In this document: piece by piece, positions 1 through 64,000 of the stretch
Layout of the letters: each line of letters opens with the position of its first letter
Numbering within the stretch: the stretch's first letter is position 1
Source of the DNA: Euryarchaeota archaeon UBA121
GTDB taxonomy: Archaea > Thermoplasmatota > Poseidoniia > Poseidoniales > Thalassarchaeaceae
Reading direction: 5' to 3'
Length of the DNA: 64,000 nucleotides
NCBI GenBank assembly: GCA_002499865.1
Contig: DANL01000059.1
Location: forward strand, 5,460-69,459
The notes under the pieces: generated by a model
Seen by the model: the letters and a program-made list of their open reading frames with translations, nothing else
What the model was told of the DNA's origin: nothing
The model's database searches: none
Program-made: the position numbers and the translations under genes

Positions 1-1681
1 CTTCACCACTGGAGGGGACCTGTCATGGGACTGGAAGGTCAGCTCGATTGAGAGAACCTTCACCACCCCTTGGACAGACGGACTCAAGATATACGTCAAT
101 GGAATCCAGATCGATGCCTCGCAACACGGCGGTTGCATTAACGGTGAATGGTGTGGTGAGGACTCAGGAAGCATGACATGGGCAATGCCAGCCGGTAACA
201 ACACGGTCGACTTCACATTCGACTTCGGAACCGGTAGCGCTGCTGGATCAAGCACTGCTTGGATCGACAACCTGGTTCTGCCAAGCGTAATGACATCATC
301 CAACTATGACCTGGATGATGACAACGATGGTGCGAACGACACAATCGATCTAGACAGCCTGGACCCATGTATCGGACTAGACTCTGACGGAGACGGACTT
401 TCGGACACGCTAGGCACTCTATTCAACGGAACCGCCTGTGATGCCTCGTTGTACACTATTGACGATGACGATGACAACGACGGCTGGACGGACGCAGAAG
501 AGCTAGCTTGCGGAACAGATACCCTAGATGCTACTTCGATGTCGCCTGACAACGACGCAGACGGAATCTGTGATGGCATGGATGACGATGACGACAATGA
601 CGGTGTACTCGATGTAAACGACGCGTTCCCAATGGACTCCAGCGAGTTCTCGGACAACGACGGAGATGGAACAGGTGACAACAACGACACCGACGACGAC
701 AACGATGGAGTGACCGATGGATTGGATGCGTTCCCACTAGACTCCAGCGAGACTTCCGACTATGACGGAGACGGAATCGGCGACAACGCTGACACCGACG
801 ACGACGGTGACGGATGTGACGATGCTAGCGATGCGTTCCCATACAACGTCAACGAGTGCGTGGACACGGATGGAGACGGCCTTGGAGACAATGTCGACCC
901 AGATGACGACGGAGACGGAGTGGCTGACGTTGCTGATCCGTTCCCAATGGACCCAAGCGAGTCCGCGGATGACGATGGCGATGGAATCGGCAACAATGCA
1001 GACACTGACGACGACGGTGACGGAGTAGACGACGCTGACGACGCGTTCCCAATGGACCCAAGCGAGTCCGCGGACCTCGACGGCGACGGACTGGGAGACA
1101 ACTCAGATGCGGATGACGACGGAGACGGCGTCAACGACGGTATCGATGCGTTCCCAACGGACCCGAGCGAGACTGCAGACCTCGACGGCGACGGAATCGG
1201 TGACAATACAGACACCGATGACGACGGCGACGGAGTAGACGACTCTGACGACGCATTCCCATACAACCCAGGAGAGTCAGCTGACTTCGACGGCGACGGA
1301 ATTGGGGACAATGGAGACAACGACGACGACGGCGATGGTTATGCAGACGCCGACGACTGGGCCCCAATGGATGCAAGCGAGTGGCTCGACACCGACGGCG
1401 ACGGAACCGGCGATAATGCTGATGACAACGACGACGGTGACGACTACACAGACGCGTACGAGATATCCTGTGGAACAAACTCACTTGATGCGAACTCGGT
1501 GCCATCCGACTTCGACGGTGACGATCTCTGTGACGCTCTGGACGATGTCGATAACTCAGCCGGAGAAGGAGACAGTGAGACTGAGCTAGGATGGACGAAC
1601 GCAGTCCCAGGATTCCCTGCTCTGCTAGCCGCTATCGCTCTTGTGGGCGCCGCTCTAGTCGGTCGCAGAAAGGAAGACTGA
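1..1681 (+). CDS. Secreted acidic Ca-binding repeat protein (thrombospondin type-3-like DxDxDGxxDxxD repeats) with C-terminal PGF-CTERM archaeosortase sorting signal; 5' end lies upstream of the window
   Basis: Frame 2 is open from nt 2 into the 173..1681 ORF, so the N-terminus is off-window. There are more than 15 copies of D-x-D-x-DG-x-x-D-x-x-D (TSP3 / calcium-binding) units. The C-terminus '[24 protein letters not shown]' is a PGF motif plus a TM helix plus a basic tail, i.e. a classic PGF-CTERM. Confidence 0.85.
590..1450 (+). repeat. Intragenic tandem repeat array (about 99-105 nt units encoding DAFP(M/L)D(S/P)SE-x-DxDGDGxGDNxDxDDDGDGVxD)
   Basis: Near-identical nucleotide units are visible directly, e.g. 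943..1047 vs 1042..1146 ('gacgcgttcccaatggacccaagcgagtccgcgga...'). About 8 units are seen. Confidence 0.8.
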
Positions 1682-1809
1682 GCAATCAGTCAACGAAACC
1701 CGGCCCGGGGGCAATCCTCCGGGTCGGGCCAAACACCCATTCAGTAGTCAAAGAGACTGCGTACACTGGTAATGCTGATAAGTCGACTCAATCAGGAGTC
1801 AATGATAGC

Positions 1810-2196
1810 ATGCCGGGAACTACGAGAGTTGAGATTAGGACATTGAAGGTTGGAAGGTACGTCGCTCTCGAGGAGAACGCCTACAAAATACTGGGTATGA
1901 GCAAATCGAAGCCAGGGAAGCACGGTTCCGCCAAGGCCAGGATCGAGCTGGAAGACATCTTCACAGGTCAGAAGAGAAGCCATGTCGGAACAGTTACCGA
2001 CACCATTCATGTCCCTCTTATAGAGAAAGGCTCGGCCATCGTGACCCACATTCAAGGGAATGAGGTCCATGCCATGGATAACAAGACATACGAGACCCTC
2101 ATCCTCCCCATGGATTCGGAACTAAACCTAGTCTCCGGAGGGGAGATCCAGTGGATGGAAGCTATGGGAAGATACAAGGTGACCAGGGACCACTGA
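1810..2196 (+). CDS. eif5a: Translation initiation factor 5A (aIF-5A), hypusine-containing
   Basis: 'MPGTTRVEIRTLKVGRYV...SKSKPGKHGSAKARIELEDIF' carries the hypusination loop SKxGKHGxAK. The ORF-track start at 1591 is an upstream in-frame extension overlapping the previous gene. An ATG at 1810 gives the canonical ~128 aa protein. Confidence 0.9.
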   Translation: MPGTTRVEIRTLKVGRYVALEENAYKILGMSKSKPGKHGSAKARIELEDIFTGQKRSHVGTVTDTIHVPLIEKGSAIVTHIQGNEVHAMDNKTYETLILPMDSELNLVSGGEIQWMEAMGRYKVTRDH

Positions 2197-2262
2197 CTCT
2201 GAAAACCACTTCTCAGAGCCTCATTCGTCATGAATCTATAAGCGACTCACCCCAAGCCAAGT

Positions 2263-4626
2263 ATGGGCGATGTCATGGGAGATGTTGAGAAATCAGCCTA
2301 CAGGCAACCAGTAACCGCCTCAGGCCTAAAGGCCATCGAGAATGGAACCCTCACTTGGCTAGACGAGGACATGTACAACAACCTGAACACGGGTGTGTTG
2401 GAGCAATACCTGGAAGAGAAGAACCTTCATGATTCATTCGAGATAAGTCACTGGAATACTAGGAAGGTTCTGATCGGGGTCCTGATAGGTGCTCTATTCA
2501 GCGGAGTCACAGCATACATCGGGCTCAAGATCGGAATGGCGGTCTCCGCGGCATGGTATGTGGCATACTTGCTGGGAATGGCACTGAAGTGGACTCCCTC
2601 TGAGGTCAATATAGCTACTAGCGCAACTACTGGGGCCACGCACGCCTCAACTGGATTCATATTCACATTCCCAGCTATTTTCCTACTCGCCTACTCCGAT
2701 TCATACCGTGTCGGTGACGGATTTCTTATCTCTTCAGTGGATACCCTGCAATTGGCATTCATAGGCATAATTGCATCCATGTTCGCCGGTTTCCTTGGTG
2801 TAATGTACTTCATAATTTTCAGAAGGGTATGGCTGGTTGAAGACCCCTTGCCAATGCCTGGTTTTGAGGCTACTTTGAAGATGCTAGACATAGCTTCGGA
2901 TGTCAGTACGGGTGCCGCAGATGCGGCTAGGGACTCCTTGAAGACTGTAGGGGTATGGACAGTAGCCACTATGGCATTCATGTTCATTATCGACTATCCG
3001 ATAAGATGGGGTAAGAAATTGGCAGGAGCACCAAGCAGTATCGCTGACTGGGTGGCGATGACCCTTTCCGGACAGGACTGGGGACTGGCATCAGTTTACA
3101 CAGAAAGATGGATTCATCAGCCCAGTAAGCTAGAAAACGGATTCGCTCCGTACAACGGGATCACGCCCTACTCCAGCTCAAATCCGTTCTCTTACACCTT
3201 CCTGGGTATCGAACTTAGCCCCACCCTTCTGGCTATTGGTTGGTTCATGAAATTCAGAGTTGCCTTCCTCGTCAATCTAGGCTCAATTGTTGCATGGTTT
3301 TTCCTAGTTCCATTAGTGGTAATCCAAGATGTTCCGGTATACGACCCCTCACTAGGTTCATATGTCAGCATAACCCAGTATTCGGATCCTTCATCTGGAA
3401 TATTTAACCCCACAATCCAGTGGAAGGCATTCTCATCAGTGGTAAGGACGATTGCTATTGGGGCTATTCTGGGAGGAGGAATGTTTGGACTGATCAAGAT
3501 GGCCCCGACATTCATCTCTATCTTCGGAGACATATCCTCTGCATTCACGGGGGAGAGGGGAGACGAGTTCATAGAGAACAAGGGTTGGTATGAATGGCCA
3601 CTCACTCACATCCCGGTCTTCATGGCAATCTCATTCTTCGCAATGATCCTTACATTCCTAGTGGGAGGATTTCCTCTCCTGCCCTCAGCAATTTTCGCCA
3701 TTGTGCTGATATTCACCACTTTCCTTCTAGGGGCAATAGCTGTTAGGGTGATGGGAGAAACAGGCATAGAGCCAGTCTCAGGAACCTCCTTCATTGTGCT
3801 ACTGATGCTTCTGCTGATATTCCTTAATCTGGATGTTGGACTGGACAAGGAGGAATCGGTTCTAATTGCCTTAGTTGGAACCACTGTCTTTGGTTCTGCC
3901 ATCAGCATGAGTGGTACCGTGGTGGGCGATTACAAAAATAGCCTATACATTGGCAACAGGCCTTACCATATCTCCAAGGGCAACATCATGGGAGTTATCC
4001 CAGGGGCAATACTGGGCGCCGCAGTAGCTATTTTCCTGTCCAAGCTATTAGCGGACGGCACAATAGACCTACTAGCCCCCCAAGCGAATGCCTTCGCGTA
4101 CTTCACCACCATACTGGCTGAGGGACAGGGGGACTGGGGAGCGCTGGCTCTGGGATTCGCACTAGGTGCATTTGTCGAGTGGGCCACAGGAATGGGCACC
4201 TCGTTCGGCCTTGGAATGTATTTGCCCACTCCAGCAACCTTCCCAATGCTCCTAGGTGGAGCCGCCAGGGACTGGTGGGAGAAGAGAAGACTACAGCCTA
4301 AGGTGGATTCTATCAGAATAGAGAAAGGATCCCAAGAGGCAGAGAGATCAAGGGCTTTGATGCTACTCTACACATTCATGATAGCCGCAGGGGCACTGAC
4401 CGGCGAGGCGTTCTATGGAGTGGAAGCCGCGATACTCGCCGTTCTCGATGACCAGATAGGGACTAGCCTCTCGAACTGGCCGGCAATCAGACTGGCCGGC
4501 TTCATAATACTCAATGCTATTCTAGGGGCCTTGATCTATATCCTATTCAGTAAAGCCGGAATAATCGGGACCAGTAACGGTCCAAGGGAACCGGATTCCA
4601 AGGTTATGGATGCAGAGCTTGCGTGA
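2263..4626 (+). CDS. Polytopic membrane transporter, probably OPT (oligopeptide transporter) family
   Basis: 787 aa with many predicted TM helices. The N-terminal 'VLIGVLIGALFSGVTAYIGLKIGMAVS' resembles the conserved OPT N-terminal helix. The family call is from memory only. Confidence 0.5.
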   Translation: MGDVMGDVEKSAYRQPVTASGLKAIENGTLTWLDEDMYNNLNTGVLEQYLEEKNLHDSFEISHWNTRKVLIGVLIGALFSGVTAYIGLKIGMAVSAAWYVAYLLGMALKWTPSEVNIATSATTGATHASTGFIFTFPAIFLLAYSDSYRVGDGFLISSVDTLQLAFIGIIASMFAGFLGVMYFIIFRRVWLVEDPLPMPGFEATLKMLDIASDVSTGAADAARDSLKTVGVWTVATMAFMFIIDYPIRWGKKLAGAPSSIADWVAMTLSGQDWGLASVYTERWIHQPSKLENGFAPYNGITPYSSSNPFSYTFLGIELSPTLLAIGWFMKFRVAFLVNLGSIVAWFFLVPLVVIQDVPVYDPSLGSYVSITQYSDPSSGIFNPTIQWKAFSSVVRTIAIGAILGGGMFGLIKMAPTFISIFGDISSAFTGERGDEFIENKGWYEWPLTHIPVFMAISFFAMILTFLVGGFPLLPSAIFAIVLIFTTFLLGAIAVRVMGETGIEPVSGTSFIVLLMLLLIFLNLDVGLDKEESVLIALVGTTVFGSAISMSGTVVGDYKNSLYIGNRPYHISKGNIMGVIPGAILGAAVAIFLSKLLADGTIDLLAPQANAFAYFTTILAEGQGDWGALALGFALGAFVEWATGMGTSFGLGMYLPTPATFPMLLGGAARDWWEKRRLQPKVDSIRIEKGSQEAERSRALMLLYTFMIAAGALTGEAFYGVEAAILAVLDDQIGTSLSNWPAIRLAGFIILNAILGALIYILFSKAGIIGTSNGPREPDSKVMDAELA

Positions 4627-5584
4627 TTCCATGAGTCAGGAAGATTCCGCCAAGCCGGGCCATTATGCACTGCTCGCAGTCGCGCTTTTGGCAGTATCAA
4701 GCGCTGGTGCCGTACTCCAGCAGATGGAAGGAGTACCTCCTCTACTGAAGGCTTCATGGAGGATGTATGGGACATCGATAGTACTCATACCGGGCTTCAT
4801 CTATCAGTGGAATAGGATGGAAGAAGGAACCCTTCAAATTAGAGACTGGCTACTGATTTCAATTTCAGCCATGTTCCTAGCTCTTCACTTCGGAAGCTGG
4901 ATTTGGTCCCTAGATCATACTAGCCTAGTCCATAGTCTACTTTTCGTGACTAGCCATCCACTGGTAGTAGTCGCATTAATGCCTCTCATCGGGGCAACTG
5001 TGAGAAGAGGACATGTATTTGGTGCAGTCATAGGTTTTCTCGGGGCATCCATAGCCCTACTAGAAGTGGAGAGTAACAGTCAAGTGACCTTGATTGGAGA
5101 CGCCGCGGCTTTCCTTGGTGCCGTCACTGTGGTTGGGTACCTAATGATTGGAAGGCATCTCAGGTCTTCTAGAAGAACTCCGGTATTCATCTACGCATTC
5201 CCAGTCACACTATTGGCGGGACTAATGCTTACGATAGGATCTGTCTCTTTAGAGGGAACGGCCCTAACCTCCGCCACACCCGAACTAAGTGCATTAGGCT
5301 GGATGGATGCTGTATGGCTTCCGTGGATAGCATACCTGTCCCTCGGACCAGGGCTCTGCGGACATACCGTCATAAACACAGCACTAAGGTGGATTTCTCC
5401 AATTGTGGTATCTGTTGCTCTGATATTCGAACCAGTCATTGGAGGGGCGATCGGATGGGCGATAACTGGAGAGGCCTATATCGGAACATGGACACTTATC
5501 GGTGGTCCATTAATGCTAGTGGGGGCAATAATGGTAACCTTGGAAGAGAGTAAAAATACGCAAAATACAGACACGCATTCATGA
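4610..5584 (+). CDS. EamA/DMT-superfamily permease (10-TM)
   Basis: 324 aa, hydrophobic, with a duplicated 5-TM organisation typical of drug/metabolite transporters. It overlaps the upstream gene by 17 nt. Confidence 0.5.
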   Translation: MQSLRDSMSQEDSAKPGHYALLAVALLAVSSAGAVLQQMEGVPPLLKASWRMYGTSIVLIPGFIYQWNRMEEGTLQIRDWLLISISAMFLALHFGSWIWSLDHTSLVHSLLFVTSHPLVVVALMPLIGATVRRGHVFGAVIGFLGASIALLEVESNSQVTLIGDAAAFLGAVTVVGYLMIGRHLRSSRRTPVFIYAFPVTLLAGLMLTIGSVSLEGTALTSATPELSALGWMDAVWLPWIAYLSLGPGLCGHTVINTALRWISPIVVSVALIFEPVIGGAIGWAITGEAYIGTWTLIGGPLMLVGAIMVTLEESKNTQNTDTHS

Positions 5585-5600
5585 ACTATCTGCCTGTCGC

Positions 5601-6533
5601 ATGCATGTGAAGAAAGTACACCTCCTTGTTACTAACGATGATGGAATAGATGCAGAAGGACTAGTTTCACTAGTAAAGAGGTTGCACTCGAAAGGACATC
5701 CAGTAGTGGTACTCGCTCCTCAGAACGAGCAGTCTGCCACTGGAATGAAGCTGACTCTTTCAAGTGGAATGCAATTCACAGAGAGAAAGGACCTCTCTGA
5801 AGCTATCAAGGTAGAGGGCGGTCCTCCGCTCAGAATGTTCTCCCTAGATGGTAGCCCTTGTGATTGTGTCATCGTGGCGCTCGAGGGAGGACTGAAATCG
5901 TGGGCACCAGAAATAGATCCAATGCTTTGTATATCTGGAATCAACCACGGCCCCAATCTTTCTGTCGATGTACTTCATTCGGGTACAGTATCCGCCGCCA
6001 GAGAGGCATCCCTGTACGGGATGCCATCGATCGCCACCAGTCTAGCGACATACAATCATAGAAACTTTGAGGATACTCTTGAGGTCGTAATGGGGCTGGT
6101 CGCCAAATGCGAAGAATCACTGCCTGCCCAACTTCCCAACTTACTCAGGCCCAACGGAACTGGGAACAAGCCATTTGGCGACGACGAAGGATCATTGTTG
6201 AGATCGGCCTTCCACCATGGGGATATCTTCCTCAACGTGAACATGCCAGAGAAATGGAACGGTTCAGTCACTACAGTTTCATTGGGTGCGAGGTGGTACA
6301 GAAGTGCTTCTGACATGGACCAGGCACCTTCCAAGGGAATAGAATTCGAAGTCGGGGCAGCCACCATAGTCGAGGAGGACATTCCAAGAACAGACTGCAA
6401 TGCCATCAATGACGGAAAGGCGTCGATAACGCCTCTAGGTAGCTGGCCTTCTAACCACCCTCTCGGTATTAGTGAAAGACTGCTAGAGTCTTCCATCAAT
6501 GAGTCCCCAGATGGCCTTCCTTACTGGATATGA
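5601..6533 (+). CDS. surE: 5'/3'-nucleotidase SurE (with ~50 aa C-terminal extension)
   Basis: The N-terminal 'VLLVTNDDGIDAEGLVSLVKRL...VVVLAPQNEQSATGMKLTL' matches the SurE signature (LxTNDDGI...APxxxxSxxG). Confidence 0.8.
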   Translation: MHVKKVHLLVTNDDGIDAEGLVSLVKRLHSKGHPVVVLAPQNEQSATGMKLTLSSGMQFTERKDLSEAIKVEGGPPLRMFSLDGSPCDCVIVALEGGLKSWAPEIDPMLCISGINHGPNLSVDVLHSGTVSAAREASLYGMPSIATSLATYNHRNFEDTLEVVMGLVAKCEESLPAQLPNLLRPNGTGNKPFGDDEGSLLRSAFHHGDIFLNVNMPEKWNGSVTTVSLGARWYRSASDMDQAPSKGIEFEVGAATIVEEDIPRTDCNAINDGKASITPLGSWPSNHPLGISERLLESSINESPDGLPYWI

Positions 6534-7108
6534 GAGTCAATTAGGTGATGTATCACAGAGATGCATGAATGCCCCTGTAGCCAAGTCCTCCCCAGGGACA
6601 ACGAACCGAGAGGCAAATCCACCTCCCGCAAGTCCAAATCCAAATCGTCCGAAAGAACGAATCCACACTTTCCTGCAATGTCGACACTTTCGAAAATGCT
6701 TCCACCAGCATCCAGAACATAGGAATCCACGCCATCAATATTCCATTCCTTAAGGGTCTGGTAGATATCGCCACCGGACTGTCTTATTCCCTTGGAAACC
6801 TCTGTGAAACGTCCGATGGGGGGGACCGGGGTCTTCATCAGGGATTTGAAGTGCCCTGCTATTGATCTCTCATCGGGCCTAACGCCTCTAAGATCGCAAC
6901 CATCGAAGAAAACCCTCCTCGGAATGCCACCACCCATTAGGTGGACAACTATCTGTGTATCTTTCCTTATTCCGTGAGAGATGAATAGCGCAGAATTTAC
7001 CGCCCTCACAAGGACGTCCATTCGTCCGCCATCGCCTGGCAAGTCGTTTAGGTTAAGCTTCCCACTACTGGGCGCCCTATTGCCAATTATGGCAAATCTC
7101 CTTTCCAT
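6521..7108 (-). CDS. trmY: tRNA (pseudouridine54-N1)-methyltransferase TrmY (SPOUT, DUF358/COG1901)
   Basis: 'FAIIGNRAPSSGKLNLNDLPGDGGRMDVLVRAVNSALFISHGIRKDTQIVVHL' matches the MJ1640-type TrmY N-terminal signature. Confidence 0.7.
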   Translation of the reverse strand: MERRFAIIGNRAPSSGKLNLNDLPGDGGRMDVLVRAVNSALFISHGIRKDTQIVVHLMGGGIPRRVFFDGCDLRGVRPDERSIAGHFKSLMKTPVPPIGRFTEVSKGIRQSGGDIYQTLKEWNIDGVDSYVLDAGGSIFESVDIAGKCGFVLSDDLDLDLREVDLPLGSLSLGRTWLQGHSCISVIHHLIDSHIQ

Positions 7109-7112
7109 GGGA

Positions 7113-8471
7113 TCACCCCATGCCTAGTTCGGAATCATCGAAGTCCATCATAGACTGCATCTGTCTACGGAACCTTCTGTCGCCCTTCATACCACGCATC
7201 ATCTTCCTGCTCCTATTCCACTGTGCGAGCAACTCTTTGACATCCTTCTCAGTTGCTCCGGACCCTCTTGCTATCCTCCTTATCCTACTAGATTTTAGCA
7301 ACAAAGGCTCATCCTTCTCCCTCTGAGTCATCGAATCCATAATTATCCTGAACTTCTCAAGATTATTCTGCATCTGCCTTTTCTGCCCAGTGCTGAGATT
7401 CCCCATTCCTCCAAACATACTATCTGGCAAGTGTGAAAGCAATTTATCCATGGTGCCAATCTTGCTCATCATCTCCATCTGCGAGTACATGTCAGTAAGA
7501 GTGAATCTACCAGACATCATCCTCTGAGTAATCCTCATGGCTTCATCCTGATCTAAATCTTCAGGTGTGAGATCAATCAGTCCCTTGATGTCTCCCATAC
7601 CGAGTAACCTAGAAATGAAACGATCTGACTCAAACTTCTCAAGATCCTGTATCCTCTCTCCCTCTCCCACGAAGACTATGGGGGCCCCGGTAGCGGAAAC
7701 GGCGCTCAGCGCACCTCCTCCTCTAGCCGTTCCATCAAGCTTGGTGACAATAGTTCCAGTCACGCCTACTAACTCATGGAATGTTTGAGCAACTGGACCT
7801 GCAGCCTGGCCCACCTGAGCGTCAATAACAAGAAACCTCTCAGTTGCATTAGCGATTTCAGCTATAGAAACAAGCTCTTCCCTGAGTGAGTCATCAAGAC
7901 TATCCCTGCCCGCGGTATCAATAATTACCACATCAGAGTTACTGAATTCCTTCAGCCCATTCTTCACGATTTTCGAGGCATCACTCTCACCAGGTTCGCC
8001 ATATACCCCGACGCCTGTTCCCTCTAGTAATTGGCAAAGTTGCTCATATGCTCCAGGCCTGTGGGTGTCTGCCTCTATTACCGAGACTCTGACCCCGTGA
8101 CGTCGTCTCCACCAATCTGCAACTTTGGCAGTTGTAGTCGTTTTTCCCTGTCCGTACAGACCAACCATCAATATTGTCTCATTATGAGGCCTGATATCCC
8201 TTGGAGGGCCCAACATTCTGACTAGTTCAGTGTAGATGATATTCATCGCATGGGTTTCTAGCTTGGTGCCCGGACGTGGCTCTTCCTCAACGACCCTCCT
8301 CTCAACCTTCTCAGTGAGCTCTTTCGTCTGTCTGACATTGAAGTCTGCCTCCAATAGAGCCCTGCGTAATGACTTACTGAGCTCCTTTAGTGTGTCTTCG
8401 TCAATTTCCCTCTTGCCTTTCAGAAGTCCGGCTGAACCCAGAATACGCCTCTTCAAGCCGTCCAGCGCCAT
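7113..8471 (-). CDS. srp54: Signal recognition particle protein SRP54
   Basis: An N-domain is followed by a G-domain with 'GLYGQGKTTTTAKVA', 'DTAGR' and 'TKLDG'. A C-terminal Met-rich M-domain follows ('MMSGRFTLTDMYSQMEMMSKIGTM...'). Confidence 0.95.
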   Translation of the reverse strand: MALDGLKRRILGSAGLLKGKREIDEDTLKELSKSLRRALLEADFNVRQTKELTEKVERRVVEEEPRPGTKLETHAMNIIYTELVRMLGPPRDIRPHNETILMVGLYGQGKTTTTAKVADWWRRRHGVRVSVIEADTHRPGAYEQLCQLLEGTGVGVYGEPGESDASKIVKNGLKEFSNSDVVIIDTAGRDSLDDSLREELVSIAEIANATERFLVIDAQVGQAAGPVAQTFHELVGVTGTIVTKLDGTARGGGALSAVSATGAPIVFVGEGERIQDLEKFESDRFISRLLGMGDIKGLIDLTPEDLDQDEAMRITQRMMSGRFTLTDMYSQMEMMSKIGTMDKLLSHLPDSMFGGMGNLSTGQKRQMQNNLEKFRIIMDSMTQREKDEPLLLKSSRIRRIARGSGATEKDVKELLAQWNRSRKMMRGMKGDRRFRRQMQSMMDFDDSELGMG

Positions 8472-8502
8472 GTACGCGGGTCACGATAGGGTGGTTTGAA
8501 CA

Positions 8503-9333
8503 TTGTCCGAGGCAGATGGACTCAAATGCCCAGTGCCATGGCGAAGCATGGCTACTGGTATGTGGCAAACCCAAGCCGCTTTCGCCATCGGCATAATCGG
8601 CGTTTTCATCGGATGGAGGGGGTCTATCGCTAAAATGACAGGTTTCTTCGATCTATCCGGCTCAGTCAAATACCTACTCTATGGCATTGTCTCGGGAATG
8701 TTACTGGCCTCAGCAGCCGATACTCTGATACTCTCTGGAATTATTACCGGGCAAGTGAATATCATCACGGCTAGCTCGTATGCGCTTCTGATTGCAATAT
8801 GCGAGTCGGCGTTCGTTCTTTTCCTTCTCGGACGACCGAGAAACGTTGCATTGAGAGCATCTCCTCCATTTGGGTGGACTTTGGGGCTCGGAATCGGTGC
8901 GATGCAATCATCTGTTCTGGCGTTCAGGCTATTCGATGAAGAACTGAACTCATCCTTTTCTGGATTTTCCATGTATTCAGTATCCATCTGCCTCCTGATA
9001 TCAGTAACCGCATGCACGGGGCATGCGGTCCTATCGGCGTATCAAGGTGCGATGATTCTAGAGCCTCGAAGGTTGGGCCCCTTCTTCTTGACTTCTATAC
9101 TCAGGGCGGCGCTGTTAATTTCTCTCATACTTTCAATATACGCCCCTCTGATTCTAGTCGCTCCATTAACTGCAATAGTTGCCGCATGGGCTCCTTCGCA
9201 AGAAAGATGGCTACCTTCAGGACTGACACCAGCAGCCAGACAGGCCTACAGGCGAACAACCAGACAGTCTGATCGTCACAGAATCGCTTCTAGTTCTAGG
9301 ACCAGAGGATCAATGATTGGTGAGGAAGAATAG
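8503..9333 (+). CDS. Hypothetical polytopic membrane protein (6-7 TM), unknown family
   Basis: 276 aa with regular hydrophobic segments. It lies divergent from srp54 and no family was recognised. Confidence 0.45.
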   Translation: MSEADGLKCPVPWRSMATGMWQTQAAFAIGIIGVFIGWRGSIAKMTGFFDLSGSVKYLLYGIVSGMLLASAADTLILSGIITGQVNIITASSYALLIAICESAFVLFLLGRPRNVALRASPPFGWTLGLGIGAMQSSVLAFRLFDEELNSSFSGFSMYSVSICLLISVTACTGHAVLSAYQGAMILEPRRLGPFFLTSILRAALLISLILSIYAPLILVAPLTAIVAAWAPSQERWLPSGLTPAARQAYRRTTRQSDRHRIASSSRTRGSMIGEEE

Positions 9334-9382
9334 CCAATAAACCCCATATTGAGGATTTATCGGACATACGTATGGCGCATGA

Positions 9383-9388
9383 TTATAT
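9383..9388 (+). promoter_or_regulatory. Candidate archaeal TATA box (TTATAT) ~28 nt upstream of the trkA ATG; likely a leaderless transcript
   Basis: 'gattatatcc' sits at 9381..9390 and the ATG at 9413. The spacing fits TATA to TSS of about 25 nt with the TSS at or near the ATG. Confidence 0.3.
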
Positions 9389-9412
9389 CCATCCGTCCAA
9401 GGGTGCGGTCCA

Positions 9413-10831
9413 ATGAGAGTCATCATTGCTGGGGCCGGAGAGGTAGGCAGAGGCGTGGCGGCAGCTCTCCGCCAAGAGCGAAGAAGCGTCGCCTTGATTG
9501 ACCCCGACCCCTCAGCGATAAATGAGTCCCAATACTTGGACTGCCTTTTGATTACGGGGAGCGCCCTATCTAGGGATTCTCTGATGAGGGCGGGAATTAG
9601 CGATGCCGAGATTTTCATAATGGCTACAAATGACGATATGATTAACTTACTGGGGTGCTCTTTCGCCAAGAAGGTCTACAGCGAACTAGTCGGCGAGAGG
9701 AACGCCACTGGACTGAGGACCATCGCCAATATCAACGATCCAGGATTAGAGCATCCATCTAGGGGAGCGGGTCCTCTCAGTAGCTGGACTAGGGCTGATC
9801 ACATCGTCAGCGCCGCGGATGAGATAGTCAGCCAACTTGCCGCGAGCCTACTGGCTCCTTCAATCGATGAAATCCTTCCTCTTGGAGAGTCATCGTGGAT
9901 CGCATCTACCGAGGTTACAAACTCATCTGCATTAATTGGGACCACCACAGGGGAGGTCGGAGGGATCTTCGCCGGTATGCCCTCAATTTACTCGATAAAA
10001 AAGTCCGATGAAAAGGGGACCCTTAGCGAGGGCAATGAAATAATCGAACCTGGTGACATCTTAGTTTTCGTCTCCAATTCCACTGATCAGTTCTCGCAGA
10101 TAACCAGAAGTGTTGGAAAATCCGATCCCGATCTCAAGGAGAAGGCACAGATAGCAGTTTTTGGTGCAAGCCAGTTCGGAGTCAGGCTATCTGATTACTA
10201 CCTGAGAAGAGGGCATAGTGTTGTAGTGATAGAGCCCGAGCTGGACTTGGCCAATGAATTAGTAGGCTCTAGAGTAGGAAATAGTAAGAGGCTCGATGTA
10301 ATACATGGGGACCCACAAGATGAGGATCTTCTCAGAGAGCTTGACATTCATAGCCATGACATTGCGGTGGCGGCGTTAGAAGATGACAATCTAAACATCG
10401 CTATATCGATGAGAGCCAAAGATAAGGGAGTATTGAGGACCGGTCTCGTCCTAAGGGATCGTGCCCTCGTCGACGCAGTCCATAGGATCGGCACAATAAA
10501 TCCCGTCAGCAGGAGGCAAGTGGTGATAACGGGAATTTTGAAATCTATTCACATGAATGTCCCAGGAACTTTCCAAGTTATACCAAACGTACCAGAAGTA
10601 ATATCTATTTCAGCTGAAGTAAAAGCAGAACAGGGTATCGAGGGCTGGCCAATATCTAAGGTCGAGTCAAAACTTGGTGCAAGAATTGCCATGATAGACA
10701 GGGAGGACTTCGATGGTAAGGTTTCAGTCCTCGATCCCAATGCGGTTGAAACCGTATTACTTGGAGATAGGATGTACATACTCCTGTTGAAGGAAGATTT
10801 GAAGAAACTCGAGAAGATTCTAGGGAGCTAA
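9413..10831 (+). CDS. trkA: K+ uptake system NAD-binding protein TrkA (two RCK units)
   Basis: 'MRVIIAGAGEVGRGVAAAL' Rossmann motif, then a second 'IAVFGASQFGVRLSDYYLRRGHSVVVIE' RCK_N, plus RCK_C-like segments. Confidence 0.85.
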   Translation: MRVIIAGAGEVGRGVAAALRQERRSVALIDPDPSAINESQYLDCLLITGSALSRDSLMRAGISDAEIFIMATNDDMINLLGCSFAKKVYSELVGERNATGLRTIANINDPGLEHPSRGAGPLSSWTRADHIVSAADEIVSQLAASLLAPSIDEILPLGESSWIASTEVTNSSALIGTTTGEVGGIFAGMPSIYSIKKSDEKGTLSEGNEIIEPGDILVFVSNSTDQFSQITRSVGKSDPDLKEKAQIAVFGASQFGVRLSDYYLRRGHSVVVIEPELDLANELVGSRVGNSKRLDVIHGDPQDEDLLRELDIHSHDIAVAALEDDNLNIAISMRAKDKGVLRTGLVLRDRALVDAVHRIGTINPVSRRQVVITGILKSIHMNVPGTFQVIPNVPEVISISAEVKAEQGIEGWPISKVESKLGARIAMIDREDFDGKVSVLDPNAVETVLLGDRMYILLLKEDLKKLEKILGS

Positions 10832-10833
10832 CC

Positions 10834-12402
10834 ATGCGCTGGGATGTCGTCGGTTTTGTCCTGGGATGGACAATTAGACTAGTCGCACTACCTCTAGCTT
10901 TGGTGGCCGCATACAGTTGCTACTTGGGCTCCGAGGGATATGAGTTCGCAGCTAGGACGTATCTAATCCCTCTAATTTTAGCCGCATTTGTCGGACAGAG
11001 CCTAGTTTCGTTGGCCAAGGGGGCCGATACCGCATCCAGACTCAGAGATCGTGAAGCCTTCGCCTCTGTCGCCCTTGGATGGATTCCTGTTGTGATACTA
11101 GGTGCTTTGCCATACTGGCTAGGAGGTGTTTTCTATGGGCCTGCTGATCTATCTATGGAATCTGTTGCTGTGGCCGATGTCTTCTCTGGGGCTATCCACT
11201 CATGGTTCGAGTCAATGTCAGGTTTTACCACGACAGGGTCTACCGTGATAGATCACTCAACAAGTCCACGATGCCTTGAGGGAACAGATTGCATCAGCTC
11301 TCAACCGCAGAGCCTGATACTCTGGAGGTCTCTCACCCAGTGGCTGGGAGGAATGGGAGTGATCATGCTAGGGCTCCTCATACTTTCTCAGGCACTTGGG
11401 GGCGGGATGTCATTGGCTAGGGCCGAGCTCACCGGACCTTCTCTTTCCAGACTGGGTCCTTCTCTGCAATCCACGGCAAGGAGACTATGGGCGATATACA
11501 TAGTCCTGACAATAATTGAGATGGTCTTGCTTAGGTTCATAGGCGAAATGAGTATTTTTGACTCGGTAAATTATTCCCTAACTACACTATCATCAGGCGG
11601 TTTCGGTACTACTGATGGAGGAGTTATGGCCTTCAGTTCGGCCAGAATAGAGGTCATTCTGATGGTATTTATGGTCCTCACTTGCATCAACTTCAGCCTC
11701 CTCCATTTAGTCCTCGTTGGTAAATCAAAAGAGGCCTTCAAAGACGGTGAAGTACGTAGCTATCTATTCATCCTAATTGTTGCATGGTTTGCTATGGCCT
11801 TCAACATTTACAGTGCGGGATCACAAGATTTAGGGTTCTTAGAAACTATCAGACATTCGATGTTCCAGGCTATTTCGATTTCTAGTACTGGGTACTCTTC
11901 AGCAGATTTCGCAACATGGCCACTGTTCAGTCAATTTGTTTTACTATTGTTAATGATAATAGGAGCGACAGCAGGGTCTACAGGAGGGGGCCTCAAGGTA
12001 CTAAGAATCAGAATCGCCTTTGAGCTCTCAAAAAGAGAAATATTGAAAATCATCCAACCTAGGAAAGTCGTTGCAATCAGATTCAACGACGAGGTCATAG
12101 ACGAGAAGAGGATATGGACGGTACTTGGAATGCTAAGCTCTTGGACTGTTCTTGTTACTGCATCGATATTGGCATTCTCATTATTGGAGCCATCTTTGGA
12201 TATGACCGATGTTCTTTCCGTTTCCCTATCTCTCCTTGGAAATACCGGTCCAGCTTTAGGTGCGTTTGGTCCGACCGCGACTTGGGCCGCACTGGGCGAG
12301 CCGTCGTTGATAGTGGCATCACTTCTGATGTGGCTTGGGAGGCTAGAGTTGCTAACAGTCTTGGTTTTGTTACACCCCAAGACATGGCGTAGCGACATCT
12401 AG
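10834..12402 (+). CDS. trkH: K+ transporter membrane subunit TrkH
   Basis: 522 aa polytopic protein with repeated M-P-M pore-loop-like segments ('GFTTTGSTV', 'SSGGFGTTDGG', 'STGYSSADF'). It is adjacent to trkA. Confidence 0.85.
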   Translation: MRWDVVGFVLGWTIRLVALPLALVAAYSCYLGSEGYEFAARTYLIPLILAAFVGQSLVSLAKGADTASRLRDREAFASVALGWIPVVILGALPYWLGGVFYGPADLSMESVAVADVFSGAIHSWFESMSGFTTTGSTVIDHSTSPRCLEGTDCISSQPQSLILWRSLTQWLGGMGVIMLGLLILSQALGGGMSLARAELTGPSLSRLGPSLQSTARRLWAIYIVLTIIEMVLLRFIGEMSIFDSVNYSLTTLSSGGFGTTDGGVMAFSSARIEVILMVFMVLTCINFSLLHLVLVGKSKEAFKDGEVRSYLFILIVAWFAMAFNIYSAGSQDLGFLETIRHSMFQAISISSTGYSSADFATWPLFSQFVLLLLMIIGATAGSTGGGLKVLRIRIAFELSKREILKIIQPRKVVAIRFNDEVIDEKRIWTVLGMLSSWTVLVTASILAFSLLEPSLDMTDVLSVSLSLLGNTGPALGAFGPTATWAALGEPSLIVASLLMWLGRLELLTVLVLLHPKTWRSDI

Positions 12403-13904
12403 AATGAGTCAAGTGTGAATTGCTTGCCATCAGTAGTTGTTTTTTCATCCTCTGCCTCTATTTGTGGGGGCACTACTGGGGGCTCGGGTAAATTCTCCTG
12501 ATCATCATACTCCTTCACAATCGATTTCCCCTTTCTGCTACTCTTAGATATGCCATGCAGAGAAAGATGCTCCTCGACACCCAGCCCCATTTTCTTAGAG
12601 ATACTGAAATCATCGGGGTCTCCACCCAGTGACTCATCGTGGACAGCTAGCAAAAGTGGCCATAGCTCCTCCCTGAATGATGATTTACTAGTAGAAACAT
12701 TCTCTGACATAGTAGTGACAACATTAACGCTCCTCCAAGATTCAGAGCCCCTTCTTAGAAAGTCTGGGTACCCCAGATAAGGATCAGTCGTGATCGGTGT
12801 CTGGGAAACCGCAGCCTGAGAGGTCAGGGCAGATCCCCAATACCATGATCGGAATGCACGATTTGTGAACTTAGTGGCTAGAGACCTATCAGCTAGCTGC
12901 ATCGCAGTGCTGATTGAAGCAAGACCATCTGAATCGAAGACAGATTGATTGTTCCATGAGAACCAAGCTAGCATCTGATCAGGATCCTTATCGCTATTCC
13001 TGAGAATTTCCGATGCCTTGGAGCCACTTTTACTCGAGTATATCTCTTTCATGGCTCTGAATACATCAATCTGAGAGTCCCTAACTGAAACTTCTCCGAG
13101 GCCCCTAACATGGTCTGTGGTGATATGCCCCTCAACTAGCGATGAAACCGCCTGCAAGTCCCTAACTAAGGCCCGCAGGTCCCCTGGGTTTCCAGTAATC
13201 AACTCCTCCAACGCCCCCGGATCAATAGACAGTCCCTCACCATCAAGAATCCTGTAAGCTATTTTCCGCATGTTCCCGCTGTTCACCCTCTTGAATTGTA
13301 TCATATCGGATAATCTGAGAACCCTATCTCTGTTAATCCTCCATCCTCTGCCACCTCCCCAGAGCCTCATTGGATCGTTGCAAGTCATAATTACGGGTTG
13401 CATACTGACAGACAACAGGTGCATCAACTCGGCCTTTCCTCCCGAATCACCTGAAATGCTCTTCGTCTCATCTTCCGATGAAATCGACTTTCCAATTCTA
13501 TCTTCTGATATTTTTGAAAAACCTCCAGCGAGATGATCTACCTCGTCTAAGAGGATAATTGTCTTCCCATCTGGTTTGGAATCCCCTGAGAATAAATCTA
13601 GTGAGATGTGTTGTGACCCCCTGGTCGCGGCCTTTCTGATAGAGGCCGCATTCCTCTCCTCAGATGCGTTAAGCTCGATAATCGCCCACCCCATCTCCTT
13701 GGCTACTGCCTTAGCAATAGTTGTCTTCCCTACTCCGGGGGGGCCAGAAAGTAAGACTCCTCTCTTTTTTGGTATTTTTCCAGTCGACCAAGTGTCCAAC
13801 CATTGCCTAATAGATCTCACTTGAGCCTCGTTACCCTCCATCTCACGGATACTTTTGGGGCGATATTTCTCGGCCCAATCGTCACTCTCTCCCATAGCGG
13901 ACAC
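12399..13904 (-). CDS. rfcL: Replication factor C large subunit
   Basis: 'WAEKYRPKSIREMEGNE...LLSGPPGVGKTTIAKAVAKE' AAA+ clamp-loader signature, plus a C-terminal acidic/basic tail typical of RfcL. Confidence 0.9.
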   Translation of the reverse strand: MSAMGESDDWAEKYRPKSIREMEGNEAQVRSIRQWLDTWSTGKIPKKRGVLLSGPPGVGKTTIAKAVAKEMGWAIIELNASEERNAASIRKAATRGSQHISLDLFSGDSKPDGKTIILLDEVDHLAGGFSKISEDRIGKSISSEDETKSISGDSGGKAELMHLLSVSMQPVIMTCNDPMRLWGGGRGWRINRDRVLRLSDMIQFKRVNSGNMRKIAYRILDGEGLSIDPGALEELITGNPGDLRALVRDLQAVSSLVEGHITTDHVRGLGEVSVRDSQIDVFRAMKEIYSSKSGSKASEILRNSDKDPDQMLAWFSWNNQSVFDSDGLASISTAMQLADRSLATKFTNRAFRSWYWGSALTSQAAVSQTPITTDPYLGYPDFLRRGSESWRSVNVVTTMSENVSTSKSSFREELWPLLLAVHDESLGGDPDDFSISKKMGLGVEEHLSLHGISKSSRKGKSIVKEYDDQENLPEPPVVPPQIEAEDEKTTTDGKQFTLDSF

Positions 13905-13942
13905 ATTTGTCGGTCTAGTCGGGACTCCATGAAGATTGGGAG

Positions 13943-15691
13943 TCAGAAAAGGGATGAGACATCCCTATTTTCTATGTGACTAATCAATTTCTCAGTTGGT
14001 ACCCTGATCTGTTGTTGATTGTCTCTGTTCCTTACAGTGACCGTCCCATCCGTCAAGCTCGAGTGATCCACAGTGACGGCCCAAGGGACCCCTATCTCAT
14101 CAGCTCTGGCGTATCTCTTCCCAATCGACCCAGTCGAGTCAAGATTTACTTGAATTCCTCGAATAGCAAGTACATCTGAAAGTAAGGATTCAGCTAGAAC
14201 GTCCATCCCATCCTTGTCGAAGAGTGGCAGGATGGAGACATCATAAGGACAAACTTTCTCATTCAGTCTGAGTGTCACATAATCCTCGGACTCCTTTCCA
14301 TCCTCAGTAAATGCATGATCTAGAACATGCCAGATTATCCTATCAATCCCGAAAGCGGGCTCTATCACATGGGGGGTGAACCATTCTCCATGCACATTCC
14401 CCTCCTCTTTCTTCAGAGTAACCATCTCGGATGTTATCTCCACTTCCGAACCATCTTCTAGGCTCAGTAAGAAAGGTATGGAAGAAGGAATACCGGACAG
14501 CTCGCTGATTGCAGATACTACTTCACCAGCTCTCTGCCTGAATATGGGGCCGATAACGGACCCATTAGGAGATAGAACCTCTCTCGATACCTTTCGAGGG
14601 GTTTCAAATTGCCTCCACGCCCGCAGAAGGTTGGTTCCCGAATGGGCCTCATGGGACTCCAAGTCATGACAGGTCCTATTGGCGATACCTACGCACTCTA
14701 TCCAACCGTACTCGCCTAGAATCTCACAATCCCAGCAATCCGATGCATAATGTGCCATTTCAGAACCAGCGTGCTGCCTAAACCTGATTTTATCTCCATC
14801 AATCCCAATTTTGACTAGGAAATCATAGGTTCTTTCGAGGAAGGATGCAACTGTTGGGTGCCTTACTATTCCCCTATCTAACGCATCTCGAAAAGAAATT
14901 CTATGATCTCCTGGGTATTCTCCCTCTGGATCTGATATCATCTCTACCATGGTGCCTTCATTCTCACCTAGTTCATTCCTCCCTGGTGGATCTTCAGGAT
15001 CAATGAAGTACTCCAGTTCGGCCATGTTAAACTCCCTTAACCTGATCATACCTTGCCTTGGACTGATTTCATTCCTATATCCTCTGCCAGTTTGAACTGC
15101 CCCAAATGGTAGCTTCTGCTTGAAATGACGATATAATGAAGGATATAGCATGAACATCCCTTGTGCGGTTTCAGGTCTCATGTAGGCTTCCCTGCCACTG
15201 CTCATGGCACCTATCGTTGTGGGGAACATCAGATTCATCGGCCTTGAATCGGACCAGTCTGACTCACCACATTTGGGACAAGAAATATCGTTAGAAGAAA
15301 TTAATGAGTCTAGCTCTTCACCACCTAGGGAATCTGGATTCTCATGCAATCCCTCAATCAAGTGATCGCTTCTAAATGCCGAATTGCAGGATAAGCATTC
15401 AGACATGTAGTCATTGAACTCTCCTACATGACCACTAGCAACTAAGACTGACTTAGGCGTAATCGTTGGAGAGTCAACCTCTACTATGTCTCCCCAAGAA
15501 GTCCAGTGATCAATCCAACTTTCGATAACCTTACGCTTAATTGTAGCTCCAACAGGGCCATAATCTACCAAGCCAGCAACCCCTCCGTATATCTCAAAGG
15601 AAGGGAAAACTATGCCACGCCTCCTCATCATTGATGTGAGCCTGTCCAGCCTCCTTGATTCGGGCATCGTATCTCCGACTTGGCCACCCAT
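13943..15691 (-). CDS. glyS: Glycyl-tRNA synthetase (archaeal/eukaryal class II dimeric type)
   Basis: 'RRGIVFPSFEIYGGVAGLVDYGPVG', 'FRNEISPRQGMIRLREFNMAELEYF', and a C-terminal anticodon-binding domain. Confidence 0.9.
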   Translation of the reverse strand: MGGQVGDTMPESRRLDRLTSMMRRRGIVFPSFEIYGGVAGLVDYGPVGATIKRKVIESWIDHWTSWGDIVEVDSPTITPKSVLVASGHVGEFNDYMSECLSCNSAFRSDHLIEGLHENPDSLGGEELDSLISSNDISCPKCGESDWSDSRPMNLMFPTTIGAMSSGREAYMRPETAQGMFMLYPSLYRHFKQKLPFGAVQTGRGYRNEISPRQGMIRLREFNMAELEYFIDPEDPPGRNELGENEGTMVEMISDPEGEYPGDHRISFRDALDRGIVRHPTVASFLERTYDFLVKIGIDGDKIRFRQHAGSEMAHYASDCWDCEILGEYGWIECVGIANRTCHDLESHEAHSGTNLLRAWRQFETPRKVSREVLSPNGSVIGPIFRQRAGEVVSAISELSGIPSSIPFLLSLEDGSEVEITSEMVTLKKEEGNVHGEWFTPHVIEPAFGIDRIIWHVLDHAFTEDGKESEDYVTLRLNEKVCPYDVSILPLFDKDGMDVLAESLLSDVLAIRGIQVNLDSTGSIGKRYARADEIGVPWAVTVDHSSLTDGTVTVRNRDNQQQIRVPTEKLISHIENRDVSSLF

Positions 15692-15822
15692 CTTTCAAGC
15701 CATCCTTGGGAATTGGCTATCGATGTACGTACCGTGGGGTTATTGATAATGCCATTAACAGTCTTTAATGAGGTTCTTAGAGAAGCATTGATGTACTCAT
15801 ACGAAGCCCAACAGTGTGATAG

Positions 15823-18800
15823 GTGCAACAAAAAATGCCTGAAATCGAGTATGTAGAGGACAGAATGGAGACTGAAGATCTCCTGGAGAGGCTATGTCCT
15901 CCCGTTAGAAATTGGTTTATGGACAAATTTCCGGACTTCACAGAACCCCAAAAGGTGGCCATTCCAAGAATTCTGAAGGGAGAGCACCTCTTACTATGTT
16001 CCCCAACTGGCTCTGGAAAAACTCTCACAGCATTCCTCACGATAATAGATGATCTAGTCCGTGGTTCTCTTGACGGGACGCTACCAGATTCTGTCCAGTG
16101 CGTATACATATCTCCAATTAAGGCGCTTGCCAATGATATCGAGAAGAATCTTCTAGGCCCCCTAGGCGAAATAAAGGAGAGATTTCTTCCAAGCAGAGCC
16201 AAGGAAATCAAAGTCGGACTGAGAACGGGCGATACCCCTCAGAGCGAGAGGGAGAAAATGCTCAGAAAACCTCCGCATATACTGATCACAACACCCGAGT
16301 CACTTGGATTGGGTTTGGCATCCAAGAGGTTTAGGCCAATTTTGGATCAAATGAAATGGCTCATCATTGACGAAATGCACTCATTAGTTCCCACAAAAAG
16401 AGGCACCCATCTCTCTCTAAGTATGGCTCTGATGGATACTGTGGTATCATCCGATGTCCAGAGAATCGGTATTAGTGCCACCATGGAGCCTCTAGATGCG
16501 GTGGCTGAATTTCTAGTTGCTAGCGATTCAAGGGAAACCGACGCAGAGCCCCAAAAAGTAGCTATTGCGAAAATCTCAGGAGACAGGGAGCTCGACTTGG
16601 ACATAATTCTGCCAACGCCTAGATTCAGCTCTATTCCAGTGAAGGAAATCTTAGATCATAATGTAGACAGAATCAAAGAATTAGCTGAGGCTCACACTAC
16701 TACATTGGTTTTTGTCAATACAAGGAATATGACTGAGACGGTAGTGCAGAGATTGAAGATAGCTGGGATGGAAGGAGTTGAGGGACATCATGGTTCAATG
16801 GACAAGGCGATCAGGCTTGATGTGGAAAGTAGGCTCAAGAATGGATTACTGAGATGTGTTGTTTCATCGTCTAGCCTTGAAATGGGTATCGATATAGGTT
16901 CCGTGGATTTAGTCATTCAAGTTGGCTCTCCGGGGTCAATCGCCACGGCTCTGCAGAGAATAGGTAGGGCAGGACATCAGGTTGGTGGCTTGCCCAGAGC
17001 TAGGTTCCTACCTACCTCGCCCCATGATCTGATGGAACTCGTTGCATTGCAAATGGCTATTTTGGAGGGAGAGATGGATTTACTAAAATTCCCACAGAAC
17101 TCACTCGATGTGCTAGCACAATTCCTAATCGGCCTTACTATAATCAAGGAGTGGGATATTGATGATGCCTACTCTCTTGTTACCTCATCATGGCCATACA
17201 AGGAACTTCCTTACGATGATTACATCGAAGTTCTAGACATGCTTGATGAGGAAAGAAGAGTTTGGCTTGACTGGGAGGATAACAGATTCGGAAAGCGTGG
17301 ATTTGCTCAAATGATCTATTACACCAATATAGGAACTATTGCTCCCGATAACAGTTACTTGGTTTTCACTGGAGACGGAACTTTGGTGGGGCAACTTTCT
17401 TCTTCTTTCGTTTCAAGTCTCAGAAACGGGGATGTATTCCTGTTGGGTGGATCCACCTACAGGGTAGCTAGTGTGAGAGGAACCAGGGTAAATGTCACTC
17501 CCGCAACCGGATACAGGCCAACAATACCCTCTTGGACAGGCGAGGCCAATAGTCGCACACATGAATTAAGTCAGGCTGTTCTCAGATTATTGAGTCAGAT
17601 TTCTGTAGGGGCCAGAATGGCAACCGATTATGAGCCAATCCTGACAGAAGCATTACGGCTCAATAGGCCTGTAGCGTTGGCGCTGAAACAGTTCCTGGAC
17701 GAGCATGTTGCTACTACGTTCCAAGTTCCTTCTAATGACAGGATACTTATCGAGCAGGTAGACTCCCCTCTCCCAACCTACGTTGTGACTACCTGCAGGG
17801 GAAGGGCCTTCAACCTCGCACTAGGATATCTCTTCGCTGGAATCGCCTCCAAAGAAAATATAATCATTCACGAGCTTTCATTTGACGAGAATGGATTTAT
17901 GGCAAAATTGAGCCATGAGGTTGAGATTTCCAAGATTCCAGAGGTATTTAGGAATGACACTAGCGAGGAAATACTCCAGAGATATATGATGGATTCCCAA
18001 CTGTTCTCAAAGAGGTTCAGGGAAGTGTCATCCAGGAGTATGCTGAATCCTAGAAGAATCGGTGCCGAGGAAGTTAGTCCGAAGCAGTTCCAGCAGAAGG
18101 CAGAGGCGATTATGACAAAACATCGTCAGATGGATGGCTCGGTCATAATCAGAGAGGCGATGAGTGAGATTCTAAATGGTGATCTCGATATGGAGCAATT
18201 ACGTAACTTCATCTCCAGAATGGATACAGAGGATGTCAGAATTGTACATAGGCGCGTGAAAATGCCTTCGCCCCTTGGAATGACACTATTCATGTCCGCA
18301 TTTGAGGATCTTCTGAGCCTAAGGACTAGGGCTTACCTGATCAAGGACGTAGACCCGGAGATCCTAAGGCGTCTTTTGGGTGCCAGATCTTTGGCTACCG
18401 ATCTGGATAAGCAGATGATTTCTGAGTACTATCAGTCAAAGGTGGCCACTCCGAAGAATGCTATTGATCTCCTGAGACTCATGGATATGGGAGGGGGGCT
18501 AGAGCAAGGCCTCACCAATCCACTTTACAATTCGAAGCTTAGTGGAATCGAAATCCCTGTGATTCGACAATGGGTACACGAACTAGCAGAGAGGGAATTA
18601 ATTACCAAGGTGAGGAATACAAATCACGAGCAAATTGACGATAAATGGTTCTCCATCAGAATGGCAGGAGTCCATGGTACTCTGGGCTGTCTCGCAGTTG
18701 CAGGCGCATCCGAGATGGAGGACTTACGGGCCCTATACACTGGTGGCCTGACCTATGAGATAGCCGAAGACTTCACTGGCGGTACTCCTTCAAAATGGGC

Positions 18801-21123
18801 TTCTTCAAGTCTTTCCGATCCTCTAGACTGCCTCAGACTGAAGCTACTGGACATGCTTGGTTCGGAAGGCCCACAGACTCTTGATCAACTCAGTGATAGG
18901 CTACCTTTCCCCGTGGCACAAGTAGAGTCAGTCCTACAAGAGCTAGAGATGAGGAACTTGGTATCAATAGGCTTCTTCACCCAAACAGAAGAAGGGGAGT
19001 TTATCCTCAGAGTAGACGAATATCGGATTACTGGAGGAAGCGTAGAGGTAGTGGATTATCGCACCCTTCAGACACTTCTCCTACAGAAATCCTTCACGGA
19101 GTTTTCTGAGCCCTCTGAAGCGATAAAATCGCTAGCGTTGATTCAGAGAAGGGACGAGCTACTTCATAGGGTCAAGAATTTCAGATTCAGAGACTGGAAA
19201 GACTTCAAACACGATTCTGACGTTTACAACGGAAGACTATTGCACAATAGGGTAGGATACACAACTCTAGATCAGATACCTATGCTTCTGGGGCTTCGAT
19301 CGGATCCTTGGCTGGGCTCTTTAGAAGAAGAAATACTCGAGAAAATCCCTGAAGACGGAATCACAAGAACAGAACTTCTTTCTGAGTACCCCCGAGGTAA
19401 GGAAAATCAACATATTCAGAAAAGCATCAAGAGGGCCATATCTAACCTAGAGCGACAACTGGTTGTTGCTAAGCAATATCTAGACGTCCCCAATAGAAAG
19501 AGATCAATAGCACTATTTAGGAGAATTCATGGTGTTGTCGAGCCACTTGACTTTCCCAAAGCACTAGCTCAATTGATATCAAAGATAGGGCCAGTAAGAT
19601 TGCATACACTGAGGTTTTTCGTCAGCAGGCCTGTTGAAGAGCTCGCTGAAGTCCTTAGGGAACTAGAAAACGAGGGTACGATTTGCAGAGTGGTCGCATT
19701 ACAACCCGATCCCACAGACTATTACTCATCCCATGAGGATGCTGAGAAGCTACTCTCGCCATTAGCTGAAGATAGAAAGATGAGAATTTTAGCACAGTCG
19801 GACCCGTTCTGTAGTCGCTTCATACAAGAAGTAAGGATGATACTGAAGCAAGGTTGGTACCATCCGGTTTTCAAAGGCGTGGACCCGATAGGCAGGATAT
19901 TGATGTTCGTGGTTAACGACTATCTGGAGATTAAGGACGTGAATATCCCACATTCTTACCTGGACGAATTCAAGGACACATTCAACGAGCTACTGGAAAA
20001 CTATCGTGACAGATTAGTGGATGTCTCTGTAATGCACTCTTTCAACGGGGTCCCAGTACATGACTGCGATGAAAATATCCAAGGTATACTCGCTGATCTT
20101 GGATTCGTCTCTATGGGGGACGGAGAGAGATACATACGTGGGGGAATCGTGGAACCGAGGCCAAGAAATGAGGTGAATAGGCTCCTTTTCCATACGCATA
20201 ATATTCATCAGATAAGCAGGTGGGAAAATGAAACCTATGCTCTGAAGGAGATTGATGAACTGAGAGACGACTTCGCACTCAGGGGACGTTGTGAAATGTT
20301 CAGAGTTGATCTACAATCAATGGCCGCAACTGAGCAACTTCACCAAGGTACCAATCTCAGGGGCCATCAAGTTTGGGCCAGACTTCCTCACTTCCAGAGA
20401 TTACTAGCAATTAGAAACGCACCTCCTAATGATGATGATTTCGGTGTCTTAGATTTCTTCAGGAATCATAACGATCCCTCGGTTTTCATGGAGAGGCTAG
20501 CCATGCGTAGGGCCGAATTTAGGAAGCTTATCTCCCCCCTAGTGAGAAGTGGGCACCTAGTCCAAGACTACAGAGGGGGATTCAAGACCGTAGAGTCACC
20601 GCAGAGTTCCGATCTATGGTCAATAAAAAGGAAGTATCTAAGAGAACTGGTTGAGGAGTACCCTGTTATTTCGATGAAGCAACTCGAGAGACTTGCAGGA
20701 ACCCCCTTCTCCCCTGAGGAGATTAGCGACGTACTTCATGAATTCGAAGAGGACGGAACTCTCATCAAAGGATTCCTAGTTGACGATCAGCATGATATCA
20801 GCTGGGGGAGGAAGGAGATTTTAGATTCAAAAGAGATTCCAAAAACTAGGGATTTGGTCATTCCACCATCAGACCCATTGATTCACTATTTTGGATCTAT
20901 TCTCAGGGAAAGATTCGGCTTCGGTTCGGCTTACTTAGTATTCCACAAGGAAGAGCCCATTGCAGCTTTCAAGGCCAATACAAGAAACTCGACAATAGAA
21001 GTTACAGACTTCGTAGGGGATTCCGATCTAGAGAAGGAGGCTCTCAGAGTCATGAAAGAATTCGCATGGGAACATCAAATGCCACTAACGGGTGAGCTTT
21101 ATGAGAAGTTAAGATCGAGATGA
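15823..21123 (+). CDS. lhr: Lhr-family large ATP-dependent helicase (SF2) with long C-terminal extension (bacterial full-length-Lhr-like)
   Basis: 'LLCSPTGSGKTLTAF', 'DEMH', 'SAT', 'QRIGRAGH' and the Lhr-type N-terminus 'VRNWFMDKFPDFTEPQKVAIPRI'. Total length is 1766 aa, about 850 aa beyond the Lhr core. The track start 15823 is a GTG; the ATG at 15835 is an alternative. Confidence 0.8.
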   Translation: MQQKMPEIEYVEDRMETEDLLERLCPPVRNWFMDKFPDFTEPQKVAIPRILKGEHLLLCSPTGSGKTLTAFLTIIDDLVRGSLDGTLPDSVQCVYISPIKALANDIEKNLLGPLGEIKERFLPSRAKEIKVGLRTGDTPQSEREKMLRKPPHILITTPESLGLGLASKRFRPILDQMKWLIIDEMHSLVPTKRGTHLSLSMALMDTVVSSDVQRIGISATMEPLDAVAEFLVASDSRETDAEPQKVAIAKISGDRELDLDIILPTPRFSSIPVKEILDHNVDRIKELAEAHTTTLVFVNTRNMTETVVQRLKIAGMEGVEGHHGSMDKAIRLDVESRLKNGLLRCVVSSSSLEMGIDIGSVDLVIQVGSPGSIATALQRIGRAGHQVGGLPRARFLPTSPHDLMELVALQMAILEGEMDLLKFPQNSLDVLAQFLIGLTIIKEWDIDDAYSLVTSSWPYKELPYDDYIEVLDMLDEERRVWLDWEDNRFGKRGFAQMIYYTNIGTIAPDNSYLVFTGDGTLVGQLSSSFVSSLRNGDVFLLGGSTYRVASVRGTRVNVTPATGYRPTIPSWTGEANSRTHELSQAVLRLLSQISVGARMATDYEPILTEALRLNRPVALALKQFLDEHVATTFQVPSNDRILIEQVDSPLPTYVVTTCRGRAFNLALGYLFAGIASKENIIIHELSFDENGFMAKLSHEVEISKIPEVFRNDTSEEILQRYMMDSQLFSKRFREVSSRSMLNPRRIGAEEVSPKQFQQKAEAIMTKHRQMDGSVIIREAMSEILNGDLDMEQLRNFISRMDTEDVRIVHRRVKMPSPLGMTLFMSAFEDLLSLRTRAYLIKDVDPEILRRLLGARSLATDLDKQMISEYYQSKVATPKNAIDLLRLMDMGGGLEQGLTNPLYNSKLSGIEIPVIRQWVHELAERELITKVRNTNHEQIDDKWFSIRMAGVHGTLGCLAVAGASEMEDLRALYTGGLTYEIAEDFTGGTPSKWASSSLSDPLDCLRLKLLDMLGSEGPQTLDQLSDRLPFPVAQVESVLQELEMRNLVSIGFFTQTEEGEFILRVDEYRITGGSVEVVDYRTLQTLLLQKSFTEFSEPSEAIKSLALIQRRDELLHRVKNFRFRDWKDFKHDSDVYNGRLLHNRVGYTTLDQIPMLLGLRSDPWLGSLEEEILEKIPEDGITRTELLSEYPRGKENQHIQKSIKRAISNLERQLVVAKQYLDVPNRKRSIALFRRIHGVVEPLDFPKALAQLISKIGPVRLHTLRFFVSRPVEELAEVLRELENEGTICRVVALQPDPTDYYSSHEDAEKLLSPLAEDRKMRILAQSDPFCSRFIQEVRMILKQGWYHPVFKGVDPIGRILMFVVNDYLEIKDVNIPHSYLDEFKDTFNELLENYRDRLVDVSVMHSFNGVPVHDCDENIQGILADLGFVSMGDGERYIRGGIVEPRPRNEVNRLLFHTHNIHQISRWENETYALKEIDELRDDFALRGRCEMFRVDLQSMAATEQLHQGTNLRGHQVWARLPHFQRLLAIRNAPPNDDDFGVLDFFRNHNDPSVFMERLAMRRAEFRKLISPLVRSGHLVQDYRGGFKTVESPQSSDLWSIKRKYLRELVEEYPVISMKQLERLAGTPFSPEEISDVLHEFEEDGTLIKGFLVDDQHDISWGRKEILDSKEIPKTRDLVIPPSDPLIHYFGSILRERFGFGSAYLVFHKEEPIAAFKANTRNSTIEVTDFVGDSDLEKEALRVMKEFAWEHQMPLTGELYEKLRSR

Positions 21124-22101
21124 CTCGGCATTAGCTCTCGTGAAAATTTTGGTCACCGGTCTAGAGATTCTCAATATGTGGCGATGCAACTCTGGTAGAA
21201 GATCAAAAAGAGCAGTGGCCAATAGGAACATAGCGAACAGACTGGCCACCTTTGCTGCATAACTATGTGTGAAATCAAACATATCAATGTCAGATCCAGG
21301 AAACAGCCTCCAGCCATTGTAAGTATCACTTAGCCATACAATTCCCGCATTTCTGAATACATTGAGTACGTGTATCGTGGGCAATGCGATCAGTAAACCC
21401 CTCGTCTTGCGCTTCCAGGAAACGCCCCTTAGAGCTACAATAGCACCTACAAAGATAATCATCGACTGTAAAGCCGAGCAGGCCAGTATGAAACTAACAC
21501 TAACCGGAGTTCCGTCAGAATAGTTGAAAGGAGCGAAAAATCCTTTGTCACCAAGTGGTTCAGTTAGAAAATATCTGCTGCCCTCCCATTGAGAAGCGGC
21601 TACCACTCCACTGGGAAGGTCCACCATAATTTCTCCAACCTCGAAAGACCCCAATCCACAGAATTCTAACAGCCACTCTGTACTATGTGCAGTCATCTCA
21701 ACGAATTGCATATTCAGAATAGGTATGCTATATACGGCATAATATGGAATCACAGACCAAGCCACTGCTCCTCTGAGCCATATTAGAGACTCATTTTGGA
21801 GCTCCCAGTTCCTAACCTCCCAAATCCCTAGGGCGATACCAGCTGGAAGCGCTCCAGCAGTCATCAGAACAAGCAAGGGATCTTCAATCTCTATGAAATG
21901 TCCAGATTGCATATAGAAAAAGAGGCCAAGCAACGACCAGCCAACAGCTGCAGAGTACGCGGCCATGGAAGAATCTCCACGATGAAAAGAGAATCCCAGA
22001 GATAGTGCACCAAACCAGCAAAATGACAGCCAAAGAGAGAATTCTGGCACCCCAATTGCACCCGCGAGACCATCCACCAAGACGACGATTGGGTCTTCCA
22101 T
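21109..22101 (-). CDS. artA: Archaeosortase A candidate (exosortase/archaeosortase family transpeptidase)
   Basis: Polytopic membrane protein with 'ILACSALQSM' (Cys in the ACSG-like active-site motif) and downstream 'NVFRNAGIV' (conserved Arg/Asn). It co-occurs with a PGF-CTERM substrate in this window. Confidence 0.6.
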   Translation of the reverse strand: MEDPIVVLVDGLAGAIGVPEFSLWLSFCWFGALSLGFSFHRGDSSMAAYSAAVGWSLLGLFFYMQSGHFIEIEDPLLVLMTAGALPAGIALGIWEVRNWELQNESLIWLRGAVAWSVIPYYAVYSIPILNMQFVEMTAHSTEWLLEFCGLGSFEVGEIMVDLPSGVVAASQWEGSRYFLTEPLGDKGFFAPFNYSDGTPVSVSFILACSALQSMIIFVGAIVALRGVSWKRKTRGLLIALPTIHVLNVFRNAGIVWLSDTYNGWRLFPGSDIDMFDFTHSYAAKVASLFAMFLLATALFDLLPELHRHILRISRPVTKIFTRANAESSRS

Positions 22102-22161
22102 GATGCTAACGAGCCATCAACCCGTAAATATGATGCCCCCAACCGATAGCCGGGTAAGCAC

Positions 22162-22731
22162 ATGGCTGACGACTTCACTGAGTTTGCTAACATCTACCTT
22201 GGCGACCTCAAAAGTACGCTCGATAATCTACCAACAACAGAAATTTCGAATCTATATTCGATGGTACTTGAAGCCTGTGAGCAAGGAGCTACTGTCCACT
22301 TCATAGGAAACGGCGGGAGCGCGGCTACTCCATCTCACAGTGCTGGAGATTGGTCAAAGGAACTCGGTCTGAAAACCATAGCTCACTCTGATAATACATC
22401 TTCTTTTTCAGCATGGGCGAATGATGAAGGTTACTCCCAAGTATTCGTTGGTCAACTTTCCACATTTGCCGATAACGGTGATCTACTAATCGCTTACTCT
22501 GGTTCTGGGAACTCAGAGAATGTAATTAATGGCGTAAAATACGCTAATGAGATTGGATGTAAAACTGTTGCAATTACTGGAAACTATAATGGAATGGGAG
22601 GGGGAGAAATTGTTAATCTAGTAGATTTATCCATAGTAATCCCCAGTACTTCCATGGAAAGAATTGAGGATGTCCAACTGGTGATTAACCATATCATCAA
22701 AGAGGCAGTGAAATCGAACCGCGAGCAGTGA
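22162..22731 (+). CDS. gmhA: D-sedoheptulose-7-phosphate isomerase (SIS domain) GmhA
   Basis: 'TVHFIGNGGSAATPSHSAGDW', 'LIAYSGSGNSENVINGVKYANEIGCKTVAITG' and a C-terminal 'RIEDVQLVINHII' parallel E. coli GmhA. Confidence 0.8.
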   Translation: MADDFTEFANIYLGDLKSTLDNLPTTEISNLYSMVLEACEQGATVHFIGNGGSAATPSHSAGDWSKELGLKTIAHSDNTSSFSAWANDEGYSQVFVGQLSTFADNGDLLIAYSGSGNSENVINGVKYANEIGCKTVAITGNYNGMGGGEIVNLVDLSIVIPSTSMERIEDVQLVINHIIKEAVKSNREQ

Positions 22732-22735
22732 TCAC

Positions 22736-23380
22736 ATGTTCCCGCCGATGAGGGACAGAGAAAGTCTGTACTCTCCACTAGAATTAGAGCCTCTCCCATT
22801 CGAAGGTGAATGGCAAGGAAAGATAGCATATCTGGACAGGGATGGAGTAATTATTAGGGGGTTCGAAGATTATGTTAATTCTCCTGATGAGGTAGAGATC
22901 CTTGCCGGGGCCCCCAAGGCCATCGGAGACTTGAGAAGAGAAGGGTTTAGGATATGCATTGTTACTAACCAATCTCCTGTTGGGAGAGGAATTTGGAGTA
23001 GAGAAAATCTAGCTAACATACACGATAGAGTTCGTTCAGAGATTATTTCAGCAGACCGTGATGCGATTCTTGATTTGACACTACACAGCCCTTATGCTCC
23101 TTGGCATAATTCGTGGGCGAGAAAACCCAATCCTGGCATGCTAGAAGCAGGCAGGCAGATCATTGATGCCGCAGAGTCAAAAATATTACTTTCCGAAGGC
23201 GACATAAAATTTGGCGATGAATGGAAAAACCGACCCTCAGAGGCAACATCCGTAATGGTAGGTGACAGAAATGTGGATATGGAGGCTGCAAAATCATTTG
23301 GAGTCAGGTCATTCAAATGTGATCCAGACAAGGGATTGAAAGAAGTCATCTCAGAAATATTGGTGAGGGAAAATGAGTAA
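22736..23380 (+). CDS. gmhB: D,D-heptose 1,7-bisphosphate phosphatase GmhB (HAD superfamily)
   Basis: 'AYLDRDGVI' (DxDGV HAD motif I), 'CIVTNQSPVGRG', 'ARKPNPGMLEAGRQ', 'MVGDRNVDMEAA'. Confidence 0.75.
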   Translation: MFPPMRDRESLYSPLELEPLPFEGEWQGKIAYLDRDGVIIRGFEDYVNSPDEVEILAGAPKAIGDLRREGFRICIVTNQSPVGRGIWSRENLANIHDRVRSEIISADRDAILDLTLHSPYAPWHNSWARKPNPGMLEAGRQIIDAAESKILLSEGDIKFGDEWKNRPSEATSVMVGDRNVDMEAAKSFGVRSFKCDPDKGLKEVISEILVRENE

Positions 23381-24626
23381 AGAACTCATAACGGTTAGAG
23401 TCGGCCTAGATGATACCGATCATCCAGATTCCGGCTGTACTACCCATTCTTTCAACTCACTACTGTATGAACTATCCAGAATCAAAGGAGTAGATGTACT
23501 AGATAGGATGCTTATCCGACTTTGGCCTTATGCCACAAGGAGAACTAGGGGTAACGGCGCACTTTCGTCCCGACTATCGTTGCCTATTGCATCAAAAGAA
23601 CAGTTCTTGCAAACTTGCACTGATTGGTTTGACAAACTTCTACAAGATATTGCCGATATCCCTCGAGATCAAAATTCCCCATCTCCCGCTCTCTTGATTT
23701 CCTTTGGAAAGGTGCCTGAGAACTGGTATTGGGAAGCAGTCAGAGGGGAGGTCGGTCTTGAAGATAGGGAGGAAGAAGTAAACTCATCTGGAATAACAGT
23801 TCTATCTCATCCGGATAAATGGGGCATAATTGGAGCTAGCTCAGCAATATCTTGGAATCCTCCAAGTGACCACTCGTGGGAGCTAATTGCTTGGAGGAAA
23901 CCACATCTAGTAGGCACAAAAAGAATTGTTTCTAAGGATTCAGTGATGCAGTTATCCGAATTATTCGCGGACACATTCATGAATAGAGATCCCACTGCAG
24001 ACAAGGGAATTATTGCACCAAGGACGCCCTGTCCAGTACTTTATGGAATACGTGGCGCAAGTAAAGAAGCCGTAGAATCGGCACATATCTGGATGCAAGA
24101 TATTGGGACTAATGAGAAGTGTGACTTATGGGCATCTCACATGTCAAATCAACTATCGGATGATCACCTTTTAGGGCCATCATTTGGTACAGTAATATCC
24201 GATCCAAGAGTATCAAAAGGAGCACATGCAAGCCTAAGGGTGATCTCAGATGGTTCGGGAGAGACTTTGGTCGCTTTCAGTGAAGGGGGACCGGTAAACA
24301 GACTTCTACGACAACTCTCTCCGGGAGATTTGGTTTCCTGGATGGGACTGAGATCTCCAGACCAGGCCATCCATCTTGAAAAATTGAAGATTGTCTCGGC
24401 ATCTCCCAGAATTACTTCTCGGCCTAGATGTTGTGGAAAGGCCATGAGGAGCAAGGGTAAAAATCAAGATCTATCATGCGATAGGTGTAAGAGGAAAGCT
24501 CCGAAATATTGGCTTTCAGACGAATGGTCTCCCGATATTCCTATTGCCTTTGACGGCTGGACCCAGCCTCCGCCTTCCCAGAGAAGGCATCTTTCCATGC
24601 CATTGGAACTCGGTGTCCCTTCTTAG
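23373..24626 (+). CDS. tiaS: tRNA(Ile2) 2-agmatinylcytidine synthetase TiaS
   Basis: 'VRVGLDDTDHPDSGCTTHSFNSLLYEL...RLWPYATRRTRGNGALS' matches the TiaS N-terminal kinase-like domain (GIDDTDS..GCTTY...RLNPNxPxKTRGNGA). A C-terminal zinc ribbon 'CCGKAMRSKGKNQDLSCDRCKRK' is present, and ~417 aa matches TiaS size. Confidence 0.75.
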   Translation: MSKELITVRVGLDDTDHPDSGCTTHSFNSLLYELSRIKGVDVLDRMLIRLWPYATRRTRGNGALSSRLSLPIASKEQFLQTCTDWFDKLLQDIADIPRDQNSPSPALLISFGKVPENWYWEAVRGEVGLEDREEEVNSSGITVLSHPDKWGIIGASSAISWNPPSDHSWELIAWRKPHLVGTKRIVSKDSVMQLSELFADTFMNRDPTADKGIIAPRTPCPVLYGIRGASKEAVESAHIWMQDIGTNEKCDLWASHMSNQLSDDHLLGPSFGTVISDPRVSKGAHASLRVISDGSGETLVAFSEGGPVNRLLRQLSPGDLVSWMGLRSPDQAIHLEKLKIVSASPRITSRPRCCGKAMRSKGKNQDLSCDRCKRKAPKYWLSDEWSPDIPIAFDGWTQPPPSQRRHLSMPLELGVPS

Positions 24627-24660
24627 GTGATTATTTATCTGACATTATTGTCAGAAGGCC

Positions 24661-24861
24661 GTGGACACTGAATCAGTAATCCAGTTTGTCCTTGCATTAA
24701 CTGCAATTTTTCTGCTTTCTTTGCTAATCCGCAATTTCAAGTCGGGCAGAAAAATCGAGAAATCCCAATACTCAGGATTGGCTAGATCCCCAGAGGAACT
24801 ACTAAATCCATCGGCAGAGGCAATATCAGAAATGGAAGAACTAATCTCAAAGCTCAACTGA
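24661..24861 (+). CDS. Small hypothetical membrane protein (1 TM, 66 aa)
   Basis: 'VIQFVLALTAIFLLSLLI' TM helix plus an acidic tail. It fills an otherwise empty intergenic gap. Confidence 0.3.
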   Translation: MDTESVIQFVLALTAIFLLSLLIRNFKSGRKIEKSQYSGLARSPEELLNPSAEAISEMEELISKLN

Positions 24862-25438
24862 CTATTTTCTCTAGCCCCTTCTTAGTCATCCTGGCTAGAA
24901 TCACTACATCTTCGCCAGAAATAATCCTTATGCCATCCTTTTTTGGGTGCTTAAGAAGTAAAAATGTCGCATATGTACTCTCAATCTGCTTACCTCCACG
25001 AGTCATCCAACCACTGTCAGAAATTCCAGATGCGTCTTCGTATGATGACGAAGTTATGATTAGATTAGTCTTGTGAGCTATCGAAGACAGTTTCTTAGCA
25101 GCGGAGATGTCATCTTTCCTAGCTCTCCCATGATTTTCACACCAGTCATCTACAACCACAACATCATCTCTTCCGAAGTCTTCAGTACCCCTGAGAATTA
25201 AGTCTAAATTTCCTGCAAAGTCCGATGAGAAATTTAGAATTGAGATTCTCATTAGGCCCTGCTCATCAATATCGTGCAGAATTTCCCTAAATCTATCTGG
25301 ATCGGGCATTTTTCTGCAGGCCCATATTACTCTCCCCCGGTTCAATATTGTGTCTGAGACAATCCCCAGGCAAAGTGTGGTTTTTCCTGCTCCGGGCGAT
25401 GCCGAAATATGCACTGCCTCTCCTTCGAAGTCAATCAC
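24854..25438 (-). CDS. RecA-superfamily (KaiC/RadB-like) single-domain ATPase
   Basis: Walker A 'SASPGAGKTTLCLGIV' and Walker B-like 'VVVVDDW'. About 194 aa, the size of KaiC-like archaeal ATPases. Confidence 0.5.
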   Translation of the reverse strand: MIDFEGEAVHISASPGAGKTTLCLGIVSDTILNRGRVIWACRKMPDPDRFREILHDIDEQGLMRISILNFSSDFAGNLDLILRGTEDFGRDDVVVVDDWCENHGRARKDDISAAKKLSSIAHKTNLIITSSSYEDASGISDSGWMTRGGKQIESTYATFLLLKHPKKDGIRIISGEDVVILARMTKKGLEKIVS

Positions 25439-25533
25439 GAGTCACCGTATGTGACATAGTCAAAGAGGATTACTGAATCATTTTTCAGAGAAATATAATC
25501 AATCTCCTCACTCATCAGCTACACGGGAGAACC

Positions 25534-25821
25534 ATGAACGAGAGGATTCCGAGGCGCGAAGCGCCTGATTTTAGAGACTCCGAAGACGGACTAATCTCGT
25601 CAATAGTAGAAGACGGATTTCTGAACGTGGCTCTAGATGATGCAAATCAGTACGGACCCCATGCAATGATCATATTCCTTGGTTTGGCTTCAGTTCTAAC
25701 AGGCTCTATTTTGGGATTAGCTATGATCGATCCAATACTCTCGGCCGGAACCGTAATCCTAATAGTTGGTATCTTTCTAACCAAATATCTGATTGCAAAG
25801 TTTTCGTTCTTTGGGGGATAG
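25534..25821 (+). CDS. Small hypothetical 2-TM membrane protein
   Basis: 95 aa with two hydrophobic helices ('AMIIFLGLASVLTGSILGLAMI', 'VILIVGIFLTKYLIA'). Confidence 0.35.
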   Translation: MNERIPRREAPDFRDSEDGLISSIVEDGFLNVALDDANQYGPHAMIIFLGLASVLTGSILGLAMIDPILSAGTVILIVGIFLTKYLIAKFSFFGG

Positions 25822-25852
25822 TTGGTTTTTTGTCATCATTAAGTCCCAAAAT

Positions 25853-27214
25853 CTACATGAATCCACGTGCAATTGAAACTGCATTATCTACGATTTCACC
25901 AGAAACACCTAGGTGACTCTCAGGAGAGAATAGATAATTCAACTCATTTTCATCGAAGACAGAGCTAATCTGCTCATTCTCAGAACATACGGCCTTCAAA
26001 TGTCTTCCAGAGCTCAATGCCTCCATCGAGCAGCTCCTGAGAACCTCATGAGCCTCATCTCTGGGCATGTTGCCGTCTACAAGTGCTAACATGACCTTCT
26101 CAGCCATCACTAGACCTTTCTGGGATTCTATGTTCTGCAACATCCGGTCTCTGTCGACTACCAGTCTAGACATCACCCTGTCACACTTCGCAATGATGTC
26201 ATCAAGCAAAATCATTGAATGCGAAAGCGTGAATCTCTCAGAAGATGAGTTTGCAAGATCTCTTTCGTGCCAAAGAAGTGCATTCTCGTAAGAAGGAATT
26301 ATCATCGATCTAACAATTCTTGCCAGCCCACACGCATTCTCCGCCGTAATGGGATTTCTTTTGTGAGCCATAGTGGAAGATCCAACCTGCTTTTCAACGT
26401 CAAACGCCTCTGCAACCTCTGCAATCTCACTTCTCTGGAGATTCCTGACCTCTTGTAGTATCTTTTCTACAGTTGTAGATACATTCGCCATCCACCCTAC
26501 CCATTCAATGTAGCGATCTCTCCCGACTACTTGCGTGGTGGCCACTGGAACTTCCAAACCTAACTCCCCAAGGATAAGCCTCTGCAACTCTAGTGCATTT
26601 TCTCCTTGTGCCGCTCCAGTACCAACTGCCCCCAGGAACTTACCAGCAATAATCCTCGATCTCATTGAGTTGAGTCTTTCTAGGTGCCTCCTAAACTCGT
26701 CTACCCATACCGCAACCTTGATTCCGAATGTTATTGGTACGGCGGCCTGCCCATGAGTTCTGCCGATCATAATCGTATCCCTCTCCCTCTCAGCTAAATC
26801 ACACAACGTCCTCATTAGTGATTTTAGTGAGTCTAATTGTAGATCTACACTGTCTTTTATCTGAAGGGCAACAGCGGAGTCAACTATGTCATTACTAGTG
26901 GCTCCCAGGTGTATGCACCAGCCCGCCTCCCCAGCAGCTTCGGCCATGGCCTTGGTAAGTGCCATGATGTCATGTTTCGTCTCCGCCTCTATTTCCTCCA
27001 CTCTATCTGCCGTGACTATTCCCGGGTCTGAAATATCTGCAACGATATCATAGTGCTCAGCACTAACTCTTCCCATCTTGCAATGGGCCCAGACAAGAGC
27101 TCTTTCCACCTCCAGCTGCCTAGAGTGACGCCCTTCTCTCGACCAAATTGCTTTGGCCTCTTCTCGTCCATATCTGTAGTCCAGAGGTGAAACCGACATT
27201 GTATCCTCAAACAT
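25853..27214 (-). CDS. purB: Adenylosuccinate lyase PurB
   Basis: 'SPLDYRYG', 'HLGATSNDIVDSA', 'GxxHxxQxAxPxTFG'-like 'GRTHGQAAVPITFG', 'SSTMAHKRNPITAEN'. The real start is probably the internal Met at 27199. Confidence 0.9.
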   Translation of the reverse strand: MFEDTMSVSPLDYRYGREEAKAIWSREGRHSRQLEVERALVWAHCKMGRVSAEHYDIVADISDPGIVTADRVEEIEAETKHDIMALTKAMAEAAGEAGWCIHLGATSNDIVDSAVALQIKDSVDLQLDSLKSLMRTLCDLAERERDTIMIGRTHGQAAVPITFGIKVAVWVDEFRRHLERLNSMRSRIIAGKFLGAVGTGAAQGENALELQRLILGELGLEVPVATTQVVGRDRYIEWVGWMANVSTTVEKILQEVRNLQRSEIAEVAEAFDVEKQVGSSTMAHKRNPITAENACGLARIVRSMIIPSYENALLWHERDLANSSSERFTLSHSMILLDDIIAKCDRVMSRLVVDRDRMLQNIESQKGLVMAEKVMLALVDGNMPRDEAHEVLRSCSMEALSSGRHLKAVCSENEQISSVFDENELNYLFSPESHLGVSGEIVDNAVSIARGFM

Positions 27215-27238
27215 GCGACCGGTACATCCGGTTTGAGC

Positions 27239-28006
27239 CTAGCGATTAGAAGTCAGCCGACCAGAGGAAATATTCCAAGACCCTCTATCCCTTTGCCATG
27301 ACATTTCTCCATCCAGTTTAATCCTTTTTTTCATATGGGGGGAGTCCAAAACTAAAGTCTCGTATTCTCCTCCCTCTCCATCGGCATTGAACCTGAATTT
27401 TGATGAGATTCTAATTAGCTCTTCCACATCCGAAAGCCCCAATTTCCTCCCTATCCACTCACTATCCAGGCCATCAGATGTGACTGATGAAATCCTGACA
27501 TCAAAACCAAGTCTTGGTAAGGATCTGATATGTTCGTTAGGACTATGGTGCCACAGTGGCGAGAATGATTTAATGCCAATATTGGAGCACATCCTCTCAA
27601 TCCTTGTTCTCTGGTAGTCGGATCTAAGAGCGCCCGAGACTAGAGCATCGATTTCTAGTACTCCTTCGTGCAGAATTATGCCCTCGCTATCCCAATTATC
27701 AGGCCAGAATAGATCGAAATCTTCAGCAGGATTACTTATCCCGGATAGTCCCCGTTGCAAATCTAGCATCTCCTCCTCTTCTGCACCTTCTGTAATAATG
27801 GGGAGCCATGGGATATTGGAGGAGGCTGATTGTAGTCCTGCGACACAGACTCCTCCCGTCTGAAACATCATTGAATCATCCCCTGTAACGCATAGTGTAA
27901 CTAGGGCTCGAACATCCCAGCCCCTCATTAGAGCCCACCAAGTTGCGTATGTCGAGTCCTTTCCTCCAGAGCATAACACGGCCACACGCATGTATCCACG
28001 AACCAA
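27239..28006 (-). CDS. dph6: Diphthine-ammonia ligase (Dph6 / MJ0570-family PP-loop ATPase)
   Basis: 'VAVLCSGGKDS' PP-loop and 'GEGGEYETLVLDSP', a near-exact match to the Dph6/MJ0570 signature. Confidence 0.75.
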   Translation of the reverse strand: MVRGYMRVAVLCSGGKDSTYATWWALMRGWDVRALVTLCVTGDDSMMFQTGGVCVAGLQSASSNIPWLPIITEGAEEEEMLDLQRGLSGISNPAEDFDLFWPDNWDSEGIILHEGVLEIDALVSGALRSDYQRTRIERMCSNIGIKSFSPLWHHSPNEHIRSLPRLGFDVRISSVTSDGLDSEWIGRKLGLSDVEELIRISSKFRFNADGEGGEYETLVLDSPHMKKRIKLDGEMSWQRDRGSWNISSGRLTSNR

Positions 28007-28090
28007 CCATTCGGCTTGAATGCAACGAAGGAAGACGCTCTACTCAACTAACCTTGATAAGAGGCCCTTGATGCATGCATACTGATTACG

Positions 28091-28798
28091 ATGCAACCGA
28101 GCGGCCGCGGATACGACTCTTCAGTAGGAACTTTCTCACCAGACGGACGACTTCACCAAGTTGAGTACGCCCGTGAATCAGTAAAGAGAGGCTCCACAAC
28201 CGTTGGTGTAAAATTCAGAGATGGCGTCATATTGATAGTAGCTAAGAGAATACCCAGTAAGCTGGTAATTCCCGAGTCAATAGAGAAGATGTACAAGATA
28301 GACGATCACATTGGAATCACCACATCTGGATTAGTCGCAGATGCAAGACAATTGGTCGACAGGGCTAGGGTACAATGCCAAATCAACAAGATGACCTATG
28401 GTGACTCCATTGATGTAACAGATCTGGTCAAGAAAATGTGCGATTACAAGCAATCATTCACCCAGTATGGCGGTGCTAGGCCTTTTGGAACCGCGTTACT
28501 GATAGCCGGAGTTGATTCTGACGGCCCACATCTATACGAAACAGATCCTTCCGGAGCTTATGGCTCATATCAGGCAGGGGCTATTGGAAGCGGGCGAAGC
28601 GAGGTCATATCTTACTTTGAAGAGAAGTGGAAGCCAGAGATGACAGAAAATGCGGCAATAAAAATAGGGTTAGAGGCACTTTCAAAGACATTCGAAGACG
28701 GGCTTTCCGAGGAATCAGTAGAAATCTGTGTCATAAACTCAGAAGGTTACAGGGAGCTCACCGCTACAGATTTGGAGAAGCATATTTCCAAGCTCTGA
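28091..28798 (+). CDS. psmA: Proteasome subunit alpha
   Basis: 'GRGYDSSVGTFSPDGRLHQVEYA' canonical alpha-subunit N-terminus. Confidence 0.95.
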   Translation: MQPSGRGYDSSVGTFSPDGRLHQVEYARESVKRGSTTVGVKFRDGVILIVAKRIPSKLVIPESIEKMYKIDDHIGITTSGLVADARQLVDRARVQCQINKMTYGDSIDVTDLVKKMCDYKQSFTQYGGARPFGTALLIAGVDSDGPHLYETDPSGAYGSYQAGAIGSGRSEVISYFEEKWKPEMTENAAIKIGLEALSKTFEDGLSEESVEICVINSEGYRELTATDLEKHISKL

Positions 28799-28821
28799 AA
28801 TAATAACTCCACTATGTCCTT

Positions 28822-29535
28822 ATGCTTGTAGCATCTACGACTTACATGGTTAGTCTTGATGATGCGGTTATCGCCAGACTAGAAAAGGGCGGCTCAAGAT
28901 ATGAGATTTTAGTCGATCCTGATTTGGTCGATGCTTGGAAGGAGGATCACTCTTCTGTCGATTTGGATGAACTTCTGGCTGTCAGTGAGGTCTGGACAGA
29001 CTCTAGAAATGGCGAGAGGCCCACATCAGATGCATTGGAAAGCGTATTTGGAAGTAACGAGCTTCGACAATGCGTGGAGATTATTCTGAAACAGGGATCC
29101 ATTCAATTAACTACCGCTCAGAGAAAGAAAATGGTCGAAGAGAAGAAGCTCCAGATCATTAATGAAATTGCAACCACTGCTACTGACCCCAAGACAAGAA
29201 TGCCACATCCTAGAACTAGAATAGAGAACGCTCTCGAAGAGGCTCGTTTCTCTGTCGACCCATTCAAGTCTGTTGAGGGCCAAGTTTCAGATGCCGTAAA
29301 GGTACTGAAGCCACTAATTCCTCTTCAATTCATTACAATACGTCTGGCCTTCAAGATTCCCGGCTCATCTTACGGGTCTGTTAATCAAATTCTCAGAGAC
29401 CTAGTAATTCGTCAAGAATGGCTCACTGATGGGACATGGGCATGTGTCGTCGAGGTCCCGGGAGGCATGAAGAACGAGCTGATTAGCAAGGTCGCGAGTA
29501 GGGCATCTGAGGCCGAAGTCAAGGAGCTTGACTGA
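28822..29535 (+). CDS. sdo1: Ribosome maturation protein SBDS/Sdo1 homologue
   Basis: 'VSLDDAVIARLEKGGSRYEILVDPD' matches the archaeal SBDS N-terminus. Its position between psmA and rrp4 is the conserved superoperon slot. Confidence 0.85.
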   Translation: MLVASTTYMVSLDDAVIARLEKGGSRYEILVDPDLVDAWKEDHSSVDLDELLAVSEVWTDSRNGERPTSDALESVFGSNELRQCVEIILKQGSIQLTTAQRKKMVEEKKLQIINEIATTATDPKTRMPHPRTRIENALEEARFSVDPFKSVEGQVSDAVKVLKPLIPLQFITIRLAFKIPGSSYGSVNQILRDLVIRQEWLTDGTWACVVEVPGGMKNELISKVASRASEAEVKELD

Positions 29536-29548
29536 CTTCTCACCGTAG

Positions 29549-30268
29549 GTGTCGACATCAACGGTTATGAATAGTAGGCCGGTCGGGCAGCTCGATAACA
29601 TGAGTATTGAGAGCAGCGCGGACGGTCCGCGAGACACGCAACGTACCCTCGTCGTTGTGCCAGGAGAAGACCTGGGATCATCAGAGGGGATTGAAGCTGG
29701 ACATGGCGTTTTAGTCGTCGGGGACAGAATAATATCGACAAAACAAGGAAAAATGAGTAGAAAGGGAAATACAATTTCTGTTAGCCCTTTGCATACAAGA
29801 TATATGCCTAGGCCTGGAGACTTAGTGATAGGCCACATAGAGGGGTGTACCAACAACATATGGTTTGTTGACATAGGCGCCCCGTTCAACTCGATTCTGC
29901 CAATGAGTCTCGGCCCAGCTAAGGTCGAGTTTGGAGGCACTAGGAAAATACTAGACATTGGCGACTCTATTCTTTGTAGGGTTCAGGAGGTCGAAGAAAC
30001 ACATCAAAGCGTCGTCACTATGAAAGGAATGGGCCTCAGAAAGATTCGTTCGGGCGCACTGGATGAATTAGATCCGCATCTCTTAGGGAGACTCATAGGA
30101 AAAGGAGGGGCGTTCCTCAGGGAAATGAAGATGCAGACTGACTGTAGAATAGTCGTCGCCGATAATGGCCGTCTCTGGATCGATGGAGAGCTTGAAAATA
30201 TATTAGAGGTCAGAAAGAGGATTAATAGCATATCTTCAGAGGCCAAAATGATAGGAGTTGATGCATAG
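29549..30268 (+). CDS. rrp4: Exosome complex RNA-binding subunit Rrp4 (S1 + KH)
   Basis: S1 segment 'PRPGDLVIGHIEGCTNNIWFVDIG' and KH segment 'LIGKGGAFLREMKMQTDCRIVV'. Confidence 0.9.
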   Translation: MSTSTVMNSRPVGQLDNMSIESSADGPRDTQRTLVVVPGEDLGSSEGIEAGHGVLVVGDRIISTKQGKMSRKGNTISVSPLHTRYMPRPGDLVIGHIEGCTNNIWFVDIGAPFNSILPMSLGPAKVEFGGTRKILDIGDSILCRVQEVEETHQSVVTMKGMGLRKIRSGALDELDPHLLGRLIGKGGAFLREMKMQTDCRIVVADNGRLWIDGELENILEVRKRINSISSEAKMIGVDA

Positions 30269-30984
30269 TGGGTGGTTACGGAGATGTTCAGATGATTGAT
30301 GAAAACGGACTGAGGATGGATGGCAGAAAGCCAGGAGACCTTAGGCCAATATCAATAGAAACAGGCGTAATCCCTGTCGCAGATGGCTCATGCAGGATGG
30401 TTTGGGGTACCAATGAGGCCATAGTTGCAGTTTACGGGCCAATGGAAGCGCACCCTAGAAAGATCCAACGCCAAGACAGGGCGGTCATAGATGTCGCATA
30501 CAACATGGCGCCATTCTCTACCACCGATAGGATAAGACCAGGCTTCAACCGTCGAAGTAGGGAGATAAGTAAGGTTACCAAAGATGCTTTGGAGAGCGTA
30601 GTTCTCTTGGAGCTATACCCAAGATCAAAGATTAGAGTAAGTATCGAAATTGTATCTGCAGAAGCAGGAACTAGGTGTGTAGGTCTCACTGCCGCCTCAG
30701 TCGCCCTTGCCGATGCTGGAATTCCAATGACAGACATGGTCATCAGTGTAGCTAGTGGCAAGGTCAACGATGTCGTAGTTTGTGACTTGAACAAAGAAGA
30801 GGACAATTATGGAGAAGCAGATCTTCCTATGGGGATACTCCCTAACACCGGAGAGTTAGTATTCCTACAAATGGATGGCGACTTATCGCCAGATGAATTC
30901 AAGCAGGCTTGGGACTACAACGTAGACGCCGCCATGGAAGTTCACAAACTAATGATTGATGCACTAAAGGGAGGTGACAACTAA
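30268..30984 (+). CDS. rrp41: Exosome complex exonuclease Rrp41 (RNase PH fold, catalytic)
   Basis: 'DGRKPGDLRPISIETGV...ADGSCRMVWGTNEAIVAVYGP' RNase PH signature. Confidence 0.9.
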   Translation: MGGYGDVQMIDENGLRMDGRKPGDLRPISIETGVIPVADGSCRMVWGTNEAIVAVYGPMEAHPRKIQRQDRAVIDVAYNMAPFSTTDRIRPGFNRRSREISKVTKDALESVVLLELYPRSKIRVSIEIVSAEAGTRCVGLTAASVALADAGIPMTDMVISVASGKVNDVVVCDLNKEEDNYGEADLPMGILPNTGELVFLQMDGDLSPDEFKQAWDYNVDAAMEVHKLMIDALKGGDN

Positions 30985-31757
30985 TGTCCGCCCCAACAGT
31001 CCCCAATCTACTTAGGGACCATCTCGCGGATCTCGCACAAAACGACTCTAGGCTGGATGGTAGAGAGCAGTTTGGAGCGAGAGAACTCAAATTAGAAACA
31101 GGAATTCTCCCAAGGGCCGAAGGTTCCGCCAGAGTCACAATGGGCAATACAATAGTATTGGCAGGGGTCAAGTTCCAGCTAATGACTCCATATCCAGACA
31201 GGCCCAATCAAGGCGGTTTGATGTGTTCATGTGAGGTAAGGCCGATAGCAGGAAGACACTGGGAGGCAGGGCCACCCAGTCCCGAAGCAATAGAGCTAGG
31301 AAGAGTAGTAGATCGTGGCATCAGAGAATCTGGATGTATCGATGTTGACGATCTCTGTATTATTCCCGGAGAAAAGGCTTGGCAGGTCATTCTAGATCTT
31401 CATGCAATATCTGATGACGGCAACCTATTCGATGCGTTCGCCTTAGCAGGTATAGCCGCTCTAAGGAGCGCGACAGTTCCTGCAGAGAGGTTTGAAGTAG
31501 GCCAAGATTCGCCTCTAAAGGTATCCAAGAAGCCGATTATGTGTTCCTACCACAAGGTAGGAGGAAGATTCGTTTATGACGCATCATACAAGGAAGAATT
31601 GGGAGGAGACGAGAGAATTCATATTACTCTGGGCGATGATAATCACGTCCACTCTCTCCAGAAGGGTCTAAAGGGAATCTTCACGGCAGAAGAGTTTGAA
31701 GAGATAATGGAGCACGCCAAGTCTAGGTGCGCTGAGTTAAGGAAAATTGTAGACTGA
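30984..31757 (+). CDS. rrp42: Exosome complex subunit Rrp42 (RNase PH-like, non-catalytic)
   Basis: RNase PH-like fold protein ('RLDGREQFGARELKLETGIL...AEGSARVTMGNT') immediately after rrp41. Confidence 0.9.
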   Translation: MSAPTVPNLLRDHLADLAQNDSRLDGREQFGARELKLETGILPRAEGSARVTMGNTIVLAGVKFQLMTPYPDRPNQGGLMCSCEVRPIAGRHWEAGPPSPEAIELGRVVDRGIRESGCIDVDDLCIIPGEKAWQVILDLHAISDDGNLFDAFALAGIAALRSATVPAERFEVGQDSPLKVSKKPIMCSYHKVGGRFVYDASYKEELGGDERIHITLGDDNHVHSLQKGLKGIFTAEEFEEIMEHAKSRCAELRKIVD

Positions 31758-31769
31758 TAGGTGATTTGG

Positions 31770-32138
31770 ATGGCAAAAAGAACACAGAAAGCAGGCTTAA
31801 CCGCGCGCTTTGGATCTAGATACGGAGTTAGTGTAAGGAGGAGAGCAGGATCCGCTCTGAAAAAGAAATCAAGGCAATATGTATGCCCTTCATGTCAGTA
31901 TCCAAAGGTCAGGAGAAAGGCTGCAGGAATTTGGGAATGCAAGAAATGTAACTATACATTTACAGGGGGAGTTTGGGAACCCTTTACCAGAGCTTCCGAT
32001 GCAAATAATAGGGTAGTAAGAAGATCAATGGAGGGCGCAACAGCTACCGATATGGCAGTCATCGCCCAGCAGGCCGCTATTGACTTCGAAAGAAAATTAG
32101 TGGAGGCGGACGAAGTTGCCGACTCTGAAGAAGAATGA
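31770..32138 (+). CDS. rpl37ae: Ribosomal protein L37Ae (eL43) with ~30 aa acidic C-terminal extension
   Basis: 'MAKRTQKAGLTARFGSRYGVSVRRR...CPSCQ...CKKCNYTFTGG' C4 zinc ribbon. The tail '...VEADEVADSEEE' extends beyond the usual ~90 aa. Confidence 0.85.
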   Translation: MAKRTQKAGLTARFGSRYGVSVRRRAGSALKKKSRQYVCPSCQYPKVRRKAAGIWECKKCNYTFTGGVWEPFTRASDANNRVVRRSMEGATATDMAVIAQQAAIDFERKLVEADEVADSEEE

Positions 32139-32358
32139 GGGGACAATCTCTCTGTTACTAGATTTTCCACACTTAGAAGCGAAGCATATCGCCAGTGGAC
32201 TCAAGACTGAATCAGACTTTACTGAGGACCGTGGAATTATCTCAATCTCAATATCGTCAAATAATTTTTCAGATCTTAGGGCTATATGGAATTCTACTCT
32301 GAGAGGGATAATAGCCTCTGAGCAAGCTTTGAATGCCATAAAGAAATCAGGTGAATAA
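32116..32358 (+). CDS. pcc1: KEOPS complex subunit Pcc1
   Basis: 80 aa. 'SDLRAIWNSTLRGIIASEQAL' parallels the Pcc1 motif 'SALRGTVNSYLRWIKAA'. It sits in the conserved L37ae/prefoldin-beta neighbourhood. Confidence 0.6.
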   Translation: MPTLKKNEGTISLLLDFPHLEAKHIASGLKTESDFTEDRGIISISISSNNFSDLRAIWNSTLRGIIASEQALNAIKKSGE

Positions 32359-32683
32359 TATGAATGCCAATAACGATGTTGCAGAGGCCCTCAAGGCAGT
32401 AGCTCAAGACTTACAGACAACGCTTGCACAGATGCAAAATGTCACCACCCAACTCAGTGAGTTAACAATCACAATCGATGCCTTATCGTCACAAAATCCC
32501 TCAAAGCCAGTTTACAGGGCTATTGGAAGCCTTCTTCTTGAGGTTGAAGATAGAGAATCATTGAAGAATGACCTGGAGCAATCTATGAGTGCTTTCCAAG
32601 AACACATGGATAGGCTTTCCGCCAAAGAGAACGAGCTCAGAGAAAAATACGATAGCTTAGTTAGAGCATACGAATCACAGTGA
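32351..32683 (+). CDS. pfdB: Prefoldin beta subunit
   Basis: 110 aa coiled-coil with central beta-hairpin ('KPVYRAIGSLLLEV') and the conserved genomic position. Confidence 0.85.
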   Translation: MNNMNANNDVAEALKAVAQDLQTTLAQMQNVTTQLSELTITIDALSSQNPSKPVYRAIGSLLLEVEDRESLKNDLEQSMSAFQEHMDRLSAKENELREKYDSLVRAYESQ

Positions 32684-32687
32684 GAAT

Positions 32688-33518
32688 ATGTCAGTGAGAG
32701 GTTCTGAAGGAAGTTCTCTAAGTGATGATTTAGAGTCCATGCTCGCTCTTCTTTCAAAAGGAAAGGCATCCGATGCTAGGGAGCTCTCAGACTCCATACT
32801 TGAGAGATCTAGGTCCGCTTCTGAGAGAAATCACGACATAGAGGCCAGGGTTAGGATAGAGAGGGCACTCATAGGAGCAGTACCGGAGGAGATGATTGGC
32901 TCCGAATTGAGGTGGTGTGTAGATAGGATGAATGCCATTTCCAGTGGGTCTTCCGTACATGGTCTTGCTCTACTAAATCTAGCTACATGGCATGCAAATA
33001 GAGGTGAGCTGATGATGGCTTTAGCCACACACTCTGAAATCTCAATAAATAAAGGACATCCTCTTGACATCAATTCATTATCAAGGCTGGAAGTTGGCAG
33101 AATTCTTAGCTCAATGAATGACTACGGTCCGGCAATGAGGCATCTATGGTCTGCCAGATCGGGATTCATAGAATTGGGGATGTTGCCCGAGGCTATCGCA
33201 ACTTCTCTTGAATGGCTTGATTTAGCTCTTGATGATATAAATGATGAATCTCCAACAATGGCCTCCAGAATAGAACAGGCCAAACCACGCCATGGACCTG
33301 GAAATACCACATTTCCGGCTAATCCGTCTGATATCACCTCCATTGTAGAATACTTATTCCCAATACTAACTCAAGACTTATCCGGCACATCAAGATTAGA
33401 CATTGGGCTAATCATTGAGGCTTCCGAGAAATTGAATAGGCAAGTTTGGAAGGATGCCATAGCCTCTAGGAAGGACGAGATTCAGGATCCAAATCTTTTG
33501 GAAGTATTCCAATCATGA
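32688..33518 (+). CDS. Hypothetical alpha-helical protein (276 aa) at the distal end of the exosome superoperon
   Basis: Co-directional with pfdB and 4 nt downstream. No family recognised. Confidence 0.4.
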   Translation: MSVRGSEGSSLSDDLESMLALLSKGKASDARELSDSILERSRSASERNHDIEARVRIERALIGAVPEEMIGSELRWCVDRMNAISSGSSVHGLALLNLATWHANRGELMMALATHSEISINKGHPLDINSLSRLEVGRILSSMNDYGPAMRHLWSARSGFIELGMLPEAIATSLEWLDLALDDINDESPTMASRIEQAKPRHGPGNTTFPANPSDITSIVEYLFPILTQDLSGTSRLDIGLIIEASEKLNRQVWKDAIASRKDEIQDPNLLEVFQS

Positions 33519-33877
33519 TTCTTCACTTTATTGATCTCTTTTTCTTCCCAAGAAAGCCTTGTTGGCACTTCTATGCACCAACCAACTTCCTCTATCGAGG
33601 GATCATTAGAATCCCACGGCTCAGGGAACGGTGAATCATCTACCTCAACAAGAACGACTACTCCTCCCTCTACGAGGTCATGATCATAGGATACGGCGGT
33701 TCCCAGCAGACCCGTCTCTTCATACAACTCCCTCAAGGCCGCTACATCCCATTCCTCTTCATCGTTGATATTGCCTCCAGGAAGCTCCCAACCCCTCTCT
33801 TTATGCAATACCATTACCCAAGGGTTCCCAAACTCTTCACCTTTACTGGAATATGTCCAACACAATACGAACATCAT
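33482..33877 (-). CDS. Nudix hydrolase
   Basis: Nudix box 'GGNINDEEEWDVAALRELYEETGL' (Gx5Ex7REUxEExGU). Confidence 0.8.
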   Translation of the reverse strand: MMFVLCWTYSSKGEEFGNPWVMVLHKERGWELPGGNINDEEEWDVAALRELYEETGLLGTAVSYDHDLVEGGVVVLVEVDDSPFPEPWDSNDPSIEEVGWCIEVPTRLSWEEKEINKVKNHDWNTSKRFGS

Positions 33878-34911
33878 TCTCCCTCCATTTTCTTCCGCAA
33901 CTCTTGATTAATCTCAAGGGCCCCTTCTACTCCCTGCGCAGCCATCCGCCTAGTCACGAAGAAAGCTTCAGATAACTTCCCTTCGCTAACTAATTCCTCG
34001 ACCTCTCTAATCGGATCTTTGGCAATATCGTCCTCTACATCCTCATGCACATTGCTTGGAGTTGCCATATCTTCCATCTTCCTGAGGAAATCAACTCTCT
34101 GCTCTATTCCCGGGGACTTCCATTTTCTCTTGCTCTTACCATCCAGCTCAGCCTCCATCCTAGACTTGAACTCGTCTCTGACTTTATCACTGGGGAAACA
34201 AATCTGAGCCTGATCATAGCAAAGCCAGGCATCACTATACTCCTTCCTCCTCTCATGCATCCTTCCTAATGATGCCCACGCCTCATGATTAGTCGGCCTC
34301 TGTGCTAGGATTATCTTCGAAAGACGAATGAATTGGTCTTCGTCACCCGAATCCCGAATTCTCTCAATTCTTCTTGAGAATAGTAGATTCGCTCTCCTGT
34401 CCCTGAGGTCGAGCTTGCTAGTCCTGTCAAGAAATTCGGTTAGGACATCTTGAGATTCTGAGGCCATCTTCCACCAAACGTCTGGATCTAGAGGATCAGC
34501 TTCTAGGGAGGCTAGAAGCAAACTGTGTCCAGAGCTCAAAAAATCAATATGTTCCAATTGCATAAGTTGCTCTGGCTTTCTCCCAAGTACCGAAAATAGG
34601 TCTTCTAGTACGGACCTAATCCCTTCCGAGTCACCAAGTAGAGATTTCACCCTTACCAAAACTTTCCAATTTTCAGGATTGGTAAAATCATGTAATACTG
34701 CCTGCCTAGCACTTTGCTCCCCCCACTCTAAGTTCACCATTCTCTCTTGAATCACTCGGCCTTGTTCGTCCAATGCAAGGTTGACATACTTCTGAGATTG
34801 ACTTCTATGTCTGTCCCCAAGGCTTCTCCTAGGGTGTTGCAGACTATCTGCAATATCTGAATCTGACATATTAACCTCACAAAACTGATTCGAAGGGGGA
34901 CTTATCAGCAC
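33874..34911 (-). CDS. Hypothetical TPR-like helical repeat protein
   Basis: 345 aa with helical repeats ('EAWASLGRMHERRKEYSDAWLCYDQAQ'). It is overlapped at both ends by the Nudix and UbiD genes on the same strand. Confidence 0.45.
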   Translation of the reverse strand: MLISPPSNQFCEVNMSDSDIADSLQHPRRSLGDRHRSQSQKYVNLALDEQGRVIQERMVNLEWGEQSARQAVLHDFTNPENWKVLVRVKSLLGDSEGIRSVLEDLFSVLGRKPEQLMQLEHIDFLSSGHSLLLASLEADPLDPDVWWKMASESQDVLTEFLDRTSKLDLRDRRANLLFSRRIERIRDSGDEDQFIRLSKIILAQRPTNHEAWASLGRMHERRKEYSDAWLCYDQAQICFPSDKVRDEFKSRMEAELDGKSKRKWKSPGIEQRVDFLRKMEDMATPSNVHEDVEDDIAKDPIREVEELVSEGKLSEAFFVTRRMAAQGVEGALEINQELRKKMEGE

Positions 34912-36190
34912 CCGGAGTCAGAGTAGCATCCATCCCAATTTTACTTGTCACGCCATCCTCCGCTCTACTGGGATCGAGACTAGAACCTCTCTGTCCGCTC
35001 ATAATTATGGTATCTTTATCCGGTTGCCATCTAGTCATCAGCGCCCACTCCACTCTTTTCGGATCTGAAATATCTATGTCTTCATCGACCACCACCACTT
35101 GTTTCATCGAGGGATGGCCTCTGAAAGCAGCCTCTATGGCCTGCATCCCATCTCCCTCATTCTTGGGAACTATCTGGACTACTGAAGACAACCATCCACA
35201 ACCCCCATCGGTCATGTGAACATCCACACACTCAACCACTTTGGAAACTGAATTCTTTATGGTAGGGGCCCTCGGCATACCCATTAATGTCCTATGCTCA
35301 ATACCAGTAGGAATTAGGGCATGGAATATCGGGTCTATTCGGTGGTGTACACAGTCATACTCAATCACATGCTCCTGCCTAATGTCATCCACAGTCCCAG
35401 TAATGTCAACATAAGGCCCCTCATCGTCTCTCTCTGTGGTTATCCTGGCCTCCATAGCATACTCCGCATCTGCTGGGACCATCACCCCGTTAGGGAGCAC
35501 AACGACCTTCAGAGGGGAACCATGCAACCTCATATGCAAAGAAGATGCGACAGTCAACTCATCAACATAGTCCGAGAATGACATAGCGGCCGCCAGAAGT
35601 ACGGTAGGATCCGGGCCATTGACTACGGCAATGGGGACGTCATCGCCCACTTCTGCTGCTTCTGCACTGATGGTTCTTAGGTGTCTAGGAACTAACCTAG
35701 CCACAGTGTGATTACTATCCCTCAGTAATTGTCTATGGAAGGATACATTCCGCACTCCCGAATACTGAGCAACTATAATTGACGCAGATTGATATCTGCC
35801 ACCATCCTCTTCGAAGTGCCAAGGAATGGGAATTTTACCCAGATCTACTTGCTCTTGACCTGATTGCATTACGGGTGCGTCAGATGCATCCACAATTTCG
35901 GGCTCAGAAGGATTCTCCATAGCCCATGCAAGTACATCTATCAAATCACCAGGTGAAATGTCAAACATTTCACACAACCTCGACTTCTCCAGAACGTTCA
36001 GAGCCGCCCTGTGTCCCGGAGCCTCGGCAATGTTACTGAAAACTAAAGGGATGTCGCCCATCTTGTTCGAGGTTTCAATCATACCGTGTAAAACACTAGT
36101 AGATTCCTTTACATTATGAACGCCACTGAGCATGTCACGGAAGGCCATATCGGGGGGCGGGGTCAATACATGCTTGAATGTTGGTGACAT
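34877..36190 (-). CDS. UbiD-family (prFMN-dependent) decarboxylase
   Basis: 437 aa. 'WHFEEDGGRYQSASIIV' (the UbiD 'DGGxY' region) and a C-terminal 'ALMTRWQPDKD'-type segment. Confidence 0.7.
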   Translation of the reverse strand: MSPTFKHVLTPPPDMAFRDMLSGVHNVKESTSVLHGMIETSNKMGDIPLVFSNIAEAPGHRAALNVLEKSRLCEMFDISPGDLIDVLAWAMENPSEPEIVDASDAPVMQSGQEQVDLGKIPIPWHFEEDGGRYQSASIIVAQYSGVRNVSFHRQLLRDSNHTVARLVPRHLRTISAEAAEVGDDVPIAVVNGPDPTVLLAAAMSFSDYVDELTVASSLHMRLHGSPLKVVVLPNGVMVPADAEYAMEARITTERDDEGPYVDITGTVDDIRQEHVIEYDCVHHRIDPIFHALIPTGIEHRTLMGMPRAPTIKNSVSKVVECVDVHMTDGGCGWLSSVVQIVPKNEGDGMQAIEAAFRGHPSMKQVVVVDEDIDISDPKRVEWALMTRWQPDKDTIIMSGQRGSSLDPSRAEDGVTSKIGMDATLTPGADKSPFESVL

Positions 36191-36280
36191 TATCCTCTCT
36201 AGGGCCCACTAAGTCGAGGCTATCCCGTCACGCTCTTATACCCCATGAGGGTCGGCGAGACATCATTCTGAGGTGTTACT

Positions 36281-36721
36281 TTGGGTAGAGGTCTTTTCTC
36301 CGGGCAGAAGATGAAGTCCGATAGGAAGAGATATCGCTGGAAGGAGCGCAAGTTTAGGGACCGACAATTCAAGCAACAGAGAGGTGGTGTCCTCAAGCAC
36401 GATCCTCTAATGGGCAGTACTCAGGCCAAGGGAATTGTAGTAGAGAAAGTCGGCTTCGAGGCCAAGCAACCTAATTCTGGAATCAGAAAAGCAGTAAAGA
36501 TAAGTCTGATCAAAACTGGTAACCGACTTACCGCTTTCGCACCCGGTGATGGCGCAATTTCATTCATTGATGAGCACGATGAGGTATTAGTCGAGGGTAT
36601 CGGAGGTAGCAAAGGACGATCTTATGGAGATATCCCCGGTGTGAGATACAAGGTCATCAAGGTAAACGGCGTTTCCTTGGACGAAATGGTTAGGGGCCGT
36701 AAAGAGAAGCCGATTAGGTAG
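36281..36721 (+). CDS. rps12: Ribosomal protein S12 (uS12)
   Basis: '[60 protein letters not shown]'. Confidence 0.95.
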
Positions 36722-36729
36722 GTATCGAG

Positions 36730-37347
36730 ATGTCCGAAGAAGTAATCCATGAAGATTCTACGGTGGAAGCACCTATTGCCGGAATCGGCACCATGGTCTT
36801 CGGAAAGTGGGACGCCACAGAAGTAACTTGCTCGGATCCTGGTCTTGCTCCCTACATCAATCTGACAACTATAGGAACACCTCATAGCGGAGGGCGACAT
36901 GCCAATGCTTGGTTCGGCAAGTCAAAGCTTTCCGTTGTTGAAAGATTCATCAATAACCTAATGAGAACGGGTAAATTCTCAGGAAAGAAGCAACATTGTG
37001 CTAAGGCATACGAAGCCGCACTAGACTCAATAAACAGTAGAACAGGAGAGAACCCCCTACAGTCATTCATTGACGCAATTGTTGAGGCATCACCATGCGA
37101 AGAAATAACCAGAATCAAGCAGGGCGCAGTAAGCACTCCTAAGGCAGTAGACTCTTCCCCTAGCAGAAGATTAGATATCGCGTTGAGAAATCTCGCAATA
37201 GGATGTACCTCTGCCACCGCTGGTAGCAAGAGAACTCTTGTTCAAGGCATAGTTAGTGAGATAACTAAGGCGGCTGAAGGAGATGTTGCAGCTTACTCCA
37301 TAGGAAAGAGAGAAGAAATCGAGCGCGTAGCCGCTTCTGCAAGATAA
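36730..37347 (+). CDS. rps7: Ribosomal protein S7 (uS7)
   Basis: S7 family. 'NNLMRTGKFSGKKQHCAKAYEAAL...' and its position between S12 and EF-2. Confidence 0.9.
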   Translation: MSEEVIHEDSTVEAPIAGIGTMVFGKWDATEVTCSDPGLAPYINLTTIGTPHSGGRHANAWFGKSKLSVVERFINNLMRTGKFSGKKQHCAKAYEAALDSINSRTGENPLQSFIDAIVEASPCEEITRIKQGAVSTPKAVDSSPSRRLDIALRNLAIGCTSATAGSKRTLVQGIVSEITKAAEGDVAAYSIGKREEIERVAASAR

Positions 37348-37438
37348 TTCTTCTGCACTCTTACGGTCATGTTTTACTTCTCCCCACAATCGGATTTATG
37401 AACCATAGTCAGGTGGACGGAACAATTGAGGAATTAGG

Positions 37439-39646
37439 ATGGGTCGTAAGGAAGACAACATCAAGAGAGCTACAGAGATAATGCATGACCGCGACCATAT
37501 CAGAAACATTGCTATTGCCGCACACATCGATCACGGTAAGACTACGCTTTCAGACAACCTGATTGCAGGTGCAGGAATGATGTCCGAAGAACTAGCAGGT
37601 AAGTCCAGGGTCCTAGATTTTGACGAGCAAGAAAGCGCTCGAGGGATCACTATCAACGCGGCAAGCGCCTCCATGGTCCACGTCGTTGATGGTCAGGACT
37701 ACCTCATTAATCTCATTGATACGCCCGGTCACGTAGATTTTGGAGGGGATGTCACTAGGGCAATGAGGGCAGTAGATGGATGCATCATTCTAGCTTGTGC
37801 CGTCGAAGGGACAATGCCCCAAACCGAGACTGTAGTTAGACAAGCATTGAAGGAAAAGGTTAGGCCTGTTCTATTCATTAACAAGGTAGACCGATTAATC
37901 AACGAGTTACAAATTGATGGGCCCGAGATGATGAGTAGGTTTGAGAAGATTATCACTAAGGTAAACAAGCTAATCTCTACATACGCCCCCGAGGATCTCG
38001 GCAAGGAATGGCAAGTTTCTGTACAGAAAGGAACAGTGGCATTTGGCTCAGCATACTACAACTGGGGAATGTCAATACCTTACATGCAGAAGAGTAACAT
38101 CAACTTCAAGCAGATTTTCGAATATTGTCACGATGATAATCAGAAAGAACTTGCAAAGCTCGCACCTGTCCACACCGTCCTACTGGACATGACAGTTGAG
38201 AAGCACCCCTCTCCCGTAGTCGCCCAGAAGTACAGAATACCAAATATCTGGCAAGGGGACTTAGATTCTGGAGTAGGTAAGGCCATGATTGAGTGTGATC
38301 CCGATGGCCCTCTATCTCTTATGATAACTAAGATATGGATGGACCCTCATGCTGGCGAGGTAGCCGTTGGTAGGGTATATTCCGGACGAATTAAGCATGG
38401 TGAATCAGTATGGGCAATAGGATCGGCAAAGGCCGAGAGAGTTCAGCAGGTCGGTATGATGGTTGGAGGGGATAGAATTTCTACCTCAGAGGTGACATCA
38501 GGAAACATCGCCGCAATTACAGGAATTAGAAGTGCGGCGGCAGGAGTTACAATTGCAAGGGAGAAAGACGCTCCTCCGTTCGAAGCGATAAGACATATCT
38601 CTGAACCCGTTGTCACTGTTGCAGTAGAACCGAAGTCAATGAAGGACTTGCCCAAGTTCATCGATGCACTTAGGGGGCTTGCGAAGGCAGATGCATCACT
38701 AGAAGTGTCTACTAACCAAGAGACCGGTGAGGCTTTACTCGCTGGAATGGGTGAGTTGCACCTTGAGATTACTGTTTACAGACTAGAAGAAGAGCAAGGG
38801 ATCAAGGTCAAGGTCAGCGAGCCAATTGTCGTCTACAGGGAATCTGTTCAGTCAGATAACAAAGGAAGGCCCTTCGAAGGAAAGTCTCCCAACAGGCACA
38901 ACAGATTCTATGTCGAGGCAGAGCCCCTCCCTGATATTGTAGTCGAGAAACTAAGAGCTGGTGAATTCAGAGATGGTACTGTCAGGTCCAAAGATGCAAA
39001 GGAAATAGGCGATCAATTCGCTGAGCTAGGCATGAACAAGGACTTGATGAGGAAGATATACGCTATCAATGGGACAAACGTGCTTGTTAATGACACCAAG
39101 GGAATCCAGAATCTTCATGAGACTAGGGAGCTAATCATAGATGGATTCAATGATGTCTGTAAGAAGGGCCCAGTTGCTGATGAGCCTCTAATGGGAGTCA
39201 TGGTAAGGCTTGTTGACGCCAAACTACACGAGGACGCCATCCACAGGGGACCAGCTCAAACCATTCCCGCAGTCAGGAACGCTGTTAAGGGAGCTTTCAT
39301 GAGATCAAGACCGGTAATTTTCGAACCGATTCAGAAAATCCAGATAGACTCTCCCAACGACGTGATAGGCGGTGTTACCAGGGAAGTCTCTACAAGAAGG
39401 GGAATAATCGAGGACATGCCAGTCGAGGACGGAGTTACTAAGGTAATTGGTACGATCCCCGTCGCTGAGACATTCGGATTCTCCAACGATATTAGGGCCG
39501 CAAGCCAAGGAAGGGCCATTTGGAATATGGAAAATGCTGGCTTCGTTCACTTACCACCTAATCTGTATGAGAAGGTTACAGCCGAGATTAGGGAAAGAAA
39601 GGGACTGAAGCCGGAAATTCCAGGTGAGACTCACTATCAGGACTAG
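37439..39646 (+). CDS. fusA: Elongation factor 2 (aEF-2)
   Basis: 'NIAIAAHIDHGKTTLSDNL', 'DTPGHVDF', 'NKVDR'. 735 aa with a diphthamide-loop His region near the C-terminus. Confidence 0.95.
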   Translation: MGRKEDNIKRATEIMHDRDHIRNIAIAAHIDHGKTTLSDNLIAGAGMMSEELAGKSRVLDFDEQESARGITINAASASMVHVVDGQDYLINLIDTPGHVDFGGDVTRAMRAVDGCIILACAVEGTMPQTETVVRQALKEKVRPVLFINKVDRLINELQIDGPEMMSRFEKIITKVNKLISTYAPEDLGKEWQVSVQKGTVAFGSAYYNWGMSIPYMQKSNINFKQIFEYCHDDNQKELAKLAPVHTVLLDMTVEKHPSPVVAQKYRIPNIWQGDLDSGVGKAMIECDPDGPLSLMITKIWMDPHAGEVAVGRVYSGRIKHGESVWAIGSAKAERVQQVGMMVGGDRISTSEVTSGNIAAITGIRSAAAGVTIAREKDAPPFEAIRHISEPVVTVAVEPKSMKDLPKFIDALRGLAKADASLEVSTNQETGEALLAGMGELHLEITVYRLEEEQGIKVKVSEPIVVYRESVQSDNKGRPFEGKSPNRHNRFYVEAEPLPDIVVEKLRAGEFRDGTVRSKDAKEIGDQFAELGMNKDLMRKIYAINGTNVLVNDTKGIQNLHETRELIIDGFNDVCKKGPVADEPLMGVMVRLVDAKLHEDAIHRGPAQTIPAVRNAVKGAFMRSRPVIFEPIQKIQIDSPNDVIGGVTREVSTRRGIIEDMPVEDGVTKVIGTIPVAETFGFSNDIRAASQGRAIWNMENAGFVHLPPNLYEKVTAEIRERKGLKPEIPGETHYQD

Positions 39647-39647
39647 A

Positions 39648-41378
39648 TCAATTAATCCTGACTAACTGGAAATCAGTCATTTCCCTAAGAATTTTCAGTG
39701 ATTCTGACTCTTCCAGTATATCGAGGCATGAATGAGCCTTAGAATGGTGAAACATTGCCCTGTCTTTGGCATATTTTATGGAATCGTTATCATGCAGTTC
39801 CTGAACGGCTTCAGCGAGTAAATCCGGAGAGCACTCTCCAGAGCCATATGCCTTAGTGAAAGAAGGCAGATGATTCCCTGAGTCCAGAGCGTGAATAGCA
39901 ATCAGAGTTCTTTTTCCTTGCAATATATCTGATCCTGCAGGCTTTCCAAGAGTTTCAGTATCGCCAGTGATATCAATCAAATCGTCCATCAGCTGGAAAC
40001 ATAGTCCCATGTTCAGTCCCCATTCAGCTAGAGATTTTACAACCTCCTCGGATGCTCCGGAAAGCTTTGCGCCGGTCATCGCACATGTCTCGAACATTGC
40101 TGAGGTCTTTCCAGCGATCATCTCTATGTACTCATCTTCAGAGACGACTTCTCTTTTCTCAAACTCCATATCGATCATCTGTCCTTCAGCGACTCTTCTA
40201 ACCATCTCTCCAATAGACTTCACCAAGAACACTAGGTCATCAGAGGCAATATGCTCGGATTCGGCTAAAATCTCAAACGCCACAGCTAGCATTGCATCGC
40301 CTGCATTTATCGCTGTAGCATCGTCATATGCCACATGAACAGCGTCCAAACCCCTTCTGATTGGGTCCTGATCCATGATGTCATCATGTACTAGGGTAAA
40401 ATTATGAATTATCTCTATAGACGCACCTAGGGTATTATGCCCAGGATTCGATCCACCAACGGCATCTCCTACAAGTTTAGGCATTATTGCCCTGAGCCTC
40501 TTCCCGCCTCCAGTGAATAGGTGCTTCATAGCACCGTGTAGCCTCTCTTGCTTAATCTTAGACAAACTAGAAAGAATCTCATTCTCCACGATTTCTCTAT
40601 GTTCCTTTAATGCGCTCATCAATGAAGAACCCGGGGAAAACTGCTCACCTTCTATCGAAACTTCTCCGAATATAACAACCCCATCTCTTTCCTTAATATC
40701 ATCAAAATGTGGATACTGTTCTGCGAGAAACTCTCTCCAAAGTAGTCTAAACCATGGAGCCACAATTTCCCCTTCCCACTCACCAGAACCCTCCATTACC
40801 TGTCTAATTCCTTCAGGCCCAATCCACTTGTGGCCTGAAATCTCATTCTCATTAGGAAAAATCTCCAATGAATCCACTCTTGTAATCAAAACATGGTCTA
40901 CTTCGTTCTCTAACCATTCTTCATTCCATCTGCACTTATACTGAAAAGAACCAAGATGGGAGAATTCCATAGAGTTTGCAATATCTTGATCTATTCCCAA
41001 CTCCTGGGGAAGCTTCCTCTTCGCCGCATTAATACAGCCCTGTATCGGGTCCCCATTCTCTCCTTCAATATCTAACGGATGGCTACAACAACTATTTGCC
41101 CAAATTCCAGGAAATGTGATTTTATCATGAGATCTCTGTTGAATCAACAATCTATTATCGGAATCGAATATTAGGACACTGAATGCCCTATGAAGCAGAC
41201 CTTCTTCATTGTGACAGACTAATTTACTCTCGGATCCAATCATATTATCTTCTAGATCAACTAGAATACAACGCTCAGCCATCATCTCGGCCTGCGAGTT
41301 ATCATACCCAGAGAGAGCGTTGGCACCATCAGCCATGACATTCCGAGAAACCTTCGACATATAACAGAATCCAATCAT
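39648..41378 (-). CDS. Fusion protein: type-1 isopentenyl-diphosphate isomerase (Nudix-fold IDI1) N-terminal domain + geranylgeranyl/polyprenyl diphosphate synthase C-terminal domain
   Basis: The N-terminal part has 'HRAFSVLIFDSDNRLLIQQRSHDKITFPGIWANSCCSHP' (IDI1 signature). The C-terminal part has FARM 'LVHDDIMDQD' and SARM 'FQLMDDLID' polyprenyl synthase motifs. Both lie in one 576-aa reading frame. Confidence 0.85.
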   Translation of the reverse strand: MIGFCYMSKVSRNVMADGANALSGYDNSQAEMMAERCILVDLEDNMIGSESKLVCHNEEGLLHRAFSVLIFDSDNRLLIQQRSHDKITFPGIWANSCCSHPLDIEGENGDPIQGCINAAKRKLPQELGIDQDIANSMEFSHLGSFQYKCRWNEEWLENEVDHVLITRVDSLEIFPNENEISGHKWIGPEGIRQVMEGSGEWEGEIVAPWFRLLWREFLAEQYPHFDDIKERDGVVIFGEVSIEGEQFSPGSSLMSALKEHREIVENEILSSLSKIKQERLHGAMKHLFTGGGKRLRAIMPKLVGDAVGGSNPGHNTLGASIEIIHNFTLVHDDIMDQDPIRRGLDAVHVAYDDATAINAGDAMLAVAFEILAESEHIASDDLVFLVKSIGEMVRRVAEGQMIDMEFEKREVVSEDEYIEMIAGKTSAMFETCAMTGAKLSGASEEVVKSLAEWGLNMGLCFQLMDDLIDITGDTETLGKPAGSDILQGKRTLIAIHALDSGNHLPSFTKAYGSGECSPDLLAEAVQELHDNDSIKYAKDRAMFHHSKAHSCLDILEESESLKILREMTDFQLVRIN

Positions 41379-42169
41379 CCAAGTATTTTGGTACCAATGG
41401 TGGAGCCCTCATCTAGAAGCTGACTGATTCTTTCTGGGTGATTTCCATTAATGAACCAAACTTCATCAACGCCTCTTGATATCTGAGAAGCTCTAGACGC
41501 CTTCAACTCAATTCCCCCCGTAACGTCCTGTTCGGAATTGTGCGAAGTCTCAATATGTTCCTCAGCACTCCAAACCGGCATGAGTCTTGATCCGTCTATA
41601 TTTGGTGGTAAATTCATCATCCCATCTACGTCTCCTAGTAGGAAGATAGAATGTGTCACTGAAGGTATTTCAAGTGATATCCTAGCCATCAAATCATCTC
41701 CTGAAAGTATGCCAAACTCTGCTCCTCCGCTAACCCTGACAACATCTCCAAAGGATACTGGAACGATGTCTTTGGGCGTATTCTCGAAGATATCCAAGTC
41801 CCCAATGAAGCTCCTCCCTGTTTCCTTAGCCCACACTGAAGGTGGGAAAACCGCAAATTCGACTCCAAAACTCTTCAAAGAATCTGTCACATATCCACAT
41901 AGCTCTGCCATGTCCGACCTAACTTTTACTACTGCATCACGTTGTTGCTCTGAAATTTCATCAACAACACCTGCCGCTAAAGACCACTTCTTGGCAAGTA
42001 GGTGTCCAAATGAACCGGCTCCGTGGATTAGTATTACTGAATGTCCATTTGCAATTATCTTCGAAATCTCACTGCATATGGAGTCAATAACTCCTTTTTT
42101 GGCAGTTTTAAATGAGGATTTATCCGTGATAAGCCCCCCTCCCAACTTCATTACTACCTTCGCGGCCAT
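41375..42169 (-). CDS. ipk: Isopentenyl phosphate kinase (amino-acid-kinase fold)
   Basis: 'VVMKLGGGLITDK', 'ILIHGAGSFGH', 'ILSGDDL', 'DVTGGIELK' match the IPK motifs (KLGGS, HGGGSFGH, ISGDD, DVTGGM). Confidence 0.8.
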   Translation of the reverse strand: MAAKVVMKLGGGLITDKSSFKTAKKGVIDSICSEISKIIANGHSVILIHGAGSFGHLLAKKWSLAAGVVDEISEQQRDAVVKVRSDMAELCGYVTDSLKSFGVEFAVFPPSVWAKETGRSFIGDLDIFENTPKDIVPVSFGDVVRVSGGAEFGILSGDDLMARISLEIPSVTHSIFLLGDVDGMMNLPPNIDGSRLMPVWSAEEHIETSHNSEQDVTGGIELKASRASQISRGVDEVWFINGNHPERISQLLDEGSTIGTKILG

Positions 42170-42233
42170 GTAGGTCTGAGGTACTGGTTAGATTTGGGTT
42201 CTCCTATCGTATTATTGAAAGGTTCATTTCTTA

Positions 42234-42581
42234 TTGGGGTTTGGAAGATATATGTCCGACGCCGGGGAAATCGAAATCTTTCAGAGGTGGCTTCAGTCTA
42301 AGCTAGTTGCTACACAGCATATCGAGGATCCTGTCGAGAGGGATAGGAGAAGATCGCATATCGAATCTGCGATATCCGAAGCAATATATTTTAGAGAGTC
42401 TTTAGAGAAATTAGAGTCTCTTGAATCACCCGCCCCATTCATTGAGAGGAGCTCCTCTGTAAGGTCGATAGACAGTAGGGAACATGCTGTCTCTACCAAA
42501 GATGGCAAGAAATGCGTCAAATGCTCCGCTGATTTAGTAGAGGATCTCAGTTTCTGTCCTATCTGTGGAGAAGAGAATTAA
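42234..42581 (+). CDS. Small hypothetical protein with C-terminal zinc ribbon
   Basis: 115 aa ending 'CVKCSADLVEDLSFCPICGEEN'. Confidence 0.4.
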   Translation: MGFGRYMSDAGEIEIFQRWLQSKLVATQHIEDPVERDRRRSHIESAISEAIYFRESLEKLESLESPAPFIERSSSVRSIDSREHAVSTKDGKKCVKCSADLVEDLSFCPICGEEN

Positions 42582-43424
42582 CTACTCTTCTTCATCCCAC
42601 TTTGCCCTAGCTAGTTGGAACTCTGGATCATCATCTGGTAGTATACTAAGATATTCGCCAGCTACTGAGTCTACCAAGTAAACGGTGACTCCTGCGTGCC
42701 AAACTGTCTCTCCTGATGCGACCATGGATGCAGTATCTACCTCCAATATAGTAGGTCTACTGTGATGGACTTTACCGGCTTCAGCAGCCGATCTGACTGT
42801 AGCTGAAAGATGGACATGGGATCTTCCACTAGGTGAAATGCCCACCTCAAGAAGATTGTCCGCCTCTTCCGGGGAGCAGGGATAGAAAAGAGAAGGGGGG
42901 ATGTTATCAGTTGGAAGATCCAACTCAATTTCTAAACTATGGCCGTAAGTAGCTCTGATTACATTGCCTCTGACTTCGTATCGTCCCTTGGGATCGGTCT
43001 CTGAAATTGCCCTGAAGTGATGTGGCCTCAACCAATGATATCTTCTCTCATTTGACTTCTTAAATTGCCTTATGATGTCCTTGATATCTATCCAGCCATT
43101 GATATCCATCTCCAAATCAAACTTTTCAGGAGCGTGCCTAAGTGCTAATGCTAACCTTCTCGCTAGTGAATCTCTTTCATTCCCCCTCATGATGAACTTC
43201 CCCTCTGAATTACACGCAGGGCATAGGTCATCATCCGAGAAATATCCGTGTATGCTGCACTCTCTAATCATATTATCAGGTGAGCCAGTTGAAGCCTTCT
43301 CATGAACCTCTCGGTCGACAATGTTCCAATGTTCCCACCGCCAAGGGTTATTTTCTCCTATGCCTCCCGAGACATGTGAGAGCGGTAATTGTCGATTGGA
43401 TGAGGAGCCCTTTCCATCGGGCAC
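42582..43424 (-). CDS. kptA: RNA 2'-phosphotransferase KptA/Tpt1 with N-terminal zinc-ribbon extension
   Basis: 'RLALALRHAPEKFDLEMDINGWIDIKD', 'RATYGHSLEIELD', 'HVHLSATV'. The N-terminus carries 'CSIHGYFSDDDLCPACNSEG'. An internal Met 'MIREC' at 43271 is a likelier start than the track start 43424. Confidence 0.8.
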   Translation of the reverse strand: MPDGKGSSSNRQLPLSHVSGGIGENNPWRWEHWNIVDREVHEKASTGSPDNMIRECSIHGYFSDDDLCPACNSEGKFIMRGNERDSLARRLALALRHAPEKFDLEMDINGWIDIKDIIRQFKKSNERRYHWLRPHHFRAISETDPKGRYEVRGNVIRATYGHSLEIELDLPTDNIPPSLFYPCSPEEADNLLEVGISPSGRSHVHLSATVRSAAEAGKVHHSRPTILEVDTASMVASGETVWHAGVTVYLVDSVAGEYLSILPDDDPEFQLARAKWDEEE

Positions 43425-44506
43425 ACAAGGGAAAGCTGTCAGAAACTCGCCCCGATGAATTACTTGGGCAAGTTACGAAGTCATTGCTGGATAGGAACCC
43501 CATCAACCTAGGCGATATTGATGATATCATAGTAGGTTGTGCATACCCTGAAGGTGAACAGGGATACAATATAGGTAGACTAGTTACGTTTCTCGGCGGA
43601 ATTCCCGACAAAGTCCCTGGGATGACCATCAATAGGCTATGTGGTTCATCTATGCAGGCTATACTCGTTGCAGCCTCAAATATTGAGAGTGGTTGGGGGG
43701 ATTGCTTTCTATGCGGAGGCATAGAGTCAATGAGTAGAATCAAGAGAAGGGGGTTCAATTGGAGCCCACATCCTGATCTCGAGAGAGAATTTCCAGACGC
43801 TTACATAAATATGGGGATAACCGCAGAGAATGTCGCCGAAAAGTGGAAAATTTCTAGAGATTCACAAGAAGAATTTGCCCTAGATTCGCACATGAAATCA
43901 ATCCATGCAAGGGATAACGGATACTTCAAAACTGAGATTTGTCCAATTACTACAGACGATGCCGTGATTGACGAAGATGGTTGTATAAGGGAAACATCCT
44001 TGGAATCAATGTCCAAACTAAATCCAGTATTCAGAGACAATGGTTCAGTAACGGCTGCTACTTCCTCGCCCTTGACAGACGGGGCAGTATGTATGCTTGT
44101 ATGTAGCTCCGAATTTGCTGAAAAGAATGGATTAGAAACATTAGCGAGAATAGTCACCAGTGCAGTAACTGGATGCTCCCCCAATATGATGGGAATAGGA
44201 CCTATATCATCCACTCGAAAAGCTCTCGAACGTTCAGGATGGACTATTGACGATATTGATGTTTTCGAAATCAATGAGGCCTTCTCCTCGCAAAGTATAG
44301 CCGTGATTAATGAATTGTCGATTGACTATCAGAAAGTAAATATCGACGGAGGTGCCATTTCAATAGGCCATCCTCTTGGAGCATCCGGGGCGAGAATTGT
44401 TGGAAAGGCCGCATCCATACTAGACAGAACCAATTCGGATAGGGCATTAGCGACAATGTGTATAGGTGGGGGAATGGGCATCACAATCGCACTGGAGAGG
44501 CCTTAG
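43375..44506 (+). CDS. Acetyl-CoA C-acetyltransferase (thiolase)
   Basis: 'NRLCGSSMQAILVAASNIESG' (active-site Cys loop) and a C-terminal 'CIGGGMGIT' motif. A GTG at 43375 gives 'VRAVIVDW...', the usual thiolase N-terminus; ATG 43400 is an alternative. The track start 43280 over-extends into kptA. Confidence 0.85.
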
Positions 44507-45060
44507 AGAACAAGCCTGCCGTCACACTCCGGACACTTATCATCTTCAGTGAGTAGGGAAGGTATCACTGCTAATATGCTGGAACAATGAGGGCATGTTG
44601 CCATTACCTCCTGATCCGCCAGATCAATATTTTCAAAGCTATTTCTTCCCTCAAACCATCTTCTGAATGAGACGTTGTTAAGTGGCTTTATCCTTCTGAC
44701 TGAGGAAATACCGAGAAGGACGTACAAAGCTCCCACAATAGCAGAGGGACCCATTAACATTACCAGGAAACCTTCGAACATGAAGCAAATTCCCAATGCA
44801 CCTAGGGAAATTGTGGATAAGAAGATGCCAGGGCTCCTACGAAGACGCAGTAAAACGGCACCAGTAATCGATACAGGCAACAAAATCATACCAAATATCA
44901 TTGGAAAAATGAAAAATATTGATCTGTCGTACGGCAAGCTCAGGATTACGAGAAGTTGAACTATGGCGAGCATGACAAGTAGAAAAGAAACATGGCGAGT
45001 TACAGAAAACATACCCCGAGTCATAGTAGTCTCAAACATTCGCGGGAGCGACGCACTCAT
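44503..45060 (-). CDS. Hypothetical 4-TM membrane protein with C-terminal zinc ribbon
   Basis: Hydrophobic core plus 'CPHCSSILAVIPSLLTEDDKCPECDG'. Confidence 0.45.
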   Translation of the reverse strand: MSASLPRMFETTMTRGMFSVTRHVSFLLVMLAIVQLLVILSLPYDRSIFFIFPMIFGMILLPVSITGAVLLRLRRSPGIFLSTISLGALGICFMFEGFLVMLMGPSAIVGALYVLLGISSVRRIKPLNNVSFRRWFEGRNSFENIDLADQEVMATCPHCSSILAVIPSLLTEDDKCPECDGRLVL

Positions 45061-45083
45061 GAATCACTCGGCAATCGGAAGTC

Positions 45084-46271
45084 ATGGTCGGAGACACTGG
45101 CGTCAGTCAACTTAGCAACTCTCTGGTTGGTCGCAAGGTCCTGTTGGCAGTAACCGGAGGGATAGCGGCAGTGGAATCTATCAAACTTTGTCGAGAGCTC
45201 AGAAGACACGGTGCACATGTTTCCCCCATGATGACTAAGGAGGCTACTAAGGTAATTACTCCGCTAGCACTATCATGGGGTTCGAATAGTGATATCATAT
45301 CTAATTGGGACTCCTCTATGTCACAATTAGATGACTATGACGGAATCATTGTCGCCCCTGCAACTAGGAATACAATTTCTAAGCATCTGAATGGAATTAT
45401 TGACTCTCCAGTGATGATGGCCCTTTCGGCAGCTAGGGGAAAAGATACGCCATTAATTTTCGTTCCTTCCATGCATTCAGACCTCTTTGATGACCCAGTT
45501 ACTAGTGAAATTCTTTCTCAATTATCGTCAGAAGGATCACATGTTATTATTGACCATGAGAAAGAGGGAAAAAGAAAGCAACCAAGTCACATCAGGATAG
45601 TTGCAGAATTCAGCAACATCATCAATTCCGACCTTCCCAATAGAAAGAGGATAGCAATTACTCTGGGTTCTAATCTTGCACCTATAGATGATGTTCGTAG
45701 CATAATCAATCATTCCTCAGGAACAACAGGTTGGTCAATATCAGAATACCTATACAGAATGGGTCATGATGTTTTCTGCTTAGCTGGTCGTACGAGCTAT
45801 TATCCTAATTTCAATCTACCAAAAGTAAAATACGCCGAGCATCCAATAGAAATGCTAGATGAAGCAGTCAAAATCTCCTCATCCTTTTCACCAGAAGTTT
45901 GGATTTTTTCCGCCGCAGTACTAGATTATCTCCCCGATTCTTTCCAAAGTAAGATACCAAGCTCCAAAGAAGGAATACAAATTAATCTGACTCCCACACA
46001 GAAGCATATTCCTAAAATATTGAAGGCAACAGGCCAATGCTACTCGATTGGATTTAAGTTAGAAAGTAATGTAGATTTGGAACAACTATTGGAAAGGGCC
46101 TCCTCACAAATATCCCGATATTCTATGGATGCCGTTGTTGCAAATAGATTAGAGGATCTTGACAATCCTGATTCTCCTAGGGCATGGTTACTAGATTCTA
46201 ATGGAAAAAGCACTGAGATGCCAAATCTTACTTCTCTTTGTGAGATGATCGAGTCCTTAATGGCAAATTAA
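45084..46271 (+). CDS. coaBC: Bifunctional phosphopantothenoylcysteine decarboxylase / phosphopantothenate-cysteine ligase (CoaBC/Dfp)
   Basis: N-terminal flavoprotein 'KVLLAVTGGIAAVESIKLCRELRRHGAHV' and CoaB part 'INHSSGTTG'. The region is AT-rich. Confidence 0.8.
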   Translation: MVGDTGVSQLSNSLVGRKVLLAVTGGIAAVESIKLCRELRRHGAHVSPMMTKEATKVITPLALSWGSNSDIISNWDSSMSQLDDYDGIIVAPATRNTISKHLNGIIDSPVMMALSAARGKDTPLIFVPSMHSDLFDDPVTSEILSQLSSEGSHVIIDHEKEGKRKQPSHIRIVAEFSNIINSDLPNRKRIAITLGSNLAPIDDVRSIINHSSGTTGWSISEYLYRMGHDVFCLAGRTSYYPNFNLPKVKYAEHPIEMLDEAVKISSSFSPEVWIFSAAVLDYLPDSFQSKIPSSKEGIQINLTPTQKHIPKILKATGQCYSIGFKLESNVDLEQLLERASSQISRYSMDAVVANRLEDLDNPDSPRAWLLDSNGKSTEMPNLTSLCEMIESLMAN

Positions 46272-46319
46272 CGGCTCCATGATACGAATTATTCAAACCA
46301 GTCCCGCACACGGCGATAC

Positions 46320-47840
46320 ATGGGCAACCCTAAGAAGGCTAAGAGAGGAATTCCTCCAAAGTCTGAATTCAACTCTTGGTACCCCTCTATTGTGGAGATA
46401 GCTGACTTAGTTGACAAAAGATATCCAATTAAGGGAATGGATGTTTGGAAGCCTTACGGATTGAGGGCAATGTCACTTATCGACTCCCTTACGAGAAATC
46501 AGATGTCCATGACAAATCATCACGAACATAGATTCCCTCTACTGGTGCCAGAAAATTTGTTGGATAAGGAGAACAAACTAGTATCTAGGTTGAAGGCGGC
46601 CAGAGAAGCCGGAGTAGACCCATCGGAACTCAGAATGGATGAAGAAGACTCGGGTTTCAAGAAAGAGGTATACTGGGTAACTCATGGAGGTGAAAACGAG
46701 TTAGACTCTCCTATGTTCCTTAGGCCGACCTCTGAGACTCCCATGTATACAATGTTCTCACTGTGGGTCAGAAGCCATACGGATCTTCCGCTGAAGACCT
46801 TCCAGATTGTCAATACCTTCCGCTACGAAACTAAACAGACTAGATCATTCATCAGAGTCAGGGAAATCCACTTTTTCGAGGCACATACGGTACATGAGGA
46901 CGAGGAGGGCGCCACAGAACAGATCTCCGAGGATGCCAAAATGGTCCAGAGTATCTTGCACGATCTCTGCCTCCCTAATCTGGTTTCTAAGAGGCCAATA
47001 TGGGACACCTTCCCTGGTGCTTGGTACACCATGGCCGCTGATGTTGTAATGCCCAATGGTAGGACCCTGCAGGTTGCCACATACCATCACTATCGAGACC
47101 AATGGGCTAAATCGTTCGATTTGAAGTATGAAGATCCAAATGGTGAAACTAAATTTTGCCACCAAACTACATTTGGCATGTCCGAGAGATTATTGGGGTC
47201 TGTAGTAGGAATGCATGGCGATGATCAGGGACTGATAATGCCTCCTGCAATCGCCCCTTTCCAAGTAGTTCTTCTGCCTATCGCGGCACACATTAGTGAT
47301 GATGTAATGAGTGAGATTTCCCAAATTAATGAGCGTCTTAGCAAAATTGGCATAAGGACACACCTCGACGACAGAGATGTCAGGCCAGGCGTGAAACATT
47401 TTGACTGGGAGATCAAAGGAATACCAATTAGGTTAGAACTCGGTCCCCGAGATATTGACTCTGGCAGCTTCGTCGTTACTGAGAGAACCGGTAAGAAGTA
47501 CGAAGCTAAAATCGCAAATCTAGAGGAGGCTATCGTCACTGCTCTAGATTCGGTTTCTAATGAACTCAGGGAGAGGGCAAATGAAGTATTCAATAGTCTG
47601 GTTGTTGAACTTCCGGATATCATCAAGTCTGACGATGGACATGAGTTTTCATCTCCTCTCAATGATGGCACAGTTTACTCCTTCCCATTCTGTGGAAACG
47701 ACTCTGACGCAGAGGTCCTCGAGAAGCTTTCCGGACTAACAATGCTAGGCGAATGCGTTGAAAAATACTCAGAGACCAGAAATTGCATAATAACTGGAAA
47801 ACCAACAACGAACAAGCATCACATGGCTAGAATGTACTAG
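46320..47840 (+). CDS. proS: Prolyl-tRNA synthetase (archaeal/eukaryal type)
   Basis: Class II motifs ('FRYETKQTRSFIRVREIHFFEAH', 'QTTFGMSERLLG') and a C-terminal zinc-binding domain typical of archaeal ProRS. Confidence 0.9.
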   Translation: MGNPKKAKRGIPPKSEFNSWYPSIVEIADLVDKRYPIKGMDVWKPYGLRAMSLIDSLTRNQMSMTNHHEHRFPLLVPENLLDKENKLVSRLKAAREAGVDPSELRMDEEDSGFKKEVYWVTHGGENELDSPMFLRPTSETPMYTMFSLWVRSHTDLPLKTFQIVNTFRYETKQTRSFIRVREIHFFEAHTVHEDEEGATEQISEDAKMVQSILHDLCLPNLVSKRPIWDTFPGAWYTMAADVVMPNGRTLQVATYHHYRDQWAKSFDLKYEDPNGETKFCHQTTFGMSERLLGSVVGMHGDDQGLIMPPAIAPFQVVLLPIAAHISDDVMSEISQINERLSKIGIRTHLDDRDVRPGVKHFDWEIKGIPIRLELGPRDIDSGSFVVTERTGKKYEAKIANLEEAIVTALDSVSNELRERANEVFNSLVVELPDIIKSDDGHEFSSPLNDGTVYSFPFCGNDSDAEVLEKLSGLTMLGECVEKYSETRNCIITGKPTTNKHHMARMY

Positions 47841-48700
47841 GCTCTTTTTCTGGCCGTGATCAACAACATGCCTGCAAACATCATTATCAGAGCACCGTCG
47901 ATTATGTCCCCTGTACCTGCCTCGCCCCAAGCTTCTTTACTCTCCAAATTTGAGTACTCTGCCCATATCAACCTTGTATTATCGTCACAGTAAGTACCCT
48001 GCTCTACAGATTCAGAAAGCACGGTAATGACCTGCTCTCCGGAGCCATTAGACCACGCTACAGGAAAACCATCTTCAAATAATGTAGACAGGTACGAGTA
48101 AGGCGGATTTTCTATTATCCAATTAAAGGAGGTTATTCGTGCAGATTCAGAAAGGTTCCATGCACTAATTCCATCTTCGACCACCTCACTAGATCCATTT
48201 TGAGACACACTCCACTCCAGAACATACTCTGAATAGTTGTTCAATCCATACATATTCCAAACGATATACAAAGTACCATTCTCGTTAAGATGAGAAGAAG
48301 TGCCCATTTCTAGCTCCTGTACAGGTTCCTCCTCAGAACACATTGTAATCACAGAACCCAATCCAAAAGACACATTGTAGGAAGAAATAATCAAGCATAA
48401 GAACACGATTAGAGGGATAACTATGCGTCTTCTCTTAACCTTAATTTTTTGATTATTTTCCGACTCCTGTGAACTTTCTGAATTGGGTATTTCTACTCCA
48501 CCATTGCCGTTTAATGTGACGGTTCCAAGTTCTGGAGGCTTTACTGGAGGCTCTACTCCCAAGTTCTCTAAAGCATCCCTTCCATAAATTCTCTCAGCCA
48601 TGTAGTAGAGCTCTTCGTCACCACTTATTTCAGAAGGTTGAATCGAACCATCTAGGACTCCCTTAATCCTCTCAGAGGCATCCATGGCGAGCGGTCTCAT
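47837..48700 (-). CDS. Hypothetical membrane-anchored protein (N-terminal TM after ~90 aa, C-terminal TM)
   Basis: 287 aa, AT-rich. Hydrophobic segments 'IVIPLIVFLCLIISS' and a C-terminal 'GALIMMFAGMLLITARKRA'. Confidence 0.4.
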   Translation of the reverse strand: MRPLAMDASERIKGVLDGSIQPSEISGDEELYYMAERIYGRDALENLGVEPPVKPPELGTVTLNGNGGVEIPNSESSQESENNQKIKVKRRRIVIPLIVFLCLIISSYNVSFGLGSVITMCSEEEPVQELEMGTSSHLNENGTLYIVWNMYGLNNYSEYVLEWSVSQNGSSEVVEDGISAWNLSESARITSFNWIIENPPYSYLSTLFEDGFPVAWSNGSGEQVITVLSESVEQGTYCDDNTRLIWAEYSNLESKEAWGEAGTGDIIDGALIMMFAGMLLITARKRA

Positions 48701-48747
48701 AGATACTTCATGAATGAAACCCCATCAATGATGAAATTAATTACGAT

Positions 48748-49689
48748 TCAGGACATTAACGATTCACACGAGATAGCAATATCTCCGTATGTTATTCCCA
48801 TGGCATCCATCAGCTCCTGGGGAGTCCCGCTCTCGCCAAACCTATCTGAAACGCCCACCATCCTCAGAGGAGTTACGCCGTTATAGGAGACATGCTCAGC
48901 AACGGCACTCCCCAATCCTCCAATTACTGAATGATCCTCCGCTGTTACCAGCCCCTTGCATTTACCCGCAAGTTCGTCAATCAATTCTGTATCGAGTGGT
49001 TTGAGTGTGTGCATATCTACTACCGTGGCCTCAATACCTTTGGAGGATAAGTATTCAGCTGCTTTCATTGATTCAGATACCATAACTCCACATGAAATGA
49101 TTGCTACATCCCCTCCCTCTCTCAGAACCGAGCCCTTTCCAATTTTCAAACTCTTACAGGTTTCTTGATCGTACATTCGAGGAGTTTTGTTCCTTGCCGT
49201 TCTTGTATATGATGGATTTTCGTGGTTTAGAAGCTGTACTGTCAGCTCTTCAGCCGAAAGATCATCGCAGGGATGCATCACTGTCATTCCTGGTATAGTC
49301 CGATAGAGGGCCAAATCTTCTATTGATTGCGCACTACTTCCATCTGTGCCAGTGTGCACACCTCCATGACTTCCACACAAATGTACTACTAATCCCGGTC
49401 TGGCTACCCCGTTCCTCACTTGTTCGAAACCCCTCTCAGTAAAAATAGCGAATGTGCTAGCAAACGGGATTTTCCCAGATGATGCCATACCGGAGGCTAC
49501 TAGGACCATATTTTGCTCTGCTATGCCAAGAGAAATTGTCCTCTCAGGATATAATTCCCTAAAATGACAAGATTTTGTAGATTTTCCAAGATCTGCTTCT
49601 AAGACAACAACTCTCGGATCACTGGACAATCTGAGTAGAGCCGAACCATATCCATCTCTGGATGCACCACCTGTAGAGGGAGCACTCAT
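48748..49689 (-). CDS. tktB: Transketolase C-terminal subunit (pyrimidine-binding + C-terminal domains)
   Basis: 'GIAEQNMVLVASGMASSGKIPFASTFAIF' matches the transketolase central-domain signature. The split gene arrangement is typical of archaea. Confidence 0.9.
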   Translation of the reverse strand: MSAPSTGGASRDGYGSALLRLSSDPRVVVLEADLGKSTKSCHFRELYPERTISLGIAEQNMVLVASGMASSGKIPFASTFAIFTERGFEQVRNGVARPGLVVHLCGSHGGVHTGTDGSSAQSIEDLALYRTIPGMTVMHPCDDLSAEELTVQLLNHENPSYTRTARNKTPRMYDQETCKSLKIGKGSVLREGGDVAIISCGVMVSESMKAAEYLSSKGIEATVVDMHTLKPLDTELIDELAGKCKGLVTAEDHSVIGGLGSAVAEHVSYNGVTPLRMVGVSDRFGESGTPQELMDAMGITYGDIAISCESLMS

Positions 49690-50522
49690 GACAACTCCTC
49701 CAATGACAAACGCAACTCTTCATCAGTAGGTGCCTTACCATGAAAGGATGGATTATTTTCCATAAATGACACTCCCTTTCCCTTCGTGGTATGCGCAATA
49801 ATTGCAGTTGGAGAGCTAATATTATTCGACGACCACTCTATTGCCGAAACCACTTCTTCCATTGAGTGGCCATCAATTTCTTTCACATCCCAACCGAAAG
49901 ATGAGAGTTTCTTTGCTACATCTCCCACTTCCATTTGGACCTCAACAAAATCATCATTCTGTATTCTGTTCCTGTCGACAATTAGATTCAATCTTCCAAC
50001 TGAGTGAAAATCTGCGGCCATAGCAGCCTCCCAAAACTGTCCTTCTTGTATTTCCCCATCTCCGACCATGACCCAAATATCTCTATCACTAGAATCCATC
50101 CTTGCCGCCAGGGCGCATCCAAGACCGAAAGAAAGCCCCATTCCTAAACTACCAGCAGAAAAATCAACTCCGTCTGTCCACTTCATATCTACATGCCCCT
50201 GACATACAGAGCCCATTTTTCTAAATGACATCATATCTGCCTCTGAAATAAACCCAACTTCATGAAGGATGGAGTAAACTGCAGGACTAGCATGCCCCTT
50301 GCTCATCACAAACCTATCCCTGTCCTCCCAATCAGGATTTTCTACGTCAAATCGTAATTTATTTGCATACAGTGCAACTAAAATATCAATGGCAGAGAGC
50401 GATCCTCCAGGATGACCGGCTCCAGCAGAATGAATCATTCTGACTATATGTCTCCGGCATTGACGAGCCAACTCTTCTAGCTGAACGTTGTCCATCAATG
50501 AAGTTCGGGTAACGGAATTCAC
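49686..50522 (-). CDS. tktA: Transketolase N-terminal subunit (TPP-binding)
   Basis: 'GAGHPGGSLSAIDILVALY', 'GDGEIQEGQFWEAAMAA'. Confidence 0.9.
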   Translation of the reverse strand: MNSVTRTSLMDNVQLEELARQCRRHIVRMIHSAGAGHPGGSLSAIDILVALYANKLRFDVENPDWEDRDRFVMSKGHASPAVYSILHEVGFISEADMMSFRKMGSVCQGHVDMKWTDGVDFSAGSLGMGLSFGLGCALAARMDSSDRDIWVMVGDGEIQEGQFWEAAMAADFHSVGRLNLIVDRNRIQNDDFVEVQMEVGDVAKKLSSFGWDVKEIDGHSMEEVVSAIEWSSNNISSPTAIIAHTTKGKGVSFMENNPSFHGKAPTDEELRLSLEELS

Positions 50523-50623
50523 ATGCCTGCTAGAAAATCTAACTAATGATGCTTTCCGGAGTCACCCCCTTACGATGACAGACGAATTCTTATGATGTCG
50601 ATACCCGACCAGTAGTTGTTACT

Positions 50624-51838
50624 ATGCCACTCGACGACGACGCAGTTTCTAATTCAGACTGGAGAGGTAGGCTTTCAACTATGGATATTCCTTTGGCAGT
50701 ATCTACAGATAATGTAACTCTAGATTGCCTCGAGACGCTCATCTATGAAGGTCGACTAACATTCGAACAAGGTGTGAAACTGATGATTAATCCAAGTCTA
50801 AACTCTGTCACCTCATTGGCTGATATGGTGAAGAAAGCTAGGTTTCATGATTACGTATTTTTCAATGATAATCTGCATGTAAACTCCACAAATGTATGTG
50901 TTTTGGCTTGTAGGTTTTGTGCTTTCAGAAAGGGTCCAAGACACCCAGATGCCTATTCATTGGACGTCGATCAGTATCTCGAAAGAGTCAGGCCCTATTC
51001 ATCTAGAATCGACGAAGTACATACTGTTGGTGGATTACACCCAACATGGACTGTTGCTGAGTATTGTGAATTGTTCTCAAATCTAAAAGATGAATTTCCA
51101 CACATTCACATTAAGGCACTAACTGCAGTCGAGATTAAGCATCTATCGATCAGGTCATCTCTTTCTTTCTCAGAGACTCTATCTAGGCTTTCTGAGGCAG
51201 GTCTTAATTCACTTCCTGGAGGTGGTGCAGAGATTCTAGTAGACAGTGTCAGGGACCGTATCTGTATGGGCAAGGAATCTTCAGATGAGTATCTAGATAT
51301 TCATGGGGTGGCTCATTCACTGGGCATTCCGACTAACTGTACAATGTTGTTTGGTACCGTTGAATCTGTGGAAGATCGGATTAACCATTTGTTGAGACTT
51401 AGAGAGCAACAAGATGCAACATCCGGGTTTCAGTGTTTTGTCCCTTATCCATTCTTACCTGACAAGACGAGACTGCCTGAAGCACAGCTCGCTACAGGGC
51501 AAGAGATAATACGCATGATTTCTGTCTCTAGACTAATGCTAGACAATATACCTCATATCAAGGCATATAGGATGAATATTGGAGACAAACTCGCCTCCTA
51601 TGCAATTAACTGTGGCGCTGACGATGTTGACGGAACCGTTGGCCATGAAGAAATAATGCATGAGGCTGGCAGTAAGACAAGCCTCACCACCAGCTCCGAA
51701 CAACTGGCCAGAATGGTAATTTCATCAGGCGCTACACCAGTAAAGAGAAACTCCTCTTACTCACAATTTGAAATAATCAGTCTACCAGAAGAAAACTCAT
51801 CCCAGGTCCTCCCCGTCATCACAGTCGAGGTTCCCTAA
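50624..51838 (+). CDS. Radical-SAM menaquinone (futalosine pathway) enzyme, MqnE/MqnC family
   Basis: 'NSTNVCVLACRFCAF' CxxxCxxC cluster motif of the MqnC/MqnE/CofGH group. It lies directly upstream of an MqnA-like gene. Confidence 0.65.
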   Translation: MPLDDDAVSNSDWRGRLSTMDIPLAVSTDNVTLDCLETLIYEGRLTFEQGVKLMINPSLNSVTSLADMVKKARFHDYVFFNDNLHVNSTNVCVLACRFCAFRKGPRHPDAYSLDVDQYLERVRPYSSRIDEVHTVGGLHPTWTVAEYCELFSNLKDEFPHIHIKALTAVEIKHLSIRSSLSFSETLSRLSEAGLNSLPGGGAEILVDSVRDRICMGKESSDEYLDIHGVAHSLGIPTNCTMLFGTVESVEDRINHLLRLREQQDATSGFQCFVPYPFLPDKTRLPEAQLATGQEIIRMISVSRLMLDNIPHIKAYRMNIGDKLASYAINCGADDVDGTVGHEEIMHEAGSKTSLTTSSEQLARMVISSGATPVKRNSSYSQFEIISLPEENSSQVLPVITVEVP

Positions 51839-52642
51839 ATGAGTTGGAAGGACGTAATTGGCAGGGTATCTTTCTCTAACTGTGACCCTATCTTCGACGG
51901 CATAAGTCCTGAGTGGAAAATCCTCTCAGCACCACCAGCATGGTTAACTGGTCATGTGATGAGAAGGGACTGTATTACTGCCCCCATTCCATCCGCAGAT
52001 TATGCATCCAACAGTGAAAAACTGATGCTACTTCCAGATATTGGTATTGTTAGTAACGGTGAAGTTGGCTCTGTACTACTATTCGGCAACCGTCCTATAG
52101 AAAATATGAGGGATATTGCACTACCAACTGACTCATCGACTTCCAAGGTATTACTAAGTTGGATAATAAAGAATCGTGGTTTAGATCCGAAATTCATTGA
52201 GACCGGACCGAACATAAATTCCATGTTGGAAAAATGTGATGGGGCTCTTCTTATAGGAGATAGAGCGATTTTAGCTTCAATTTCCCATCCAGAACTAGTG
52301 AAAATGGATTTAGGAGCTGAATGGACCAGAATCACAGGGCTACCAATGGTCTTTGGAGTATTCGTAGCTAGAAGGGACTCCCCAGAGGGAATTTTGAGAG
52401 ATGCACACTCTGAAATGATCAAACAAGTCAAACTCTTTGAAAGTGATCAAAAATGGAGATCTTCTGTAATATCCCGTACATCCAAGAAACTCGGATTTCC
52501 TGAAGAAAGGGTTGAAGAATATTTTAGGGAGGAGGTTAGGAATAGAATGTCTCAAGATGATATCGACGGCCTCTTATTATTTCTAAAAGAGGCATGTGGG
52601 ATGCTTGAGCCACCAGTCTGGCTTGAACTTCATTCTGAGTAA
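51839..52642 (+). CDS. mqnA: MqnA/MqnD-family protein (chorismate dehydratase MqnA-like)
   Basis: 267 aa periplasmic-binding-fold-like sequence. 'EKCDGALLIGDRAIL' resembles the MqnA 'ALLIGD.AL' segment. Confidence 0.5.
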   Translation: MSWKDVIGRVSFSNCDPIFDGISPEWKILSAPPAWLTGHVMRRDCITAPIPSADYASNSEKLMLLPDIGIVSNGEVGSVLLFGNRPIENMRDIALPTDSSTSKVLLSWIIKNRGLDPKFIETGPNINSMLEKCDGALLIGDRAILASISHPELVKMDLGAEWTRITGLPMVFGVFVARRDSPEGILRDAHSEMIKQVKLFESDQKWRSSVISRTSKKLGFPEERVEEYFREEVRNRMSQDDIDGLLLFLKEACGMLEPPVWLELHSE

Positions 52643-53109
52643 TTCAGTTTCCTGCTGGAAACCCATTCTAGTAGGTCTAGTGCTACTTCGCATGACTCTG
52701 CAACAACGATATCTTTGTCCTCCTTGAATCTCTCTAGGACGCCGAGAGCCGTTCTATCGCCTATAGCTCCTAGAGCCTCTGCCGCTTCGTGTCTGACCAT
52801 GACATCCTCTTCATAATCCTCAAGTCTTTCAATCAAGTAAGGTACCGCCGTTGAATCCTGCATTTGACCCATTACATATGCTATTTCATGCTTCAAAAGT
52901 GCTGATGTCGATGAAAAGGCAGCCGCCAGAGCTTCCACTGAATCATTACCGCCAATATTTCTGAGTGCGAATAAGGCCCTCATTCTCTGAAACATCTTCT
53001 CTTCTTCATCGCATAAAGTTGCCCTGAGTCTAGAGACGTCATTGACAGTGCTTGGTGGAGCAGGATCCACAGAATCAAACTCACTGACCTCAGGCCTCTT
53101 CTCATCCAT
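52630..53109 (-). CDS. Half-size deoxyhypusine hydroxylase (DOHH)-like HEAT-repeat protein with two His-Glu metal-binding motifs
   Basis: 159 aa. 'LLKHEIAYVMGQMQD' and 'VMVRHEAAEALGAIGD' match the paired HE motifs of eukaryotic DOHH (...RHEVAYVLGQ... / ...MVRHE(A/C)AEALGAI...). 'IVVAESCEVALDLLEW' matches the DOHH repeat terminus. It covers only one of the two symmetric DOHH halves. Confidence 0.6.
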   Translation of the reverse strand: MDEKRPEVSEFDSVDPAPPSTVNDVSRLRATLCDEEEKMFQRMRALFALRNIGGNDSVEALAAAFSSTSALLKHEIAYVMGQMQDSTAVPYLIERLEDYEEDVMVRHEAAEALGAIGDRTALGVLERFKEDKDIVVAESCEVALDLLEWVSSRKLNYSE

Positions 53110-53111
53110 GT

Positions 53112-54164
53112 TTATTCACCCGAACCAACGAAAACAATTGAATCTACGTCTAAATCAGTTCTGACCATGCCTATTTCTTGACCCTTTCGAAGGAATAATC
53201 GAATAGCTTCCCTCCCGTCATCTCCATAGTCAAGAGTTCTTTTATTCACATACATGCCGACAAATTCCTCGTTTGTTTCATCATCTATTCCTCTTCCCCA
53301 TTCCTTAGCAAATTTTAATGCATCCTCAGGGTTTGAGAGTGAATGCTCAATGCTATTTCTTACATCATCAGTAATTTTCCCACACATTTCTAATCCTAGA
53401 TCTTTCCTTACCACATTACCTCCCAAAGGTAGAGGCAGACCTGTTTCTTCATTCCACCATATTCCCAAGTCTAGAACTAGATTAACCCCCTCGTCCTTCC
53501 AGGTTAGTTGTCCTTCGTGAATAATGACCCCCACATCATACTCCCCACGCTTAACCGATGGCATAATCTCATCAAATGGTACCACCCTGTAGTCAACATC
53601 TCCCAGAGCCAACCTTAGTGATAGATACGCGCTAGTCCCAACTCCGGGAATTGCGAAAACCTTGCTTTTTGCTTCTTCTATGGTCATTTCTTCTCTCGAA
53701 ATTATCATCGGCCCATATCCCTCTCCCATCGAAGCGCCGCAGTTCATCAAATGGTACTTATCAGAAATATCGGGGAATGAGTGTATGCTAACTGCGGAAA
53801 CTTCGTAATCGCCTTTCATTGCATGCTGGTTCAAAGTCTCAATATCCAATAGGACATGTTCGTATCTTCTATTTCCAGTGTCTATTACGCCAGTTGTCAT
53901 TGCATGGAACATGAATGCGTCATCCGGGTCTGGTGAGTGTCCAACTCTGTACACAGTCTCATCGCTCATGTGCATACGCGTGCAAGACGATTCAAAACTC
54001 CTCCGTGTCATAACTCTCTGTAGTAAGAGTGAATAATCGCTACTATGACGAGTAGACATGCCGGACCCCGACAAGCTATCCACGGCCACAGGCCAGCTTG
54101 GTCCTATCTGCTTCGTCACAGGAAAGCCGATTACATTCTCAGAAGCTATAGTTGTTGATGACAA
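53112..54164 (-). CDS. mqnD: 1,4-dihydroxy-6-naphthoate synthase MqnD (futalosine pathway); likely true start at internal Met (53975)
   Basis: 'VYRVGHSPDPDDAFMFHAMTTGVIDT' parallels the MqnD N-terminus (LRLGxSPCPNDTFIFYAL..G.ID). The ~60 aa upstream of the internal Met look non-conserved. Confidence 0.6.
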   Translation of the reverse strand: MSSTTIASENVIGFPVTKQIGPSWPVAVDSLSGSGMSTRHSSDYSLLLQRVMTRRSFESSCTRMHMSDETVYRVGHSPDPDDAFMFHAMTTGVIDTGNRRYEHVLLDIETLNQHAMKGDYEVSAVSIHSFPDISDKYHLMNCGASMGEGYGPMIISREEMTIEEAKSKVFAIPGVGTSAYLSLRLALGDVDYRVVPFDEIMPSVKRGEYDVGVIIHEGQLTWKDEGVNLVLDLGIWWNEETGLPLPLGGNVVRKDLGLEMCGKITDDVRNSIEHSLSNPEDALKFAKEWGRGIDDETNEEFVGMYVNKRTLDYGDDGREAIRLFLRKGQEIGMVRTDLDVDSIVFVGSGE

Positions 54165-54255
54165 ATATGTGTGTTACGAGGCATACGTGGAATTGATGGG
54201 CCAGGGCTCCGCTACTGATTCTCGTGAAGTCCCATCCAAGCTACCTCTGGAATGA
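54058..54255 (+). CDS. Small hypothetical ORF (65 aa) in the mqnD-priS intergenic region
   Basis: Only an ORF in an otherwise non-coding gap. No family recognised. Confidence 0.2.
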   Translation: MPDPDKLSTATGQLGPICFVTGKPITFSEAIVVDDKYVCYEAYVELMGQGSATDSREVPSKLPLE

Positions 54256-54292
54256 TGGGCACCTTCATGAATGACTGTCCCCCCTAGGTAAC

Positions 54293-55465
54293 GTGGCCAT
54301 CGGTTGGAGTAGGTATGCACTTAGATTTGGGGACTACTATCGTTCCTTGTCTACCGGTGATTTGTGGACGCCACCAAGGCTACGTTCTAGAGAGTGGATG
54401 TTCATACCATGGGGTTCTAAACCCCCTGACAGACATCGAGCATTGCCGACTAAAGTTGATTTACTGAAGTATTTACAGACAAGGTCGCCACATTCATGCT
54501 TTCATAGTACGGCATATTATAATGACCCTAGCCAAAGAAAAATGGTTGAGAAGGGCTGGTTAGGTGCAGATTTAATATTCGATCTTGACGGAGACCACCT
54601 TCCCGGTGTTTCTGATAATGACTTCCCAGGAATGATGGAGAAAATTCAGGAACAGGCATGGAGTCTTTGGTCAGATTTTCTTCATCCGGAGTTCGGATTT
54701 AATGAGAGATATGTACAGACAACTTTCTCAGGCCACAGAGGATTCCATATTCATGTTAGAGATCCATCTTTGATGCATCTTGACTCAAACGCTAGAAGGG
54801 AGCTAGTGAACTATATCACCGGCGTCGGAATTGACGTTCAATCTGTAATGTCAGGGCCCAATATTGGATGGTCCGAAAGGATAGATCTGGGATTTGATGA
54901 TGTAGTTGGAAAACTGGCTGATATATCATCAGGAGAAAACCCGGTAGAATCCATAAATATGTTACATTCTAGCCTCAAATCAAGGAACTTCTCATGTTCT
55001 AAGGAACAGATCAAGAAATTGGCCTCTGAATCCATCGCAGGGGGACGAATTGATAGATTGAGGGAAGATAATAGTAGGACTGTCTTCACAACCAAGAAAC
55101 TCAATGAGGCATTTTGGGAATTGGTCAAGGGAGCTCCATTAGCCGTTGGAGAGACTGATGAAAATGTGACAGTAGATATCAAGAGAGTTATCAGATGGGT
55201 GGGTAGCTTACATGGTAAATCAGGTCTGAGAGTTACAGAGTTCCCACTTTCTAGATTGGAGCCGGGAAGAAGTAACTCATTCGATGCGATGTCCGAGTCG
55301 TCTGTTTTTAGTACACAGAATAGCTGCAAAGTAGAATTAATTGTTGATGATGTGACAACTAGGATATCAGGTCAGGAAGTCTCAGGATCTTCAGGCGATG
55401 TATTCGAAGTTCATGAGTCCATGGCAACTTTCCTGGGGCTCAAAGGTTGGGCAATCATGCACTAA
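54293..55465 (+). CDS. priS: DNA primase small (catalytic) subunit PriS
   Basis: 'IFDLDGDH' catalytic acidic motif and 'FSGHRGFHIHV' (SGxRGFH), both hallmarks of archaeo-eukaryotic primases. Confidence 0.8.
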   Translation: MAIGWSRYALRFGDYYRSLSTGDLWTPPRLRSREWMFIPWGSKPPDRHRALPTKVDLLKYLQTRSPHSCFHSTAYYNDPSQRKMVEKGWLGADLIFDLDGDHLPGVSDNDFPGMMEKIQEQAWSLWSDFLHPEFGFNERYVQTTFSGHRGFHIHVRDPSLMHLDSNARRELVNYITGVGIDVQSVMSGPNIGWSERIDLGFDDVVGKLADISSGENPVESINMLHSSLKSRNFSCSKEQIKKLASESIAGGRIDRLREDNSRTVFTTKKLNEAFWELVKGAPLAVGETDENVTVDIKRVIRWVGSLHGKSGLRVTEFPLSRLEPGRSNSFDAMSESSVFSTQNSCKVELIVDDVTTRISGQEVSGSSGDVFEVHESMATFLGLKGWAIMH

Positions 55466-55495
55466 TGGGGGTACTTAGGCATACTTAATCACAGA

Positions 55496-56293
55496 ATGTT
55501 GAATAGTGTAGAGTCCCGGAAATCAACTGAGACGAGTATGCCGGACGATGAAGAATCTTTGGTAGGGCCTAATGGAATGCCCTTGCCACCGCCCCCTCCG
55601 GGGCTTAATTTACCCCCTCCTCCGCCTATCCCTGTCCCTCTACCACCACCCGTCGAGGCAAATGAAAACCCTCAATCTGAAAAAGACCTTGAAGATATCG
55701 AAATTCCTTCTGAAGTAGAGTCAAAGAATGACTTTCAAAGCCACTGGGAGAAGAGGAAATCTGACAGTGACTCCCCGGCAATAGAGAGTAGGGATAGCAT
55801 GTATGGACACATAGATAGAATTTCATCCGGCCAGGTGGGCTCCCTGATGGATAGGTTCTCCGATCGATTTGGCTCAGAGCTGGATAGGGAGATCATTGTA
55901 CTCAGAAAAAAGCAACAGCAAGATCTCCTCGCGATTAAGCCAACTGTAGAACTAATTTCCTCGCCTGATGATGATTACGAAGAAGAATCAGAAGATCAGA
56001 GTAATGATTCTGAAGAGGACTCCGGAGGTTTGTTCCCGCAGTTCTTCGAAATCGTGAATAATCTGCTTGGCGATATGGATGAGGATTTCATTGATTCCTT
56101 TGTCTCCTCAGATGACTTCCCCCTCTTCCAGGAAGTGGGGGAGGGTCCAAGTGATTGCGATGATGAAACTAAGGCAGAATTTTTCTCTATGATAAATAGA
56201 GTACTTGGGGAGCTTCCAGAGGAAAAGATTGGAGACTTTGTCGCTTCACCAGGTTTTGCAATTTATCAAGAGATGGGCGAGATTTATTCATAA
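55496..56293 (+). CDS. Hypothetical acidic, proline-rich protein
   Basis: 'PLPPPPPGLNLPPPPPIPVPLPPP' followed by an acidic low-complexity and helical C-terminus with duplicated 'ExxxxFxxxxNxxLG(D/E)xxE(D/E)xIxxFVxSxxF' units. Confidence 0.5.
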   Translation: MLNSVESRKSTETSMPDDEESLVGPNGMPLPPPPPGLNLPPPPPIPVPLPPPVEANENPQSEKDLEDIEIPSEVESKNDFQSHWEKRKSDSDSPAIESRDSMYGHIDRISSGQVGSLMDRFSDRFGSELDREIIVLRKKQQQDLLAIKPTVELISSPDDDYEEESEDQSNDSEEDSGGLFPQFFEIVNNLLGDMDEDFIDSFVSSDDFPLFQEVGEGPSDCDDETKAEFFSMINRVLGELPEEKIGDFVASPGFAIYQEMGEIYS

Positions 56294-56316
56294 AATTAAA
56301 TTATTGAGGTGCGAAT

Positions 56317-57147
56317 ATGGGGCTATTGGAGAAGGCAGGAAAGATTTCAGAAGAAGACAAGAAGGAAGAAGTAGTCACAAAACCTACCCCCGTTAAGGCC
56401 GAACCTGCGCCTGTATCCACTAAATCAAGACGTTCTAAGAAGAAGCAAGCCAAAGCCTCAGCTAAGAAGAAGGAGCCTCGGAAGCCTAGGGCACCAAGAG
56501 AGAAGAGGCCGAAAGCTCAGCCCAAAGTCATACCTGATGGATATGAGGAAGTGGGAAGCGCAAGAGCATCACTAAGACTATTCGTTGATTTCGCCGTCAA
56601 TTTCGGTTTCATTATTGCAATCTTTGTTGCCTTTGCAATCCTAGAAACTCCTACTACCTTAGCGCTGATTGTATCTATTTTACTCTCAATATTCAATATG
56701 GTTGTAATGCCCATAAGGTTCAGTCGTTCTATGGGCAATGTAATTTCACGTACTCAATTCATTAATTCCAGGGGAAATAATGCTACTTTCATCTATCACT
56801 CTCTCAAGAACACAACTATAGCGTCTTACTTCATATTCCTCCTTGGCGTATTTTTTGGTATTTCCATGCTCGGAGACAGTTCCGGTATAGAGGGCGGAGA
56901 TTTCATGAACGCCTTTATTGCAATCTGTCTTTCAACCATATTGATACCTCTCATGGACTACATTTTCAGAAGGACTAGAGCAGATTCTCTAGGCTTGTGG
57001 GAAGTTGCCTTTGGAGGTATCTGGTTGGTAAAGGCTACCTCGAATTCGGATTCAGATTCTAAATCAAGATTCATGCAGAGGCTAGAATCAATGGCTGAAT
57101 ATGCAGAGTCTCGTGTTGATCTTGATGACGACTCGGAAAAGAGTTGA
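56317..57147 (+). CDS. Membrane protein with lysine-rich N-terminal tail and RDD-like 3-TM domain
   Basis: N-terminus 'SRRSKKKQAKASAKKKEPRKPRAPREKRPKAQPK', then hydrophobic helices and 'RFSRSMGNVISRTQF', reminiscent of the RDD family. Confidence 0.5.
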   Translation: MGLLEKAGKISEEDKKEEVVTKPTPVKAEPAPVSTKSRRSKKKQAKASAKKKEPRKPRAPREKRPKAQPKVIPDGYEEVGSARASLRLFVDFAVNFGFIIAIFVAFAILETPTTLALIVSILLSIFNMVVMPIRFSRSMGNVISRTQFINSRGNNATFIYHSLKNTTIASYFIFLLGVFFGISMLGDSSGIEGGDFMNAFIAICLSTILIPLMDYIFRRTRADSLGLWEVAFGGIWLVKATSNSDSDSKSRFMQRLESMAEYAESRVDLDDDSEKS

Positions 57148-57151
57148 TGGG

Positions 57152-59353
57152 TTACCTAACCCTTGAGCCAGAGCCAATATCACCTTTAGTAGTCAGGATG
57201 CTGACATTCCCATCTCCATCATCTGCGGCTAGTAACATTCCTTCGGATAATACTCCTCTAAGTTTCCTAGGCTCTAAATTAGCTACGAATACAACATTCA
57301 ATCCTTCTAAATCTGTAGGATCATAATATTCTTTGAGTCCGGCACAGACAGTCCTAGTTGAATCAGGACCGTCCTGAATTGTTACTACGTACAGCTTATC
57401 GGCATTGGGATGTTCTTCAACAGAAATGACTTTTCCAGTCTTCATCTCGACCTTCATGAAATCTTCAAAATCTATGTAATCAGCTCCTTTCTCATCTTCC
57501 TCGATGGGGTCCCCATTAATATCATTGGCCAATGACATTTCATGAGTTAGAATTTCATCAAGATCTAGCCTGGTAAAAAGAGGCTCTGGTGATGCCCCGC
57601 TCCACTGAAGGTCAAACGAGAAATCTGTCGAACTATCCCATAACTGACTGTCCAGGTCTGTTTTCTCTCCGAGCATTTCCCACAACCTCTCTGATTGAAA
57701 CGGCATGAAAGGCCTTGTACAGATTGCTAATGTTCTACAAAGCCTCCATGAAAGGGCCAGTCCTGAAAGAGAACCATCCTTATCCTGTGACTCTTCGGAT
57801 TTTAGATACTTCCATGGTGCACATCTCTGTAACAGTTGATTACCAATTTGTGCTATCGACATGATCGATCTCAATGCTTCTTTGAACCTCTGCCTTTCCA
57901 TTGAATCTATTGCTGAACGTACGAGATCATCGCACTGTGAGATAATCTCTGAGTGCTTTTCAATATCATCATATTTCAGTAACGGATTCCCCACGCCGGT
58001 TTCCAACCTATTTGTCAGTGTCATAACCCTATGTACAAAGTTTCCATAGGTTCCGATAAGCTCATTATTCACCCTGTCAACGAATTCTTCCCATCTGAAA
58101 TCAGTGTCATGGGTTTCTGGCATATTGATGGATAAGTAATATCTTAGACAATCCGCATCATATCTCTCCAAGAAGGATGGCAACCATACTGCGTGTTTTC
58201 TGCTCTTACTGAATTGGCCTCCCTGCAGCATGAGATATTCATTAGATGAAACATTTGTTCCCAGTACTAAATCGCCTTCAAATGCCTCATCGGTTATCTT
58301 TCCATTGTTATCAGATGCATTAATCCCCATAATGAGTGCCGGCCAAATAATTGTATGGAAGGGGATGTTGTCCTTGCCCATGAAGTAAATGTGCTTCGGT
58401 GAATCGCCACTAGAGCTCTTCTTCCACCAATTTTCCCATGCTGAGTCCCCATCAGGGTGATCATTTGCAGTAGCATATCTTTCGGACCAAATTCTTGCAC
58501 AGGAGTAGTATCCCTGAACTGCCTCAAACCACACATAGATACTCTTTGATGACCATTCATCTCCAGGTAGTGGAATATCTATTCCCCATTCTATGTCCCT
58601 TGTTACTGCTCTTGGCCTAAGGCCCATATTTAGCCAGTTCTTCGTCATTGACCTAACATTAGGCTTCCAAACAGACTGCCTACTAGATGCATATATTTCG
58701 AGACTCTCTTGAAACATATCTAATCTGAAGAAGAAATGATCGGTATCTCTGACTTCTATATCTGCTGTCGGATCTAATTTGGATGATGGATTGAGTAACT
58801 CATGTGCCTCATATGTTGAGCCACATTCATCACATTGATCGCCACGTGCTCCATCTTCTCCGCAAACAGGACAGGTCCCTTCTACGTATCTATCTGGGAG
58901 GAATCTAACTTTCTCTTCCGATATTGAGCAATATTGTTTCATTGTCTGCTTCTGCAACATTCCCGAATCCAATAATTGAGTAAAAACATCACAAACCAAC
59001 TCTTTATGTCTTGAATCTGAAGTTCTGTTGTACAAAGCTCCTCCATATTCGATACCTCTTGAATCAATGTTCTGAGACCAGGCACAACCCAGCTTAGTTA
59101 GAGAGTCCAGAGCCAAATCGTGATATTTGTCTACAATTTCTTGTGGTGAAACGCCCTGTTGCTCAGCAGTAATTGTTATCGGGGTTCCATGTTCATCAGA
59201 TCCACTACACATCAGAACCCTTCTCCCCCTGGCTCTTTCATACCTATACTGAATGTCTGCGGGAAGGCAATTTCCAGCTACATGGCCTAGGTGTAATGGC
59301 GCATTTACATATGGCCAAGCCATGAAAATTGTGACATATTCCGGCTCCGGCAC
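57152..59353 (-). CDS. metG: Methionyl-tRNA synthetase with C-terminal tRNA-binding (EMAP/Trbp111-like) domain
   Basis: 'YVNAPLHLGHVAGN' (HIGH), 'KFSKSRKH' (KMSKS), zinc knuckles 'CPVCGEDGARGDQCDECG', and a C-terminal OB-fold tRNA-binding domain ('...VVTIQDGPDSTRTVCAGL...'). Confidence 0.95.
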   Translation of the reverse strand: MPEPEYVTIFMAWPYVNAPLHLGHVAGNCLPADIQYRYERARGRRVLMCSGSDEHGTPITITAEQQGVSPQEIVDKYHDLALDSLTKLGCAWSQNIDSRGIEYGGALYNRTSDSRHKELVCDVFTQLLDSGMLQKQTMKQYCSISEEKVRFLPDRYVEGTCPVCGEDGARGDQCDECGSTYEAHELLNPSSKLDPTADIEVRDTDHFFFRLDMFQESLEIYASSRQSVWKPNVRSMTKNWLNMGLRPRAVTRDIEWGIDIPLPGDEWSSKSIYVWFEAVQGYYSCARIWSERYATANDHPDGDSAWENWWKKSSSGDSPKHIYFMGKDNIPFHTIIWPALIMGINASDNNGKITDEAFEGDLVLGTNVSSNEYLMLQGGQFSKSRKHAVWLPSFLERYDADCLRYYLSINMPETHDTDFRWEEFVDRVNNELIGTYGNFVHRVMTLTNRLETGVGNPLLKYDDIEKHSEIISQCDDLVRSAIDSMERQRFKEALRSIMSIAQIGNQLLQRCAPWKYLKSEESQDKDGSLSGLALSWRLCRTLAICTRPFMPFQSERLWEMLGEKTDLDSQLWDSSTDFSFDLQWSGASPEPLFTRLDLDEILTHEMSLANDINGDPIEEDEKGADYIDFEDFMKVEMKTGKVISVEEHPNADKLYVVTIQDGPDSTRTVCAGLKEYYDPTDLEGLNVVFVANLEPRKLRGVLSEGMLLAADDGDGNVSILTTKGDIGSGSRVR

Positions 59354-59463
59354 ATGGTTAGCGGTCAGTCACCTATTTATGTCGCAATCGGTCGTAAGGC
59401 AACTGGGAGCAGTCATTCGTGTCACGCACATGTTAATTTTCGCTCAAAAGTGAGGAAAGATAG

Positions 59464-60519
59464 TTGGTAGACTACACGCTTATCATAGCCTATTCGGGAC
59501 TAGCTCTTGGAGCGTCCTTCTTGTGCAGTATTTTGGAAGCAGTACTGCTTTCTACAAGTCATGGACATATAGCCGCTCTCAAAGATACTCATCCCAAAGT
59601 GAGCGATCTCTGGTCACAATGGAAAGATGACCCTGAAAGGCCGCTCACTGCAATATTGACTTTGAATACCATAGCCCACACTGTGGGGGCTTTGGGAGTC
59701 GGTGCTGAAGTACAGACCCAGTTCGGTGGAGGCATGATTGTGCACGTGGCAGCGGCTGTCTTAACCCTAGCAATACTGTTACTTAGCGAGATTCTACCAA
59801 AGACTATCGGTGCTCTATATTGGAGGAAACTTACTATTCCATCAGCTAGGATAATGAAAGCTATGATGTTCGCTCTCTGGATCATAGTCAAGCCAATAGA
59901 GATTACAAGGTCTCTTTTACCTGCAGTAGAGACTGAGACTGTTACTAGGGACGAGCTTTCTGTATTGGCCGATATAGCCGAAGAGACTGATGTAATTGAA
60001 GAAGACGAAGAGGCGGTAATTCAGAATCTATTGAAACTAAGGGAAATCAAGGTTAGTGATATCATGACTCCAAGAGTAGTAGTGACTTCAGTATCTGTTG
60101 ATGATACTGTCTCCGATGTTTTAGAGAGAATACCAATAATGGTCCATGGAAGAATGCCCGTAACCGGCGGGAATATTGACGATGTACGAGGAGTTGTACT
60201 AAGAAGTGAGATACTTCGTAGAGCTGCCGTCGATGAGTATGATAAGAAGATGTCAGAAATCTCTAGGCCTGTTGATCTATGTAGCGACAACGATTCCGTT
60301 GACAGGGCATTAGATATTCTCCTTGAGACTAAATCTCAGATTTTAATCGTTAAAGACGAGTTCGGAGGCACTGAAGGATTAGTTACAATGGAAGATGTGA
60401 TTGAAACTCTACTCGGCGTCGAGATAGTAGACGAGTCAGATCAGGTAGCGATAGACGAGGGCTCACATCATGAGGATATGAGAGAACTCGCAAAACAGAG
60501 AGTTGAAGAAAGCGAGTAG
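59464..60519 (+). CDS. CNNM/CorC/HlyC-family transporter (DUF21 TM domain + tandem CBS)
   Basis: Four N-terminal TM helices ('DUF21'). CBS pair 'IMTPRVVVTSVSVDDTV...' / 'VDLCSDNDSVDRALDILLETKSQILIVKDEFGGTEGLVTMEDVIE'. Confidence 0.75.
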   Translation: MVDYTLIIAYSGLALGASFLCSILEAVLLSTSHGHIAALKDTHPKVSDLWSQWKDDPERPLTAILTLNTIAHTVGALGVGAEVQTQFGGGMIVHVAAAVLTLAILLLSEILPKTIGALYWRKLTIPSARIMKAMMFALWIIVKPIEITRSLLPAVETETVTRDELSVLADIAEETDVIEEDEEAVIQNLLKLREIKVSDIMTPRVVVTSVSVDDTVSDVLERIPIMVHGRMPVTGGNIDDVRGVVLRSEILRRAAVDEYDKKMSEISRPVDLCSDNDSVDRALDILLETKSQILIVKDEFGGTEGLVTMEDVIETLLGVEIVDESDQVAIDEGSHHEDMRELAKQRVEESE

Positions 60520-60523
60520 TGTC

Positions 60524-61081
60524 TTATTCGGGCCTATCGAAGAACTCCCACTGTACTTCAGCTAACTCTTGATTGGTCGATGCTTCCGAATATGCTTCTA
60601 GTGGCATCCTATTCAATTCGAGAAATGCCTCCCCATATGGAAGGCATGATAATATTCTCTTAGCCTGCTCTTTTCTCCCAAGAATGTACAGTGATGATGC
60701 AAAGGCCTCCGCAGTAGAAAGCCTCCCTGGTTTACCCCATGATATTGGATTAGCAGCTAATAGTACTGGAAGTGTCCTACCTTCTAGCCTCGTGTGCTTA
60801 GAAATAGAATCTAATGACTCTTCCAGTCTCTTCCAAGAACAGTCCAGCGCTACGATTGACCCTCCACGTGATACTGACTTCATGTCATCGGGGCCCATCA
60901 GAACCCCACTAGACGGGTCTAGAAGAAATCCTCTCTTAGGAGCTGCACGAGTAGATTTATGCAAAATCGCATGTCCGTGTTTAGAAAGCCTCCTCGCACT
61001 ACATTTCTTCGGATCATCTTGATCTAGGTGGATTACATGCAGAGGAACGTCCTCGAACTCATTCTTTCGCAAGGAACTCAT
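60524..61081 (-). CDS. tsr3: 16S/18S rRNA aminocarboxypropyltransferase Tsr3 (DUF367)
   Basis: 'HLDQDDPKKCSARRL' (the Tsr3 'D..KKCT..KL' motif) and 'ALDCSW'. Confidence 0.65.
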   Translation of the reverse strand: MSSLRKNEFEDVPLHVIHLDQDDPKKCSARRLSKHGHAILHKSTRAAPKRGFLLDPSSGVLMGPDDMKSVSRGGSIVALDCSWKRLEESLDSISKHTRLEGRTLPVLLAANPISWGKPGRLSTAEAFASSLYILGRKEQAKRILSCLPYGEAFLELNRMPLEAYSEASTNQELAEVQWEFFDRPE

Positions 61082-61544
61082 CTAGAGCATCTCCTATTGT
61101 CATACTTCTGCTACTGGGAGTCTTAATGTTCCTCTCAGGTTCTGATATGTTCTCTTCAAAGAGTGAGATATCCAGTGCTTTAGCTATTTTCTCTAGAATA
61201 TTGTCAGCAGGCTGAACTCCCGCTTCGGTTTTCTGAATATCGTTGAGTCGTAGGTTTAGTCTCTTGGCCATTTCTCGTGCAGTCCATCCTTTCCCCTCTC
61301 TTGCATTTTTGATCCTAATATGGAAATCCCTAGCCACTTCTTTCTCCATCTTACTGATATTTTTAGTATATGTTTTTGTTTTATGTGAATCAGGTCTTGC
61401 TACAGTTTGTGTTGCAACTCTTCTTTCCAAGACTGTCAAGTTATTTGATTCGATACATCTTGTACAACATCTTAGCCTAGCTCCTGAAATTTCTGAAAGA
61501 AATGTTGTAACTCTATCCGTCCCACACATTTCACAGGTTGCCAT
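61059..61544 (-). CDS. mbf1: Archaeal multiprotein bridging factor 1 (aMBF1): N-terminal zinc ribbon + C-terminal HTH (XRE)
   Basis: 'MATCEMCGTDRV...LRCCTRC' zinc ribbon and 'KNAREGKGWTAREMAKRLNLRLNDIQKTE' HTH. The track ORF reaches 61637 but would overlap the PAN start, so an internal Met at 61544 is preferred. Confidence 0.75.
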   Translation of the reverse strand: MATCEMCGTDRVTTFLSEISGARLRCCTRCIESNNLTVLERRVATQTVARPDSHKTKTYTKNISKMEKEVARDFHIRIKNAREGKGWTAREMAKRLNLRLNDIQKTEAGVQPADNILEKIAKALDISLFEENISEPERNIKTPSSRSMTIGDALDEFLAKE

Positions 61545-61613
61545 GCATGCTCCAACGAGCACTCGAACATATGGGTTGGGGTTATTTGAAATCAAATACC
61601 TCTTACGAGACTC

Positions 61614-62828
61614 ATGGCTACTGGCTCGGACGCCCATCGTCAGGAAGACTCCCCCAACACATCCTCAGTTTCAAATCTTCAATCTGAAATCAAGGGACTA
61701 ACAGAAACCGCACAACAACTCCTAACTGATAAGTTACTACTGGAGAGTGAGATATCTCAAGTAAAGAAGCGTGCAAGCCGTCTCGAGGAAGAGGTCAGGA
61801 ATCTCAGAACTCCGCCCATGGTAATAGGACACATACAGGATCTCACTGATGAAGGAGCAATAGTCAGAAGTTCAAATGGCACTGTCTTCCTAGTTTCCAT
61901 CAATCCTCGTATCGAAGACTCGCTATTGATTCCCGGGGCCAGAGTTGCATTAAATCAGGATAATCTATCTGTAATTGAGGTTTTATCAGACTCTTGGGAT
62001 CCGCTCGTCGTTACTTCTGAGATAATTGAAAAGCCGTCCGTTACCTTTGATGACGTTGGTGGACTTGAAGAACAAATTATTCAAATTCGTGAAGCTGTAG
62101 AACTTTCTTTCACAAATCGTGACGATTTCGAGAGATTCTCCATCGACCCTCCAAAAGGAGTCCTGTTAACCGGTCCTCCTGGCACTGGAAAGACTATGCT
62201 GGCCAAAGCCGTAGCAAACTCCACTAATGCCGTCTTCCTAGGTTTAGTTGCCTCTGAACTAGCTCAGAAATACATTGGAGAAGGAGGGAGATTAGTTAGA
62301 GAGATATTCGATCTCGCTAGAAAAAGGGCTCCAGCCATTGTCTTCATCGATGAACTCGACGCCATAGGTTCTAAGAGACTCGACAGTGCAACTTCCGGAG
62401 ATAGGGAAGTTCAAAGAACACTGATGCAACTTCTGTCAGAATTGGATGGATTCGCCCCACTCGAAGATGTCAAAATTATCGCAGCCACGAATAGGCCAGA
62501 GCTTCTTGATAATGCTTTATTGAGGCCCGGTAGATTTGATAGAATAGTTGAGATACCTCTCCCCGACGAGGATGGCAGACTTTCAATTCTGAAGGTACAC
62601 ACCAAGAATACCCCTATATCAGGTAGAATTAAGCTAGAAGAAATCGCTTCTAAAACCGATGGTTTTAGCGGTGCCGAGTTAAAATCTCTAGTCGTCGAGG
62701 CTGGAGTTAGTGCAATATCAAAAGGCAATAAAAAGATAACAAAATCTGATTTCCTAAATTCACTAGAGAAGCTTACACTAAACAGTGAAAAAGGCAGAAT
62801 TGACAACTCTTCCGGACTATATGACTGA
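61614..62828 (+). CDS. pan: Proteasome-activating nucleotidase PAN (AAA+ ATPase)
   Basis: N-terminal coiled coil, OB region 'PPMVIGHIQD...NGTVFLVSINPRIED', Walker A 'GPPGTGKTMLAKAVAN', and Walker B 'IVFIDELDAIG'. Confidence 0.95.
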   Translation: MATGSDAHRQEDSPNTSSVSNLQSEIKGLTETAQQLLTDKLLLESEISQVKKRASRLEEEVRNLRTPPMVIGHIQDLTDEGAIVRSSNGTVFLVSINPRIEDSLLIPGARVALNQDNLSVIEVLSDSWDPLVVTSEIIEKPSVTFDDVGGLEEQIIQIREAVELSFTNRDDFERFSIDPPKGVLLTGPPGTGKTMLAKAVANSTNAVFLGLVASELAQKYIGEGGRLVREIFDLARKRAPAIVFIDELDAIGSKRLDSATSGDREVQRTLMQLLSELDGFAPLEDVKIIAATNRPELLDNALLRPGRFDRIVEIPLPDEDGRLSILKVHTKNTPISGRIKLEEIASKTDGFSGAELKSLVVEAGVSAISKGNKKITKSDFLNSLEKLTLNSEKGRIDNSSGLYD

Positions 62829-62864
62829 TGAGTAATCCTAATCCCTTAATCTCCATGCGAGGCC

Positions 62865-63899
62865 ATGGGCGAACCGTTGATTGAGTGCGTTCCTAACTTT
62901 AGTGAAGGCAGAGATAAAGATGTCATAGACGCCATCATAAATTCCATTACGAGCGTAGACGGGGTAAGCTTACTGGATGTAGATATGGGGGCCGATTTTA
63001 ATCGAACTGTAGTTACTATGGTTGGTGGACCGGAGGCTGTTTTGAAAGCAGCAATAAAATCTACCGGAGTGGCATTAGAACTAATTGATATGTCAAAACA
63101 TACCGGCGAACACGCTAGAATGGGTGCTATTGATGTGGTCCCTTTCATTCCTCTCAGTAACTCCTCAATGGACGAGTGCATCGATCTTTCAGAGCGCTAC
63201 GCTAAGGCAGTGTCTGAAAATTATGGTATTCCAATATTCCTTTACGCAGAATCAGCTAGGAATGAAAGACGTGTAAAACTACCCGATATTAGGAAAGGTG
63301 AGTATGAAGCTCTCAAAGAAAAACTATCCGATTCAGAGTGGAAACCCGATTTTGGTCCTTCAGAGTTCTTACCTCGTTCCGGAGTTACTGCTACCGGAGC
63401 TAGGCAAATTCTAATTGCATACAACGTTAATCTAAGTACACATGATAAATCGCTAGCAAATAAAATCGCTGGAAAAATTCGTACAAGCGGAGTGATTAAG
63501 AGGGATTTTCAGGGAAATAAATTAATTGACTCAAATGGAATTACAATTAGAGAACCTGGTAAATTCAAAGCCTTACAGGCGGCTGGATGGATGTATGACG
63601 AAAATACGGCTCAGGTATCCATGAACTTACTCGATCACACTATTACCGGGCTTCATGATGTTACAGACGCAATAAGGTCAGAAGCCAGTAAACTTGGACT
63701 CACGGTCACTTCAAGCGAACTTGTCGGATTGGTCCCTATGCAGGCAATGATTCAAGCAGGAATGCATTATTGTCCAGACCCAGAAGAGGCAAATGAAAAC
63801 AATATTTTACAACATGCAGTCGATGGACTAGGATTGGATGGCTTACATGAGTTTGATATCAGTTCTGCCATTATCGAGCTAGCAATACGGGGCGATTAA
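62865..63899 (+). CDS. ftcD: Glutamate formimidoyltransferase (FtcD transferase domain, stand-alone)
   Basis: 'IECVPNFSEGRD' canonical formiminotransferase N-terminus. About 344 aa, the full FT domain only. Confidence 0.8.
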   Translation: MGEPLIECVPNFSEGRDKDVIDAIINSITSVDGVSLLDVDMGADFNRTVVTMVGGPEAVLKAAIKSTGVALELIDMSKHTGEHARMGAIDVVPFIPLSNSSMDECIDLSERYAKAVSENYGIPIFLYAESARNERRVKLPDIRKGEYEALKEKLSDSEWKPDFGPSEFLPRSGVTATGARQILIAYNVNLSTHDKSLANKIAGKIRTSGVIKRDFQGNKLIDSNGITIREPGKFKALQAAGWMYDENTAQVSMNLLDHTITGLHDVTDAIRSEASKLGLTVTSSELVGLVPMQAMIQAGMHYCPDPEEANENNILQHAVDGLGLDGLHEFDISSAIIELAIRGD

Positions 63900-63900
63900 C

Positions 63901-64000
63901 TTGAATGATGGATATGCCGATGTCTTGTCAAAAATTTCATCCTCCAGTCCTACACCAGGAGGTGGCTCAGTAGCGGCGTTGACTCTTGCTCATGCGCATG
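63901..64000 (+). CDS. Formimidoyl-THF cyclodeaminase-domain protein, 5' fragment (continues beyond window)
   Basis: The frame starting at TTG 63901 encodes '...SSSPTPGGGSVAALTLAHAH', the cyclodeaminase/FtcD-C signature (PxPGGGSVAA). No in-frame ATG is present, so the start is uncertain. Confidence 0.45.
   Translation, partial: MNDGYADVLSKISSSSPTPGGGSVAALTLAHAH

What the first reader, a model, noticed from the sequence alone, without database searches (positions are those of the whole stretch)
52630..53109. Half-size deoxyhypusine-hydroxylase-like protein in an archaeon, co-transcribed with mqnD
Eukaryotic DOHH is a pseudo-dimer of two 4-HEAT-repeat halves, each giving two His-Glu pairs to a di-iron centre. 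This 159-aa ORF carries exactly one half, with two HE motifs ('KHEIAYVMGQ', 'VMVRHEAAEALGAIG') and the half-terminus 'ESCEVALDLLEW'. Their similarity to the DOHH consensus is striking. Some archaea make hypusine rather than deoxyhypusine, but no archaeal hydroxylase has been assigned; a homodimeric half-DOHH is an obvious candidate. It would also look like the pre-duplication ancestor of eukaryotic DOHH. aIF5A, the only known substrate, is encoded at 1810..2196. The gene abuts mqnD with a 2-nt spacer on the same strand, so it may instead act as a di-iron hydroxylase in quinone metabolism.
Basis: partly seen in the sequence, partly recalled or inferred. Interest (0 to 1): 0.7.

Follow-up and report, generated by a model that had tools for sequence, protein, structure and literature searches.

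The report
Half-size deoxyhypusine hydroxylase in marine archaea
Marine Group II archaea carry a conserved gene for exactly one half of the eukaryotic enzyme that finishes the hypusine modification of translation factor 5A, although reviews state that archaea have no such enzyme; two copies most likely pair up to build the same two-iron active site.

Summary
ORF 52630..53109 (-) encodes a 159-aa protein. Its best solved-structure match is human deoxyhypusine hydroxylase (DOHH, 4d4z, E=5e-75). It aligns to both halves at about 46% identity.

All DOHH-specific residues are invariant: H74/E75, H107/E108, S69 and C140. Generic HEAT proteins have no His at positions 74 or 107.

The window comes from a Marine Group II archaeon (Poseidoniales). 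The gene is under strong purifying selection (dN/dS 0.06). It is a core gene of both MGII families. It co-occurs with deoxyhypusine synthase, and aIF5A lies in the window.

A head-to-tail tandem of two copies models onto human DOHH at TM 0.95 and 1.4 A. That model was guided by eukaryotic sequences, and an alignment-free model did not reproduce it.

The best reading is a homodimeric di-iron DOHH acting on deoxyhypusinated aIF5A.

The mqnD adjacency is real (80 of 81 loci), but the whole neighbourhood is syntenic. One lineage keeps the gene without mqnD, so a role in quinone metabolism is unlikely.

The 'pre-duplication ancestor' idea is compatible with the data and weakly favoured, but not proven.

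KEGG and JGI pipelines already label the gene DOHH. I found no paper that discusses it. Reviews up to 2021 say archaea lack DOHH.

The parts
52630..53109 (-). Half-size DOHH gene (159 aa): an N-terminal arm plus four HEAT-like helical hairpins
   Evidence: ORF. Human DOHH is the best PDB hit and matches both halves. Pfam HEAT_PBS and HEAT_2 score above cut-off. Eight helices in the model. dN/dS 0.064.
52885..52890 (-). His-Glu motif 1 (H74-E75), equivalent to human H56-E57 and H207-E208
   Evidence: Aligned. Invariant in 82 MGII orthologues. His is present in 105/105 Arch+N+C sequences and 0/12 generic HEAT segments. Residue roles from PMC9117371 and PMC3306375.
52786..52791 (-). His-Glu motif 2 (H107-E108), equivalent to human H89-E90 and H240-E241
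   Evidence: Same evidence as for motif 1.
53053..53073 (-). N-terminal arm motif S13-VDPAPP-19, identical to the conserved linker motif that precedes the C-terminal half of eukaryotic DOHH
   Evidence: Aligned to human 'SVDPAPP'. It is the consensus of C-half linkers. S13-P18 are invariant in MGII. In the tandem model it is ordered (pLDDT 77-96) only in the linker position.
53112..53969 (-). mqnD (1,4-dihydroxy-6-naphthoate synthase), directly upstream on the same strand with a 2-nt spacer; the ORF as listed extends to 54164
   Evidence: Pfam VitK2_biosynth 4.6e-68. PDB MqnD TTHA1568 5e-50, aligned from residue 71. 285 aa in relatives. Adjacent in 80/81 loci.
51839..52642 (+). mqnA (chorismate dehydratase), convergent; its 3' end overlaps the DOHH-half gene by 13 nt
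   Evidence: Pfam VitK2_biosynth. PDB chorismate dehydratase 7ahr at 2e-22.
50624..51838 (+). Radical SAM enzyme of the MqnE/MqnC type (futalosine pathway)
   Evidence: NCBIfam MqnE 2.4e-116 and MqnC 4.9e-98, both below the equivalog cut-offs.
1810..2196 (+). aIF5A, the presumed substrate; the modified lysine would be K37 (codon 1918..1920) in SKPGKHGSAKAR
   Evidence: PDB aIF5A 1eif at 1e-26, with the loop aligned. Motif located.

Best explanation
The gene encodes a single-lobe (half-size) orthologue of deoxyhypusine hydroxylase.

Each 159-aa subunit is four HEAT-like hairpins that carry two His-Glu motifs, plus a conserved N-terminal arm. Two identical subunits would associate head to head, like the N and C lobes of the eukaryotic enzyme. 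Each would give two His and one or two Glu to one iron of a shared di-iron centre. The N-terminal 'SVDPAPP' arm of each subunit would pack as the inter-lobe linker does in eukaryotes.

The centre would activate O2 (a peroxo-diiron(III) intermediate in the human enzyme). [quoted passage not shown] These aerobic planktonic archaea would then carry true hypusine.

Shown: the specific homology, the conserved ligands, purifying selection, and co-occurrence with DHS and aIF5A.

Inferred: the homodimer, iron binding, the substrate and the product.
For: - Human DOHH is the best PDB hit (E=5e-75) and both halves match.
- The nearest relatives among 1.84 billion representatives are about 300-aa two-domain proteins. 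The named ones are eukaryotic DOHH.
- Core identity is 45% to N-halves and 46% to C-halves.
- H74, E75, H107 and E108 are invariant. They map to the published iron ligands and substrate-binding residues. The two His are absent from all 12 generic HEAT segments.
- 35 of the 37 positions that are conserved and identical in both eukaryotic halves are the same in the archaeal proteins.
- dN/dS is 0.064, and 67 columns are invariant in 82 orthologues, including the arm motif.
- The KEGG label DOHH maps to one pangenome gene cluster, present in 119/158 and 72/92 genomes of the two MGII clades. DHS is in 153/158 and 91/92.
- DHS and this gene are in the same MAG, and both have some transcript coverage.
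- aIF5A with the modification loop is in the window.
- The tandem model has pLDDT 92.4 and pTM 0.89. It superposes on 4d4z at TM 0.95 and 1.4 A, while all other HEAT proteins score TM<0.5.
- No second copy was seen in any fetched locus.
- MGII live in oxygenated surface water, according to the abstracts of the MGII papers listed. DOHH needs O2.
Against: - There is no biochemical evidence at all.
- The confident tandem model was driven by an alignment of eukaryotic DOHHs, so it is in effect a homology model. The alignment-free tandem did not find the two-lobe arrangement (pTM 0.48; TM 0.57 and 8.3 A to 4d4z).
- No coordinates were available, so I could not measure the metal-site geometry.
- Early amino-acid analyses found mostly deoxyhypusine in Euryarchaeota, including Thermoplasmatales, the cultured relatives (cited in PMC5178350).
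- The gene is packed against mqnD, not against DHS or aIF5A.
- Transcript coverage in the one data set seen is low: non-zero in 1 of 7 samples.
- A divergent N-half-like partner elsewhere in the genome cannot be strictly excluded.
Confidence: 0.65

Rival explanations
1. It is a di-iron oxygenase recruited to menaquinone or other quinone metabolism. It is co-transcribed with mqnD and hydroxylates a naphthoquinone intermediate or a related small molecule, not aIF5A.
For: - mqnD is directly upstream on the same strand in 80/81 loci, with spacers of -14 to +4 nt.
- mqnA and an mqnE/C-type gene lie next to it.
- The adjacency holds in a 61%-identical orthologue even after a WD40 gene was inserted downstream.
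Against: - The whole neighbourhood (PriS, mqnA, mqnE/C, transketolase) is equally syntenic in these related genomes, so the adjacency is not specific evidence.
- In L067 the gene is kept, with about 350 nt of its own upstream sequence, while mqnD and mqnE/C are missing from the locus.
- From my own knowledge of the MqnA-E, prenylation, decarboxylation and methylation steps, the futalosine pathway has no O2-dependent hydroxylation step.
- About 46% identity to eukaryotic DOHH, with every substrate-binding Glu kept, argues for the same substrate.
Confidence: 0.1
2. It is a DOHH-derived di-iron protein, but it works as a heterodimer with an unidentified second half-size partner, or on a substrate other than aIF5A.
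For: - The genome scan listed only the 80 best of 399 hits, and the representative list was cut at 175 bits. A paralogue at about 45-50% identity would not have been visible.
- The eukaryotic enzyme is asymmetric, with N and C halves only 38-39% identical.
Against: - Only one pangenome gene cluster carries the DOHH label in 250 MGII genomes.
- There is only one K06072 gene in the stored part of the SIMO Bin 19-2 table.
- No second copy was found in any of 85 loci.
- The archaeal core is equally close to both halves, as expected if one sequence has to play both roles.
Confidence: 0.12
3. It is an ordinary non-catalytic HEAT / PBS-lyase-like scaffold protein, as NCBI annotates it.
For: - Pfam returns only HEAT_PBS and HEAT_2.
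- NCBIfam hits to NblB/CpcE are far below their cut-offs.
- NCBI names for close homologues are 'HEAT repeat domain-containing protein' or 'PBS lyase'.
Against: - DOHH scores E=5e-75, while real PBS-lyase and HEAT proteins score 2e-4 or worse.
- Synthetic consensus alphaRep proteins score well only by summing many repeats.
- The His of both HE motifs is invariant here and absent from generic HEAT segments.
- The organism is a non-photosynthetic archaeon without phycobilisomes (my own knowledge).
Confidence: 0.03

Closest known systems
Eukaryotic deoxyhypusine hydroxylase (human DOHH, PDB 4d4z; yeast Lia1)
   Same: - HEAT-hairpin lobe with two His-Glu motifs at the same spacing (33 residues).
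- About 46% identity to either lobe.
- The same DOHH-specific residues (S69, H74, E75, H107, E108, C140).
- The same 'SVDPAPP' segment before the lobe, and a similar C-terminal tail.
- A modelled tandem superposes at 1.4 A.
- The pathway partners DHS and IF5A are present.
   Different: - One lobe per polypeptide (159 aa against about 300 aa), so a symmetric homodimer is needed where eukaryotes have an asymmetric pseudo-dimer.
- Both subunits carry the arm, which eukaryotes have only once, as the linker.
- The host is an archaeon.
- The gene is packed in a futalosine-pathway neighbourhood.
PBS-lyase HEAT-like repeat proteins (CpcE/CpcF, NblB, E. coli YibA, M. thermautotrophicus MTH187) and synthetic alphaRep proteins
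   Same: The same repeat type (Pfam PF03130/PF13646). They share generic repeat residues such as R42, G81, R106 and D131.
   Different: They have no His-Glu motifs (0/12 His at either position). They form continuous solenoids rather than two facing lobes (TM<0.5 to the tandem model). Natural ones score E>=2e-4 against 5e-75 for DOHH.
Bifunctional deoxyhypusine synthase/hydroxylase proposed for Trichomonas vaginalis and considered for Sulfolobus
   Same: It is another proposed answer to how hypusine is made where no DOHH is known (PMC6105217).
   Different: That idea puts the hydroxylase activity in DHS itself. Here a separate DOHH-type gene exists. It does not apply to Crenarchaea, which the literature says lack DOHH homologues.

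Membership tests
Deoxyhypusine hydroxylase (DOHH, EC 1.14.99.29) | Significant, specific sequence similarity to characterised DOHH, above that to other HEAT proteins | tested here: met
   4d4z is the best PDB hit at 5e-75, and natural non-DOHH HEAT proteins score >=2e-4. The top non-MGII representatives are eukaryotic DOHHs.
Deoxyhypusine hydroxylase (DOHH, EC 1.14.99.29) | Strictly conserved His-Glu motifs that anchor the di-iron centre (human H56/E57, H89/E90, H207/E208, H240/E241) | tested here: met
   Two per subunit, H74-E75 and H107-E108. They are invariant in 82 orthologues and aligned to both human pairs. A dimer would supply all four.
Deoxyhypusine hydroxylase (DOHH, EC 1.14.99.29) | Eight HEAT repeats in one polypeptide, arranged as two four-repeat lobes (symmetrical dyad) | tested here: not met
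   There are only four hairpins in 159 aa. Upstream is MqnD, not a second lobe. The eight-repeat architecture could arise only by dimerisation.
Deoxyhypusine hydroxylase (DOHH, EC 1.14.99.29) | Two lobes facing each other around a shared metal site | tested here: inconclusive
   The tandem model with a eukaryotic alignment reaches TM 0.95 and 1.4 A to 4d4z. The alignment-free tandem reaches only TM 0.57 and 8.3 A. No multimer prediction and no coordinates were available.
Deoxyhypusine hydroxylase (DOHH, EC 1.14.99.29) | Residues that bind the deoxyhypusine side chain (E57, E90, E208, E241, G214 and its N-half equivalent) | tested here: met
   E75, E108 and G81 are invariant. The Gly is also generic to this repeat type (12/12 in the outgroup), so only the Glu residues are informative.
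Deoxyhypusine hydroxylase (DOHH, EC 1.14.99.29) | Substrate pathway present: IF5A with the target lysine, and deoxyhypusine synthase | tested here: met
   aIF5A is in the window. DHS is not in the window nor within 10 kb in 84 related loci. It is in 153/158 and 91/92 genomes of the two MGII clades, and in the same MAG as the gene.
Deoxyhypusine hydroxylase (DOHH, EC 1.14.99.29) | Binds two Fe and hydroxylates deoxyhypusine-IF5A with O2 | not testable with these tools
   This needs purified protein and mass spectrometry.
PBS lyase HEAT-like repeat superfamily (Pfam PF03130 / PF13646) | Repeat profile match above the gathering score | tested here: met
   HEAT_PBS scores 57.1 bits (cut-off 20.9) and HEAT_2 scores 54.6 bits (cut-off 27.7). 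This is a structural repeat class, not a functional assignment.
Phycobiliprotein lyases / NblB (NCBIfam equivalogs) | Score above the equivalog cut-off | tested here: not met
   NblB scores 38.7 against 300, CpcE 24.6 against 330 and CpeY 15.7 against 600.

The most novel reading that the evidence does not exclude
The MGII protein is a living representative of the pre-duplication, homodimeric form of DOHH. On this reading, eukaryotic DOHH arose by tandem duplication and fusion of such a half-size gene. The N-terminal arm of the second copy became the inter-lobe linker. MGII archaea would make true hypusine with a symmetric di-iron enzyme, which would be the first archaeal DOHH.
Probability: 0.3. 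Interest if true: 0.8.

Novelty: new variant of a known kind. Interest (0 to 1): 0.68.

Why it matters
[quoted passage not shown] Here a clear DOHH homologue is a core gene of the most abundant planktonic archaea of the surface ocean.

If it is active, it would matter in four ways:

- It would be the first archaeal DOHH.
- It would predict true hypusine in a euryarchaeal lineage where deoxyhypusine was expected.
- It would offer a natural, symmetric, 159-aa minimal version of an unusual HEAT-repeat di-iron oxygenase for mechanistic and structural work.
- It would give a concrete model, duplication and fusion of a homodimer, for the origin of the eukaryotic enzyme.

It would not explain hypusine in Crenarchaea such as Sulfolobus. 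The gene can be synthesised and tested directly, without culturing MGII.

Tried and rejected
1. **Distribution outside MGII.** The single genome-contig scan found 399 confirmed stretches, but the 80 kept were all MGII at >=71% identity. The representative search lists only hits above 175 bits, so single-lobe relatives at about 50% identity would be invisible. Restriction to MGII is therefore not shown.
2. **NJ tree of N-halves, C-halves, archaeal sequences and an outgroup.** All the data place the archaeal clade outside N+C, but the bootstrap is unstable on 114 columns (one search timed out). No ML program was available.
3. **Signature positions that separate N from C halves.** Only three pass a 60% threshold (two N-like, one C-like). 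That is too few to decide.
4. **Alignment-free tandem structure.** Confidence was low and it did not recover the lobe arrangement.
6. **DHS in the window or in flanks of related loci.** I settled the question through published tables instead.
7. **Viral contigs.** No relative was found.
8. **Supplements of Rinke 2018 and of the 2,978-genome archaeal annotation paper.** They held nothing on DOHH.
9. **Recent transfer of a C-half from a crown eukaryote.** I rejected this as the simplest origin. The core is as close to N-halves (45%) as to C-halves (46%), while N and C share only 38-39%. No eukaryotic group stands out: the ~300-aa two-stretch hits span about 40-52% identity. The gene's GC content equals the genome's.
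10. **Misreading corrected.** The '16' in the Damashek table is a BlastKOALA score, not a transcript count.
Full report
**1. Observation**

The window holds an ATG-initiated ORF of 159 aa at 52630..53109 on the minus strand. It contains the quoted strings. The two His-Glu pairs are H74-E75 and H107-E108.

The gene directly upstream on the same strand ends with TAA at 53112, and two nucleotides separate it from the ATG. That gene belongs to the Pfam VitK2_biosynth family. It matches the solved MqnD of Thermus (TTHA1568, 3a3u, 5e-50) and AF1704, so calling it mqnD is correct. The alignment starts at residue 71 and relatives are 285 aa long. The real start is therefore probably the Met at 53969, not the TTG at 54164.

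The convergent gene at 51839..52642 is MqnA, a chorismate dehydratase. It overlaps the 3' end of the ORF by 13 nt. The gene at 50624..51838 is an MqnE/MqnC-type radical SAM enzyme.

aIF5A is at 1810..2196 and has the SKPGKHGSAKAR loop.

**2. What the protein is**

Pfam sees only generic repeat families (HEAT_PBS, HEAT_2). NCBIfam gives only sub-threshold hits to phycobilisome proteins. Neither scan returned a DOHH-specific family.

A search of all PDB sequences is unambiguous. Human DOHH (4d4z) is the best hit at E=5.4e-75, and the query aligns twice. It matches residues 8-138 (i-E 1e-33) and residues 144-291 (i-E 1e-37), with both HE motifs in register each time. The next hits are synthetic consensus alphaRep proteins, which score by summing many repeats. 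Natural HEAT proteins (CpcE, MTH187) score 2e-4 or worse.

An exhaustive HMMER search of 1.84 billion representatives shows the same picture. Apart from giant multi-repeat HEAT proteins, the closest relatives outside the query's own cluster are proteins of about 300 aa that match twice. Those that carry names are eukaryotic DOHHs from a fungus, a crustacean, nematodes and a rhizarian.

In an alignment of archaeal sequences with eukaryotic N- and C-halves, 24 columns are invariant. They include H74, E75, G81, Q82, R106, H107, E108, E111 and C140.

According to the literature, H56, H89, E90, H207, H240 and E241 anchor the two irons of human DOHH. E57, E90, E208, E241 and a conserved Gly bind the deoxyhypusine side chain (PMC3306375, PMC9117371). 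All of these map onto H74, E75, G81, H107 and E108.

As a control, I checked 12 segments of generic HEAT-PBS proteins aligned over the same region. None has His at either position, whereas all 105 archaeal, N-half and C-half sequences do. G81, R42, R106 and D131 are shared with the generic repeats, so they are not diagnostic.

**3. Organism, conservation, partners**

Named close homologues come from Marine Group II archaea (Poseidoniales, Thalassarchaeaceae). NCBI calls them HEAT or PBS-lyase proteins. JGI calls them 'deoxyhypusine monooxygenase'.

A scan of one genome for each of 185,579 species, using DOHH-specific peptide patterns, found 399 confirmed stretches. The 80 best were all MGII at 71-95% identity.

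Across 82 orthologues, 67 columns are invariant. The median dN/dS is 0.064. The gene's GC content equals that of the window. It is therefore a functional, long-resident gene.

A divergent orthologue (P0241, 61% identity) sits in the same place behind mqnD.

Tully's pangenome of 250 MGII genomes lists KEGG 'DOHH' as one gene cluster in the 'MGII Core' sheet. It is present in 119/158 and 72/92 genomes of the two clades. DHS is present in 153/158 and 91/92. 'Core' there means present in at least 70% of both MGIIa and MGIIb. The text of that paper never mentions hypusine.

Damashek's annotation of the MGIIb MAG SIMO Bin 19-2 shows the same 480-nt gene (K06072) just downstream of mqnD, and a DHS gene elsewhere in the MAG. 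Transcript coverage is 0.145 CPM in one of the seven samples shown for this gene, against 0.18 and 0.40 CPM for DHS.

DHS itself is not in the window, nor within 10 kb of the gene in the 84 related loci.

**4. Mechanism**

Eukaryotic DOHH is described as two symmetrical four-repeat domains, each with two HE motifs. A single-lobe protein with both motifs can rebuild the site only by pairing.

Only one gene cluster carries the DOHH label in the pangenome, and no locus holds a second copy. A homodimer is therefore the simplest assumption.

The N-terminal 25 residues of the archaeal protein align with the eukaryotic inter-lobe linker, including an identical SVDPAPP. A head-to-tail tandem of two copies therefore mimics the eukaryotic architecture.

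With an alignment of 90 eukaryotic DOHHs, that tandem folds with pLDDT 92.4 and pTM 0.89. The second copy's arm is ordered and the first copy's is disordered. The model superposes on 4d4z with TM 0.95 and 1.4 A over about 290 columns, while every other HEAT protein stays below TM 0.5.

This shows compatibility, not proof. The alignment imposes the eukaryotic arrangement, and the alignment-free tandem did not find it.

The arm motif is invariant in a protein that needs no linker. That suggests it has a structural role of its own, probably packing on the partner subunit.

**5. Quinone alternative**

mqnD is directly upstream in 80 of 81 loci with enough sequence, and spacers range from -14 to +4 nt. 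Co-transcription is therefore likely.

However, PriS, mqnA, mqnE/C and transketolase are conserved around it to the same degree in these related genomes. In L067 the gene persists, with its own upstream region of about 350 nt, while mqnD and mqnE/C are missing from the locus.

As far as I know, the futalosine pathway has no O2-dependent hydroxylation step (my own knowledge). I rate this rival at about 0.1.

**6. Evolution**

The archaeal protein scores higher against the C-half in 88 of 98 eukaryotic DOHHs. This comes mainly from the arm and the C-terminal tail.

In the core (residues 30-150) it is 45% identical to N-halves and 46% identical to C-halves. N and C halves share only 38-39%. N-halves share 43% among themselves and C-halves 49%.

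From these identities I calculated three-point distances by hand. They put the archaeal clade at or near the N/C node on a short branch.

Signature positions are mixed. 'LLKHE' resembles N-halves and 'ESCEVALD' resembles C-halves.

An NJ tree places the archaeal clade outside N+C, but the bootstrap is unstable. A four-point quartet analysis favours (archaeal, outgroup | N, C) in 39-45% of quartets, against 26-34% for each alternative. It wins 65-76% of bootstraps. Long-branch effects could produce this result.

A recent transfer of a truncated C-half from a crown eukaryote is unlikely. A pre-duplication position is compatible with the data and weakly favoured. An early offshoot of either half cannot be excluded.

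**7. Novelty**

Reviews and primary papers from 2012 to 2021 state that DOHH is absent from archaea or has not been found there. Full-text searches found no paper that links DOHH or deoxyhypusine with MGII or Asgard archaea, or that discusses 'deoxyhypusine monooxygenase' in an archaeal context.

Automated pipelines (KEGG KOALA, JGI) already attach the DOHH label, and it appears in two supplementary tables. The label is therefore not new. What is new is the recognition that this is a half-size, probably homodimeric DOHH in archaea, together with its evolutionary meaning.

Early composition data reported mostly deoxyhypusine in Euryarchaeota, including Thermoplasmatales. If that holds, MGII would be an exception. 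The finding does not solve hypusine formation in Crenarchaea.

**Verdict**

This is a new variant of a known kind. It is directly testable with a synthetic gene and with metaproteomic data.

Noticed in passing
window 53112..54164 (-): The mechanical ORF for MqnD (350 aa, TTG start) is probably over-extended. Homology to solved MqnD starts at residue 71, and orthologues are 285 aa. That points to the Met at 53969 as the start.
   Followed up: partly
window 52630..52642: The 3' ends of the convergent mqnA (+) and DOHH-half (-) genes overlap by 13 nt. There is no room for an intergenic terminator between them.
   Followed up: no
L067:1967-5674: In this MGII lineage, mqnD and the mqnE/C-type gene are missing from the locus. 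The order is PriS, then about 350 nt, DOHH-half, mqnA, transketolase. mqnA is retained at 47% identity. It may mark a rearranged or partly lost futalosine cluster.
   Followed up: partly
L002:10542-12902 and L004:3135-5495: In the divergent Thalassarchaeaceae lineage that carries P0241, a 786-aa WD40 beta-propeller protein is inserted between the DOHH-half gene and mqnA.
   Followed up: no
window 173..1681 (+): A 502-aa, extremely acidic protein made of repeated D-x-D-x-D-G-type units. Its C-terminal '[22 protein letters not shown]' looks like a PGF-CTERM archaeal sorting signal. Read from the translation only.
   Followed up: no
window 55496..56293 (+): A 265-aa protein with a proline-rich N-terminal stretch ('PLPPPPPGLNLPPPPPIPVPLPPP') and an acidic remainder. 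The poly-proline tract is the kind of sequence whose translation depends on IF5A.
   Followed up: no
L030 and L035 (both MAG UBA105, contigs DALV01000106 and DALV01000070): One MAG carries two contigs, each with a DOHH-half copy at 79% identity to the query. L035, which has enough upstream sequence, has mqnD directly upstream. This looks like strain heterogeneity in the bin rather than paralogues, though that was not tested.
   Followed up: partly
PMC9723583 supplementary file 4 (SIMO Bin 19-2 gene at 41114-41594): eggNOG-mapper assigned this gene to a Nitrosopumilus HEAT protein (Nmar_1251, 65 bits) and not to a gene of the reference MG2 genome that seeded its neighbours. The gene may be missing or uncalled in that early MGII assembly.
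   Followed up: no
PMC9117371 (review), DOHH section: The review prints the N-half substrate-binding glycine as 'G65'. By the +7 spacing from the His (as for H207/G214) and by the alignment, the residue is G63. This is probably a typographical slip.
   Followed up: partly
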